A DNA stretch of 62,927 bases, filler included, from Ministeria vibrans ATCC 50519 (GCA_943704425.1; 8 parts of 8 records of this genome joined end to end with filler, not necessarily neighbours in it); one strand, 5' to 3'. Shown: positions 1 through 62,927, numbered from the whole stretch's first letter. Program-made: numbers and translations. Notes: a model not told the origin generated them from the letters alone.

Positions 1-232
1 GTCATTGTGATCACTCACTCATCCATCATTGTGATCACTCACTCATCCATCATTGTGATCACTCACTCATCCGCCATTATGATCACTCACTCATCCGTCA
101 TTGCGATCACTCACTCATGCGTCATTGTGATCACTCACTCATCCATCATTGTGATCACTCACTCATCCGTCGTTGTGATCACTCACTCAACAGTCATTAT
201 GATCACTCACTCAACAGTCATTATGATCACTT
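1..232. repeat. 24-bp tandem minisatellite (GTCATTGTGATCACTCACTCATCC-like, about 9-10 units) in an IST1 intron
   Basis: Repeated unit visible directly; it produces the spurious ITHSSIIV peptide at the start of ORF 7..1287; acceptor tttccag|GTT at 249/250. Confidence 0.9.
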
Positions 233-249
233 ATCACATCTCTTTCCAG

Positions 250-1287
250 GTTGAGCACATTATCCGCGAAGACTACATGGTCGAGGCAATGGAGCTCATT
301 GAGATGTACTGTGACCTGCTGTTGGCGCGCTTTGGCATGATTGAGAGCATGAAATACTGCGACGAGAGCATCCTCGAGGCTGTCGCGTCGGTGATGTGGG
401 CGTCGCCTCGCCTCTCGACCGACGTCGCCGAGCTTCAGGTGATTCGCGACCAGTTCATCGCCAAGTACGGTCGTGAGTTTGGTGTCAAGGTCATCAGCGA
501 TCGGCATCCCACCGGCGACGGCACAGTCGTCAGCCAGCGTCTTGTCAAAAAGTTCTCCGTGCAGGCACCCTCGACCACGCTCGTCAATCACTATCTTATT
601 GAAATCGCAAGCGTGTGCAACGTCGACTGGACCCCGCCTCCGGAGGAGGTGCACTTCAACGAAGAGCAGCAGTTGGCGGACCTTGAAGCCGCGAGTGCAA
701 GTAGCTTCTCGTTTGCAGACGGCTCAGTGGGATACAATGGTGGAGGGCCCACCGGACCAAACGGAGGTAGTGGTGGTGGAGGTGGCGGTGGTATGAGCAT
801 GGGAATGGGCGCAGTGCCTTCGTACGGCATGCCTGGTGGAGGAGTACAGCCCTCGTATGCATTCCCCCCACAACCCCAGCAGCCACAGCAACAGCAGTAC
901 CCTCCTCAACTGCAACAACAGCAACAACCACAACAGCCACAGCAACAACCACAACAGCCACAACAACAACCACAACAGCCACAACAACCCAAAGCGCAAC
1001 CCGACATTGCACCCCCATCCTCGGCGTCGTACCCGCCCGCACAGCCTACGGCGACAAACTACCCTCCACCTCAACCACAGCAGCAGCAGCAACAACTCCC
1101 CTCGTACAGTACCCAGCTGCCCCCCGCCTCCTCCGCCTCCCTTGATCTCCACTTCCCGTCCGTCCCTGCCTCCTCCCCCGGCGGCCCTTCCTCCTCCTCT
1201 GCCGCCGCCTCTGCCCCCCCTCCTGTCGACGACGAACCTGATTTTGATCTCCTTACGAAGCGCTTCAATGCTCTCAAGAAGAGATGA
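250..1287 (+). CDS. IST1: IST1 (ESCRT-III-associated regulator of Vps4), 3' exon; 5' exons outside the window
   Basis: VEHIIREDYMVEAMELIEMYCDLLLARFG core, Pro/Gln-rich linker, C-terminal MIM1-type DFDLLTKRFNALKKR. Confidence 0.93.
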   Translation, partial: VEHIIREDYMVEAMELIEMYCDLLLARFGMIESMKYCDESILEAVASVMWASPRLSTDVAELQVIRDQFIAKYGREFGVKVISDRHPTGDGTVVSQRLVKKFSVQAPSTTLVNHYLIEIASVCNVDWTPPPEEVHFNEEQQLADLEAASASSFSFADGSVGYNGGGPTGPNGGSGGGGGGGMSMGMGAVPSYGMPGGGVQPSYAFPPQPQQPQQQQYPPQLQQQQQPQQPQQQPQQPQQQPQQPQQPKAQPDIAPPSSASYPPAQPTATNYPPPQPQQQQQQLPSYSTQLPPASSASLDLHFPSVPASSPGGPSSSSAAASAPPPVDDEPDFDLLTKRFNALKKR

Positions 1288-1346
1288 ACAAAATTAAAAG
1301 CAAAATGCGCTACAGTACACGTTTTATTATTATTTTTTTTTTTTTT

Positions 1347-4300
1347 TTACAATTCGCGAAAAGGACCTCCGAAAATCAGCTCACTAAGCGTCACAGAGGG
1401 AACGCGTTGAGTGGGCTTGTGCACAGACGCACCCGACTCGTCATTCGACTCAGTCTCTGTCTCAGTCTGCGCGACGATTGGTTCAGCGCTCTCCTCAAAC
1501 ACACTCTCAGTGGTGCCCTCGGGCTCCTCTTTTCTCCCGCTCTTGTCGCTGTAAGATGGAAGGGAGGCAGTCGAGCTAGGCCGCATTCCTCCGCTGCACT
1601 CGTCGTGGCCCCCGAGTGCCGCCAGTGCCGCAGTGCGCACTCCACTTCCCGCTGTCCTCTCTCCCGTCAACGTCTGCACTTGCTCCTCCTCACTCCGCTC
1701 TTGCGCCTCTCGTTCCTCTCGCGCGTCTGCCACGACTCCATTCAGTTTGCGCATAAACTCCTCGAGGCGTGGCGAGTCCTTGTGACGCTCCAAAAATGCC
1801 TCTTCCACATCGCCCAGTGCAACCGTCACTGAGCGACCGCGCGCGGACGGTGGATCCGGAACTGAGAGTGCATTCACACTGACTGCGTCTGAAAACGCAT
1901 GCGGTGGCGCACTCCCGTTTGCAACACCTCTAGCATCATCAGCGTCATCGCTGTCGTCGTCGTCGTCGTTGTTGTTGTCGTCGTCGTCACCGTCATCATC
2001 AGAATGGGGAACGGGCGAGAGCATGTCGGAAAATGCGCTAGGCGACGAGTACATCTGGCTCGAGTCGCTCACGGTGCGCTGACGCGGTTCCGCAGTGGGC
2101 CGCATGAGCTCGTGTGCCGTGACAGCCGCGCGCATCTGCGACACAACATCGTCGCCCTTGGCCGAGTCTTGAGGTGTCTGGCCGCGTTCGTTGCGCAACT
2201 CTACGCTTGCGCCGTGCTTGAGAAGGACACGCACAAGTGCAGAGTAGGCCCACTTGGCGGCATTGTGCAGGGCCGTCTCACCGCGCTTGTTGGCTGCGTT
2301 CACTTGCGCACCGTGATTTAGCAGCAGCGCCGCACAGTCACAGTGACCATTAGAGGCTGCAAAGTGCAGTGGGGTGTTGCCCGCTCGATCACGTGCGTCC
2401 GCCAATGCCCCAAACTCAAGCAGGCTTTGCGCAATCTTCTCATGGCCATACTGGCAGGCGTAATGGAGCGCAGTGAGACCCGTCAACGACGCAATGCGCA
2501 CATCCGCACCCATGTCCAGCAGCTGATCGAGCAGCTCGGCGTGGCCCTGTCGTGCCGACGCATGCAGTGCAGTGATCCCTTCGCGATTTCGTCCGTTGAC
2601 AGTGACCGGAATGCGTTGACTGATTGCCGAGGGGATGCGCGCACACTTGTCGCACTGGCACAGTGGATGGCACCGCACATGCTCCGATGCATTGCTATTA
2701 GCGCCGTTGCCTTCCCCAATCGAAAGGGAATTGTCGACGGCAGTTAGCAGATTGTCCGACTCCTCCAGCTTGAAGCGCACCATGCCTTCGTCGCCCTGCT
2801 CGGCCATGACAATGAAGGCGTCAATGTCCTTGTAGCGGTCATTTTTGCTGGGATCGTCTGCAAGCACCGCAGCAGTGGCACTATCGCGAAACATACTTGC
2901 GCTCAGATCGTGAGTGCTAAGGGGAGTCATGGCGGACGACTGGCGCGAGACGATGCGCGACGAGGGACGTGAGTTGGGTGCCGAGACGGTGCCCGCCTGG
3001 GTCTTGTGCGTGGTGGGAGTGGCAATGTTTGATGAGGAGTTACGACTGGAACTTGAATGAGTCCCTGTCGAGTCGTACAAGGCCGAAGTGGACGCAGTAG
3101 AGGAAGGACGGGAGGAGGAAGCAGCAGCAGCAACGCTTGTCGCCGCCGCTGATGATGACGAAGTCGACTGGAAAAGTTTTGCGGCCGAGCCAGTGCTGTT
3201 GCGTCCCTTGGCGGTGTTTAACGCCTCGCCTGTGACCACAGGGATGACCGAGCCGCCCGCAAGCGACCCTGTCATGGCAGTGGGAGCAGTGCGCTTGCCA
3301 AGTCGCAGCATTTGAGCAGCAGATACAGAAGATGACAAGGAGGGGGAGGAGGAGGAAACTGCGTTGTGCGGCTGAGGCGACGGGTTGTTAGACATGAGGG
3401 GGGCCGCGGAGGGTCGATCGAGGGACTTTCGCTGCTGCTGGCTTTGTTCCAGCCCTTGCTGTTTTTCCTCCTCCGTCTCCTCAATGGCAAACACACGCGC
3501 ACCGGGAATGACCGACTCACTTGCACCCAGTGGATCCTCGGCGCGTCGGTCTGCATGCACCACATCCTCAATAAGATCGGCAATCTTGCGACTTTGCGCC
3601 ATCTGTACGGGCGTCAGGTGCTTCTTGTTGCGCACCGTGTGGTCTGCGCCATGCCGCAGCAGCAGCATCACAATATTACCATACCCCCAATGGCTCGCCT
3701 GCAACCAACGTCATTTCGTGTCAGTGAGCAACCAACATCATTTCGTGTCAGTGAGCAACCAACATCATTTCGTGTCAGGGAGTTGGTGGTGAGTGAGTGA
3801 GTGAGAGAGTGTGGATATATAATTATATAATTATATATGTGTGTGTGTCTTCTGCGTGAAGGGATTGTGTGTGTGTATTACGTTGTGGAGTGCGGTGTCT
3901 CCGCGTGCGTTGGCATGGTTCACGTCGACCTTTTGGTTGGCCACAGGAGAGTCGTATCGTACAAGAATCTACACAATGGTTGAATGAGAGAATGAGAGAC
4001 TGTGTGAAAGGCAACTTGATGGAGTCGCTTACTTTGGTCGTGTCCAAATGGCCATTGTCACAACACACGTGAAGTGAAGCATTCCCTTCCGCATCCCGTC
4101 CATTGATGTCTGCGCCAAACTGCAGCAGCACTTTTACAATGTCAACGTGGTTGCGACGACATGCAAAGTGCAGTGGAGATTCACCTGTGTAAAAGAGTGA
4201 GAAGTGGTAACAAGTGACAAGTGAGTGTGAGGGAAAGACAAGTGAGTGACAGATGCGACAGCAAGGCGTGTGTGTGTGTTCGGACCAATTTGGTTGGTTG

Positions 4301-5558
4301 CGTTAACAATGGCGCCCAATTGGATGAGCTGGCGCGTCATATCAAGCAGGCCATGGCGTGCCGCATGGTGAAGCACGGTGGAGCCATCTGAGTCGCGTGT
4401 GTACACGGAGATGGTTTCATTGCCCTATAAAACATAAAAAAAAATTAAGTCAAAACAGAAGGTGCGCGACTCAGAATGCAATACCATATGATCGAGTTGG
4501 ACACTGTTGACGAGCGCAATGCACTGAGGGCAGTCGCAGAGAGGATGGCACATCTGGGCGGCAACCTGCTCGCGAATGGAGAGGGCGCCCGCGCGCGAGT
4601 CATTGAGAAGCGATTGGACAAGCGGAAGGTCGTTTGCGTCGATGGCAGAAAAGAGAGTAAAGATGGGGTCGTCGGTGACAAGGGAAAGATCCAGGGGGTC
4701 AAAGTGACCGTCGGAGGAGGAGGGAGAGAGGGGAGAAGGAGAAGTGGAAGTGGGGTCGGACAGGGCAGAGGGGTGTGCGAGGGAGCCATGTTGAACGACA
4801 CGACCATGTTCAATTTGCAGCTGGCCGGTGCGGATGTGCTCAATGGCCGCCTGGAAGGAGGCATGGTAGAAGCCAAGCTCACCCGACGACACTCGACTAA
4901 ACTGGAAGTTGTCCATGTACGACAGGTTTGCGTGCCAGTTGTGAATGTCCTATACAAAGAGATAGAGAGGGAGAAAGAAATGAGGGAGGGAGAAAGAAAC
5001 AAAGTGATAAAGAGCGAATGAAGAAAAAGAGAGAGATGGTGAGTGAGTGAAGTGGCGGAGTGCAAAAGAATACAAATAAAATGCGACATCCACACTCATG
5101 TAACATAATAGCACAACAAGAGTTGCACGCACACACCACAAGGGTTTCGTACAGCATGAATCACAGTGTAGATGAGCAGCGGCAGCAAATCATCGGCTGT
5201 CATTAGCGTCTGCGGCTCGGAGGGATCTGCGTCCTCAAGCAGGCCTCTGTCTCGCGGCTCGTCCGTCATCTGTGCATCGTCATTGCTCATTGACGCATAG
5301 CGGTCGGTGAGTCGTTTGACAGTGAACTTGAGACACATAAACTTTTCGAGAGGAGTTTTGCACTCGTTGAGGTCACTGATAATCTCCAGTGCGTGTGGAA
5401 GAGTTGCACTAAACTCATTCGGCAGATTCAGTGATTGCATGGTGACCAGATCGGACAGGTTTCGCGTCGACTTGTTCAGAATTGTGTCTGTCTGAGCAAA
5501 AATTGAGCAAAGTCCCTCAAAGGTCTATCGAGAGAAACCGAGAGAGAAAGAGAGCGAG

Positions 5559-5648
<90 letters not shown>

Positions 5649-7089
5649 AGTCAGTCACAAGTACAGATGAAACAGAGAGAGAGAGAGAGAGAAAGGAGGG
5701 AGAAAGAAACAAAGTGATAAAGAGAGAAAGAAGGAAGAAAGAACCAAAATGATAGAGAGAGAGAGAGAGAGAGAGAAATGACAGACTTACCTTTGAATAC
5801 ATTCCGTCCATCACATACGTTTCCATTGCAAGTTTGATCTGTTCTTGAGTCTGTGTGTCTGTTTTGGCTTTGCGACCCTATGAATTCAAACAGTGTCAGT
5901 CTCACACACGGATGCGATTTCATTGTCTGTACGAGTTGAGTGTCGCGCATCATAATCTGAACGGCCGAGGAGTAGATTGCGGCGACTGCGTCAACTGTGT
6001 GACCCAGTGAGTGTTGCATGAACGAGTACGACTCGTTGAATTGCGCCACTTTCTCATTGATCGCAATAAAGGCCGACAGCGTCTCTGTGTCGCTAAACAG
6101 GTAGCGAGAGCACTCTTCAAAGTTGCGCAAAGAAACAAGGGACGTCGATTGGTCTTGGTCGCCACCAAAAAAGGGCCGCGAGAGACACAAGACGCGAAAG
6201 GACTCGTCGCGTCGGTTGTAAAAGACCTCCTAAACGAGTACACGAGAGAGCATATGGATGAGTGTGGAGTCACAATGAGGCTATGTGTGCTTAGTGTTTA
6301 GTGTGTGTATGTTCAATGCAAAGTGTACCTCAAAGAGAATGCGGACGCGTCGTTTAGACGGGAAACCGTCGCCAGTGATAATAGTGCGCCCTTCGATGCG
6401 ACACCTATTGTATCACCGTCAAAAAATAGCCGAATTGTCTGTCTGACTACTGTGCCCATACCTCTTCCCCGTCGGCGTGACATAGTCAAACTCTTCGCGC
6501 GCCTCGAGCTCTCGGTCGACGTCTTCCGGCAGAGGAGGCGCACTCCGTTCGCCGCCACTCGACTCGGAACTAGCGGCATTTGCGGCTGCTGCGGCCGCAT
6601 TGGCCCGCATGGCGCGCGCTGCTTCCGCGCGAAGGCTCTTGGTGGGGTCTTCAAAGAGAAGATGGGACTCGACAACGTCGCGCGTGAGCTGGAGACCGCT
6701 GAGCGACGCAATGCGCGGCACTGCGAAAAATAAAAAAGAGACGAAAAAGTAGAGTCAGAGGAAGAGAAGGAAGGGCACACGTGAAGGGAGGAGCAACGAG
6801 AGGCAAAGAAAGGAAGGGGCGGTGGATCGCCGGGGGCAGAGGGGTGCTGTGGAGGGCGGTGGGGCGGCGCGGGAGGACGAGAGCCGTTTTCAAACGCCGG
6901 TGGCGCTATAGCGCGTGAGAGAGGCCGCGCGAGTGCCGCATACGACTCGAGACCACCCAGACATGGCGACATACCTGCAAAGATCCAGCGTTCGTCGGCG
7001 GCGCGTTGGTAAACGCGACGGTGTTTGGTCGTCAAACATTTGTACAGCGGGTTGGCTGTAATGTCCTCGTCGTAGTTCGACGAGTCCAT
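1347..7089 (-). CDS. ANKRD27: ANKRD27/VARP-like protein (VPS9 domain plus two ankyrin-repeat blocks), multi-exon
   Basis: N-terminus YDEDITANPLYKCL; VPS9 motifs TPLEKFMCL, MTADDLLPLLIY and GELGFYHASFQAAIEHI; two CHPLCxC..C zinc 'fingernail' motifs; ankyrin repeats such as GNTPLHFAASNGH. Confidence 0.9.
3702..3778. repeat. 27-bp tandem repeat x3 (CAACCAACATCATTTCGTGTCAGTGAG) at the 3' end of an ANKRD27 intron
   Basis: Direct inspection. Confidence 0.8.
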
Positions 7090-7290
7090 GGGCCTGTCGA
7101 GAGGAGGATCGCAAGTAAGGAGGGCGAGTACAAGTAAGTTTGGTTAACGATGAAGAAAAAAACTGTTGTAAAACTGAAATATCAAATATTTTGACTTGTC
7201 TCTTCTGATTTTATGTCTGAAGATTCGTTATTCGCTTCAAATTTCAAATTCAGATTTTTCTGTCTCTTCCGCCAGAGCACTCTTATAGCC

Positions 7291-7981
7291 ATGCCCATCA
7301 GCGCGCGGTGGGCGGGTCAGTGCGATGCCAAGTGCGAACGAGCCAGGATACACTTGTGTGCTGGCTGTGCTGCCGGCGCCGTCTCGTCCGTCGTTGTCGC
7401 GCCGCTGGAGGTGGTCAAGACGCGACTGCAGGCACAGTGGCCGGCCGTCGATGGCGGACGGAAGTACACGGGGATGCGACAGGCACTGCAGATGGTGTGG
7501 CGAGAGGTGAGTCGCTCGCGATCCAAACACGCACATTGCCATCGTCGCCTAGCGCCCTGTGCTGCCGCTGGCAGCGCCCGCCAGACGCCGCATGCGCTGC
7601 GGTGCGGCCCATCGCGGCGCGCTTGTCGATCGACCGCCTCCCATCACATCTTCAGAGCGTTTGCAGACATATTATATATATTTTGACGGGTTGATTTCTC
7701 TCGCAGGAGCGTTTTCGTGGACTGATGCGCGGCCTCTCACCTACGCTCCTTGCGCTTGTGCCTACGCACGGCGTGTACTTCTCCGTGTACGAAGCGACCA
7801 AGGCGGCTCTGACGCGGCACGAGTCGCCGGGGAGCGCAGCACCGTCGACGCGCACCGGTCGCATGGAGATTGCCCTTGGCGCGTCCACTGCCGCCGGCCT
7901 GTGCACCGCCGTCATCACACACCCGCTCTGGGTCATTGCAAGGGTACCGCACACACATCCTCACACACACACACACACACA

Positions 7982-8033
<52 letters not shown>

Positions 8034-9333
8034 AACTCTCTCTCTCTTGAACTCTCTCTCTCTCTCTCTTGAACTCTCTCTCTCTTGAACTCTCTCTCTC
8101 TCTCTCTTGAACTCTCTCTCTCTTGAACTCTCTCTCTCTCTTGAACTCTCTTGAACTCTCTCTCTCTTGAACTCTCTCTCTCTTGAACTCTCTTGAACTC
8201 TTGAACTCTCTCTCTCTCTCTCTTGCACTACACCGAGCTCTCCGCTTCCTCTTTGTCACGCATGAATGTGAGCTTATAAGCAGACGCTGCGGCAGTGGAT
8301 GAATCAGTAGAAGTAGTGCGAGTGTGATGGTTCAGCCACAGCAGCAGAGACAGCAGAGCGATCGCGGAGGGCAACGCCAGGAGCACTCTCAAGGGCAAAT
8401 AGTGCCAGTGCGTGGGCCAGTGAACAGACCAGCAGCAACAGCAGCAACTGGGCGACGTTACGCGCCAGTATCATTGGCGCTTGAGTGGATGTCGGCGTTG
8501 CATGTTGCATGGTCGACAGCTTGAGCTCATCCTCGCTCTCCGCGTCAGCACGACCATGCCATTCGTCACGGATATAATATATATCTATAAAACAGTCGGG
8601 GCGAATGAATCTGAGTGAAAGTGAATTTACATAGGTAAAAACAGAGCGTTTGTGTTGCTGGTGGGCGCCACACTTCAAGTAGAACATTTTTCTTCCTCTG
8701 ACCAACTCAGGGATTGTATTAGGGGGAGGTACACGGGCGCACAAAGACCGAAGACGGGAAAGGCTGGGGTGCCTTGGCGCCCCAAATCAGCGAGAGTCTT
8801 TTAGCCCCTCGACCTCAATAAATCACCTCGTGGCTCATGCTTGGATGTCTAAGACATAAGTGAACAATTTTTTTACACTTTTCTTAAATATGCCCCTTGT
8901 AGCTAGCACGCCGTGTCGATTGTCTATCGTGTTTGGAACCTTTGCTTTGGTGTGGTTTGGTGAGGATTACTTCGAGTTCTGTTGTGTGTGTGTGAGCGTG
9001 AGTGCAGTTCTGTTCAGATAGTGCAGAGCCTCGACCAGCTGCAGAATTCATTCTCAACCATGCAATGCTTAGCCTATATGACCAGACTGAGGCCGATGGA
9101 CACGCGTGTTAGCCAAGCAAAGAGCACATCTGTAGGATTGGTGGATGTTGAGACTTCCAACGAAAAAGAAAACGAAAGCGTAAAAGGAATGCGCTCTGCA
9201 CGCTGGTGCATAGATCCTCAAGGAGAGCGCGTTGGGGACCTTTTCGTGTCACCTGAGTGTGACTACCACGTTTATACTCCTGAAGAAATGCAAGACACGT
9301 TTGCGAGTACGATTCCAAAGTAAAANNNNNNNN

Positions 9334-9429
<96 letters not shown>

Positions 9430-10210
9430 CCTTCCTCGCTACCCGTCTGTCGTTCCCTCTGAGACTGAGCGCTTCGTTGTTCTTCTTTTTTTTGCAGCGG
9501 ATGCAGTTCAACCCGACAGAGTTTCCTTCCATTCACCGCACAATCAAGGTCTCCATTGCACATGAAGGCTCCGGCGCGCTTGTCAAGGGTCTTGCGGGCT
9601 CCCTCCTTGGCGTCTCGCATGTCATGGTCCAGTTTCCTGTGCTTGAATTCATCAAAGTAACAAAGAGTGGCGCACGACTGAGCGCCATCCGTCTCACCCA
9701 CTCGTTTCCTTAGGAACTGTTTCACGAACACCGCAAAACGATCGGCACGGAGCGAGAGCACTTGAGCAGCACTGAGGTTGGTGTGGCAGCGGGTCTCTCC
9801 AAGATGTTTGCGAGCTGTGTCACGTATCCGCATGAAGTAAGCAGACTCACAGAATGTTTGTCGAAGTGCAAAAACGCGAAACAGACTCAAATGAAACGAC
9901 TGACTTATTCATCTCAATCTGTAGGTTCTTCGAGCACGCATTATGACTGATAGAGGGGAGCGATTTGCGCATTCGCAGTTTACCGGTCGATTACGTTTGG
10001 CCTTTCGAGAGTCCATAGCAAAAGAGGTAAAAAAAATTATGTTTAGTTTCTGTTTTGATATTGTTTTGTATTGTTTTTTTTTTGTTGCTGTTGTAGGGGT
10101 TTTATGCACTGTACCATGGATTGGGGACGAATCTGGTGCGCACTGTGCCCAGCTTCACTCTGACGTATCTCCTGTACGATACGTTTGTGTCGCAATTGGA
10201 ACCACTGTAA
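7291..10210 (+). CDS. Mitochondrial carrier, SLC25A32/NDT (FAD-folate or NAD+ carrier)-like, about 6 exons
   Basis: Three carrier repeats: APLEVVKTRLQAQ, THPLWVIAR|RMQ, TYPHEVLRAR; GLSPTLLALVPTHGVYF; GVSHVMVQFP; last exon LYHGLGTNLVRTVPSF ending TAA at 10210. Confidence 0.85.
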
Positions 10211-10405
10211 ATTATTTGTTAGGGAAATAAAGCCCACTAAAATACTACAAGAACAACACATTTATCATTTTCTGATTTATGGTCACGTGATGACGACTTC
10301 TGAAGTATGAAATTTCCAATCAATATTCAATCATTTTCAAGCCATTGAGTTATTTGAGTGTAATATGAGTACGATTTAGATTATTTTGTATTTTCCACCG
10401 CCGTG

Positions 10406-12176
10406 ATGATCTTCAACAGATGGGACTCTCTACTGTTTGCCGTTGGCCTCGCGTACATCTTTGTCGCGCCCTACACCAAAGTCGAGGAGTCCTTCAACGT
10501 GCAGGTGGGCGCACACTCCAACGACCCTCAATCCCCCTCATTCCCTCCCTTCCCTTCTTCCGTTAGGCGACGCACGACTTCCTCGCTGCCGACGGCGACT
10601 TTGACCATCTCACGTTCCCTGGCGTCGTCCCTCGCACCTGTGTGGGTGCGCTGGCGGTCGCGCTGCTTGCACAGCCCGTCGTCTGGCTCACAGCCAATCG
10701 CTTCGTGTGGCTGCTCACAGTCCGCGCTCTCCTTGCGCTTCTCGTCGTCCACGCCCTTGGCCGCTTCCGTCGTGCTGTCGTCGCACAGCTTCCGCAAGCC
10801 AGCCAGCGTGCACGGACAGAGTGTTTCATTGCGTTACTCACCGCAACGCAGTTCCATTTGCTCTTTTATGCGTCGCGTCCCCTTCCCAACACATACGCAC
10901 TGATCCTCTGCCTCCACGGCCTTGCCGAGCTCTTCCGGCGCCACCCCAGCAATCAAGTACCCACCGTGCTCCTCTTTGCCTTTGCTGCCGTCGTGTTTCG
11001 TGCCGATCTTGTTGTGTTTCTGGCTCCCTTGATGCTCTGGGCCATTTTCATCGACCAGCGCATTCATCTCAGCACTGTGCTTGTTGCAGGCGCCGCCATG
11101 GGCCTTCTCTCATTGTCCATCACAGTCCTGGTTGACTCGGTCTTTTGGCGGCGCTGGTTGTGGCCCGAGGGTGCCGTCCTGTGGTTCAACACGGTCGAGA
11201 ACCGCAGTCACGAGTATGGTCGTTCGCCTGTCCTCTGGTACTTCTACTCGGCTCTTCCGCGCGCCACGACACTCTCCTTTCCCCTCGCGATTCTTGCCGC
11301 ACTCATTCCCGCTCCATCACGTCCCCTTGTGCGTCGTCTTGTGCTCCCATCACTCGTCTTCGTTGCACTCTACTCCCTTCTCCCCCACAAAGAGCTGCGC
11401 TTCATTTTCTACGCACTGCCCCCACTCACAGCCGCCGCAGGCGTTCTTCTTGCCCATTTCGACTGTCACTCCAACGCCACAGCTGTCCTTGTCAGCCGTC
11501 TGACGCTCTTCTTCACCCTCTGCGCTGCGCTTGCGCTCTCGCTTCTCTCTCTGCGTCTTGCCCATCTCAACTACGCCGGAGGCACTGCCCTCGCCCGTCT
11601 CCACTCCCTCGCCCCCTCCCACCCCCACTCCGTCTACATCTCCAACTACGCTGCTCAAACGGGCGTATCCCGTTTCCTCCAACGACCCAATTGGGTCTAT
11701 GACAAGTCAGAGGGTGAGCACGACGCTTCCTTTTATCAACAGGTAACGCAGGTGTTTCTTTGCTTTTGTTCTTTCTCAACCTCTATTAATATCACTCTCT
11801 TCATCACTTTATTTCTCTCTCTATTTATCACTTTATTTCTCTCTTTATCACTTTATTTTTCTCTCTTTATCACGGTCTCTCTCTCTCTTTATCACGGTCT
11901 CTCTCTCTCTTTATCACTTTGTTTCTCTCTCTTTATCACTGTTTCTCTCTCTCTCTCTTTCTCTTTCTCTTTCTCTCTCTCTCTTTCTCTCTCTCTTTTT
12001 CTCTTTCTTAGTTTGACTTTCTTCTTGTCGAGCCCAAACACGCAGGGGAGTGCAGCGCATCGCACGAGCAGCTGGATGTGATTGAGGGATATGCTTTTTT
12101 GGAGTGGCGTGCGCTGAGGGTGCACACCGAAGACAAGCTCTATATAATGCGCAGGATCAATCATACTAATAATTGA
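10406..12176 (+). CDS. ALG12: Dol-P-Man alpha-1,6-mannosyltransferase ALG12 (GT22)
   Basis: APYTKVEESFNVQA, FYASRPLPN, WPEGAVLWFNTVENRSHEYG, LPHKELRF, AAQTGVSRF; last exon FDFLLVEP...INHTNN-TGA. Confidence 0.93.
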
Positions 12177-12384
12177 GATCAAATGACAAATGTAAACTTC
12201 CACAGTGTATCAGAGTGAGTCTTCAGACCAAAACTAAGCCTTACGATATTACTTTCAGTTTCTTAATGGAATAATACTACGTCGTTTTTCTCTGGTTCAA
12301 ACTGACACATTCTCTCTCGTCGCTGAAACTACACTGTTTCACTGCTTCGCATCCTTTTTGGACACTGGGGTTTGAAATTATCGA

Positions 12385-12650
12385 TCAGTACTCATATCAG
12401 CACTGTACTGTGCTTGTTGCAGACGTCTCCATGGAGCTCCCCTCGTTGTCCATCACGGTCCTGGTTGACTCGGGTCTTCTGGCGGCGCAACGCTGAGTTG
12501 ACAGCAGGAGATCACGTGGGCGACACAGTCGCACGGGCAGGGGATTTGAATGGTGACGGGCGCATCAATGTGCTTGTAGGAGGTGCGCTCGGGCAAGACT
12601 GACAGGACACTGACAGAGGTACACTCATTGTACTGTATCTAACGTGAAAA
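12385..12650 (+). pseudogene. Degenerate chimeric fragment: partial ALG12 duplicate joined to an FG-GAP (integrin-alpha-like) repeat
   Basis: About 12391-12488 aligns with ALG12 11062-11154 with indels; followed by GDHVGDTVARAGDLNGDGRINVLVGG and then stops. Confidence 0.6.
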
Positions 12651-12682
12651 ACGCGCATTGAAACTCTTTTGATTTGTATTCA

Positions 12683-13125
<443 letters not shown>

Positions 13126-13225
13126 NNNNNNNNNNNNNNNNNNNNNNNNNNNNNNNNNNNNNNNNNNNNTTAATTAATTAANNNNNNNNNNNNNNNNNNN
13201 NNNNNNNNNNNNNNNNNNNNNNNNN
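13126..13225. other. Artificial contig linker N44-TTAATTAATTAA-N44
   Basis: The same 100-nt six-frame-stop spacer recurs at 19151, 34893, 39191, 47679, 51423 and 54762. Confidence 0.97.
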
Positions 13226-13262
13226 AGAGAGAGAGAGAGAGAAGAGGGGGAAAGAAACAAAG

Positions 13263-13375
<113 letters not shown>

Positions 13376-13459
13376 GGAAAGAAACAAAGTGATAGAGAGA
13401 AAACAGTGATAGAGAGAAAACAAAGATAGAGAGAGAGAGACAAAGTGGGTTAGAATAGG

Positions 13460-13988
13460 GTAGTTTGAACTTGATCCTCTGCACACAATGCAGAGGTTAG
13501 GTCGCCATCACTCCGTACAATGTGTGCACGTCGGTGGCCAGCCCGGCCAGACCGCAGTAGAGTGTGTCGTCGATTCTGAAAATCTTCTGGAAGTCACAAG
13601 CAATCGTTTGCGCCTGCATGCCCAGTCGTCGGTCGGCTACGGGAGGGGGGCAGGGTGCATCAGCGTATCACAGGACATGTGCCACCATGCATGGGCCGCG
13701 GCACGACTTAGTGCCTCGCGAAGTGGAAAGTCAAAGACCAATGGGCTGTTTTTTTTTTTTTCCTAATCATCTGGACACACAGAGCGAAAGGCCATTGCGA
13801 CGAAGCGAGCCACCTGTTCCCTACCTGCAATCGCAACACACCCCTTGCCGACCATTGCTACGACGGCCGAGCCGTTATATTCCATAATACTCTACAAATG
13901 GAAAATCATGAATGTTCCAAACGACGATCGGATGGCACACACACACGGCGGCAGCACGCTCCACGCAAAGGCTACGGCCCCTTACCAT
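13460..13988 (-). CDS. PSMB3: Proteasome subunit beta-3, 5' part (3' end lost at the contig edge)
   Basis: ATG-only first exon, then [20 protein letters not shown] and [38 protein letters not shown]. Confidence 0.9.
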
Positions 13989-14284
13989 GATGAACGCCTC
14001 GCTCGGTGCTATGTTGAGACACGAGTAAGTACTGTAAGTTGTCGTGGACACAAAAAATTAAACTTTTCAATCGACGATTTCGAATAAGTTTTGATCATTC
14101 ATTCGATTTCCTGCTTTTAGTCTACGGTCGCAACGGTCTCTCTCACTTTATCCGATGTACACAGTGTTTAGTATTCTGTTTAGTATTCAATTTGTTCACC
14201 CCGTGTGTTATGTGTCTCCATTGTCTCCGACTCTTAATCGATTCTAATTGCAATTGTCAATCCCCAGTGCCAGAAGACGACACG

Positions 14285-17200
14285 TTAGCGCTCAAGCTCG
14301 ACTGTCGCTTGCTCACTTATCTCTTGCAACTGCGGCAAGAAGCGCATGATGTTGCGCTCGACGTAGTGCAGGAGACTCGTCGCTGGCACAGTCGGCTCCT
14401 CAGCACTCATGATCGGAAGCGATACGTCTCCCCCATCACCAACGCTACTGGTCAGACAGAAGCCACACGCCTTCTCCATGAGTCGCCAGTGGTGCGCTTG
14501 CAGTGCTCCATTGCGCAGTACCCTCACCAGTGGCACCAGTTCCTTGAATCTGTCCAGCTGGCGGGTGTGCGCGTCCACCGCACGTACCAGACCAGGCAGT
14601 CCCTGCTCTTGAAAGACTCGTCCTAGACGGTGGAATGTGCGCGACATCTCGTCCATCTTCACCTCAAGCTGCGCCACGTCCACACTGCAAAGGGGCCCAC
14701 GCAACCAACTCTCCTGCTTCGTAATCCAGTGCACCGCAGTGCTCCACAGTGCCGCATGGGGCTCGAGCAATGTACGCAGCTCGTCAAAGTGCGCCCCATA
14801 CTCACTCGGTTCCCACTCAAGAAGTTCCTCGTCGCCCCGCAGTGCCTCCACCGTGTTGCGTGCCTCCTCAAGACGCTGTTCAATCTCCTCAATTTCCTCC
14901 AGGTATCGTTTGCGCTCGACTGGCGTGTCCTTGCTACGAAATGCGCTAATGTCCTCGCGCACCTGCGCAAGACGCGCGTCAATCTCGTTTGCGCGCGCAC
15001 GCAGCTCATTGCCCGCCTTCATCTTGGCACCCTCCATACGCAAAAGCGCACCGTCAAGGATATCCTGAATGCGCAGTGGCCAGCGCATTGTACGCCCATT
15101 CAGTGCGACATCGTCAGCCGAGAGCACTGCAAAGTCCATCAGCAGCTCTAGACGCTCACACGCGAGCACAATCCGATCGCGCAGTCGCGGCAGTGTCTCG
15201 TTGCGCCCCCGTGACACATACTCAACGAGCTCGCGGATCTCTTGCGGCGTGCGTCGCGCACGCCCCACCGTCGCTGTCAACTCTTCAAATGCACTGCATG
15301 TTGCAGTATTCTCCTTGCGACTCACACGCACCACCGACTGCACAATGTCACTAGCAAGCGACAGTGCTCGCTCGGAGAGTCGTGCGTGCAGTTCGGCAAA
15401 GTCCACGTGCACTACTCCAACACGGTGCTCGTCGGGCATGTCCTGTACCGTTTCCGCAAGTGCCCGGTAGCGCAAGATCTCTGCGCGACACAGCTCGAGA
15501 GAGGGTGACTCGGCGAGAAACTGGCGCACCCGCTCGCCCGCCTCGGGAGTTAGCAGAAAGCGTACGTCTGCATACGCATTGAGAAGTGCCTGCACTGGCT
15601 GGGCCACTTCACTGAGCACGCGAGCCAGATCGTGGCGCATGGCGCGCACTCGCTCGTCACTAGCCGGAGTTGGATCCGACCCAAACAAGTACTGGTGGGA
15701 GTCGCTGGAAAACGCAAGCGTCTCAACGCGTGGCAGCTGCTTCACACTTGCTGCAAGGCTGTCAAAGGCGCGCAATACACCATCTAAACACATGGATTCA
15801 ACCAGAGCCGTGAGCGAGGGACAAAGAAGAAAGGGGAACAAACAAAAATAACAAAAGGCAGTCAGTTTTCACTGACACACAACTGTATGCATGCTTGCGT
15901 ACTGGTGAGTCGGGCAAAGGATGGGTCGGTCGCAATGGTCTGCTCGACTGGGCGCATTTGAATGAGAAGAAGGGGTGGGAGGAAGGACTCCGGACGACTG
16001 TGGGCGACAAAAAGGCCGTGCATGGCCGAGAGGGCAGGCAAGAGCAGCGAGTGGCGCACGAGAGATTCCATCAGAACCGCGACAGAGCAGAAGAAGCTGT
16101 CGATGCGTGCAAATGCCCCGTCTGCATTGCCCCTCAAGTGCGCCGCTAGCTGTTGCCATTCGTCTTCACGTCTGACAAACGCCTGTGCCAGTGGCGCAAT
16201 CCATTGGTCAACAAGGGCCGCCGTGGCGTGCGAGTGTGTAGTGCGGATGAGCTCAGAGAGAATACTCAGGCGACAGGGCGTTACGCCACGCACTGTCTCA
16301 ACATCAAACAGCGTCACACGACTGGAGTGCTCGCGATTGTGCGGATCGGCGATCATTGCATGGAATGTGTCCAGCACCAACGCCGACAGCGGATGCGTCG
16401 CATTGAGCGTGTTTTGCAGGCTCTCGCGTGCGGCAACCACTCTGTCGTGCCAGGGGAGTACACCAAAGCGTAGCCCAGTGCGATCGTGCCGTACAGATGA
16501 CATAGTGAGTCGTAGGCGCTGCTGTTGTGCTGGCGCCAGCAGTATGTACTCGACCACGGAGCGGCGGAGTGCCGCGGCGTGCGCCTCCTTCACCTGTACT
16601 ACAGCCTGGCGCAACAGTCGATGGTGCGTAATCATGTAGCGCACAGTTGCAACGCTCAATTTGGATGGGCGACATGCGTCACTAGCAGTTGGCTCCCCCG
16701 AGCTCATCATGTACGTGTGTGCGTCGTGCTCATGGACAGCGCGATGCGTCAGCGCGCCATCATATTTTGCACGAGTGTGACCTGCTGAGCGTGTGCCGTG
16801 TGTGGCAAGTGTGGCGGCAATGGGAGTATTATGTGCGGGCTGAATCATCGTGTCCGGGAACAGTTGTCGAATGCGTCGCAATGTGGTGTCGGCCGTGCGT
16901 GTCGTCTGTGCTCCAGATCCGATTGCATTTGTAGTGTTGCGGATTATGCCACCACTGTTGTGAATGATGTCGTCGTCGTCATCATCGTCGTCGTCGTCGT
17001 CACTTGTCCCAAAAGTGTCGTACATGGACGAGGGCAGCAAGCGTATAATCTTGTGGACGGTTTGCTCCTCAAGAGAAGCAATGTCGTCAGACGCAAATTG
17101 GCGTTGCGCAAGTTGAAGTATTTGCTGCAGGCGCTGCGCACTCGTATCATCCGCAGGCTCCGCCGCTCGTGTATGTCCTTCGACAGACAGATGGTGAAGG

Positions 17201-17604
17201 CTGCAAAAGATTGGCTCCACTTCGACCTGCAAGGGCGAGTCGTCGCACGCGGTGTCCATTTGTGTCGACAGCGTCGTCTCGCGAGCGTTGTGCTGGGGAT
17301 GTTGCTGTGACGTTCGCTTTGCTACACCACGCATAGTCTGCGTCGAAAGCGACTGTGCTGCTGGCGAGTAGTGGCTCCCCACACTGTCACTGGTACCTTG
17401 TTGGTAGGGTGCACAGATGAAGGGCGACGCGCGCGTCCAGACCGACTTCTTCAACAACGTCGGTATGTGTCCGTCCTGACACGACTCAAATTGTTGCTGG
17501 CCGACACTAGGAAGCACTGTTGCAGATGGTGGCACACTCTCGTGTCCAATCGCAACTGCCTGCGTGCATAACTCAAATGAATTGGGGAGAAAGGTCGTTG
17601 CCAT
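14285..17604 (-). CDS. Axonemal inner-arm (DNAH3/7/12-like) dynein heavy chain tail only; no AAA motor
   Basis: LRRSVVEYILL, TMRWPLRI, EELLEWEPSEY, LEPHAALW, WLRGPL, FKELVPLVRVLRNGALQAHHW, LQEISEQA, then TAA at 14285; one intron at about 15809-15886. Confidence 0.75.
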
Positions 17605-17806
17605 GGGAGACAGAAGAAAACCCGCAATACAAACGTACCATTCGAGACGACATGATAAACCTATTGTAAATTCGTCTTTAGACTGCGACTCGACTGTCTG
17701 AGGTCTGAAAGTCGAGAGTGAGAATAATCAATCTGGTTGTATTTTGTACTAGCTTTGAAATGAGAATCAACTCAATCAACCAAAATCAATATTCAATCTT
17801 AAAAAT

Positions 17807-18931
17807 ATGGATTTCGCTGACGTGATAAAGGTCCCCATGGTGAAGAATGCCCTGTGGCAGACCGCTGGCGGTAAGATCCAGGGCACGATGGTCCTCACGG
17901 CGCACCACATCATCTTCTCGTCGGCCGAAACGGAGATCATGGTACGCCTCACCCTACCCGGCCCCTCGCCGCCCCTCACGCGCCTCTCTCTCCCCCCAGC
18001 TGCTCTATACTGCCATTGAATCATGCGACGTCCGTTTAAATTCCAAGTAAGAACTGACACCAAAAAAAAAAAAAAGGACAGTAAAACTGTTCGTTTTCGC
18101 CATGCAGCGCTCCCAGCGGCCTCTTATTACGACTGAAGAACTTCCGTATGATACAACTGTATATACCATCCGAGTCGGAATGTCGCGAGGTCAACAGCTC
18201 CATCGCAAAGCTCATGTTTACCGAAGACCCCTTCCGCCTGCGCCCCTTCTTCACGCCGCACACGGACGAGGCCAACGCCGGCTGGCATGTCTACGACACC
18301 GTCCGCGAGCTGCGTCGGCTGCACGTCCTCCCGGTGGTCGCCACGGAACAGACCCCCTGGCGCATCAGCACTGCCAACATTGCCTTCAAGGTGCGCATGC
18401 CCCTCCTGACGCACCAGCTCACCACTCTCATCGATGTGTTCCCCTGTAGCTTTGTCCCACCTATCCACCCGTGGTGTGCATTCCGACAGAAACAACCGAT
18501 GCTCTCTTGAGTGAAGCAGCGCGCTTCCGGAACGGCTCACGCTTTCCCATTCTCTCCTACCACCATCCGCCGACCAGAGTAACCAATTCGAGACGAGACT
18601 TTACATCATGTTTGACACTCCCGTTCTCCATTGCATGTGGGTATCTCACCCAGGCAGTGGTGATCCGTAGCAGCGCACCGTTTGCCGTGCCTGCGAGCCT
18701 GACACGACGTAATGCATCGGACGAGCAACTGCTCCGTTCGATGCTGCGAGCGACGGCGACAGGACGCGGTGTCATTATGGACGTGCGGGCCATGTCCTCC
18801 GTGGTCAACGTGCGCCAGAAGAAGGGCGGCGACCCCGAAGCAGTTCTTGGCTACAACGCCTATAAGCGCATCTTCCTCTCCCTCGACGCTCCCTCAGTGC
18901 TCCGCGACGGTCTCTTCCGACTGCTCGAAGG
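17807..18931 (+). CDS. Myotubularin-related protein (MTMR9-like), 5' part
   Basis: MDFADVIKVPMV, GTMVLTAHHIIFS (PH-GRAM), WRISTANIAFK, FRNGSRFPILSYHH, RSSAP. Confidence 0.82.
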
Positions 18932-19097
18932 TAGGACTATGTGCAGTGTGATGTGCGCGCGTCTTATTTATAACTGTATCATTGATAACACTTTGTCTGT
19001 TTTTTGTTTTTTTTTCTCTTAATCTCACTTTGTTTCTCTTTCCTTTTCTACCACTTTGTTTGCATTGCTTTTCTCTCTCACACACTTTGTTTTATCC

Positions 19098-19144
<47 letters not shown>

Positions 19145-19150
19145 GTGTGT

Positions 19151-19250
19151 NNNNNNNNNNNNNNNNNNNNNNNNNNNNNNNNNNNNNNNNNNNNTTAATT
19201 AATTAANNNNNNNNNNNNNNNNNNNNNNNNNNNNNNNNNNNNNNNNNNNN
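19151..19250. other. Artificial contig linker
   Basis: N44-TTAATTAATTAA-N44. Confidence 0.97.
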
Positions 19251-19304
<54 letters not shown>

Positions 19305-19562
19305 AAGAGAAACAAAAGAGAAACAAAGTGATAGAGAGAGAGAGAGAGAGAAACAAAAGAGAAACAAAAGAGAAACAAAGTGATAGAGAGTGAGAAAGAA
19401 GAGGGAAAGAAACAAAGTGATAGAGAGAGAGAAAGGGAAAGAAACAAAGTGATAGAGAGTGAGTGAATGAAAGAGAGAGAGAGAGAGAGAGAGAGTGTGT
19501 GTGTGTGTGTGTGTTTGTGTGTGCGAGGAGAGACTCACTCACCAAAAATCATTTCATTTCAG

Positions 19563-20397
19563 CGCGGTACCCTCCAAGACAGTATTGAAACCATGAGAGC
19601 GACAAACCGTGGCTTTAGCGAAGACGATCTTCTCGAGACCTTCCGCGGCATTTGCCTGGCATTGCGCGAGTGTCACCACTACAAGAACGACCAAGGTAGT
19701 GCAAAATGTAAACTAAAATAATAATATTATTTATACTGTGCTGTCTGTGCCTTTGTGGTGTGTGTATAGGACCATTTGCACTGGCACACCGAGACGTGAA
19801 ACCGGGCAACGTACTGCTCAAGGACGACGGGACGCCCGTCCTCATGGACTTTGGGTCGATGGCCAAGGCACGCGTACACATTGCGACGCGCAAGGAGGCC
19901 GTAGTGCTGCAGGACACGGCCGCTGAGCGCTGCTCCATGCCCTATCGTGCCCCCGAGCTCTTTAATGTTCCTTCTGATTCTGTCATTGACGAGCGTGTTG
20001 ATATTTGGGTAATAATATTCACAATAAGAATAAGATCATTGAGAGATGATTCTGTGTCGTGTATGACTTGTAGAGTCTGGGGTGTACATTGTACGCGATT
20101 GCGTATCACGAGTCGCCGTTTGAAGCAGTGGTGAATGAGAAAGGGGGCAGTTTGGCAATGGCAGTGCAGTCAGGCCGAATCACCTTTCCCGTCAACGACA
20201 AGTATTCTCGCACCGTCTCCGACCTGATCCAATTTATGCTTGTGCTGGACCACACACAACGGCCCTCGATTGACGATGTTCTTCAGCGTCTCGATGGCGA
20301 TGATATTCCGCCTGTCTCGTCCAAGACGGGCGACCCTCTCTTGCCCTCTGCCGAAGATGATATTGCCTCTGCATCTACTGCCCTGGTAGCACAATAG
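19563..20397 (+). CDS. STK16: Ser/Thr kinase STK16 (NAK family), 3' part
   Basis: AHRDVKPGNVLL, LMDFGSMAKAR, AAERCSMPYRAPELF, IDERVDIW, GGSLAMAVQSG. Confidence 0.9.
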
Positions 20398-20511
20398 CTG
20401 TGAATGAAAACAACTTCTAAAAGCCACACACGTATACTAAAATCTAAAAAGAAAAAAAATATATATATCAAAAATTTTCAGGTTTTATTTTCATTAATAT
20501 TTTTTTATTCA

Positions 20512-21771
20512 ATGGTCTCACTGGGCATCCCTGGCCCTCGATTGGCTTCCGATGAGAGCCCTTGGTGGGTCAGTAAGATTGGAGGCGTACCGGCGTACAT
20601 GGAGGGCGCCAGCGGACCCGCCGAGGAGACGCTGGAGTGCGACGTGTGCAGCGCTCCTCGTCTGCTCGCGGCGCAGGTGTATGCGCCGCTAGGGTCGGGC
20701 GCCGACGAGGAACGGACGCTCCAGGTGTTTGCTTGTCGTCACGGACGATGCCAGAACAGTCGCAAAGGTTGGCTGGTGTGGAGAACGCAGGCACGGCGGG
20801 CAGCGAAAGGGGGCAGCAAGGGGAGCGACACGAGAACGCACGCCACGCCAACTGTGGAAGAGGCACTCGCTGCCTGTTCGCTGGAGTCGCACGACAACGA
20901 AGAAGACGCAGCCATGGGGTTTGGCGCGACTGATGACTGGAGTATGGCTGCAGGCGCATCTGCGACAGACACGTCGTTTGATGCGCCAGACATGGATGAA
21001 TTGGAAGCGATGCTGATGGCAAGGGACACTCGCACCAAGAATAAAGTTGTCCAGGAATCGCCGTTGCCGTTGCCGTCATCGTCATCGTCAGCGTCCGCTT
21101 CGAAAGCAAAGGGCAAAGAGAAGAAGGCCAACGAAAAGACAACAGCACCATGTAAACCGACGACTACTTCTACGGGCTCAAGTGAGTACTTTCCATCGTA
21201 CCAACTGGACACGGTTGACGAACCAGACGTGCCGGAGCGTACACCGTTGACAGCGCACGAGCGAGCTCTTCTGGCCGACTACGAGCGACGCGAAGGCTCT
21301 GTTGAGTCCCTGCTGCGTGGGTCCTCGTCACACCACAGCAGCAGCAGCAGCAGTACCAACGAAGAGTGGTCGGGCGAGACGTATGAAAAGTCCGACATTG
21401 CCGATCGAGCGTTGCACAAGTTTCACAAGCGACTGATGCGCGCTCCATCGCAGGCCATGCGCTATGCGTACGACGACACACCTCTGCGCGCCACTGCCGA
21501 CACACGGCCCGCAGACGCGCGACAACCGCCGCGATGTGTCCACTGCGGTGCACTCTGTCGCTTTGAACTACAGCTCATCTCGACCCTGGTGCCCTTTCTA
21601 AATGTGTTTGACAAGGAAGCAGAGGCGAGTGGCGATCTGCGTGCCGTTGTGCTCGATGGCGTGGACGGCGCTGCCAACTGGAATACCGTTGTCGTGTACA
21701 GCTGTGAGCTGAGTTGTCGTGTGCCCGACGCCCAGGGCGGACTCACTGAGTGTGTTGCAGAGGTTCATTAA
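20512..21771 (+). CDS. PDCD2L: PDCD2-like uS5 chaperone (PDCD2L/TSR4 type), intronless
   Basis: SKIGGVP, CxxC..LAAQVYAPL..RTLQVFAC, GETYEK, FHKRL..PSQAMRY, CVHCG..RFELQL, WNTVVVYSCELSC. Confidence 0.87.
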   Translation: MVSLGIPGPRLASDESPWWVSKIGGVPAYMEGASGPAEETLECDVCSAPRLLAAQVYAPLGSGADEERTLQVFACRHGRCQNSRKGWLVWRTQARRAAKGGSKGSDTRTHATPTVEEALAACSLESHDNEEDAAMGFGATDDWSMAAGASATDTSFDAPDMDELEAMLMARDTRTKNKVVQESPLPLPSSSSSASASKAKGKEKKANEKTTAPCKPTTTSTGSSEYFPSYQLDTVDEPDVPERTPLTAHERALLADYERREGSVESLLRGSSSHHSSSSSSTNEEWSGETYEKSDIADRALHKFHKRLMRAPSQAMRYAYDDTPLRATADTRPADARQPPRCVHCGALCRFELQLISTLVPFLNVFDKEAEASGDLRAVVLDGVDGAANWNTVVVYSCELSCRVPDAQGGLTECVAEVH

Positions 21772-21899
21772 GTGACAAAGGGAGAATGATTATTAATAAT
21801 TGTATAGTACATAATCACGTCTTTTCGTTGTAATAAGATAGTTTACAAAGTGTCTGTGTGTGCATGCATGGTTGACGGGTTGTTGTCCTTGATAGTTTG

Positions 21900-22672
21900 T
21901 TATAGCATGTCGTCGAGCCACGCTTGCATGTCGTCTTCAGCAGGAGCAGTAGCAGCAGCAGCACTTGGTGTCGCTGACTCAGTGGCGAGACCAAGCAAGC
22001 GGTCGAGGTCCTCTTCAGCCGCACTCGGTGCTGATGCAGGTGCAGGTGCGGGTGCGGGTGCGGGTGCAGGTGTGCTTGCCACTTTGGTGACGGCAAATGT
22101 TTCGGGCGTGGGTCGTTTGTGTCGGTTCGATTCAACAACGACCCCTACGGGTGCCACAGGAGCAGTGTTTCCAGCCGAGAGATGGTGTTGCGCAGTCAGT
22201 TCGTCCTCCTAGCAAGAAAAAAGAGACAATGAGAGCGTCAAATGCGAGAATGATGCAGCTGAAAACGCACAGTAAAGAACAGTCGCGTGTCAGCATCATC
22301 AAAGCCGAGTCGTAAGGAACGAGGGAGAGACAGGAGAGACTGAGCGAGAGCAGCAACGTTGACGGCCAAGGTCGTCGCTCCCTCCGCCGTCGTCGTCGTC
22401 GCCGCGTCCACTGCGCGCATCTCGTGCGCCGACAGCCCTGCCGAAAGAGACTCCACCGAGCCTTTCAAGAGCGCCTCGGTCGCCTGCGCATCCTGAAGCG
22501 CCTCATCGTCATCACTCTCATCCTCCCTCGCAAACCGATCCCAATTGCTGTCGGATGGCACCGCAGCACCCCGACCACTCTGCCCCCTGCCACTGCCACT
22601 GCTTCCACCACCGCCACCACGGTTCCATTTGCGCTTGTCCGTTCGCTTCTGGCGTCCTTCAGCCTTTCGCAT
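21900..22672 (-). CDS. AVEN-like protein (cell death regulator Aven family), 2 exons
   Basis: Arg/Gly-rich N-terminus, SNWDRF motif, LAQSLLSLPRSLRLGF, C-terminus EDDMQAWLDDML. Confidence 0.7.
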
Positions 22673-23328
22673 TTCAAAGGTCAAAAAATCTGTAGTCTGT
22701 GTAAATAGTCATAACAAGGGAAATGTCAGAATCATAAAAAGTCAAAACTAAATAACTAATATTAAATATCATTCATTTTGAAGTTTTACATCGGTTGCTA
22801 AGGCCATGGCGTTCACACCAGGCTTAGGGCAGTAAGAAGGAGGGGGGAGGGGGTGATTATCAAATGTGTTTGTTTTCGTGTCATTGTTCTGCCGCTCGTT
22901 GTGCGCCATTATATGATGCACGTGACCTGCCACGTCTTCCCTTTCAACGACACACGCAACCCCGTTGCTCTGCGTGTCTGTCCTTGCGGTTTCTTTGCAA
23001 TTGGGGGGTTTTTGTCGTCCAGCTCAGAAAAATGTTCTGCGATCGTTTGGAGGTTGTTTGTCGTCTTCTGAGTCCCCCCACCGCCTCCCACACACGCCTC
23101 CAAGCCACACCTTCTCCTCGTCTGTCCTATACTATCGTTCAACTGTCGTCTTCCCGTCACACACACACACAAAAAAAAATCCTTTGAGCGTTCCATCTCT
23201 CAACGAAACACAGCGGAAACACACGACTGCGCGCCCCTCCCACGCCCCCCGCGGGCTGCTTGGGCCTCTCTCGCTCCCACGAACGTTCCCTTGCAGCTTC
23301 TCTTTGTCATTCTGTTCCTTTTCCTTTG

Positions 23329-23361
<33 letters not shown>

Positions 23362-23614
23362 NNNNNNNNNNACCCCGGTCTCCATGATTTTGCTCACAAG
23401 ATCCAAATACTTTGTTCTTCGCTGAACTGTTTCGTTCCACTGACACCTGGAGTATGGCGATATCTCCAATATCGCGTTTGTATATCGTTGCCATGGTATC
23501 AGTGTGTTCTCTGGGGCGAGCGAGTGACGCTGAAGCATGCTGTGTGTCCAACATGAAGTAGTTTTGTTCAACAGTTCGGCTGACACTATTTTGCGTAGAA
23601 GAAAAGACAGTGAG

Positions 23615-23768
23615 ATGGTCTATGGCGGTGCTGGAAACGGAGCAGGCGGCGGGGCTGGCAATGGAGCTGGGGACTTTGACAATGGTCTTGGGTTTTACAG
23701 TATGGCAACGACGGGGGCGCCAGGGAACGCCAGTGGTGCCGGATTGTACACGTCGGCCATGCCGTTTG

Positions 23769-23806
<38 letters not shown>

Positions 23807-25692
23807 CAACAACAACAAGCGGGGCTCGGGCAACAGCAGCGAACAAGTGGGCTCACGCTGAACATGGCAGCAGCAGCAGCGTACGATCCAGCGAGAAATG
23901 GACCGCCCTCACCGTACAACAAGAAGGCGAGCGGACTCGCACAGCCGTTGGGGTTGTTGCGCCAGGGCTCGGGCCAAGGCATGCCGCAACAACAAGGGCA
24001 AGGGCAACAACAACCACCGCCACAGCAGCCACAGCAGAATGGGCCCTCTCAAATGGGGAGACAGCCTCAGCCACAACAACAGTTTGGTGGGTTTCCTGGT
24101 GGGAGTTCACCAGCAAGTCCGAGTGTAGCAGGTGGGGGTCTCCCGGCAAACATGAGAATGGGTCCTGCCTCGGCAGGGATGGGCGGTGTAAACATGCAGG
24201 CGATGTTCGGAGGAGGAGGTAGTAATTTTTTTTGTTGGAACAGTGATGGGATTTAATTATGCTTACTGTTGTTGCTTCCAAGGTGGAGGGAATGATTTGG
24301 GTCAAATGGGCGTGTCAGGGTCGGCAGCATCATTGGACATGGCTGATTTCCCAGCATTGGGTGGTGGGCGGAATAGCTCAGTGAACAGTGCAAGTGGCAC
24401 ACCCACAGTGCAGCAGCAGCAGCAGCAGCAGGGTCGTTCGCCGTTTGTGTCACTTCAACAGCAAGGCCAGTCTCTCCCCCCGCAACAGCAACAACCACAA
24501 CATCAACAACTGCCCTTGCAACAGCAACTGCCTTCACAGCACCAGCAACAACAACAACAACAACAGCAGCAGCAGGGTACCTCAATTCCCGGTCAACCTG
24601 TCGCTGCGTCCAACTACCACGATGAGTTTCCCGCATTACCGGGGTCACCTCAGCCTCTTCCGGCCAATGCCAAGGGTCATGGCATGGACGGTGCTCGTTC
24701 ATCTCATCCCAGATCAGATTTATCCGATGAAGTACGTTCAAAAAATAACAGGGAAAGAAAAAGAGAAGGATCTTACAACGACTTGTGCAACTCAGGCAAG
24801 TGCAGCGAAAAAGTATGGCATGATTGGTCTTTTGGATGTGATCCAGCCATCCACGTCGGATCTGACGATGCTCTCCATTGGTACCGATCTCACCACACTT
24901 GGGCTTAACCTCAGCGCACAAGAGTAAGTATATATTGTTGTTTTATTTCATCACTTTTGTTTTTTCTCGCATTTTTTTGTTCTGTTCTTTCTCCCCCTTG
25001 TTCTTTTTTCCCTTTGTTCTTTTTTGTTTCTTTTTTCTCTCTCTCTATCTATCACTTTTTTCTTTCTCCCTCGTTCCTTCCTTTCTCTCTCTCTCTCCCT
25101 CTCTCTCCCTCTCTCTCCTTCTCTCTCCCTCTCTCTCCTTCTCCCCCCCCTTTGCTTCCTTCTCCTCTTGGTTTCTTCCATTCTTTCTCTCATCCTATCA
25201 CTTTGTTTCTTTCTTCCTCTTTTTTGTTAGCACTCTGTACAGTGACTTTTTGACACCGTGGGTAGACGGCCCGTCTGCTCCCAAGATGCCTGCGTTCACC
25301 CTGCCCTCCTGCTACTTTATCCAGCAGCAGCTTCAGCCCGCAGTGCACAAGATTTCGGGTTTCTCCGACGAGACTCTCTTCTACATTTTCTATGCCATGC
25401 CTAGAGACGCCCTTCAGCATGCTGCCGCCGCAGAACTGTATGAACGAACGTCTTGGTCAAAAATGCCCTCTCACGTTGTGCCATTGATATGTTGATTGTT
25501 GTTCTCCTCCCCCATGTCTTTCTCTCTTACCATTCACTTTTGCTCACCCATTGTCTCGTTCCTGTTAGGCAAACACGAGAGTGGCAGTTTAGTCGAGTGG
25601 ATCAGGTCTGGTTCCGACGATCCGAAGGCAAGTCTGTGTATTTTGATGCTCAGGCATGGCAAAAGTATGTCCGCGACGCCCCCTTTCAATAA
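23615..25692 (+). CDS. CNOT2: CCR4-NOT subunit NOT2; start codon approximate
   Basis: Q/G-rich N-terminus, DFPALG motifs, YGMIGLL, LSIGTDLTTLGLNL, NOT-box FSDETLFYIFYAMPRDALQHAAAAEL..REW. Confidence 0.88.
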
Positions 25693-25744
25693 AGAAGAAA
25701 AGAAAAAGAAAAACAAAAACAGCCACGAGAGAAATCGTATATTT

Positions 25745-27111
25745 TTACAGAGTGCATTCAAAGTGAAATATGCCATTGCCAATGAGCTGACAGTGCGAGA
25801 AACACGCGTCAAGACAGAGCGTTGCGTTTGCGTTTGGGGGCACAGTAATGTCCACAGCGAGAGTGTGTGTGTCTCGTCGGTGCCACGCGAGTGAGAGGAG
25901 ACCACGTACCGTCTCCAGCTGAGCACTCGCTCGTGTGATATTAAGTTGCATTGCGGGAATGTGAGGCTCAAGAAGAGGGTGCGAGAAGGCACGGGAGTGT
26001 GGCAGTTGGCGGCCAATGCCCGCCAGACGAGTACGCAGAAATTCGCTGTACGAGTCAAACATGGGATGGTTGTGACTGTACTCATTGTCGGACCATTGCC
26101 AAGATTCTAAACAAAACAAAATAATAATTAAGTTTAGTCATAGTCATTCTCTGTTTCTGTCTCTCATGTCTCTTGTCATTTCACTGTCTCACCCCAAATA
26201 GTAGTGGCTCCTTTCCCAAGCATGAATCCCAACGAAGGAAACCCATCGAGGAGCAGCGACTGCACGACAGTGTCCGTATAGCCCATGTCACTCATTGCAA
26301 GCGTCCACCACCTAAAGCGTCATTGTATTTGTCAAAATTCTCTTGCACACCCCTTCTGCTCATCTTGCCTCATGGAAAACATCCCTCCTTGAAAGTGGCC
26401 TTTGTTCATGACGCGTGTGTGAGCATCAGCAGCACTGGCAATGCGCGAGCGCTCTGTATCTTGGGCCATGTCAAGATAAAGCGGCATGGATTGTGCACAG
26501 TCTGTGCCGCTTACTCCGTGAGCTGTGTCCTCGTAGCGTGCACTTGTGGCGTTGTAGAAGCGAGCGTTGAAAGTATGTCGCACCTGTGTGGCGCGTGTGC
26601 TCCAGCTCAGGGCACTCGAAGTTTCATTGAGCACTGTCGCCACTTCAGTGGCCATTTTGAGGGTCCAGTAATAAAATCCAGTGCCACTCATTGCTGTCGA
26701 TGTCTTATCCACGCTCATCCAATCACCAAGGCCATTGAGTAGCAGATTGTCCTTTGCTTTGACCTCAAGCAACGCCACAAACGCTTTCAGGTCCTCCCAA
26801 ATCTGCCTGAGCACACGCGTCTCTCCATAATGCCGATAAAGACGCACTGCCATAGCTATGGGCGCCACAGCCCAGCCCACAGGCCCCGCATTACCCCCCA
26901 GTCCTGCATCCGAGATCCCCACATACGGCGCAGTCTCCGGGAAGGCTCCTGCCACACCACCCGTCGCACTGAGATAGTCATCAACGCGTTTTAGATAGAA
27001 AGCAGCTGCGTGGAACGAGTGCGACAGTGCCTCCGACGTCGCTTGCATGTCCCCACCATACCCAAAACGTTCGCGCTATTAAAAAAGAAAAATGTCATTA
27101 ATAATTATTCC

Positions 27112-27187
<76 letters not shown>

Positions 27188-28805
27188 TTACGTGAGGACA
27201 GTCACTCTGAATGCCTCCCATCATGTTGGAGCGTTGCGTGTTGAGAGCCATTTGGTCAATGGCGTTGAGGCGCTCCGAGTCGCTCGTGAAAAAGCCTGTT
27301 TGACGTAATTGGGTGCTCATGGGCAGCGCACAGAGAGAGAGTACACGAGAGAGGGACGACGAGCGGTTCACATGAACATAGCGAAACCCATGCCAGGTGA
27401 ACTCAGGTACATAATGATGGGTACGGTTGCTGTGCACACACACGATGCGATCGCGCTGCACTGCGACCTGAGGCGCACACGGTCCGCCATTGCCACTCTT
27501 GATTTGCCCCGCAGTGCTCGTCAGAGGGTTCACCGAACCATTGGCAAAAAGAATTTCACCGTAAAGCAGCTCAAAGGTGTCGCCGGCATGGTGGCAGTAG
27601 ATCGTCGCATTCACAACACCCGCCATGTTGCGCGTCGCGTCGTAGACGCCTGTGTCAACCCCTACTTCCGCCATGGGGATGGATTCAATGATGCGTGTGG
27701 GCTCTAGAGGTCGTGCATGAATGCGTGTGGTCACTGGCAGATCTACACGCACGACTGGTGACGATTCCGCAGAAGTGGACGTGTTGCGACCCAGTTCGAT
27801 TTTTTCGCCAAGGTAAACGTTGTTGAAGAGACGCGAGCCGTTGCGTGCGGTCCATAGTCCGTCGTCGGCATTGCTCACAATCTGCTGACTCGAGCCGTCT
27901 TGGTACACGACGGAGAAAATGCATGCGACGGCAGGGAGACCCACACTCGCAAGATGGTCACGGATGTTGAGGTGTCCCCAAAAGCGAAGCGGGAGCGGAT
28001 TGAAGAAACCGTTGCCCAGCTCCAGTTCGAGGACGTGGTTCTGCTGTTGAGTGGACTCGGTCAGCATTTGCGTAATATTGTAGGTGGCGTAGTGCAGTGT
28101 GGCATTAGGGTTGGTCCAGGCAGGCTCGAGGCGGTCGGGGCTGACACGTTGGGTGTCCCAGAATGACACGACGTAGCCGAGTGCGGTGACATGGAGCCGT
28201 GCCGAGTCGACATGAGAAGGAGGCTGATCAAGCGAGACTCGACGAACAATCACCTGGTTGGGATGCTCGGTGTACATGTCGCATTCGGTGGCGGGCTCGA
28301 CAAGGTTTGAGTTGCGCACAAAGTGTACCTTGTTGTTGTCAAACGCGACTGTCGTGTCAAAGGTCGCCGAGGCGCTGCACGGGCTCACCGCGCCAGGGCG
28401 TAAGTGCGGGTACTCTGTCCCATCGGTAGTATCGTCCCAGAGCGACACAGTCCAGTGGATGGCGGTGGTAGCGGGGAGAGGGGGCGTTTCAATGTTGACA
28501 CTTGTCTGTGAGTGCACCACACCCGAATCCCAGACGGTGATGGCCCCGCTGCGCAGCACCACCTGATAGGCGCCTTGATAAAGCGGGGTGACGGGCGGGG
28601 GAGCAGTTGCAGAGCGAGCCAGAGCCCAGGAGAGGCGAGGCTGAGGGTGATCGACGACCAGGACAGTTCGATCGTTGGGTGTCAACAAATGTTCAATGCG
28701 TAAAAGAGAGGGACACACATGCGACGGCCTCGACACTGCAAATGCGAACAGCTCTGTACTCGCCGTGGTGCGGGTTGCGACGAGGACAAGGAGGAGCGTT
28801 GACAT
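25745..28805 (-). CDS. Secreted alpha-L-rhamnosidase (GH78, bacterial type), with introns
   Basis: Signal peptide; PRLSW, LHVTALG, LELGNGF, LLYGE, PEFTWHGFRYV, IQSDCPH..ERFGYGGD, GLGDW, GATTIWESW, SHNHPMF. Confidence 0.88.
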
Positions 28806-29054
28806 CAAGTTCAGCATTGAAACAACGAAAGTCTGAGACGGCACAAAAGTACTTGAGACAATGGAAAGGGGAAAGGTGTTCTCGCGCGATCACGTCTGTC
28901 GTTGTTGGTGTTTGTCTGTCCTGATAAGGCGCATAATACAAATTCGAGTGAGGACTGTGAGGTTTCTACTTTTTATTAATTTCATTTTTCCTAATAATCC
29001 TTAGTCCTTCAATCTTTCACACACACTTTTTTATTCTTTCCTCCTTCCTTTATC

Positions 29055-29259
29055 ATGTCGGACGACGAAGGCGACTATGACGACGAAAACGTCCTTGATG
29101 ATGACCACGACGCCATGGACGACGTACGACCAACTCAGAGAAAAAGAAAAAAAAAAAAAAAAAAAACTGACCNNNNNNNNNNNNNNNNNNNNNNNNNNNN
29201 NNNNNNNNNNNNNNNNNNNNNNNNNNNNNNNNNNNNNNNNNNNNNNNNNNNNNNNNNNN

Positions 29260-29356
<97 letters not shown>

Positions 29357-29852
29357 CGGAGTGTGTGTGAGAGAGAGAGAGAATGATTTCTCATTGAGTG
29401 TTGTCTCTGTAGAACGACATGGACGACGAAATGGGCGTGGAGTTTATCAATGGGGAGGATGGGGTTGTGGTAAGGGAGAAGAGTGGGCGCTGAGGTCCGC
29501 TGGAAGTGATTCTTTTTCGCCCTGTTCGAGTAGCGACGTGCACAGACGACCAAGGAGAAGACGACGACTCCCTACATGACGAAGTACGAGCGCGCTCGTA
29601 TCCTGGGCACGCGTGCTCTACAGATTAGCCTTGGCGCACCCGTTTGCTGTCAGCTAGAGGTGAGTTGTGGGAGAGATCATATCGCCATTGTCTCACACGA
29701 GATGCACAAATCATTGTTCGCAGGGCGAAACGGATCCTCTTGAGATTGCGATGAAGGAGCTGAACCAGAACAAAATACCCATTATTATTCGAAGATATCT
29801 TCCTGACGGATCACACGAGGACTGGAGTGCCAGTGAGTTGTTAATTCCTTAA
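29055..29852 (+). CDS. POLR2F: RNA polymerase I/II/III subunit RPB6
   Basis: Acidic N-terminus; [22 protein letters not shown]; [34 protein letters not shown]. Confidence 0.95.
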
Positions 29853-30118
29853 TGATACACAGTTTTTTTTTTACCACAAAACAAAAGAAAAGAAAAAGAG
29901 TCTTATTGAGGTTCCTTTTGCAACGCCCGCGAGTTGTCTTGTAATCGAGCGTGCGTTGGAGTTCAACCAGAAATGTAGAGCGGGGCGACAGGGCAGGGCG
30001 GCCCGCCAGTTTAATCACTCGGATTCATACAGCTGGCTTGTGACTGGCCTTTCCCTCAACGCACCTTTCCCTCGGTAGACGCTCAGGGGCGACAGACAGA
30101 CAGGACGGCCAACTAGTA

Positions 30119-31624
30119 CTAGGGTTCATACAGAAAGGCAGGGTGGGGCGACGAGGGGTTGTGACCGGCCTTCCCTAGGGTAGATACTACGGGGCGACAG
30201 ACAGGGCGGCCAGTCTTGGCGTGAACAATCTCGCAGGAATGCTGGTAGACAAAGGCAAGTCGGAGTGTGTCAATGAACACGTGGCGGTATGAAATTTGAA
30301 AACCGTAGTTGGTAAAGATGACGTTGGCAACTGGTGCCAAAGAGGATAAGGCGGAAGACGATGCGCTGGGGAGGAACGCAGTGCGCCAGTTCCACTTGGC
30401 CTGCGGATCACCCTGCATGCCAAACGGTTTGCGCACTCGAGTGTAGGCAATGGCAGTACGAGGGAACATTGTACATGAGGAGGATCTGCTAGTGAGAGCA
30501 ATATTGGCTGCAAGGTTGTGCCATTTCCAGACGGGGTGAGTCGAGAAGACGAGACCGGGCAATCGCCAGGCGTAGGTGACGCCCGCCCTGGACACAGCCA
30601 CGAGCATCGATGAACCATCGCCCTCATCGATGTATGCATGGAGGGATTGCCGCACATAGTCGTGGTGGATGGGGCTATCGGAGTGTGTGTGTGCCAGGAG
30701 CATTTGCCGATAGTTGTCGTCGTCTGACCGGTTGGTGTCGTCTTGCGCGTTGACATACGAGTCTGTCACGATGCACCCGGGCGAGTCCATGTCAAGCCAC
30801 AAGCAAAACGTATATTGATTGATAACTCCTGGTGATTCGACGCGTTGGAAGAGCGCGATCCGAGGGTCGGTCACTGTCGTTGCTGCCAGAAACAATGCAT
30901 CGTGACTGAAACACACATTCGAAATGGCTCGCGAGAAGACGCGAGGAAGACTCCTGTACACGAGATTGACGGTGTCTGGAGCAATCGATGTGACCATAAT
31001 GGCACCAGAGCTAAAGGCACCCGCAAGGTAGAGGCGACCAGCGACCTGTTGATAATTGAATAGGCGTGCTGCTTCAAACGCGCGGGGGTGTATCCACTGC
31101 TGATGGTTGCATGAGAACTCCCAAAAAGCGTCCATCCCCGAAGGAACCATACAATAAGCAATTTTCACCTTGGCTCCCTCGATGTCAAATGCGAGTTGGT
31201 GGGGATGGCGAAAGCTCGACGACACCGAGCGAAAGAGGTCTGAGTACAGAGCGATGTACTCTTCACGACTGTGTGTCGGTGCGGTCGGCTCAAAGAGATG
31301 CAGCGCGCGTCCATGACGACGCCACAAGATTGAACAGGCATGGCCGTCTACAAAATCACGCCAGGCGCGCGACACAGCGCGAATACGAGCGAGTTGTGTG
31401 TCAGAGAGAAAACGAAATATGTGGACAAGAATTTCAGCCGGAAAATGAACCAACAGATCAAAGGTGACGGTGCGAGAGAGCAGGGCAACGTGCCGAAGAT
31501 CACTCAACTGGCTCTTTGTACCAAGCAGCTCGTCAAGAAACATGCGTCGCTCTCCAGCAGATAGTCGGTCGCGAAATGTTGCCAAAGTGGTCTCTTGCCA
31601 GCTCCTCACATCAAATGGTTCCAT
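30119..31624 (-). CDS. F-box protein with a divergent C-terminal region (possibly beta-propeller), intronless
   Basis: FDLLVHFPAEILVHIFRFLSDTQLARIRAVSRAWRDF..LWR. Confidence 0.75.
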   Translation of the reverse strand: MEPFDVRSWQETTLATFRDRLSAGERRMFLDELLGTKSQLSDLRHVALLSRTVTFDLLVHFPAEILVHIFRFLSDTQLARIRAVSRAWRDFVDGHACSILWRRHGRALHLFEPTAPTHSREEYIALYSDLFRSVSSSFRHPHQLAFDIEGAKVKIAYCMVPSGMDAFWEFSCNHQQWIHPRAFEAARLFNYQQVAGRLYLAGAFSSGAIMVTSIAPDTVNLVYRSLPRVFSRAISNVCFSHDALFLAATTVTDPRIALFQRVESPGVINQYTFCLWLDMDSPGCIVTDSYVNAQDDTNRSDDDNYRQMLLAHTHSDSPIHHDYVRQSLHAYIDEGDGSSMLVAVSRAGVTYAWRLPGLVFSTHPVWKWHNLAANIALTSRSSSCTMFPRTAIAYTRVRKPFGMQGDPQAKWNWRTAFLPSASSSALSSLAPVANVIFTNYGFQISYRHVFIDTLRLAFVYQHSCEIVHAKTGRPVCRPVVSTLGKAGHNPSSPHPAFLYEP

Positions 31625-31805
31625 AGCTCGCACTTGAAGGTGCACGCACACTGGCAATCAATCCAAAGAGTACGTGCGCTAAAGAGAACGAGAAAATCTG
31701 ACCTGGCTTTGTGAATACTGAATAGTGACAAGTGTTAATGTGTTTAGTATGATAATCGACTGATTTGTCACTCGAGTCTTTGATAAATCACCTTTTTTGT
31801 TGGCC

Positions 31806-32988
31806 ATGGATCTCGTGGCTCCTATGGTCACCTTTATAGGGATAGTAAACGATGCCGCGAGCGAAAGGGCCAACGAATGGGATGTGGATGCGTTTGGAAA
31901 AGCGATGCATTGGGCGCGCGAATTCGAACTCGGCTTTCGTCTCAATTCAGCCACTGGATCGGCCGCGTCCGTCACCGAACTCAACCACAAGCTTGCTGCG
32001 GCCTTACGCAAACACCGCGAGCAACAGAGCGACACGCTTCAGCTCCCCCTGTGCCGCGACGAGTTTGAGAACGCAACGCGTTTCCTCTTTCGCACTCTTG
32101 CGTCGAACAAGTCACTCTCTGCCGAGGCCTTCTCGCGTCTCTTTGCGTCTCTTGCGAAGATGGATGATACCAGTCGGCAAGCATTCTTAGATGTAAGCAA
32201 CACGCAGAGTGAGACGAACAAGACAGCGACTCGTTGAAACATCGATACGTTTAGGCGATTTGTGAAGTGAGCTGCACTCGACCGTCCTTTTTTCACGCAT
32301 CCGACGACAACGGCTCTCAGTGGACCAGTCAATCGTCCGGAGCCCGTTCCTTTGCACGCTACCTGGCCTTGTCGTTTCGGGGAACGGGCCGTATTGTCTC
32401 CTCATCGTTGTCAACCGACGGGGCACTCAGACCACACGAACGATTTCAGGCGGTCACACGATTACTAAAACGAGCAGGCGAGGCGCCTGCTGCTGCAGGG
32501 CTTGTAAGCAACAATGACATGGCGCCTGCAATAGTTTTCATGTTTATTGTGCTATTTTTTTTTTTGTGTGTGTGTGCGTGTGTGTATTTGTGTTGTTGTA
32601 GGTGCTCATTGGACACGCACTATTGTGCGACTGCGACGCATGGCTTGTCGAATCGCCTGAGGCGATGGAGAGTGATGAGTGTGTTCAAATAGTGCTTGCA
32701 TGGCTGTTGCGAGGTGAAGGGGGTGCGCGTGTGGGTGTGTTGATGGACGACGACACCAACGGCGTGCTCATGGCTCGACTGTCACTTGCCTATCTCAGTG
32801 TGTGCCGTGTCTACCTTGCCTATCTTGAAGATGATTCCCGTCCAGTCAAAGCGATTCAAATACGACTTACTAGTGTGCGTGAGGCTACTCTTGCTCTGGA
32901 CAAGCCCATTGTGTGGCGCGTCTTTCAAGCTTCATCGAAACTGAAACGCAACATGCCTTCCTCTCAGTCTGACGGGGAGGACCAGTGA
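31806..32988 (+). CDS. Fanconi anemia group F (FANCF)-like protein, 3 exons
   Basis: N-terminus EWDVDAFGKAMHWAREF resembles FANCF W-D-x6-A-L-x-W-A-R; LFRTLASNKSL; C-terminal LMARLSLAYLSVCRVYLAYL. Confidence 0.6.
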
Positions 32989-33296
32989 TGATTATTTCTT
33001 GTTTTTTCAAACTTTTTTTTTTGCTCTCACCACCCTATACTTTGTGTTCTCTCACTCACCCTGCTCAATGAATATGTCTTGCGACTAATTTATAATTATT
33101 CGTGATAATAATATTTTTGAGGTAGGTGTTCTATTGTAGAAAATTGTAAAAGACGTGATAAGTAACAGTCTTATTATTAATATTATTAATCAGTTAAGAG
33201 GGTTTGTATTTTTGTAACAAATTAGTTTCAATTAGGCACATAAAATAAAAAGAAACGACCCAGAATAATGAAAAGGAAAAGAAATTAAATGAGAGC

Positions 33297-34576
33297 TTAA
33301 AAGGTCATGACAACATCCGTTGTGAGAGCATCGACAATGGCGGCACGGGTGGTCTTGACCTCGCTGAGGACATTGGTGTGACCCACAAGCACCACCAGGG
33401 CGGCGGCGCCCTCGCACTGCTTGGCGAGAGTGCCCGAGTAGGTCATGGCCTGCACATGCGGGTCAATGTGTGTCACGTTGAAGCCCAGCAACCGCAGCTC
33501 CTCCACCACTTGACTTGCGGGGCTCTCACGTGTGTCTGCCACATCGGGCTTGTACGTCGCACCCACCGCCACCACACGGTGCTTGTTTGCCGAGAATTCA
33601 GTGCTAGCGTCCGCGCCCACCGATGCCACACGAATCGCCTCTTGAATCTGAACAACATTATTTTGAAGAGCGTCAGCGGAGCCACAACAACAACAGCAAC
33701 ACAACAACAAAAACAATAGTAATAATTAAAATATTTATTTTATTATTGCTGTTGCTTACGCGCTTGGCTGTGCGTGAGGGCATGGCATCGTTGACAAGAC
33801 GTGCAGTGCGAATGAGATCAGAGTTCTTGGGATCGGCATGAACGATGAACCAGGGGTCAATAGGAATGCAGTGGCCACCTGAAAAAGTCACAATGTTCAT
33901 CAAAATAATTATTAGAATTATAATTATAATAATAATTAATATTATATTTGTACCAACGCCAATGCCAGGAGAGAGAATGTTGACACGGGGATGGTGGTTA
34001 GCAAACTCGCGAGCGGTGGAGGGGCATGCGCCCAGGTTGGTTGCAATGGTGTGGAGCTGGTTGGCCAGGGCAATGTTCACGTCACGGTAGGTGTTTTCCA
34101 TGAGCTTGGTGAGCTCGGCTGTGATGTCGTCTGTCATGAGAAGCTTGCCGTCGACCACCGTTTTGTAAAGGTCGGCAACCATGTTGCGTGTGGTCTCGTC
34201 CGCAGCACCAATGATACGGTCGTTGTGCACGAGCTCCTGCATCAGGGTCGCTCCGGGCAAGATGCGTTCGGGACAATGTGCCAGGTGAAGATTCACACCA
34301 ACCTTGAGGCCAGACTTCTCAAGGATGGGTGTGAGCACGTCACGACACGTACGCGGCGGCACGGTGCTCTCAAGAATCACCAAGTTGCCAGCCTTGACAA
34401 AGGGCACAAGCGACTCGGTCGCCTTGCGCACCGCTGTCAGGTCCGCCTCAGTCGAGTCGCGAGCGAGCGGGGTCGGCACGGCAATCATAAACACGTCGGC
34501 AGCGCACGGGGTCGTCTGAGCCGTCAAGTTTTCGCGAACCACAGGTTCATCATAGACCTCTTGCAGAGAGCCCTCC
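33297..34576 (-). CDS. wecC: UDP-N-acetyl-D-mannosamine dehydrogenase-like (WecC/Cap5O) nucleotide-sugar dehydrogenase; 5' end missing, two internal introns
   Basis: [92 protein letters not shown]. Confidence 0.87.
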
Positions 34577-34892
34577 TATATAAAGCACACAGATAAAAAT
34601 AAAAAATAAAACCAGATGAATGAGATGAAAAATTGACTGTGGCAAGAGAGAGAGACCAAAACAACATGCACAGCATGTGAATCAACGCGCCCTTCAAAAA
34701 AGATCAGTCTGACCCGATCAAATCAGACGGCGTCACTGAAGACAAGTCCGCCCACCCTCCCCCTTCCTTTGTACACTCCACTCCTTCTCCATCGAATGCG
34801 CTTTGAGTGTGCAGTGGCAGAAGAGAGAGAGAGAGGAAAAAACTTCGTTTTCGGAGACGGCGCTAAGGTCAAGTTGGCTGACACGCGCGATG

Positions 34893-34992
34893 NNNNNNNN
34901 NNNNNNNNNNNNNNNNNNNNNNNNNNNNNNNNNNNNTTAATTAATTAANNNNNNNNNNNNNNNNNNNNNNNNNNNNNNNNNNNNNNNNNNNN
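34893..34992. other. Artificial contig linker
   Basis: N44-TTAATTAATTAA-N44. Confidence 0.97.
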
Positions 34993-35056
<64 letters not shown>

Positions 35057-35195
35057 AAGTGATATATAGATAGAGAAAGAAACAAAGTGATATATGGAGA
35101 GAGAAAAAAAGTGAGATATAGAGAGAGAAACAAAGTGATATAGAAAGAGGTATATAAAAAAGAACAAAACAAAAACAAAACAAAACATCACGCAC

Positions 35196-35789
35196 CTGAG
35201 GATTCTGGGTGGCTTGCAGCTGCTGCGCCGCCTGCTGTGCCTGCGCCTCTTCCTTGCGCAACGCCTCCTGTTCTTCTTGGTGTCTGCGAAACTCAGCCTC
35301 TTGACGCGCCAGCGCATCTTCCTCGTCGCGCTGCTGCTGCTGCTGCGCCTGTTTGACATTGACGACCTTAGCAAGCGACACCGTTTTCTGGTTGGACGCA
35401 AATGCCTGCGGAGTCGCCGTCTGCTTCACAACGGGGGCCGGGGCCGTAGCCATGGCCGCGAAAGGGTTGTAGTCGTCAACCTCGACCACGGCGGTCGTCA
35501 TGGCGGACGGCGTGGCGGCGGTGGCGGACTGGACGGACGGATCGCTGAAAGGATCGGCCGTTGCGGCGTCCTCAGCGAACGGATTCGACCTGCGGAGGGA
35601 CGAGAGCGCGTTGGAGGCACGCGTGTGAGAGCCATCGACAGAAGGGGTGTGTGTGTGTGTGTGTGATGGCGAAGAGGGGAAGGTCCCACAAAAAACGAAT
35701 CATTGCCCGAACGCAACTGTCTTTCTGGATCAGCACGATCCACACTGGTGAAATCAAATGCAGTACATTGGGCCTTACCAGTCAGACAT
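35196..35789 (-). CDS. Secretory carrier membrane protein (SCAMP), N-terminal exons only
   Basis: Spliced MSDW|SNPFAEDAATADPFSDPSVQ, DDYNPF, coiled coil LARQEAEFRRHQEE. Confidence 0.8.
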
Positions 35790-36067
35790 CTGCAATGTGA
35801 ATTAAAAAAATTATTTTGAATTTTCTAACAGATCAAGAAGAACACAAGAAGAATTCATTCTGAATATTGTCGAACGGTGGAGGGGAGAGGCTGTCAGGCT
35901 GATGCCTGATGAGCGTGCCGGCGTGGCGTGACTTTGTAATCTGGCATTTAATAATTTACCATTTGAGAATAAGAGAGCGCACAGTCAATAATGTCAAAGA
36001 GAGAATAATACTTATTAAAAGAGTAATAATTAAAGGTGTATCAGATTCGCAATGATGAAACATTCCT

Positions 36068-37444
36068 TCATCGGCCCCACGCAGATCGACGACGAGCAGG
36101 GGCTCGGCGACGTGTAGGGGCTCGGCGACGCGTAACGGCTCGGCGACGTGTAGTCGGTGCACGGCGTCTAGAAACGACAGGTGGAGCACGACGACGAGCA
36201 ACGACAGGTGGAGCACGACGGCGGGTGTTGCTGCCCCAAGTTCGGCGACGAGCAACGGGTGCACGACGACGAGCAACGGGTGCACGACGACGAGCAACGG
36301 GCGCACGACGACGAGCAACGGGCGCACGACGACGAGCAACGACAGGTGGAGCACGACGGCGGGTGCTGCTGCCCCAAGTTCGGCGACGAGCAACGGGCGC
36401 ACGACGACGAGCAACAGGCGCACGGCGACGAGCAACGGGCGCACGGCGACGAGCAATGGGCGCACGGCGACGAGCAATGGGCGCACGACGACGAGCAACA
36501 GGAATGGGACTGGCGATGGGACTAGGCACGACGGGAGTTGGTGTTGGAGTCGGAAATGGGGCGGAGGAAGGAGGCGCTGGTGTTGGTGCTGGTGTGCTCC
36601 TGCGTCGGTTTGTCGTCGGTGTGGACCAGCTCAAACGACGGCGGCTTGGACCTGTACGTCGTCGAGAAAACGAAACACCCCTAGCAGCAACAACAGCAAC
36701 ACACACAAAAAAAAAAAACAAAACAAAAAAAATCCACTGAGACTCCATTCCAGAAGGGAAACTTGATGTTTCCTTTAATTTCTGTACCTTCGGCGAGAAG
36801 TAAGGACTCGACGACGAGCCTGACCGTCCCTGCGGCGCGTCGTGCTCCAGCCATTGCGCCGGCGGGGCGCACTGGGGGGGGCCAGGGGGTGCTGGCGGGG
36901 CTGGCGGGGCGGGTGGGGCGGCAGTGCGGGGCACACTGCGCACTGTTGCATCTACTTCGGCAGCGCCGTCCACACCGCCCACTGCCGCCAGTCCCGCATG
37001 CTCAGACAAGCCCACAACGCTCTCTCCAGACCGTTCTGTTGCCTACCACCCCAAGTAAAGAAACAGAGAGTGTTTTAATATGGAGTTTTTTTTTTTTTTT
37101 AGAATTGCACAGATGGCGAAAACAAACGATGTGTGCGCTTGTGCGCTCCATTGATCGATCCAACAGATGGAAAACATGGTTTAATGTGCATTGCCGAGCA
37201 GCGAGCAGCGTATAGTGCCTGACGACGAGTTATGGAAAGCTTTGCAAAAAAATAATTAAGAAGAACTGACGAAAGAGAGAGACAGACAGAGCAGAGGAGG
37301 GAAAGGCGCAGTGCACAGAACAGATGTGAGATAGGTGGGGGAGCAAAGCAAGGGGAGTTGCAAAGCGGCGGTTCTTACGTGCGTTAAGGCAGAGGAGGCG
37401 GAGAAGAGAAGAAGGACAAGAGCAATGACAGGGACTTTGGTCAT
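36068..37444 (-). CDS. Unknown secreted Arg/Pro-rich repeat protein with regularly spaced RRR motifs
   Basis: Exon 1 37444-37379 MTKVPVIALVLLLFSASSALTH|gtaag; intron about 36787-36682 joins TSRR|RGVSFSRRR; terminal exon (xARRRAP)n ending SAWGR-stop. Confidence 0.7.
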
Positions 37445-37712
37445 TGTGAGGAAGGGAATATGGGGCTCTGCTGGGGGGGGGTGGGTGGCCACTGAGAGTC
37501 TGAGACGGTGTAGCAGCACACACAAAAGAACGCAAAGCGCAGAAGAGTGTGACGAACGTGATCAGAGAGAGTCAGAGAGATGACTCACTCACTATGATAA
37601 GAAAAGCTGTATGTTATTATTCGTCTCAACTTCCATTATACAATCGCAAATCAAATTTCCTTCTTTATTTTATTAAAGAATAACAAAATTTCACACATTT
37701 TTTTCCACCACC

Positions 37713-38753
37713 ATGTCAGGCAACGGTTTCAAGTACGACCCCACCCTACAGTCCCTCGATGACACCACTCCCGTCGTGATTTGATTCTCTTCGTTCCTGT
37801 TTCAAACTCCCTCTCTCAACCGTCTCCGTCTTTCCCATTTAGCGCTGCCGGATCACCTATGGGACCCTCTGGCGAGTCCAGTGGGATCAGTGGACAAAAC
37901 TTTTCACCGCAAAGGTTCGAATCAGAAATCGTCTGATTTTTTTTTTTTTCTCTTTTGGCTCAAGTGACCTTCTCTCTTGTGACCATCGCTCTGCGGCTCC
38001 TATCGTGCATTTACGGCGAGCATCACGTCGAAAAAGCGGTCGCCGAGCCTCGGGGCGCCCACGAGGGTGTTCTCGGGGCGCATCTCAGCCGATGGCGGTG
38101 GCGTTTGTGGTCGTCAAAAAAAAAAACTTTCCCCCCGCTCGCCTGCCCTCTGCAAGCACCTTCTGCGCTGCTTCTTCGGCTCGGATCCATTGCAGTGGTG
38201 TCTTACCTCACTCTGGCATGTCGACAACACGCCTCTGGCCGTCCTACTGGCTGGTTCGCTCACTTTTGTCGTTGCAATTTTTTTGGACATGTCGTGTACA
38301 CTCTGCTCTGCTGCGCCTGACGCCCATATGCGCCTGCACTCACCGCCGCATTGTCATTGTTGTTGTAGAAACCGTGTTCTTGCCGCCGGGGCTGCCGCCA
38401 TTGGCTTCTTTCACAAGGATGCCAACAAGAACTTCGACTTGCAGCAGCAGCTGGAGCTGGGCAGCACCAAGGAGAAGCTGGAGGCGATGAAGAACCTCAT
38501 TAAGCTTGTCGCGGTGGGCCATGACGTTTCTCACATGTTTCCGCACGTTGTCAAGAACGTCGTCACGACCGCCATCGAGATCAAGAAACTCGTTTACGTT
38601 TACCTTGCACGCTACGCAGAGCAACAGCCCGACCTGGCGCTTCTCTCCATCAACTCATTCCAACGCGATCTCCGTGGCCCAAACCAGGTAAACAAAAACA
38701 TGCGTATTAATACACGTGTACCCTGTGGTGTCATATGAATGCGTGTCTCTATT

Positions 38754-38804
<51 letters not shown>

Positions 38805-39031
38805 CATATTTAATTGTGCATACGTCTTTCATTTTTGACACTTTTTTATTATTATTTCAGCTGATCCGAGCAAGTGCCCTTCGGGTCATGTCCAGCATCC
38901 GCGTGCCCATTATTGTGCCACTGGTCATGCTTGCCGTGCAGCAGGCGGTCGCGGACATGTCCCCTTACGTGCGCAAACACGCTGCACACGCCATTCCCAA
39001 GATCTACTCATTGGATGCAGACCAGAAGGAG
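37713..39031 (+). CDS. AP3B1: AP-3 complex beta subunit, 5' part
   Basis: [87 protein letters not shown]. Confidence 0.92.
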
Positions 39032-39099
39032 GTAGGACCAATCAAAACACACTTACTGAGAGAAACAGATAGAAACGAATTGATAAGGAGAGAAACAAT

Positions 39100-39190
<91 letters not shown>

Positions 39191-39290
39191 NNNNNNNNNN
39201 NNNNNNNNNNNNNNNNNNNNNNNNNNNNNNNNNNTTAATTAATTAANNNNNNNNNNNNNNNNNNNNNNNNNNNNNNNNNNNNNNNNNNNN
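39191..39290. other. Artificial contig linker
   Basis: N44-TTAATTAATTAA-N44. Confidence 0.97.
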
Positions 39291-39431
39291 TGCGCTAATC
39301 GGCCAGTCCGTCTCCTCAACGGGTCCCAGCGACCGCGACTGGCGACCCAATGGCTCCATGTGTCCCGGGGGTGCTGCCATCGCGCCAAACACGACCGAGG
39401 CGACACCAAGTAGCGCACAGAACGAGAACAT
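39291..39431 (-). CDS. N-terminus of a secreted protein, possibly a secreted JmjC/cupin-8 type; truncated by the contig end
   Basis: Signal peptide MFSFCALLGVASVVFG followed by PPGHMEPLG..VEE. Confidence 0.45.
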
Positions 39432-39701
39432 CGTCAAAAATTAATGACGAATAATAATTTAAATAGGCGGAAGTTATTCATTATTGGATACTAATAATTA
39501 TTATTGTCATGAATAAATGGGTTGTATTCTTCTTCTTCTGATTATTATTGTTTTAGTACAGCTCTTAATTCTCTTTAATGGGTTGTATTCTTCTTCTAAT
39601 TAATATCATTCAATGAGTACAGCAGTACAGCTCTCTCCCCTCTCCTCTCCTGTAACCTTATGGTACACTCTTTTTTTTAGTTAAACAATGATCAGTCGTC
39701 G

Positions 39702-41089
39702 CTACTCGCCTGGTTCTCCCTCCCGCGGTTGGTTCCGTGCACGCAGATACGTATTCAATCGATCGCTGTCAATAAAGCAACGCTGTTTTCGGAACCACCG
39801 AATGAAGGCAATGGCGGCGCGCTTGCGGTCTGGCACTCCACCAGGCAGCAGCATGTTGTGCCGCCGCGCCACCGCACGTAGTAGCTCCTGTACCGAGTCG
39901 GTGGGTATCTCGAGCTTGAACTCGTCGACGTAGCCAAACATTTGCATGCGGTTCAGCGTGTACAATTGGTAGTCGGCAACGACCTGCTCGCCAACAAGCG
40001 AGTCGCGGAACGAGCCAATAGCGGCCACTCGTAACGCGTCTTCAATCGTCTCCATTGACGCCGGCATGATCCCAGGTGAATCAATCACCCGTGTGTCGCC
40101 ACCAGAATTGCGCTCAACCACAATGTCCTGACCTAGAGCCCGCGTCACGCCGGGCTCATTGCCCATGCGCACACAGTTACCCTTGTTCAGCGATGCCCGT
40201 CGCATTGCATTGATGAAGGCTGACTTGCCTACATTGGGAATGCCAACGACAAGAAGGCGACGCTGTATCAATCCGGTCCGTGACACTCCAGACGGAAGCT
40301 CGCGCTTTGCCTCAACCGCCGCTTCAATGGCACCCCGAATCACCTAAAATGAGGATTCATTGATGTGGGCTATCTCCATACATCGCCACAGCACAAGAAG
40401 CACACCGCATTCACGAGCCATCACATTGAACAACACACCGCATTGAGCAAACACATGTCATTGAACAAACACACCACATTAAACAACACATCACATTAAA
40501 CAACACATGACATTGAGCAAACACACCATATCACATTAAACAGCACATGAGACATTGAGCAAACACACAATATCACATTAAACAACACATGACATTGAGC
40601 AAACATATGACATTGAACAAACACACCATATCATATTGAACAGCACATCACATTCCCATCGATGAAACTACCTTTTTTGTGTCTTTTGCGTGACATTCAA
40701 GTGAATTGATGAAGAAACACCGCCGATCTGCCCGATTCTGCTTGGCCAGCTCCCGCATGATCATGCTCCGTCGCGAAGGTGGTATCAGGTCGCACTTGTT
40801 CAGCACAAGAACGCGCGGACAGTCCAGCGAGTTCAGCAGTGGATTTCGACCGCTGAAAGGAATGCGCGCGTCATGCACCTGCGCACAACACCACCCAGAG
40901 GGTCAATCAAACGGCATACCCCCACCTCCCCACAGCCACATCGCTTCGTTTCACGCCGCTTACCTCAATCACACAATCGGTCTTTTTCAGAAACAGCCTC
41001 ACATCGCGAAGGCCCTTGTTCATGTGCCCAATGAACCAGCTCAGGCTGTTCTTCGCCCCCGAGAACACAAATTCCTTTCGGAAACTCAT
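39702..41089 (-). CDS. MTG1: Mitochondrial ribosome-associated GTPase 1 (RbgA/YlqF family)
   Basis: WFIGHMNKGL, EVHDARIPFSGRNP, NKCDL, GIPNVGKS, PGVTR, DSPG. Confidence 0.9.
40420..40652. repeat. Degenerate intronic minisatellite (CACATTGAGCAAACAC-like units) in MTG1
   Basis: Direct inspection. Confidence 0.7.
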
Positions 41090-41144
41090 TCTCGATTACA
41101 GACTGAATAAAATTCTACAGTAGAGTTGATTGAGATTCAGACTC

Positions 41145-41243
41145 CCCTCTCAATTCTAATCAAGAAGTCAAGTTAGACTTTGAACCCCTCTCAATTCTAA
41201 TCAAGAAGTCAAGTCAGACTTTGAACCCCTCTCGTTTGTCTCA

Positions 41244-41336
<93 letters not shown>

Positions 41337-41410
41337 TATAATCGAAACTTCAGTTCAGTCAGACTAGAAACCCTCTCAATTCCAATCAAGACTTGAGTCA
41401 AGACCTTGAA
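41145..41410. repeat. 41-bp direct repeat x2 plus a third degenerate copy around a (CA)n tract, upstream of MTG1
   Basis: CCCTCTCAATTCTAATCAAGAAGTCAAGTYAGACTTTGAAC at about 41145 and 41186; CCCTCTCAATTCCAATCAAGA at 41371. Confidence 0.8.
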
Positions 41411-41426
41411 GCGAATCGTAGTTTGT

Positions 41427-44400
41427 TTATTTTTTCTTGGACTTCATCAGCTTCACTTCCAGCTGCGTCATATTCTTCGCCAGGGCCAGACCTACGCAAA
41501 AGCACCGTGTCAGAATCACACTGCACCACACACTAGCACGTACTCTTTTCCTTTTCACGAGCCAGTCGATGCTCCAAATTGCGTGTGTCCACAAGCGCCT
41601 TCTCGCGCCCAAACTCGCTCTTGGCCACCTCTGCCTTCGTCTCAAGCAGCATATTTCGTAGCTCATGCACTTGGTCCTACGCATAGTGTATACATATCAA
41701 CAACAAAATAAAATGACACTGATCGCTCTCGCTCTCGGTGTTTCTCTCCTCTATTCCATACCTTGAGTGTGTCTCGCTCGCCAAGGATGGCCATCACGTC
41801 AGAGTCGTGCAGGCCCATCTCGCGTGCAGTCAGCACAGGACGGTCGGGATCGTGCGGCTCACTCGCGCGCCCTTCCATTGGCGTGTCCTGAGCGCGCTGA
41901 CGCAACACAAGCAACTCGTTGTCTTGCTCAATCAGCTGCATTTCAAGCCGTGCAATGGCACGAGTCTGCTCCACCATGGACGCCTTGGCCGCCTCCACCT
42001 GTCGCACTAGATTCCCATTGTCGATGTGCGCGCGTACCTCCTCAGACCCACGCCCTCCATCACCATCCGCGTCCGTCTCCACACCGCTGCTCAGTTTTTC
42101 CATCAGTCCCTCTTGCACCGCCCAATGCATCTCCCGCTCCACCTGCAGTTGTGCCTTCAGCGTCTCCGACACGTCTTCCACCTCGCCCAGTCGGCCCTTC
42201 AGACGCCTCTCGGACGCCTCGTACTCGCGTACCCGTGACAAAGCGGCCTGCAAGTCCGCATGGACCTTGGACAACTCCTCTGTCAGCGATTGAGTCTCTT
42301 CGTGGCTGGCCGTCGTCGTCGCACGCACAAGTGGCGGTGCCGCACCGCGACCGACCGTGACCGCCGGTGTTGCGGTGGTCGCCGAAGGTGGTGATAGTGG
42401 TGGGCCCGCCTGAGACGCGTCTACGTGTGTGGAGACAAAACTGCTTGCGACCGAGCTGGTGTCTCGGTCGTCATGCAAATGAGGGGTCGAGTCAAGCGAC
42501 GGCAGGGCGACGCCGTCAAACGAAGAGAGCTGTAGGATGACGCGCAATCGGCCGCGTGGCTCGACGTCCACCCACAGGCTCGTGATAGGTTCGCTGTGCA
42601 GCACCGACAATAGGAACATGCCGCGTCCGAGTAGTGTGGTGTCGCCCTCCGTGTCGCGTGCCCAGCAAAGTACTTCGGCAATGCGCGCATTCTGCACGTC
42701 GTAAAAGTCAAGTCGTTCATTCCAGGTAGGCGACGTCGCGCTCTGGTCTGACGATGCCTCTTTGCTCGACAGTACCACCGTAACGGCACTCGTCTCGCGG
42801 TCGGCCGTCGTTGCCGCATGCCCACCGCTCGCAGCACCGCCGTTGCGGGCGGTCTTGGTGGCTGAGGGCAGGTTCGACAGCACACGCACGACACAGAAGC
42901 ACGACAGGGTTGAATAATAGCGCGACTCGCTCGGCAAGATGTCCACAGCCGACGCCACCGTAATGGCCAGGTCGCCTTCAACACCGTGACGCGCTAGCTC
43001 CACGCCAAACGACTGCGGCGTAATGTTGACACGCAAGCGGCCTTGCGGCTCCACGTCTATCCACGCCTCCTTAGTCTTGCCCCACGACGTGCGCAATGTG
43101 CCCATGTTGAACGTGGCCGCTCCGATGCACGAATCCTCCGAGCCGGCGCTCTCGCTGCCCACACGACGCGACTTGACCATGATGTAGAGACGTTGAAAGT
43201 CTTCGACGTAAAACACAAAGCGTTCGTTCCACTGAGGAGTTCGTGAGGTTGCGGACACAAGCTTGGTAGTACCCTTCACCGGAGACTTGTCCACACACAC
43301 CACGCAGTAGAGCTGCGTGTTTTTGTCGTTTGTGGCACGACGCAGACCCTTGGCCGACACAATACCCACTAGCACACTGCCCGCGCCACTCTTCGCGTTG
43401 CCTCCACTACTTGAGCCGGACACGCCACGCGACAGTCCAAATGAGCGCTTGCGCCGCGCCGTCAACGACGAACTGATGCCCAGCATGCGCGCCACTTCGG
43501 TCGACGTGTCCTCGTCGGTCGTCATGGCCGATGTATCCACCGTGCCTGCACTCGTCAGCACGGACACTACTGAGGTGTGTCGCGACGGTGACATGGCCGA
43601 CCGTACGTCATCCTTGGCCTCGTCGGTAGTGTCGCTGACAGTACCAGCAGTACCAGCGGCGGTGGTCGTCGACGAGGACGGAGGTGGTAGTGATGGCGAC
43701 ACGACACGCGTCAGAGGTGGCGCGGCGCCGCGATGGACAGGAGAAGCCTCAGGAGCGTCGCGCGCGGTAGGCTTGCGAATGCGCGAGGGGGTCTTGCGCT
43801 CGGTCGCGACTAGTGCTGACGAGGAAGAGCGAATGTCGCTGTCGGAGAGGACAGTAGAGCCGACGAGGCGCTGTTGAATTTCGTTGGCACGCGCGCGCAA
43901 AGCGTCTGCTTGGCGGTAGTGTGTGGTGGTAAGCGAGTACAGCTCGGCAAGGTTACGCAGGGGACGGATGAGCTGGGCGTCGTTGTCTTTGGATGAGTCC
44001 TTGGCTTCCTGTAGTGCCAGCGCGCGTTCGCCCACCACAACCGCCTTGTCAATGCGGTCCGTCGAGTGGTAGAGCACGGTGAGCAGAAGGAGCAGGTAGA
44101 GGGTGTCGGCACTTTCGCGACCCACTTCAAGCTCGGCAACGACCAACGAACCCTCGGCAATAGTGAGCGCATCTGCATACTGACCATCGACAAAGAGCTC
44201 GTGCACTTTAAGCGACTGGCGCGAAATAGCCGAAGTGAGCATGCGCGCAAGATGTCGCGGAGGCATCTTGAGCAGCTTGGTCGCACGTGACGAGGACATA
44301 CTGGCAGTCGCATTGGACGAGGACAATGGTCGCGCAGCAACCGTCTCGTCCCGGTCACTCTTGCCCGTTGCAGGGGCGTCGCTTTCTGCGGCAGCCGACG

Positions 44401-45501
44401 CCGCCTCTAACGCCGCCTCAACTTCCGCATCATCGTCCACTTTTCCTTCGTCGTCGTCATCATGGTCGTCGTCGTCTTCTTCTTCCTCCTCTTCAACATC
44501 ATGCACCGGATGGGGGTCGTCGGCCAGCAACGTCGACTCGGACACGTCAAGATCGGCGACTCCAGTGCGCTCCACAATGCTCTGCAACACCGAGTCCACC
44601 GCCTCGTCCGTCACAGTCTCATCCTGCTCCACCAGGGTTGACTCTGCCGCCGCGGCAGTTGTCGTCGCCGTCGTCGTCCCCGACGACTTGTGCGAGGACG
44701 ACGAACGATTCTTTTTCGAGAAGATGCTAGCGAGACCACGGCGACCGTGAGGCATAAGCCGCGAACGCGAGTCGGCCTCTGTTGCAGCAGGATTGGCGTC
44801 GTAGGCATAGCGATCAGACTGCCGTCGGTGTGTGTCCATTTCCGATACCAAACTCATTTGGCTGATGCTACTGCCGCCGTCCTCGCTGCCTTCGTTTGCA
44901 GCCAAAGGTCGCGCCATGCCGCCGGACGTCGCCGTATCCACCGATTCGTCGCCCGCGTCCACAGGCTCCAGCTCAATACGGCACTCGAGAACAAGTCGCT
45001 CCACAGCACGCATCAAGGGCTTCAGTGTGAGGGTGGCCGTCGTGGTGGATCGGCCGCTCAGGACCGCATGCTGCGCTACGTCAATGGTGAGCACACCGCC
45101 CACGGATTGTCCTATGCCAATGGCCAGTCGCAAATCTTTGGGCTCGAATCGATCGCTGTGGCGGTACAGAGTCGCCAAGAGCGACAAGGACGACGCGTCC
45201 GACTCTGGCGGCCACGTTGCTTGAAAAACATCGTCGTGGGCGGCCAGAAGCGCAACCTGGGACGTCGCCTGGAACGCAAACAGAAGACAAGCGAGAAAAA
45301 ACAAAACAAAAATCAACACCAGTCCGTTTGTTGGGTATAATTGTGTTGTGTGGCATCGTACAACACGCGCTCCTCGCTTGATGGTCACGGTCGTGGGCGA
45401 CGCTGCAAGCGCCTCGATGGCTGAAGCGGGGACAGTCGACGAGCCGCTGACGCGCTTTGTTTTGGGATGGACACTCACGCACAGCACAGTGATATTCACA
45501 T
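41427..45501 (-). CDS. Large multidomain protein: possible N-terminal NT-C2, TPR-like helices, two C2 domains, C-terminal coiled coil; start uncertain
   Basis: 1278-aa ORF; VGIVSAKGL..LYCVVCV..TPQWNERFVF and ITVASAVDI..SPTWNERLDF (C2 domains); LRNLAELY (kinesin-light-chain-type TPR). Confidence 0.7.
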
Positions 45502-46048
45502 GATAGCGGTATCTCTACAGGGCAGACAAGACGCGCATGGCGGCATTATGGAACATGGTAAGGGACGAAACACCGCAGAGGCCGCAATGGCCTTCGCAGG
45601 AGGGCGAATAGGGACTGTGATGGGTTGGGACGAACCTCCGTGCCAGCCGCACGACGGCGGAGTCCTCGGACGGTGCGCTTCATGTGCCCACACTACTGGT
45701 GTTGTTCTGCGAGGAGGGGGGTGCTTCGACGGGCCGTGGAAAGAGACAAAGGCCGAGAGGGAGAGTACAAAAAGTGAATTAATAGTCATTCTTATCACGA
45801 TTCACTAGAGGGGTTGGCTGGTCGCCAGGAGACTCACGACCCACAGACAGACTCAGTCGCGCCCAGCTCATTTTTCCAAGTATGATAACACATGCCATAC
45901 TCTCGGCGGGTGCCACGACGCGCACTTGAATCAATCGTTACTACTACATCATTCTCTCTCTCTCTCTCTCTCTGCGCACTCTTGGAAAATCGAAGAATAC
46001 ACATTGGCTTGAAATACAGTATAGACAGAGCGAGTGCGGATCGCTGCG

Positions 46049-46380
46049 TCACGGAGGGGCCTCTGCTTCGCGCTGGAAATCCTCCTAGAACACACAACAG
46101 GGTCAAGGAGGGGCGGGGGCGCAGTGGCGGGCGCGCGACGAACCTCGTTGTAGACGACGACAACGTAGAGCGAGCAGCTGGGGCACAGCGCCGTGTCTTC
46201 GCCGTCGCACAGCTCGTCACGCGTGATGCTGAATCGGTCGCCACACGGACACGGGAAGTAGTACGTCTCACTCTCCTGCAAACCCCACAAATGAACACAA
46301 ATCTCCATTTTACTTTTTATTTCACCAACCTCGTCATATTCAAAGTCTTCGATCTCCACCTCATCATGGAAGACGGACAT
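46049..46380 (-). CDS. DPH3: Diphthamide biosynthesis protein 3 (CSL zinc finger, KTI11)
   Basis: [17 protein letters not shown]|[24 protein letters not shown]. Confidence 0.95.
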
Positions 46381-46832
46381 GACGAACAGGCGCCGAAAAC
46401 AAACACAGAAAACAAATGAGTGAGCTGTGACTTGTGACTTGTGAGTTGTGGGAATGTGACAATGATTCGGATATTACGACACATTCGTATTATAAGAAGT
46501 GTTCTCACTCAGACACAGCTTCAATGCAATTCTTCATATTGACTCGTAAAAACAACATGGCCTCTTATACCTATTTTGACCTGGGATGCGCCGAGCGCGC
46601 CCTCGTGTCGTATTCGCGTCGTCTTCACAATGACTTATTTTCGACCGAATGTATAAATAAGTCGAAATCACTCGCGACGCAAATAGCACAGGATATCCGA
46701 GCAATCTGCTGCTCATGAATCATGACAGACGAATACACCAAAAGAAAGAGAAAAGTATGTCATTCATACTGTTTTATTCAACTTTTTATTCAACTTTTTA
46801 TACAGTGCTCTGATGGTGTTTCTCTTTTTACA

Positions 46833-47478
46833 TCACTCGATCAGCTCAAGCACTTTGATTGTGCCACGACTATTGGCTGCCAGTACAACATTCGATTCGG
46901 TCTTCCAGTAGACAGAACTCACAAACAGATTGGGATCGTCATTCTCCTGCCAACAAAAGAAGAATATGAAACACTTCTATTATCTCTCCTTATCAATGTG
47001 AGTACCGCAAATTTATGTGATGTTAACGGCTTCGACAGCGCTTTGTAGTAGGAATAAACAGAGTTGTTTTCGCTTCCACACGCAAAAAAGTCACCACTCA
47101 CAGACAGACCCACAAAGTTCTTCTCGTTACTGAAATCCAAAATAATTTAAAGCAGGTAAACAAAAAGCAAACCAAAAGTATGTTTGTTTCAAACGTACGT
47201 GTGACCAGTAAAGGTGCGTACGGATTCGCTGCAAGCAAGATTCCACAACTTGAGTGTGCTGTCGGTGGAAGCACTCACAATTTCATCGCCATTGAGGAAC
47301 TTGACATACGACACCGCCTTTGCACACAGAAGTGAGTGTGAGTGTGCGTGTGTGTGTGTGATAGACAAGACAGTCAACAGTGAGGAATCAGGGCTTGGTC
47401 AGTTACCTTCTTGTGTCCTTTGAACACGCCTAACGGCTCTCGTGGGTTGCGCAGGTCGACATAATGGATGTGATGGTC
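46833..47478 (-). CDS. COP1: E3 ubiquitin ligase COP1 (RFWD2), C-terminal WD40 exons
   Basis: [61 protein letters not shown]. Confidence 0.93.
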
Positions 47479-47579
47479 TAGATAGCATAAATCACATACA
47501 TGAGCATGCACGCACTTGACACATACACACAAACACCACAAAATTATACACACAACCAGTAATAATAAAAATAATAATA

Positions 47580-47678
<99 letters not shown>

Positions 47679-47778
47679 NNNNNNNNNNNNNNNNNNNNNN
47701 NNNNNNNNNNNNNNNNNNNNNNTTAATTAATTAANNNNNNNNNNNNNNNNNNNNNNNNNNNNNNNNNNNNNNNNNNNN
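47679..47778. other. Artificial contig linker
   Basis: N44-TTAATTAATTAA-N44. Confidence 0.97.
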
Positions 47779-47887
47779 AACCTTGTCGAACCTTTCGAAC
47801 CTTGTCGAACCTTGTCGAACCTTGTCGAATATTCGACTGAGATTTCGTAGGTTCGAAAGGTTCGAAGATTCGATTTACCAGGGCCTA
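47779..47887. mobile_element. Probable DNA-transposon terminus with direct and inverted TCGAACC(T) subterminal repeats
   Basis: AACCTTGTCG x4; TCGAACCTTTCGAACCT is mirrored by AGGTTCGAAAGGTTCGA; ends ..CCAGGGCCTA. Confidence 0.45.
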
Positions 47888-48009
47888 TTGGTGTTTTTAC
47901 TTTTTTAAAAAATCGTTCGTTCGGTCAGCCCGACTGAACCTCCTCCCCTAAGTCCCTCACCAAGATCACTTCAATAATCAATTCGCCACCCAAGGCTCCC
48001 TCAACCCTT

Positions 48010-48147
48010 ATGTCCACCTCCCTGTCATACTTTACACCGACAGGAGCACTCTCCCGGGCGGGAAACAAGCAATTCCGCTGCCGTCTTGAGCCATGTTCGA
48101 GCCGAACTGATCGCTTTGGCCCGTTACATGCGAGTACTGAGCTTTAG
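48010..48147 (+). pseudogene. Truncated BED zinc-finger copy
   Basis: MSTSLSYFTPTGALSRAGNKQFRCRLEPCSSRTDRFG then stop; near-duplicate of 49402-49513. Confidence 0.7.
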
Positions 48148-48303
48148 TTGAGAAGAAGTGATTGGAGTTGTTGATGCGTTGCGAATCTGGGCGAATCTGG
48201 AAAAACTTGAGCTGGCGCCCTTTAATCTTGTTTAAAGACTCAATTGACAATTTCAATCCTCTATCCATCTCTTTCTCTGCTGAGTCTGCTCCTTCTGTCA
48301 CTC

Positions 48304-49134
48304 ATGCCACGTTCAGCATCGCGCCGTAACACCTCGACACCCGTCACGACTGCAATAGCGAAAAATACGAAACCCCTAGCCAGCGACACAGACCCACTCA
48401 GCCACTCTGCGCACACTCGCCAAGAACTCGACAGCACCAAGCCCGTGCCACAGTCTGAACCGCAAAGAGGAAGGCGTGCTGTTGAAAACCCAGTGGCGCG
48501 ACATTCAAACAAGTTCTCAGCGCCACTCACAACCGCGACGACAATCACCGCAACCACCACAACCACACCTGTGTCTACGGGCGTTACATCCTCTCCTCGA
48601 AAGGCCGACGTGTCGTTTGAATTTGACGACGATCGCGACGATAACACGCCCGCTCATGTCACGCCGAAACACACTCCATCTCAGCACCCATCAACCTCCA
48701 AAAACGCGACAGCTACCTCGAGCAGCACTACAGCCACACCAGCCTCCATGAAGGCTACTTCCACACCTCAAAAGGCGGATCTGTCGTTTGCTTTCGACGA
48801 CGACAGCGACGAAAACACGACCGCTCTCGCCATCCCAAAACACACTCCACAGCGCCCACCAGTCATGTCCACGCCCACAGTCACATCAAGCACCACCCAA
48901 TCTCCACACTCAGCACTCACGCACAAGACACCCTTTGGCACGGTGACGACCAAGCGAACACTTGCAGATTTCTCTATGGAAAGAGTTGCATCCTCCACGC
49001 CGGCGAAGAAGCGCAAGCGCAATGCTGAGGCCGACTTCAACACCAAAGCAGACGCTGAACTGGAAGAACAGCGGCGCTATTTTGAGTCAATTAAGAACAA
49101 GCCATTGATCGACACGACAAACCTTGACTTTTGA
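48304..49134 (+). CDS. Disordered Ser/Thr-rich nuclear protein, Sororin-like candidate
   Basis: Two SF[EA]FDDD motifs, many TP/SP sites, NLS PAKKRKR, C-terminal ELEEQRRYFESIKNKPL. Confidence 0.45.
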   Translation: MPRSASRRNTSTPVTTAIAKNTKPLASDTDPLSHSAHTRQELDSTKPVPQSEPQRGRRAVENPVARHSNKFSAPLTTATTITATTTTTPVSTGVTSSPRKADVSFEFDDDRDDNTPAHVTPKHTPSQHPSTSKNATATSSSTTATPASMKATSTPQKADLSFAFDDDSDENTTALAIPKHTPQRPPVMSTPTVTSSTTQSPHSALTHKTPFGTVTTKRTLADFSMERVASSTPAKKRKRNAEADFNTKADAELEEQRRYFESIKNKPLIDTTNLDF

Positions 49135-49401
49135 TTTCTTTCCCTGTTTGTTGGTTTGTTCGTCCTGAATTAATAAAAACTACTGAAACATGTACGTAAG
49201 CGAATACCAAGCTGAGCACCATAGGATCAACCGCATAGGATCATTTGAGCGGTTTCTGTCGGTTTTTTTCTTCAGATTCGCCCCATATTCGCAACTGGAC
49301 TGTGCATTTTTTCATTCACAGTCATTCAACTTGACTGGATCTCATGATTCTCATCTCTGCCGAGACCACTTCAATTCGCCACCCAAGGGTCTCCGAACCC
49401 C

Positions 49402-49965
49402 ATGTCCAACGTCCTGTCATACTTTACACCGACGGGAACACTTTCACAGGCAGGAAAGGAGCAATTTCGCTGCCGTCTTGAGCCATGTTCGAGCCGAACG
49501 GATCGCTTTGGCCTGCTCACGAAGCACCCTCGCACGTCTCAGAACTTTGTCAAGCACCTCTGCAACGAGCATGCCTTCACCAAAGATGCCAAGGGGAGGA
49601 TGGTGCCGCCTGAGGAGGACGAGGCGCTTGGAAAAACAGAAAATCGCGCTCGACCCAACAATGCGCTTGTTCCTGCCGAGAGATTGGACACTACGAAAGA
49701 CCAGGAAGAGGATGAACACTCGGACGAAGAAGGGGATGATGAACAAGACGAAGAGGAGAAGCAGGACGAGAAGCAGCAAGAAACCGACGAAGTAGCCGAC
49801 TCGGACGAAGACAGCTCACAAACACGCTCCACTGCTCACGCGCTCCGCCGAAGAAGCGTGCGAAACTCCACCCCATCCAACTGCTGCTCACCTCCCTTGT
49901 TTCCTAGGCCTCACAATCGGTATTGCACACCCCAGCTACCTGCGCGAGCGAAGGAGCGGACGTAA
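49402..49965 (+). CDS. BED zinc-finger ORF with acidic tail (transposon-derived)
   Basis: VLSYF..FRCRLEPC..TSQNFVKHLCNEH fits the BED C-C-H-H pattern. Confidence 0.6.
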   Translation: MSNVLSYFTPTGTLSQAGKEQFRCRLEPCSSRTDRFGLLTKHPRTSQNFVKHLCNEHAFTKDAKGRMVPPEEDEALGKTENRARPNNALVPAERLDTTKDQEEDEHSDEEGDDEQDEEEKQDEKQQETDEVADSDEDSSQTRSTAHALRRRSVRNSTPSNCCSPPLFPRPHNRYCTPQLPARAKERT

Positions 49966-51128
49966 GGGCTTGAGCAGTGCTGTGAGCGATGCGCACTCTG
50001 GTATTCCGTGCGCTGTGCACTCCCCCATACTGTAGTACAGGGCGATCTGGCCGAGTCATTGTCGTTGTGGGGTGGGCAGTTTCCGGCGTGGTCGCACAGG
50101 AGCTACGGCCAGGCATGGCGCCCTTGTCCCAGCCGTTCCGCGGGCGCGTAGTCTTCTCCGCTACAGAGCCAGCCTTTCGCTTTCTACCAGTTCCTGGGCA
50201 CTGTCGTTCTGCTGCGCATTCCTCTACCCCGCGCGGTGAGAATGAGTCGTCGTCGCTATCCTTGTTCTCGTCGTCGTCCGCATTTACGCTTAGGAATTCT
50301 GCATCAACGAAACATCAACACACATTCTGAGACGGCACGCTGTGCCTCACCAGTTAGAGATTTTTTGTACTGGGTCACTCGACCACCTAAGTGAATTTTA
50401 ACCGGCTTCACAGAGAGCTCCGTCCACGTGTACTTAGTAAGCCCAAGCTCATGTACTTGGATGACACGCGCCGAGGTTGCACTGCAGCTGAAGAAGAGCT
50501 TTGCATGGTCTCCTCCAAACTGCGTTCGTTTGACACAATGCTCCCAATTCTTCGACGCATACTTGCACCATGGTCGCTTGTCATACTCTTGAAGTGCGTA
50601 TGCTGACGTCCAGTAGACACGATTTCCGCCTCCTTCGCTGGGAAAACAAGGAACCGGTGTTTGTGCCATGAAAGAGAAGATGGATAAAAGACTGAAATTC
50701 AACAGCAAGTCAGAAGCATATCCTGTCTTGAGACCCACCAGCTTCGCCTGCAGGTCCTGGAAGGATCTCGGAGACGCAACGGTCTACAGTGACTAGTGGG
50801 CAGTGAACAAGAAGAGGAGTAGCATGGGAAGGCAGTAGCAGGCCATGTCCGCCCGTCAGGAGGGCATGTCCAATCGCTATCCACGTGCAAAAAAGGTTTC
50901 TTGCAAACTGCCACGCGATAGGGTCAGAGATTGGCTGTTGGTTGTGTTGTATGTCTGACTGCGTCTTCGCGTAATGACTATAATTATCATTAATAAACAA
51001 GAAACTTGCTGGCGCCGTTTCTTTTCTGCAACAAAAGAGAAACTAAAATAACCCACGTACTGGGAGATCAAGATCAAAGATGAAAAACAGAATAAAAACA
51101 GAATAATTATTATTGACAATTGGGTTAT

Positions 51129-51422
51129 TTATGCACGGAGCAAATTGAGAGAAACGATATTTACGATGCAGGCGGCGGAGTGGACATCCTGGTGGCTCAC
51201 GTCGACACGGTAGGCGGGAGTCACGAGGACAGCAACATCTTGCGCACGTCGCGCCCGTGACAGAGCAACGTAGACCATGAGAGAAGCATTGCTGACGCAG
51301 ATCAATGCCAACCCGCGACAGTGTCTGGCCCTGACTCTTGTGCACCGTCATGGCATAGGCAAGGGTGATGGGAAACTGACGGCGAATGAAGGTGAGGCGG
51401 CCGTTGCGTGGAGTGACTGTGA
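51129..51422 (-). pseudogene. Helitron-type PIF1 helicase C-terminus, frameshifted
   Basis: [36 protein letters not shown] / [11 protein letters not shown]; the expected QL codons are lost, causing a frameshift at about 51275. Confidence 0.85.
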
Positions 51423-51522
51423 NNNNNNNNNNNNNNNNNNNNNNNNNNNNNNNNNNNNNNNNNNNNTTAATTAATTAANNNNNNNNNNNNNNNNNNNNNN
51501 NNNNNNNNNNNNNNNNNNNNNN
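51423..51522. other. Artificial contig linker
   Basis: N44-TTAATTAATTAA-N44. Confidence 0.97.
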
Positions 51523-51864
51523 TTTTTTTTCTCAACACGTTGTGCCGACACAGACATGTCGTTCCCACTCAACATGCATCTTTAACTAAATCGCGATTTT
51601 TTTTGCGGGACGAGTGGCAGCGTGCTGGCCTCGAACTCAGGCGACGGCGCGCTCATCGTTTGCGCGTCGGAGCTGGCGAGCGCGTCTGATTTGCAGCGGC
51701 GTACTTTTTTTTTTTTTCTCATTTTTTTCTTTTTCCTCCTTCAATCGAGGATGGAAGAAGGCTGAAGGACTCTGAGACAGCGACTCTGGCGCGCTGAGTA
51801 CCAGAATAAATATTGGCAGGCCACAGCGACGAGCGCGAGCAGCGGCGTTGCTGCGTTTGGCGGT

Positions 51865-52439
51865 GGGAGCGTAATTGAATTGAGACTCGCGTGCTTTTTT
51901 TTTTTCGCGCGCAAAACTCAATTTTTTCACAGGATTTTTTTGCTGCGACAGCGCGTTCAAACGCTTACGAGAGGAGAGAAAAAAAAGTGACTGAAAAGTG
52001 AATTGGAATTCGAATTTATAGTAATTCTGCTAACTGGGAATCGGGCGTTACTTTGAATCGGGCATTACTTTGAATCGGGCATTACTTGGAATCGGGCATT
52101 ACTTGGAATCGGGCATTACTTGGAATCGGGCATTACTTGGAATCGGGCATTACTTTGAATCGGGCATTACTTGGAATCGGGCATTACTTTGAATCGGGCA
52201 TTACTTTGAATCGGGCATTACTTGGAATCGGGCATTACTTTGAATCGGGCGTTACTTGGAATCGGGCGTTACTTGGAATCGGGCGTTACTTGAAATCGGG
52301 GCTAACTGGAATCGGGGGCTAACTGGAATCGGGAGCGTAATTGAATTGAGACTCGCGTGCTTTTTTTTTTTCGCGCGCAAAACTCAATTTTTTCACAGGA
52401 TTTTTTTGCTGCGGCAGCGCGTTCAAACGCTTACGAGAG
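51865..52439. repeat. 17-bp tandem array (GAATCGGGCATTACTT[G/T], about 17 units, 52036-52332) between two copies of a ~106-bp direct repeat
   Basis: GGGAGCGTAATTGAATTGAGACTCGCGTGC...GTTCAAACGCTTACGAGAG at about 51865-51971 and 52331-52439. Confidence 0.88.
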
Positions 52440-52574
52440 GGGTTGGATGGCCCGACAAAGCGTTTGGCGAAAGATTGACGTTTTTCTGTGCGACAGCAGA
52501 AAAAATACTAACTGACATTCAGGTTTGATTTTGTGCTATATATTGTAACTCATAAATAAAATAACCCACTCTCT

Positions 52575-52613
<39 letters not shown>

Positions 52614-53195
52614 GATTTTGCAAGGCACTTTCAGCCCACCCGGTGCCTGGCGCCCACCGACCGCCGTCTTACGCCTGTAGGCTGTAAATCTGTGAGTGGG
52701 CGAGTGAGTGAGTGAGGAAGTTTGAGAAGAGTGCAAGAGTAAAGAGAGACGATGTGAATTCGTTTTGTTCCACCAACCTCCGCTTGTGAAACAAACGCAT
52801 GTCCGAACGCTGCCTCCTCATCAGTCATGATTGTCGCTTTGTACCCACTTAATTTGTAGAGACTGCAGATCGATGAGATTGTCTGCACGGGACAGCAGGG
52901 CCCTTGAGCGAGCTCTTTTTCAAAAGTGGACACCAAGCAAGTGAACACTTTTATACGATTCTCCTTCCACCGGATCGAGAGGGTCAAGAAGGATGCACCG
53001 ACGGTCGTGCGTCAAAGCTTGAGTGACAGCTGCCGAGTGTACAAGAGAATATCAAAAGACGACGACCTAACATAGCTGCTGTAGACGAGCAAAGCGATTG
53101 ATCAATTCATTATAGTTTATCATTATTTTGTCTTTTTTGGTTTGTGAACCCTCGTGTCTCATTTTATTGGCGAGCGAATACACTCGTCTCTGATC

Positions 53196-54482
53196 ATGGA
53201 AGGAAAACGGAAGCACGGCGACGAAGACGATGTTGGTAGGGATTTTTTTTTTGTTCGTTTGGGCGCTGAACGGAGCTCTGGTCGCTGATGTAGGGGCAGA
53301 GGGAGCCAAGAGGGCACGACAGACACCGGCGGCGGGGCCCTCGTCGGCGCTCGTTGCAGTACCGCCTGCGGATTCGAGAGGAGCGGGCGGTCGTTCGATT
53401 GTCGCGGCCGGTCCACCACGCTCGTCGAATCTCGAGGCGCCCATCATGGTTCTGAGCGGGCATGCTGGCGAGGTGATGTCGGCGAAGTTTAGTCCGGACG
53501 GCGGGACCATTGCGAGTGGGTCGTTTGATCGCGAAGTGTTTCTTTGGCGAACGTTTGGCGCTTGCGACAACTACCTCGTCCTCAAGGGCCACAAGGACGC
53601 CGTTGTGGACGTGCGATGGACGTGCGACGGCGAACAGTTGCTGTCAGCGTCGGTGGACAAGTCGGCGCTGGTGTGGGATGCGTCGACGGGGGCGCGAGTG
53701 CGACGATTGCGCGGCCACACGAGTTTTGTCAATGGCTGCGCCACCTCACCGACTTTGTCGCGCGGTGCGCACCTTATGGCGACTGCCTGCGACGACGGCA
53801 TTGTGCGACTGTATGATAGTCGTTCGCGACAAGCCGTTCACACGTTCAACACCAAGAGCCCCGTCACAGCAGTGGCATTTGGCGCTGACAGCGACATGCT
53901 CTTTGCTGGCGGTGTGGACAACGTTGTGCGCTCCTTCGACCTCCGTACCCGCTCCGAAGGCCCATTCTCACTTGTGGGCCACACCAACACAGTGACAAGT
54001 CTTGCTCTCAGTCCGTCGGGCAACGAGCTACTCTCCAACGCAATGGACGGCACTTTGCGTATTTGGGACGTCAAACCGTTTTGTCCCGTCGACCGTTGCT
54101 CACAGGTCAGGCACAGAAAAAAAAAGAAAAAAAAGGAACGAAAAGAAATTAAAACGAATTGGATGAACAGGTGTTTACGGGCCATCGACATGGGTTTGAG
54201 AAGAACCTTCACGGGTGCGCATGGTCACACACAGGCAAACGGATAAGTTGTGCGTCAGCGGATCGCAATGTCTTTGTCTTCCGCACTGTGACCACTCCCA
54301 CTCAACAGCACTCTCACTCTACCACTGCTGCTCCTCAGCCGACGGTGGTTAGTCAGCCCGAATACCGCTTGCCCGGCCATGCTGGCGCTGTCAATGACGT
54401 CGATTTTCATCCCTCTCAACCCATTTTGCTCTCAGCTGGTAGCGACAAAGTTCTCTATTTGGGCGAGATTTCTCCAGAATAA
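53196..54482 (+). CDS. SNRNP40: U5 snRNP 40 kDa WD40 protein
   Basis: RSSNLEAPIMVLSGH, LSNAMD..RIWDVKPF, HGFEKNL, YRLPGH.GAVNDVDFHP..SAGSDK.LYLGE. Confidence 0.95.
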
Positions 54483-54661
54483 CAATAATAAAAGAAAAAA
54501 CGCAATAAAATTCTCTTTTATTATTATTATGATTATGATTGAGCGGATGAGAAATCCTGACCCATTGCAGATATTTGTTTGTTTGGGGGAATCATTGAGT
54601 CGGGGAGAACCTCCGGAAGGTCAGTTCCATTCTAAAGCCCCAAAGTGAGGGAGAGCGAGCG

Positions 54662-54761
<100 letters not shown>

Positions 54762-54861
54762 NNNNNNNNNNNNNNNNNNNNNNNNNNNNNNNNNNNNNNN
54801 NNNNNTTAATTAATTAANNNNNNNNNNNNNNNNNNNNNNNNNNNNNNNNNNNNNNNNNNNN
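54762..54861. other. Artificial contig linker
   Basis: N44-TTAATTAATTAA-N44. Confidence 0.97.
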
Positions 54862-55553
54862 CCCCACACACACACACACACACACACACACAACGTTACT
54901 CCACTCGACACACAATAGACGAGCGATTGCATGTGGCTGTATTGGTTTTTGTCGAGAGAAAGAGACTGTGCTGAAATGCTCCACTTCACATACACGCACA
55001 GATGATCGGCGGAAAACAATCGATTACTGCCAACGGCCGACTCATCTCGGCACGCCATCAGGACAACTCCTTTATGCGACTGCGTGCACGAGAACAAGGA
55101 CACGAGCCCAAATGGTCGTACCGCCAGCGATGTGCCTACGACCACCGCCGCAGCCTGTACAACCGCTCGATGGGCTTCAAGGTCGCCTGCATTCTGCGCA
55201 TGCACATTCAATCGTTGGGGCTTCCCTCGAACCTCAAGCCGACACGTAAGTTCCAAGCCAAGAGCTCCAGCCGCGTCACGTCCAACCAGTGGCGCCAGTG
55301 GATTTGAGAAGGAAGGACAGGTTGTCTTGCGACTGTAGTAAAGGTGTATTATTATTTTCAAGAAGCATCACCATTCACTTGTATTTCGTACGGCGAGTAC
55401 TTTGTAGTCAGAATAAGTCAGTACGGAGAGTGATGTCTCGACGGGGAAATTCCGAAAAGAAAAGAAGTCCCAACTAACTACGCAAGTTCATTATAAATCT
55501 GATTATCCATAAATTTCTCTCTCTTCATTTATTTTGAATTCGCTTCTTTCGCC

Positions 55554-56976
55554 ATGGAAGAGTCAGAAAACGTTGACCCAATGCTATTCGATGCCGACGA
55601 CGACTTCGACGAACCCGACGACTTAAAGGTGATTATGAAATCGAGTCGAGTCGATCGTTTTTTTTTAGCGGGTCTGAGCAATCGCATTTCTGCTTGTGTG
55701 CCATCCACTTCCGTCCACGGCACGACCTCGACGGCACGTGTGTGTGTGTTTGATGTGTGTGTCCTCTCTTTTGTCTTGGCACGCGCTTTCCAATGAGTCC
55801 GTTTCGTTCTTTTGGTTGACGAACTTTTGCTGAAGGAAAATGCTCTTTCTGTCTTAAAACGCATTTCGCCGTCGTGTCAACGCCATTTCGTCTGTTGCAT
55901 CATCTACCTAATGTCCATTGGGGTCCCTTGGGACTGTATATTGAACTTCTTTTTTTGTTTGCCGCTCTCTTTCTGTGTCTTGTCGTTCTTTGTGTTCTCG
56001 CAGTTCGCTCTGGCTCAGCCGAATGAGGAGGAATACGAAGAGCTGCTACACCAGCTGCGCGCGCGACTCGATGACGAACAGGGCGAGATCCTATACGAAG
56101 TGGGTGTGAGCTCGCGCGGCGAGAATGGTCTGGACGCAGACGAGATGGAGGCGTCGCTCAATACGCTGACGGCGCTAGTGCGCGACGCCAATGCCGACTT
56201 GTCGCTGGTGCGCGAGCGCGAGGTGGACGGAAAATTTGTTGCGGAGTATCTTGTGCGCGAGAAAATGGACGAACGCGACTTTCTGGACAGTCGTGTGTGT
56301 GTGTGCGGCAATGTCGACGCGGGCAAGAGTACCCTGCTCGGTGTGCTCACCTCGGGCATTCTCGACAATGGACGTGGTCTTGCTCGTTCGACCATGTTTC
56401 GTCATAAGCACGAAAAGGAAACGGGCCGCACGAGCAGCGTGAGTCACAACATTCTGGGCTTTGACGGCCTTGGCAAGGTGGTCGAGGCGCGTGACCACAG
56501 CGGCCGCGTCGACTGGCCCAAGGTGTGCGAGCGCGCCAGCAAAGTCATCACCTTCATCGACCTGGCGGGCCACGCAGCGTACCTCAAAACGACCATGGGC
56601 GGCCTGATGGGCTCGGCACCGCACTTCCTGGTCATGGTCGTGGCCGCCAACGCAGGCATTCTGGGCACCTTCAAGGAGCACCTGGGCCTTGCACTCGCCT
56701 TGCGCCTGCCTATCGTCGTCGTCGTCACCAAGATTGACATGACCCCCGACAACATCCGCGAGGATACCATCAACCTTCTCACTCGCATTCTCAAGAGCCC
56801 CGGCTGTCGCAAGATCCCCGTTCACCTCAAGTCCACCGACGACGTTGTCGTGTGCGCTCGCAACTTTATGTCCGAACGGTACCCATTTTCTTTTTCTCGT
56901 TTGTGTTGTTCACCCCTTTCTCACCATCCGCCCACCACCACCACCAAATATACTCACACACACACACACACACACA

Positions 56977-57020
<44 letters not shown>

Positions 57021-57123
57021 TTCTATCACTTTGTTTCTTTCTCCTCTCTCTCTCTCTCTCTTTCTATCACTTTGTTTCTTTCTCCCTCCCTCCTCTCCCT
57101 CTATCACTTTGTTTCTTTCTCCC

Positions 57124-57211
<88 letters not shown>

Positions 57212-58322
57212 CTTTGCTTCTTTCTCCCCGTCGTTTTTCTCTCTGCTCTCCACGCAATGGACGTAGCATTTGTCCGATTGTTCAGGTGTCCTCCGTGGCC
57301 GGCACCAACATTGACCTTCTCCTGTCGTTTCTCAATCTCGTCTCGTGCGCCAAAAAGGGCGAGCGCTCACGCGAGACTGAGCCTCCACTTGTCACTCTCG
57401 AAGAAAACTTCTCAGTGCCCGGCGTAGGCACAGTCGTCTCGGGCACAGTGGCCGCCGGCGTCATCCGCCCCAATGACGTCCTGCTCTTGGGCCCAGACTC
57501 CCTCGGCACTTTTCAGGTATTTTGTGTGCGTTCATATCTCGATTATCTATCACTTTGTGTCTCTCTGTCTGTCTCTCTGTTCTCTGTTCATCTCGCTATT
57601 TGTCTGTCTGTCTCTGTCTCTTTCTCTCTGTGGAATCTCCGTGTGTGTACACAGGATTGACTGACTAACATGCTTCCGTTGTTGTAGCCTGTAACCATCA
57701 AGTCCATTCAACGCAAGAGACTAACAGTTCACGAGGCTCGTGCTGGACAGGCGGCTTCATTTGCCCTGAAGAAGTTCAAAAGAGCAGCCATTCGACGGGT
57801 GAGTCTCTGCGTCGTCACCCTCTTGACTCTCTCGGTCTGACCCCCCCCCCCCCCCTCGTCCCTCTTTCTTTTCTTTCGTTTGCTCTCTAGGGTGCGGTGC
57901 TTGTGGGACGTGAGACCAAACCCATGGCGGTGCGCGAGATTGACGTTGAACTGCTCGTGCTGCACCACCCCACAACCATCAGTGTCGGCTACCAGGCAAT
58001 GGTCCACTGTGGCAACGTCCGTCAGACCGCCTCCCTCGTTCGCATCGTCGACCCGCCCGACAAGGACTGTCTTCGCACGGGCGACCGTGCCGTCGTCCGT
58101 CTGCGCTTCATTCGATCCCCGGAGTACATCTCCTCAACTACCATTGTGCTGCGCGAGGGAAGAACTAAGGCCGTTGGAAAGGTAGTCGATTATTCTCAAT
58201 CTTTGACTTACAAATAATTTTACTTGTGGCGACTCTCTTTGTAGGTGGTGTCACCGATAATCGCAAACAAGAGTGTTCAAACAGATAACACAGCCACAGC
58301 TGTCAGAATAGAGGAAGCATAG
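55554..58322 (+). CDS. GTPBP1: GTP-binding protein 1 (translational GTPase)
   Basis: [94 protein letters not shown]. Confidence 0.94.
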
Positions 58323-58386
58323 AACACAGCGGAAATGTTGACTCCATGTTGACGGCCCTTTGCTCTTGTAACAGGCAGAATAAATA

Positions 58387-59000
58387 TCATTGACGTGCTC
58401 GTTTATTCGACATGTATGTTCGAATTTGTTTTTCAGTCAGGCCAAGAGTTTGAGCTAGTTCCTCTCGGCTTGCACGATCAGGATTTTGATCGTTTGAGAA
58501 AGCAGCATCAAGTTTTGATTTAACTGATGGAGGATAGTAACGAGAAGTCTCTTCGATTGACAACTCTTCAAGCTCCTTTAAGCGAGCCAAAGCTGCTCCA
58601 TATTGAGACACTACTTAGAAGATTATGGTACTGAGCTGATGAGAGTCGTATTGTTGAAGAGTACCTAAAAGCTCAAGAGCGTTGGACACCTCCCTGTGCA
58701 GTGCTGAAATTGCGACTTCCGCCGTTTCTCCGGTGTACGATTTTGCAGTGTCATCTCTGTACTGAAATAAGCGCGTCTGAGTCTCTTGATATGACACCTG
58801 TGAGGAAAAACAGTTGTTTAATGTTGATGACGAAATGCTCTGCAAAATACCTCAAGTTCCAGCGCCCTTTTTCTGTACATGTCGCGGGTGAATACTGGTC
58901 CCGTAATACAATTTGGTGTGCAGTTGAGCTCTTCAATGGCAACATCAGTCTGCAACGTCTCTAAAATAGTCGAGATATGAGATCGTGGAATGGAATTCAT
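58387..59000 (-). CDS. Small homeodomain transcription factor with a PBC-B-like N-terminal helical region, 3 exons
   Basis: GT-AG introns at about 58850-58798 and 58664-58611 join three ORFs; homeodomain KLDAAF....NPDRASREELAQTLGLTEKQIRTYMSNKRAR. Confidence 0.75.
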
Positions 59001-59099
59001 TCTTCAGCCAATGAGAGGGAAGCTGCCAATTTCAAAATTTAAAGAAGAAAAAGAAGTAACTTAAGATCGGATAACTGCGCTCACACACTTTTCTACACG

Positions 59100-60050
59100 A
59101 TGATTCATGCACAAGACTTGTTCTTCAGAACACTTGTACTTGCATTTGGCGCTTTACTCGGACTTGTCCACGGAGATTGCGTATCAGTTTTTGAACCTTC
59201 CGTCATTCAGAGGTCTTCTCAAACTCAGTTTGACTTTGGGTTTGAGTTTGCCTTTCCCTATGGCGACTTTCGCACTCAACAAGATAGTTAGTAAGGCTAG
59301 TAACCAACGGGGGTGGAAAATTAAACGTGGAACTCGCTTTCGTTGTTTTACCGAATTTTATCTTCTCTTTTCTGTTCTGTAGCGATTCTATTGATACAGC
59401 CAATGCGCTCGTTAAAATCGAGAACAATCGGGCCCAATATTTTTACGTGTCGCACACATACTCAAACGGTAAGGTGCTATCTATAACAGTATTATTAAGT
59501 TACTTCATTCGCGTGGATGAAGTATTTTATTTTAATACGTCGTAAAATTAGAAGAATACCCATTTTGACTTAAAATTAGAAGAAGAAAAAAGAAAAAGAA
59601 GAAGAATGCGTCCCAATTATAATGATACATTAACAATGATACATTAATAATGATGCAATAATAATAATGATAATGATAATGATAATAATTATTATTATTA
59701 ATTAATTATTATTCATTAATAATTAATAATTATTATTATTATTTTATAAAGTAATTATTTTAATAATAATTATTATTGTGTTATTATTCTTACTACAACG
59801 TCATAATTATTACGACGTGTAGGAACTGTCACCTCAGGCCATGATGTTGCAGCATGGTTTGTAAGAACCGAGTTGCCGTACTACTATCTTTCTATTGATG
59901 TCTTTGAGCCTCCTGAAGACGTCGAGAGCGCTTCACTTTTCCTTGATGGTGCACGGTTTTTTCGCTTCAGTGACTCCAGCATTTTACAGTCTCAAAAACT
60001 TGAGATCCTCAATACCACTTCGGTAAGGATTGAATTTTCGAACATAATAC

Positions 60051-60124
<74 letters not shown>

Positions 60125-62724
60125 CTAATTATTGTGGTGACTGTATCATTAATAAATGGGTTGTATTCTTCTTCTTCTAATTATTTTATTGATTGTTCTT
60201 CTATTGTTAACGTCTTTTTCTATTAGGAACCTTTGTGGGAGTTTTTCAACTTCTCATCACCGATACCACTTAATGCTTTCCCCGTCGCGGTTAACGCGGT
60301 TCAATCTTCTGCTCTGATCTGGACCGACTTCGGGGTAGCAAGTGTTTCCTTGAGTGATTCGATGGAAAATACCATCTCAGTTCTTGACTTGCCGCCTTAC
60401 ACGGTCTTCCTTAGCCCGCCCGCGGTCTTTGTGCCAATCACACCGACTCTCAATGTGTCTTTTAATGTTGCAACAACTTCTGCAGAACCTCTGCAAGTAA
60501 TTGGAAGTTCCAAAAAGGACACTATTCTTGGCCTATTCCGGTTTTACAGTTTGAACGGCATACCATTTAGTGTCGAGGCAGATCCAACATCGGCGGAGTC
60601 CTTTTTTCAGGCAACTCCAAGCTTTTTTTCCTACATAGGAGACACTACTGCGGTGAATTTTGCTAACTTCACTTTTTATTCAACACATGGGGATGAAATT
60701 GATCACACAACCTTCACTTTCACGTTGGGTGTTGGCTATGAGATGACTGTGAATGGAGCTCTGTGTCTCGAGGAAACCGTTCCATGGTGTGATATGTGTA
60801 CTGCTATTACGGTTCCCAATCCCACAGGATGTTCCATAAAGCGCGTGTCAAGTACAGAGGTCTCCTCGTCATTTTCAGTGACGGGACTCGATTTGCTGAA
60901 TGTTATTTCAAACATTACGACACCGATCGTTTCTGAAGGCGGATATAATGAGGACGGAACTACAGCAATTCTTGCGTCGCTTAATACCTGTTTGGTCACT
61001 TCAATTCCGATGCAGAGTCAAAGTCACAGCTCCGCAGAATACGCGACTTTCAACTTGTATGTTTCAGCCACCCATTTGTATAATGGCACAGCTGTCTCCT
61101 CATCCATTATCGAACCGTCTGTCCCTGCCACCTGCCCCAGCTTTTCCCTCAACGCTACCGTCCTTGCCGAGGCCTCGGCCAAACTTCAGTTCACTCTCAC
61201 CAACAGTGGGGCGGTAATAACTAATAATTTTAAAAGCCAGTAAAAATGATTAATTATTTCCTTACTAATAATTATTACGGTTCTTACTCTCTTGCTCAGG
61301 CATCCGGTGAATTCCTTGCCATGATTGATTGCGGAGATCTTGGCATTGGAAATGTCTCAGCCACCATTGATTCGGTAAGCCAGTTATGATCTACGTTTAA
61401 TTGGTTATTAATTAAGACATTCTTCAATGACCAGCTGGCCACAAGTGAGTTTCAGCTTGACCTGACTGCCCCTGCTGGAGACATACCGACGGCGGAAGTT
61501 CGACGCAACTGCACGGTTCTAGTGGATATTGTGCGTCTTCCATTGTGGTCGACGGCGGACAAGGTGGTAGGGCCATGCCATCATGAAGTCTCGACGTACT
61601 TTGGACTTTTCGTCGAGCCATGCGATCTGGAGCGCACCCGCCAGCCGATCACGCTGTCGTCTACCAACGTGACTGATCTTGACATCGAAATGGGAGCTAT
61701 CTTAGCCAACGCGACAAGAGAGCAGCTTCCAGGGTTGCAGGGGACCATCAAGGTGTTCTTTGACACCACTGCAGCAGTAAGAATGATGTCTGATAAATTT
61801 CTCGCGCTGAACTAATTAAATTTCTCCGATTTTAATTTCTCCGATTTTTTTTGTGTCTTCTTCGGCAATGCCAGACCCAGTCGGTTACGCTGGAGCTTCG
61901 CGCCAACTGTACGTCTCCTCTTCTCCACGGCTACACCACGCTTAATTCGCCCGTATCAGTCAACCAGGGTTTGTCGTTTGATACCCTTCTCCACATCTAC
62001 ACAAAGTAAGAGTTCATTCATTTATTGTAGTAGTTATAATAATAATAATTATTATTATTAAGATTTGCAATTTTGCGTTGATTTGCACCCTAACTATTGT
62101 TATTATTATTATTATTATTAAAATTTTGTTATTATCATTATTATTGTTATTATTATTATTCTTTTTATTCTTATTAATTTTTCTATCTTCTCTTTAGTCA
62201 AACCAATGGACCCAACGGCCCATTTGACTGCCGCGTACAGGTGTGGGCGTACCTTCCTGTTCCTGCCTGCACGTCGCCGACGCTGATTTACGACGACCCA
62301 GTCGTCGTCGAGGCGGTGAACAGCGGTGATCCGGGTACCGGTGACTCGAGCGACTCGCAGTTTATCATCTGGCTTGAGGCGACTTTTGGAAGTCAGTATT
62401 CCCACAGCACGCTTTATGCCTTTTTTGCCCTCTTCCTAATGGCCTTGTTTATTGTCCTTCTCTTGCTCATCTGGTTGCTACGAGTAAGTAATAAGGACAA
62501 ATTAATAACGGGTGATAATTGATTGTTTTTCTTTTTCTTTCTTTCAGCGTAAAACGGCAAGCAAAGCAAAGAAGAATGGCGTTGTACGTTCGGCCTCTGC
62601 CGAGTATCAAGAGGAGTTTAAAGCACAGAACAGTCTTTGTCACAACGGGCTCCATGGTTTACTGGAACACGAGGACCACTCTCCGTTAAACAGTGCCTCT
62701 AGTGAGTTACCCACAAAAACATAA
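59100..62724 (+). CDS. Unknown multi-exon type I membrane glycoprotein
   Basis: Signal peptide LVLAFGALLGLVHG, many N-x-S/T sites, Cys-containing beta-rich exons, TM LYAFFALFLMALFIVLLLLIWLL, short basic tail. Confidence 0.6.
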
Positions 62725-62822
62725 TAATAATAATAAATTATTATTATTATTATAATTATTATAGAAAAAGAGACGTCGTATTAATAATAATAATAATAAT
62801 AATTATTTTTATTATTAGTATT

Positions 62823-62927
<105 letters not shown>

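Follow-up and report, generated by a model that had tools for sequence, protein, structure and literature searches.

A candidate minus-strand gene for a predicted secreted protein with regularly spaced arginine triplets in Ministeria vibrans

Introduction

Protamines are small nuclear proteins without a signal peptide that contain runs of 4-6 Arg, variable in length.

[quoted passage not shown] Its chemistry depends on phospho-Ser and on clusters of Lys (KXXK) to which polyamines are attached, and its repeats end in RRIL or RRNL, which is removed at an RXL site (PMC4557024). The working definition of fungal Kex2-processed repeat proteins (KEPs) comprises a signal peptide, at least 3 internal repeats covering at least 15% of the protein, and KR, RR or KK between the repeats (PMC6339444). 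Clusters of basic residues are also described in heparin- and GAG-binding motifs, namely the Cardin-Weintraub motif XBBBXXBX and the von Willebrand-type motif XBBBXXBBBXXBBXBX (PMC3412806).

The locus described here would encode a protein in which Arg-Arg-Arg (RRR) recurs at regular intervals. The general architecture of this RRR protein has precedents; the gene itself is without relatives in exon-wise searches.

Results

The window, that is the whole stretch of DNA that was analysed, comprises 62,927 nucleotides, filler included, from Ministeria vibrans ATCC 50519 (GCA_943704425.1). Its piece at 34993-39190 is a eukaryotic contig with (GA)n microsatellites at both ends. The 5' end of an adaptin gene is found on the plus strand from 37714, with Pfam Adaptin_N matches in the exons at 38361-38690 (E 1.6e-23) and 38858-39028 (E 2.6e-15); judged by its sequence, it is presumably the AP-3 beta subunit. 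On the minus strand, the start of a second gene was found below about 35640. Its product has three NPF/DPF motifs and a Gln/Glu-rich coil, a layout that we take to resemble that of SCAMPs, and Pfam gave no support for this SCAMP-like neighbour. The RRR locus fills the 2.1 kb separating the adaptin gene (plus strand) and the SCAMP-like gene (minus strand). An Rfam scan of the locus gave zero matches.

Joining 37444-37379, 36951-36788 and 36680-36068 on the minus strand gives 843 nt that are open throughout (280 codons and a stop). This 280-residue reading contains exactly 26 non-overlapping RRR motifs, 4 upstream of intron 2 (including one interrupted by this intron) and 22 in the last exon, the same numbers as were given in an initial annotation of this DNA. 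Exact triplets account for 78 of its 81 Arg residues, and neither RR alone nor RRRR is ever seen. Successive motifs are spaced by 9, 7, 7, 8, 7 and 12 residues, then by 38 across a Pro/Thr linker, and then by 6-9. The initial description, RRR every 6-12 residues in two clusters around a Pro/Thr linker, was therefore confirmed, with the 38-residue linker gap as the sole exception. The RRR region, from 36873 to the C-terminus, is built from only 14 kinds of residue; among its 232 residues are 79 Arg and a single Asp, and Lys and Glu are both absent.

The spacers of the first cluster are mutually unrelated (NGWSTT, DGQA, VLTS, GVSFS, TGPS and LSWSTPTTN). The remainder of this non-repetitive cluster opens exon 3 on the minus strand (36599..36680) and reads (R)GVSFSRRRTGPSRRRLSWSTPTTNRRR. 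It is followed by the Pro/Thr/Ser/Ala-rich linker (36494..36598, minus strand), STPAPTPAPPSSAPFPTPTPTPVVPSPIASPIPVA, in which all four third bases occur among the Pro codons. The second cluster (36086..36493, minus strand) holds 19 RRR in tandem units: APVARRR or APIARRR (21 nt), TWGSSTRRR or TWGSNTRRR and APPVVARRR (27 nt), and terminal units of the APTRRR type (18 nt). The translation ends with the C-terminus SAWGR and a TGA stop (36068..36085, minus strand). The divergent first cluster and the (VARRRAP)n array punctuated by TWGS[SN]T were thus present in the translation as first noted. At the DNA level the tandem array consists of 21-nt units at 36246-36341 and 36381-36499, 27-nt units at 36159-36220 and 18-nt units at 36086-36153, and a 138-nt higher-order repeat extends over 36186-36477, its two copies being about 93-94% identical. 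The 3' flank (35947..36067, minus strand) is AT-rich with poly(A)-signal-like hexamers on the minus strand, AATAAG (start 36016) and ATTAAA (start 35952).

Exon 1 (37379..37444, minus strand; ATG, 22 codons), MTKVPVIALVLLLFSASSALTH, is signal-peptide-like and runs directly into a GTAAGA donor. It has Lys in its n-region, an 11-residue hydrophobic core and S-S-A ahead of the likely cleavage point; averaged over residues 4-14, the Kyte-Doolittle value is 3.21, and A is found at -3 of the ATG. The preferred intron 1 (37043..37378, minus strand; 336 nt, GTAAGA...TAG) has an upstream tract with a pyrimidine fraction of 0.67, and four other acceptors in the piece gave 0.62-0.79. The acceptor proposed initially (36952 or 36943) follows a purine-rich tract (0.38 pyrimidine). 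Exon 1 is in frame with both candidates, the acceptor at 37043 and the earlier one. The signal exon had been joined straight to the RRR frame, and of that proposal the exon, its good donor and its frame stood, while the acceptor proved poor.

It was also observed that 37239-37111 (minus strand) could form an extra in-frame exon; its donor, GTGCAA, would be weak.

The 5' part of exon 2 (36882..37042, minus strand), ATERSGESVVGLSEHAGLAAVGGVDGAAEVDATVRSVPRTAAPPAPPAPPAPP, is in genomic frame 1 and joins exon 1 in frame via 37043. In frame 1 it is mildly acidic (6 D/E against 3 R) and then contains APP repeats. G occupies codon position 1 with a frequency of 0.58; the other two phases have 0.21 and 0.26, and comparison with shuffles gave P=1.5e-4. 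Both other frames contain stop codons. A nine-base repeat in this stretch reads APP APP APP APP GPP in frame 1, where the differences between the APP copies are all synonymous; in the frame used initially they are non-synonymous. The Pro-rich spacer had been placed in the RRR frame, and the G periodicity and silent APP differences instead put the coding signal there in frame 1.

The coding signal moves from frame 1 to the RRR frame at a C8 homopolymer (36874..36881, minus strand; G8 on the plus strand). The flanks of this run were translated separately and the sequence was left unaltered. In the assembled sequence these frames are not continuous; they would become so if the C8 run lost one C or gained two. 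This suggests that the frame switch reflects either an assembly error or a real frameshift. Taken literally, the assembly gives via the acceptor at 37043 a 159-aa product that stops at TAG 36524-36522, ahead of the repeat array.

The 3' part of exon 2 (36788..36873, minus strand), SAPRRRNGWSTTRRRDGQARRRVLTSRR, is in the RRR frame (genomic frame 2) and ends CGC CGA AG, followed by a GTACAG donor. The Arg codons of exon 2 are CGC CGG CGC, CGC CGC AGG, CGT CGT CGA and CGC CGA AG|G, the last being split by intron 2. This intron (36681..36787, minus strand; 107 nt, 35% GC) has the form GTACAG...long T-rich and (TG)n tract...CTAG and is similar in style to the adaptin introns of the same piece. Its excision moves the frame by one, and thereby the RRR series runs on between exon 3 and the four upstream clusters. 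One RRR had been credited solely to splicing. This did not hold: because intron 2 begins with G, the unspliced frame also reads CGC CGA AGG (...TSRRRYRN and then a stop), and what splicing does is to restore the frame.

A reading of the unspliced sequence was considered and rejected. A 315-aa ORF at 36068-37015, with intron 2 retained and in frame 1, loses the four upstream RRR. The TM-like segment FFVLFFFFVCVAVVAA of the intron-2-retained ORF is the translated T-rich tract of an intron with 35% GC.

The weakness of the acceptor proposed initially counts in favour of an intracellular product without a signal peptide. The ATG at 36951, directly after a stop codon, opens the RRR frame (ORF 36775-36951), and a start there would give an Arg-rich, protamine-like or nucleolar nucleic-acid binder; Arg clusters with A/P/V/S/T spacers are the composition of protamines. 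Such a protein would be about 258 aa, far longer than protamines, with a mucin-like Pro/Thr linker that is unusual in nuclear proteins, and such a start would account neither for the strongly coding-like frame-1 stretch at 37042-36882 nor for the signal-peptide exon and the good donor that follows it. An intracellular role is accordingly given a low probability.

The strand required separate evidence. The plus strand likewise encodes RRR, 20 times, in the ORF 36036-36740, and openness and wobble variation cannot by themselves pick the strand because the third positions of both frames coincide. A plus-strand gene with (GARRRAT)n repeats would be open for 234 codons, and third-position variation would be silent there too. 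The first in-frame ATG of this ORF is, however, not found before codon 140. At the AGG/AGA sites only the minus strand encodes RRR; the plus frame gives RRL and LRR at those of exon 3, and the minus-strand V/I change turns into T/M. The 107-nt AT-rich insert has GT..AG and a T-rich tract solely on the minus strand and lacks plus-strand splice signals, and the plus-strand RRR series ends at 36740. On the minus strand there is an ATG with a signal-peptide-like exon, and there are also a stop codon and poly(A)-signal-like hexamers. The minus-strand placement made initially is therefore backed by the AGG/AGA codons, the GT..AG intron and the lack of an early ATG in the plus ORF, and a plus-strand gene is extremely improbable.

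Selection on the RRR frame was examined at the codon level. All 21 Arg codons of the seven first-cluster units are intact and are drawn from five codon types (CGC 7, CGT 5, CGA 5, AGG 3, CGG 1). In 14 of the 21 the codon is unlike the commonest one, and every one of these differences is synonymous. On the assumption that about 35% of single-base changes to these Arg codons are silent, this corresponds to P about 4e-7, a conservative value because CpG transitions would mostly destroy Arg. In a permutation test of the first cluster the amino acids of the rival frame were held constant and the synonymous codons were shuffled; the observed number of off-frame RRR, 7, was reached in 0/20,000 permutations, the maximum being 5. 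The two 138-nt copies differ at 11 sites, comprising 8 silent third positions in the RRR frame, 2 Ile/Val changes and 1 Ser/Asn change. The repeat units have lengths of 18, 21, 27 and 138 nt, every one divisible by three.

The base composition was consistent with these tests. GC in the RRR frame is about 0.86 at positions 1 and 2 and 0.33 at position 3, the latter near the value for the flanking non-coding DNA (0.35-0.45), and this profile fits constraint on codon positions 1 and 2 alone. The GC3 of 0.33-0.58 in the RRR frame, against 0.73 in the neighbouring genes, counts against the RRR gene model. Codon-usage scoring, based on about 269 neighbouring codons, was tried as an arbiter between the frames. 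It was dropped because the third positions of the rival frame are the second positions of the RRR frame, and the score mostly mirrors amino-acid composition.

The rival frame is the one obtained if the literal assembly is true. Exon 1 would be followed by exon 2, read in frame 1 from 37042, and by exon 3, read in frame 0, to encode a 159-aa secreted protein. The repeats would then be a 3'UTR minisatellite and the seven upstream RRR an off-frame NCG accident. This chain takes the better acceptor and is open throughout without any change of frame, and its GC3 of 0.79-0.85 is close to the 0.73 of the neighbours. Its high GC3 and openness are automatic, because its third positions are the second positions of a frame rich in R/P/T/A/S. 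The 7 off-frame RRR are inexplicable on this model, given their absence from all 20,000 permutations, as is the use of AGG where CGN was left unused, and the supposed 3'UTR array varies at RRR-frame third positions and in multiples of 3. The 159-aa product is consequently an unlikely one.

It is also conceivable that there is no gene here, and that the locus is an intergenic CpG-rich minisatellite that is open by chance, with a fortuitous signal peptide and splice sites. The array is stop-free in five of six frames, the exon-wise searches described below gave no relatives or fold, and many look-alike database entries are translated minisatellites. Four observations argue against this explanation: purifying selection on Arg across units without DNA similarity, a canonical frame-restoring intron within the RRR series, the G-at-position-1 periodicity in exon 2, and the GC of about 0.86 at positions 1 and 2 compared with 0.33 at position 3, which is near that of flanking non-coding DNA. 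A chance minisatellite is thus very unlikely.

The codon, permutation and copy-difference tests agree with the initial proposal of protein-level selection that maintains RRR and lets the spacers diverge. These patterns clearly point to selection on the Arg triplets themselves, not on the intervening sequence. It is very probable that the RRR frame represents a real coding sequence of the minus strand and that it is under selection. Within that case, about one half is assigned to the signal peptide, pro-region and RRR region being one protein with a miscall or frameshift at the C8 run, about one quarter to use of the weak acceptor proposed initially, and about one sixth to translation that begins internally, at ATG 36951, and gives no signal peptide.

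Relatives and a fold were sought exon by exon, the exons being joined solely for local counting. A word-index protein search with exon 3 gave zero matches at E<=1e-3, and the ESM Atlas returned no usable match for exon 3 or for the frame-1 stretch of exon 2. HMMER, run with exon 3 against 1.84 billion representatives, gave 114 matches, all confined to the periodic part (query about 56-150). These were unrelated period-7 repeats, e.g. (AERRAPS)n, (RRRLPFN)n and (SPIANRQ)n; none of the 114 spans the non-repetitive cluster and none pairs a signal peptide with an RRR array. Many of the look-alike database proteins are evidently spurious translations of 21-nt minisatellites. Pfam searches with every exon and the rival frames gave sub-threshold noise only, with no protamine family at E up to 1; an Alanine_zipper match on the plus-strand ORF was rejected as a low-complexity artefact. 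When metagenome contigs were scanned with the adaptin exons, 38 loci were found, the best 58% identical, and no RRR-rich ORF was nearby in any of them. AlphaFold2 gave no confident fold for exon 3 alone (mean pLDDT 53.6, pTM 0.19). A literature search with the repeat string gave no match. The initial statement that no family could be recognised was thus borne out by the word-index, ESM Atlas, HMMER and Pfam searches by exon.

Discussion

The reading that we prefer, at a little under an even chance, is of a lineage-restricted minus-strand gene with three or four exons encoding a secreted, largely intact, polyanion-binding polycation. The product would enter the secretory pathway via the signal peptide of exon 1. 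A short acidic, Ala/Gly/Val pro-region and the APP repeats would then precede the cationic clusters. Pro/Thr linkers are typical of extracellular, O-glycosylated proteins, and the linker between the cationic clusters is probably O-glycosylated. The protein would act largely intact, or only coarsely cut, as a disordered, multivalent polycation, and its regularly spaced guanidinium clusters would bind and condense a polyanion outside the cell. Candidates for this partner are polysaccharide of the wall or matrix, polyphosphate or silica precursors, nucleic acid and microbial surfaces.

The locus had been described at the outset as encoding a secreted precursor. The signal-peptide exon, in frame and with a good donor, supports this; the better of the two joins requires a one-base frame change at the C8 run. 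Secretion of the RRR protein is therefore plausible from the sequence, dependent on how the frame at C8 is resolved.

A polyprotein cut by a convertase would use the same features differently. Kexin-like cuts after RR/RRR, followed by trimming, would release APVA, APIA, TWGSST and APPVVA peptides, a scheme that resembles fungal Kex2-processed repeat proteins or TRH/FMRFamide-type precursors. Dibasic sites in disordered secretory proteins are likely to be cut, and here 26 exposed dibasic sites would traverse the Golgi, where they would be natural kexin-type substrates if the host has such a protease. An acidic pro-region lies ahead of the repeats, and the protein falls formally within the working definition of KEPs (PMC6339444), provided that the signal peptide is linked to it. 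The putative peptides would, however, be 3-9 uncharged residues long, and those of cluster 1 have no relation to each other, yet the sites are invariant, whereas peptide precursors show the reverse pattern of conserved peptides and tolerant sites. Lys, which together with Arg would form the preferred Kex2 site KR (PMC6339444), is absent. The main spacer, AP-VA, consists of X-Pro and X-Ala dipeptides only, the signature of Ste13 trimming (PMC6339444), so little peptide would survive trimming. There is also no Gly for amidation. Processing into short peptides is on balance rather unlikely, yet kexin-type cleavage at RR is to be taken seriously given those 26 exposed sites.

The evidence leans instead towards an intact polycation over a convertase-cut precursor, because conservation extends to RRR and to its spacing of about 7 residues but not to the freely varying spacers, and because the region has no Lys or Glu and hardly any Asp. 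Avoidance of Lys and of acidic residues would be without reason under cleavage, and would be expected if net charge and guanidinium chemistry were the function. More tentatively, the protein may represent an undescribed secreted class whose functional unit is the exact Arg triplet, repeated at a fixed interval of about 7 residues, and which organises or condenses an extracellular polyanion in a protist. It is possible, with similarly guarded confidence, that such a class is the arginine-based extracellular counterpart of silaffins or protamines, the polyanion being matrix polysaccharide, polyphosphate, silica or DNA.

If expressed as proposed, this would be an unusually clean natural periodic polycation, built on Arg only, free of Lys and of acid, and travelling by the secretory route. 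From it one could learn how a protein with a charge of about +78 leaves the cell without being destroyed by convertases, or else how the cell exploits that destruction. The heptad (VARRRAP) would also provide a simple, synthesizable unit for tests of arginine-specific binding to polyanions or minerals. The locus further carries a caution for annotation. Literal ORFs mislead here, as the 315-aa one reads through intron 2 and the 159-aa one is in the wrong frame, and the frame under selection was revealed by codon-level tests only.

Among the known systems, protamines are like the RRR protein in their Arg clusters, short A/P/V/S/T spacers, near lack of acidic residues and lack of a fold. The RRR protein differs in always having exactly 3 Arg, in its Pro/Thr linker and probable signal peptide, and in its length of 258-280 aa or more. 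It does not group with the protamines by sequence: no Pfam protamine match was found at E up to 1, and a signal-peptide exon lies upstream.

GAG-binding motifs share with the RRR array BBB clusters, small hydropathic flanks and short intervals, and by analogy they offer a plausible mode of polyanion binding. These motifs have a spacer of 2 and occur as single sites in folded proteins, whereas the RRR protein has spacers of 3-9 in a 26-fold array. The array comes near the Cardin-Weintraub consensus, but neither exact pattern, XBBBXXBX or XBBXBX, occurs in it: the nearest basic residue following an RRR comes 4 or more positions later, and position 7 of XBBBXXBX is never basic.

[quoted passage not shown] X-Ala and X-Pro dipeptides after the basic site are a further likeness (PMC6339444). 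The 22 units of exon 3 each end in RRR, which contains RR, and cover more than half of the protein. A typical signal peptide is present in exon 1, and its link to RRR needs either the weak acceptor or a frame change at C8. What is conserved differs: KEPs conserve the peptide, with mostly KR between, whereas the RRR protein conserves the basic triplet and its "peptide" is 3-9 neutral residues. KEPs are also fungal, and the SCAMP-like neighbour suggests a host that is probably not a fungus.

Sil1p is like the predicted RRR protein in its signal peptide, acidic region, basic repeats and length of about 270-310 aa. This layout holds here only if exon 1 and the frame-1 stretch at 37042-36882 (6 D/E against 3 R) join the RRR frame. 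The two proteins have no sequence similarity. The RRR protein has no Lys after the signal peptide and few Ser in its repeats; in place of the Lys clusters and Ser-rich repeats of silaffins, the RRR region has 0 Lys and its main unit, APVARRR, is without Ser. The RXL end of silaffin repeats is seen after 2 of the 26 RRR clusters (RRRVL and RRRLS).

Because intron 2 of the RRR gene, the minus-strand model with 26 Arg-Arg-Arg clusters, contains no stop codons in genomic frame 1 (36681-36787, minus strand), a mechanical ORF search reads straight across it and yields an ORF of 315 aa (36068-37015). In this ORF the T-tract of the intron is translated into WIFFVLFFFFVCVAVVAA, which mimics a membrane-spanning helix and has Arg after it. 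The 315-aa reading across the intron is an annotation trap.

A possible extra exon of 129 nt lies within intron 1 of the same gene (37111-37239, minus strand). It is preceded by a strong, T-rich acceptor (...TTATTTTTTTGCAAAG, with CTT as the first exonic triplet), it is open and its phase agrees with that of exon 1 and also of the 37043 acceptor. The exon would end at a weak donor, GTGCAA, and the intron following it would measure only 68 nt.

Among the HMMER matches to exon 3 of the RRR gene, the otherwise unrelated database proteins P0005, P0011 and P0021 carry long (AERRAPS)n arrays, and several others are plain translated 21-nt minisatellites. Together these show that spurious heptad 'proteins' are common in large collections.

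On the plus strand, the 5′ end of an adaptin gene (37714-39028) was recognised by matches of Pfam Adaptin_N to two exons, 38361-38690 and 38858-39028; judging from its sequence, the product resembles AP-3 beta. Its ATG (37714) and the opposite-strand ATG at 37444, where the RRR gene starts, are 269 nt apart, so the two genes probably share a divergent promoter. The GC content of the long adaptin intron 37923-38366 is about 0.55, so AT-richness is not constant among the introns here.

A (TG)25 run lies within an adaptin intron (38753-38802), and (GA)n runs occupy both contig ends (34993-35149 and 39067-39190), where related 20-24-nt AGAGAGAAACAAAGTGATATAT-type repeats adjoin them. Evidently the microsatellites are where the assembly broke.

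The start of a further, SCAMP-like gene (35196-35640, minus strand) gave no match in Pfam. The remainder of this gene is lost beyond the edge of the piece. The part present encodes SNPF, ADPF and YNPF motifs and then a Gln/Glu-rich coiled stretch, the arrangement found at the N-terminus of secretory carrier proteins of the SCAMP type.
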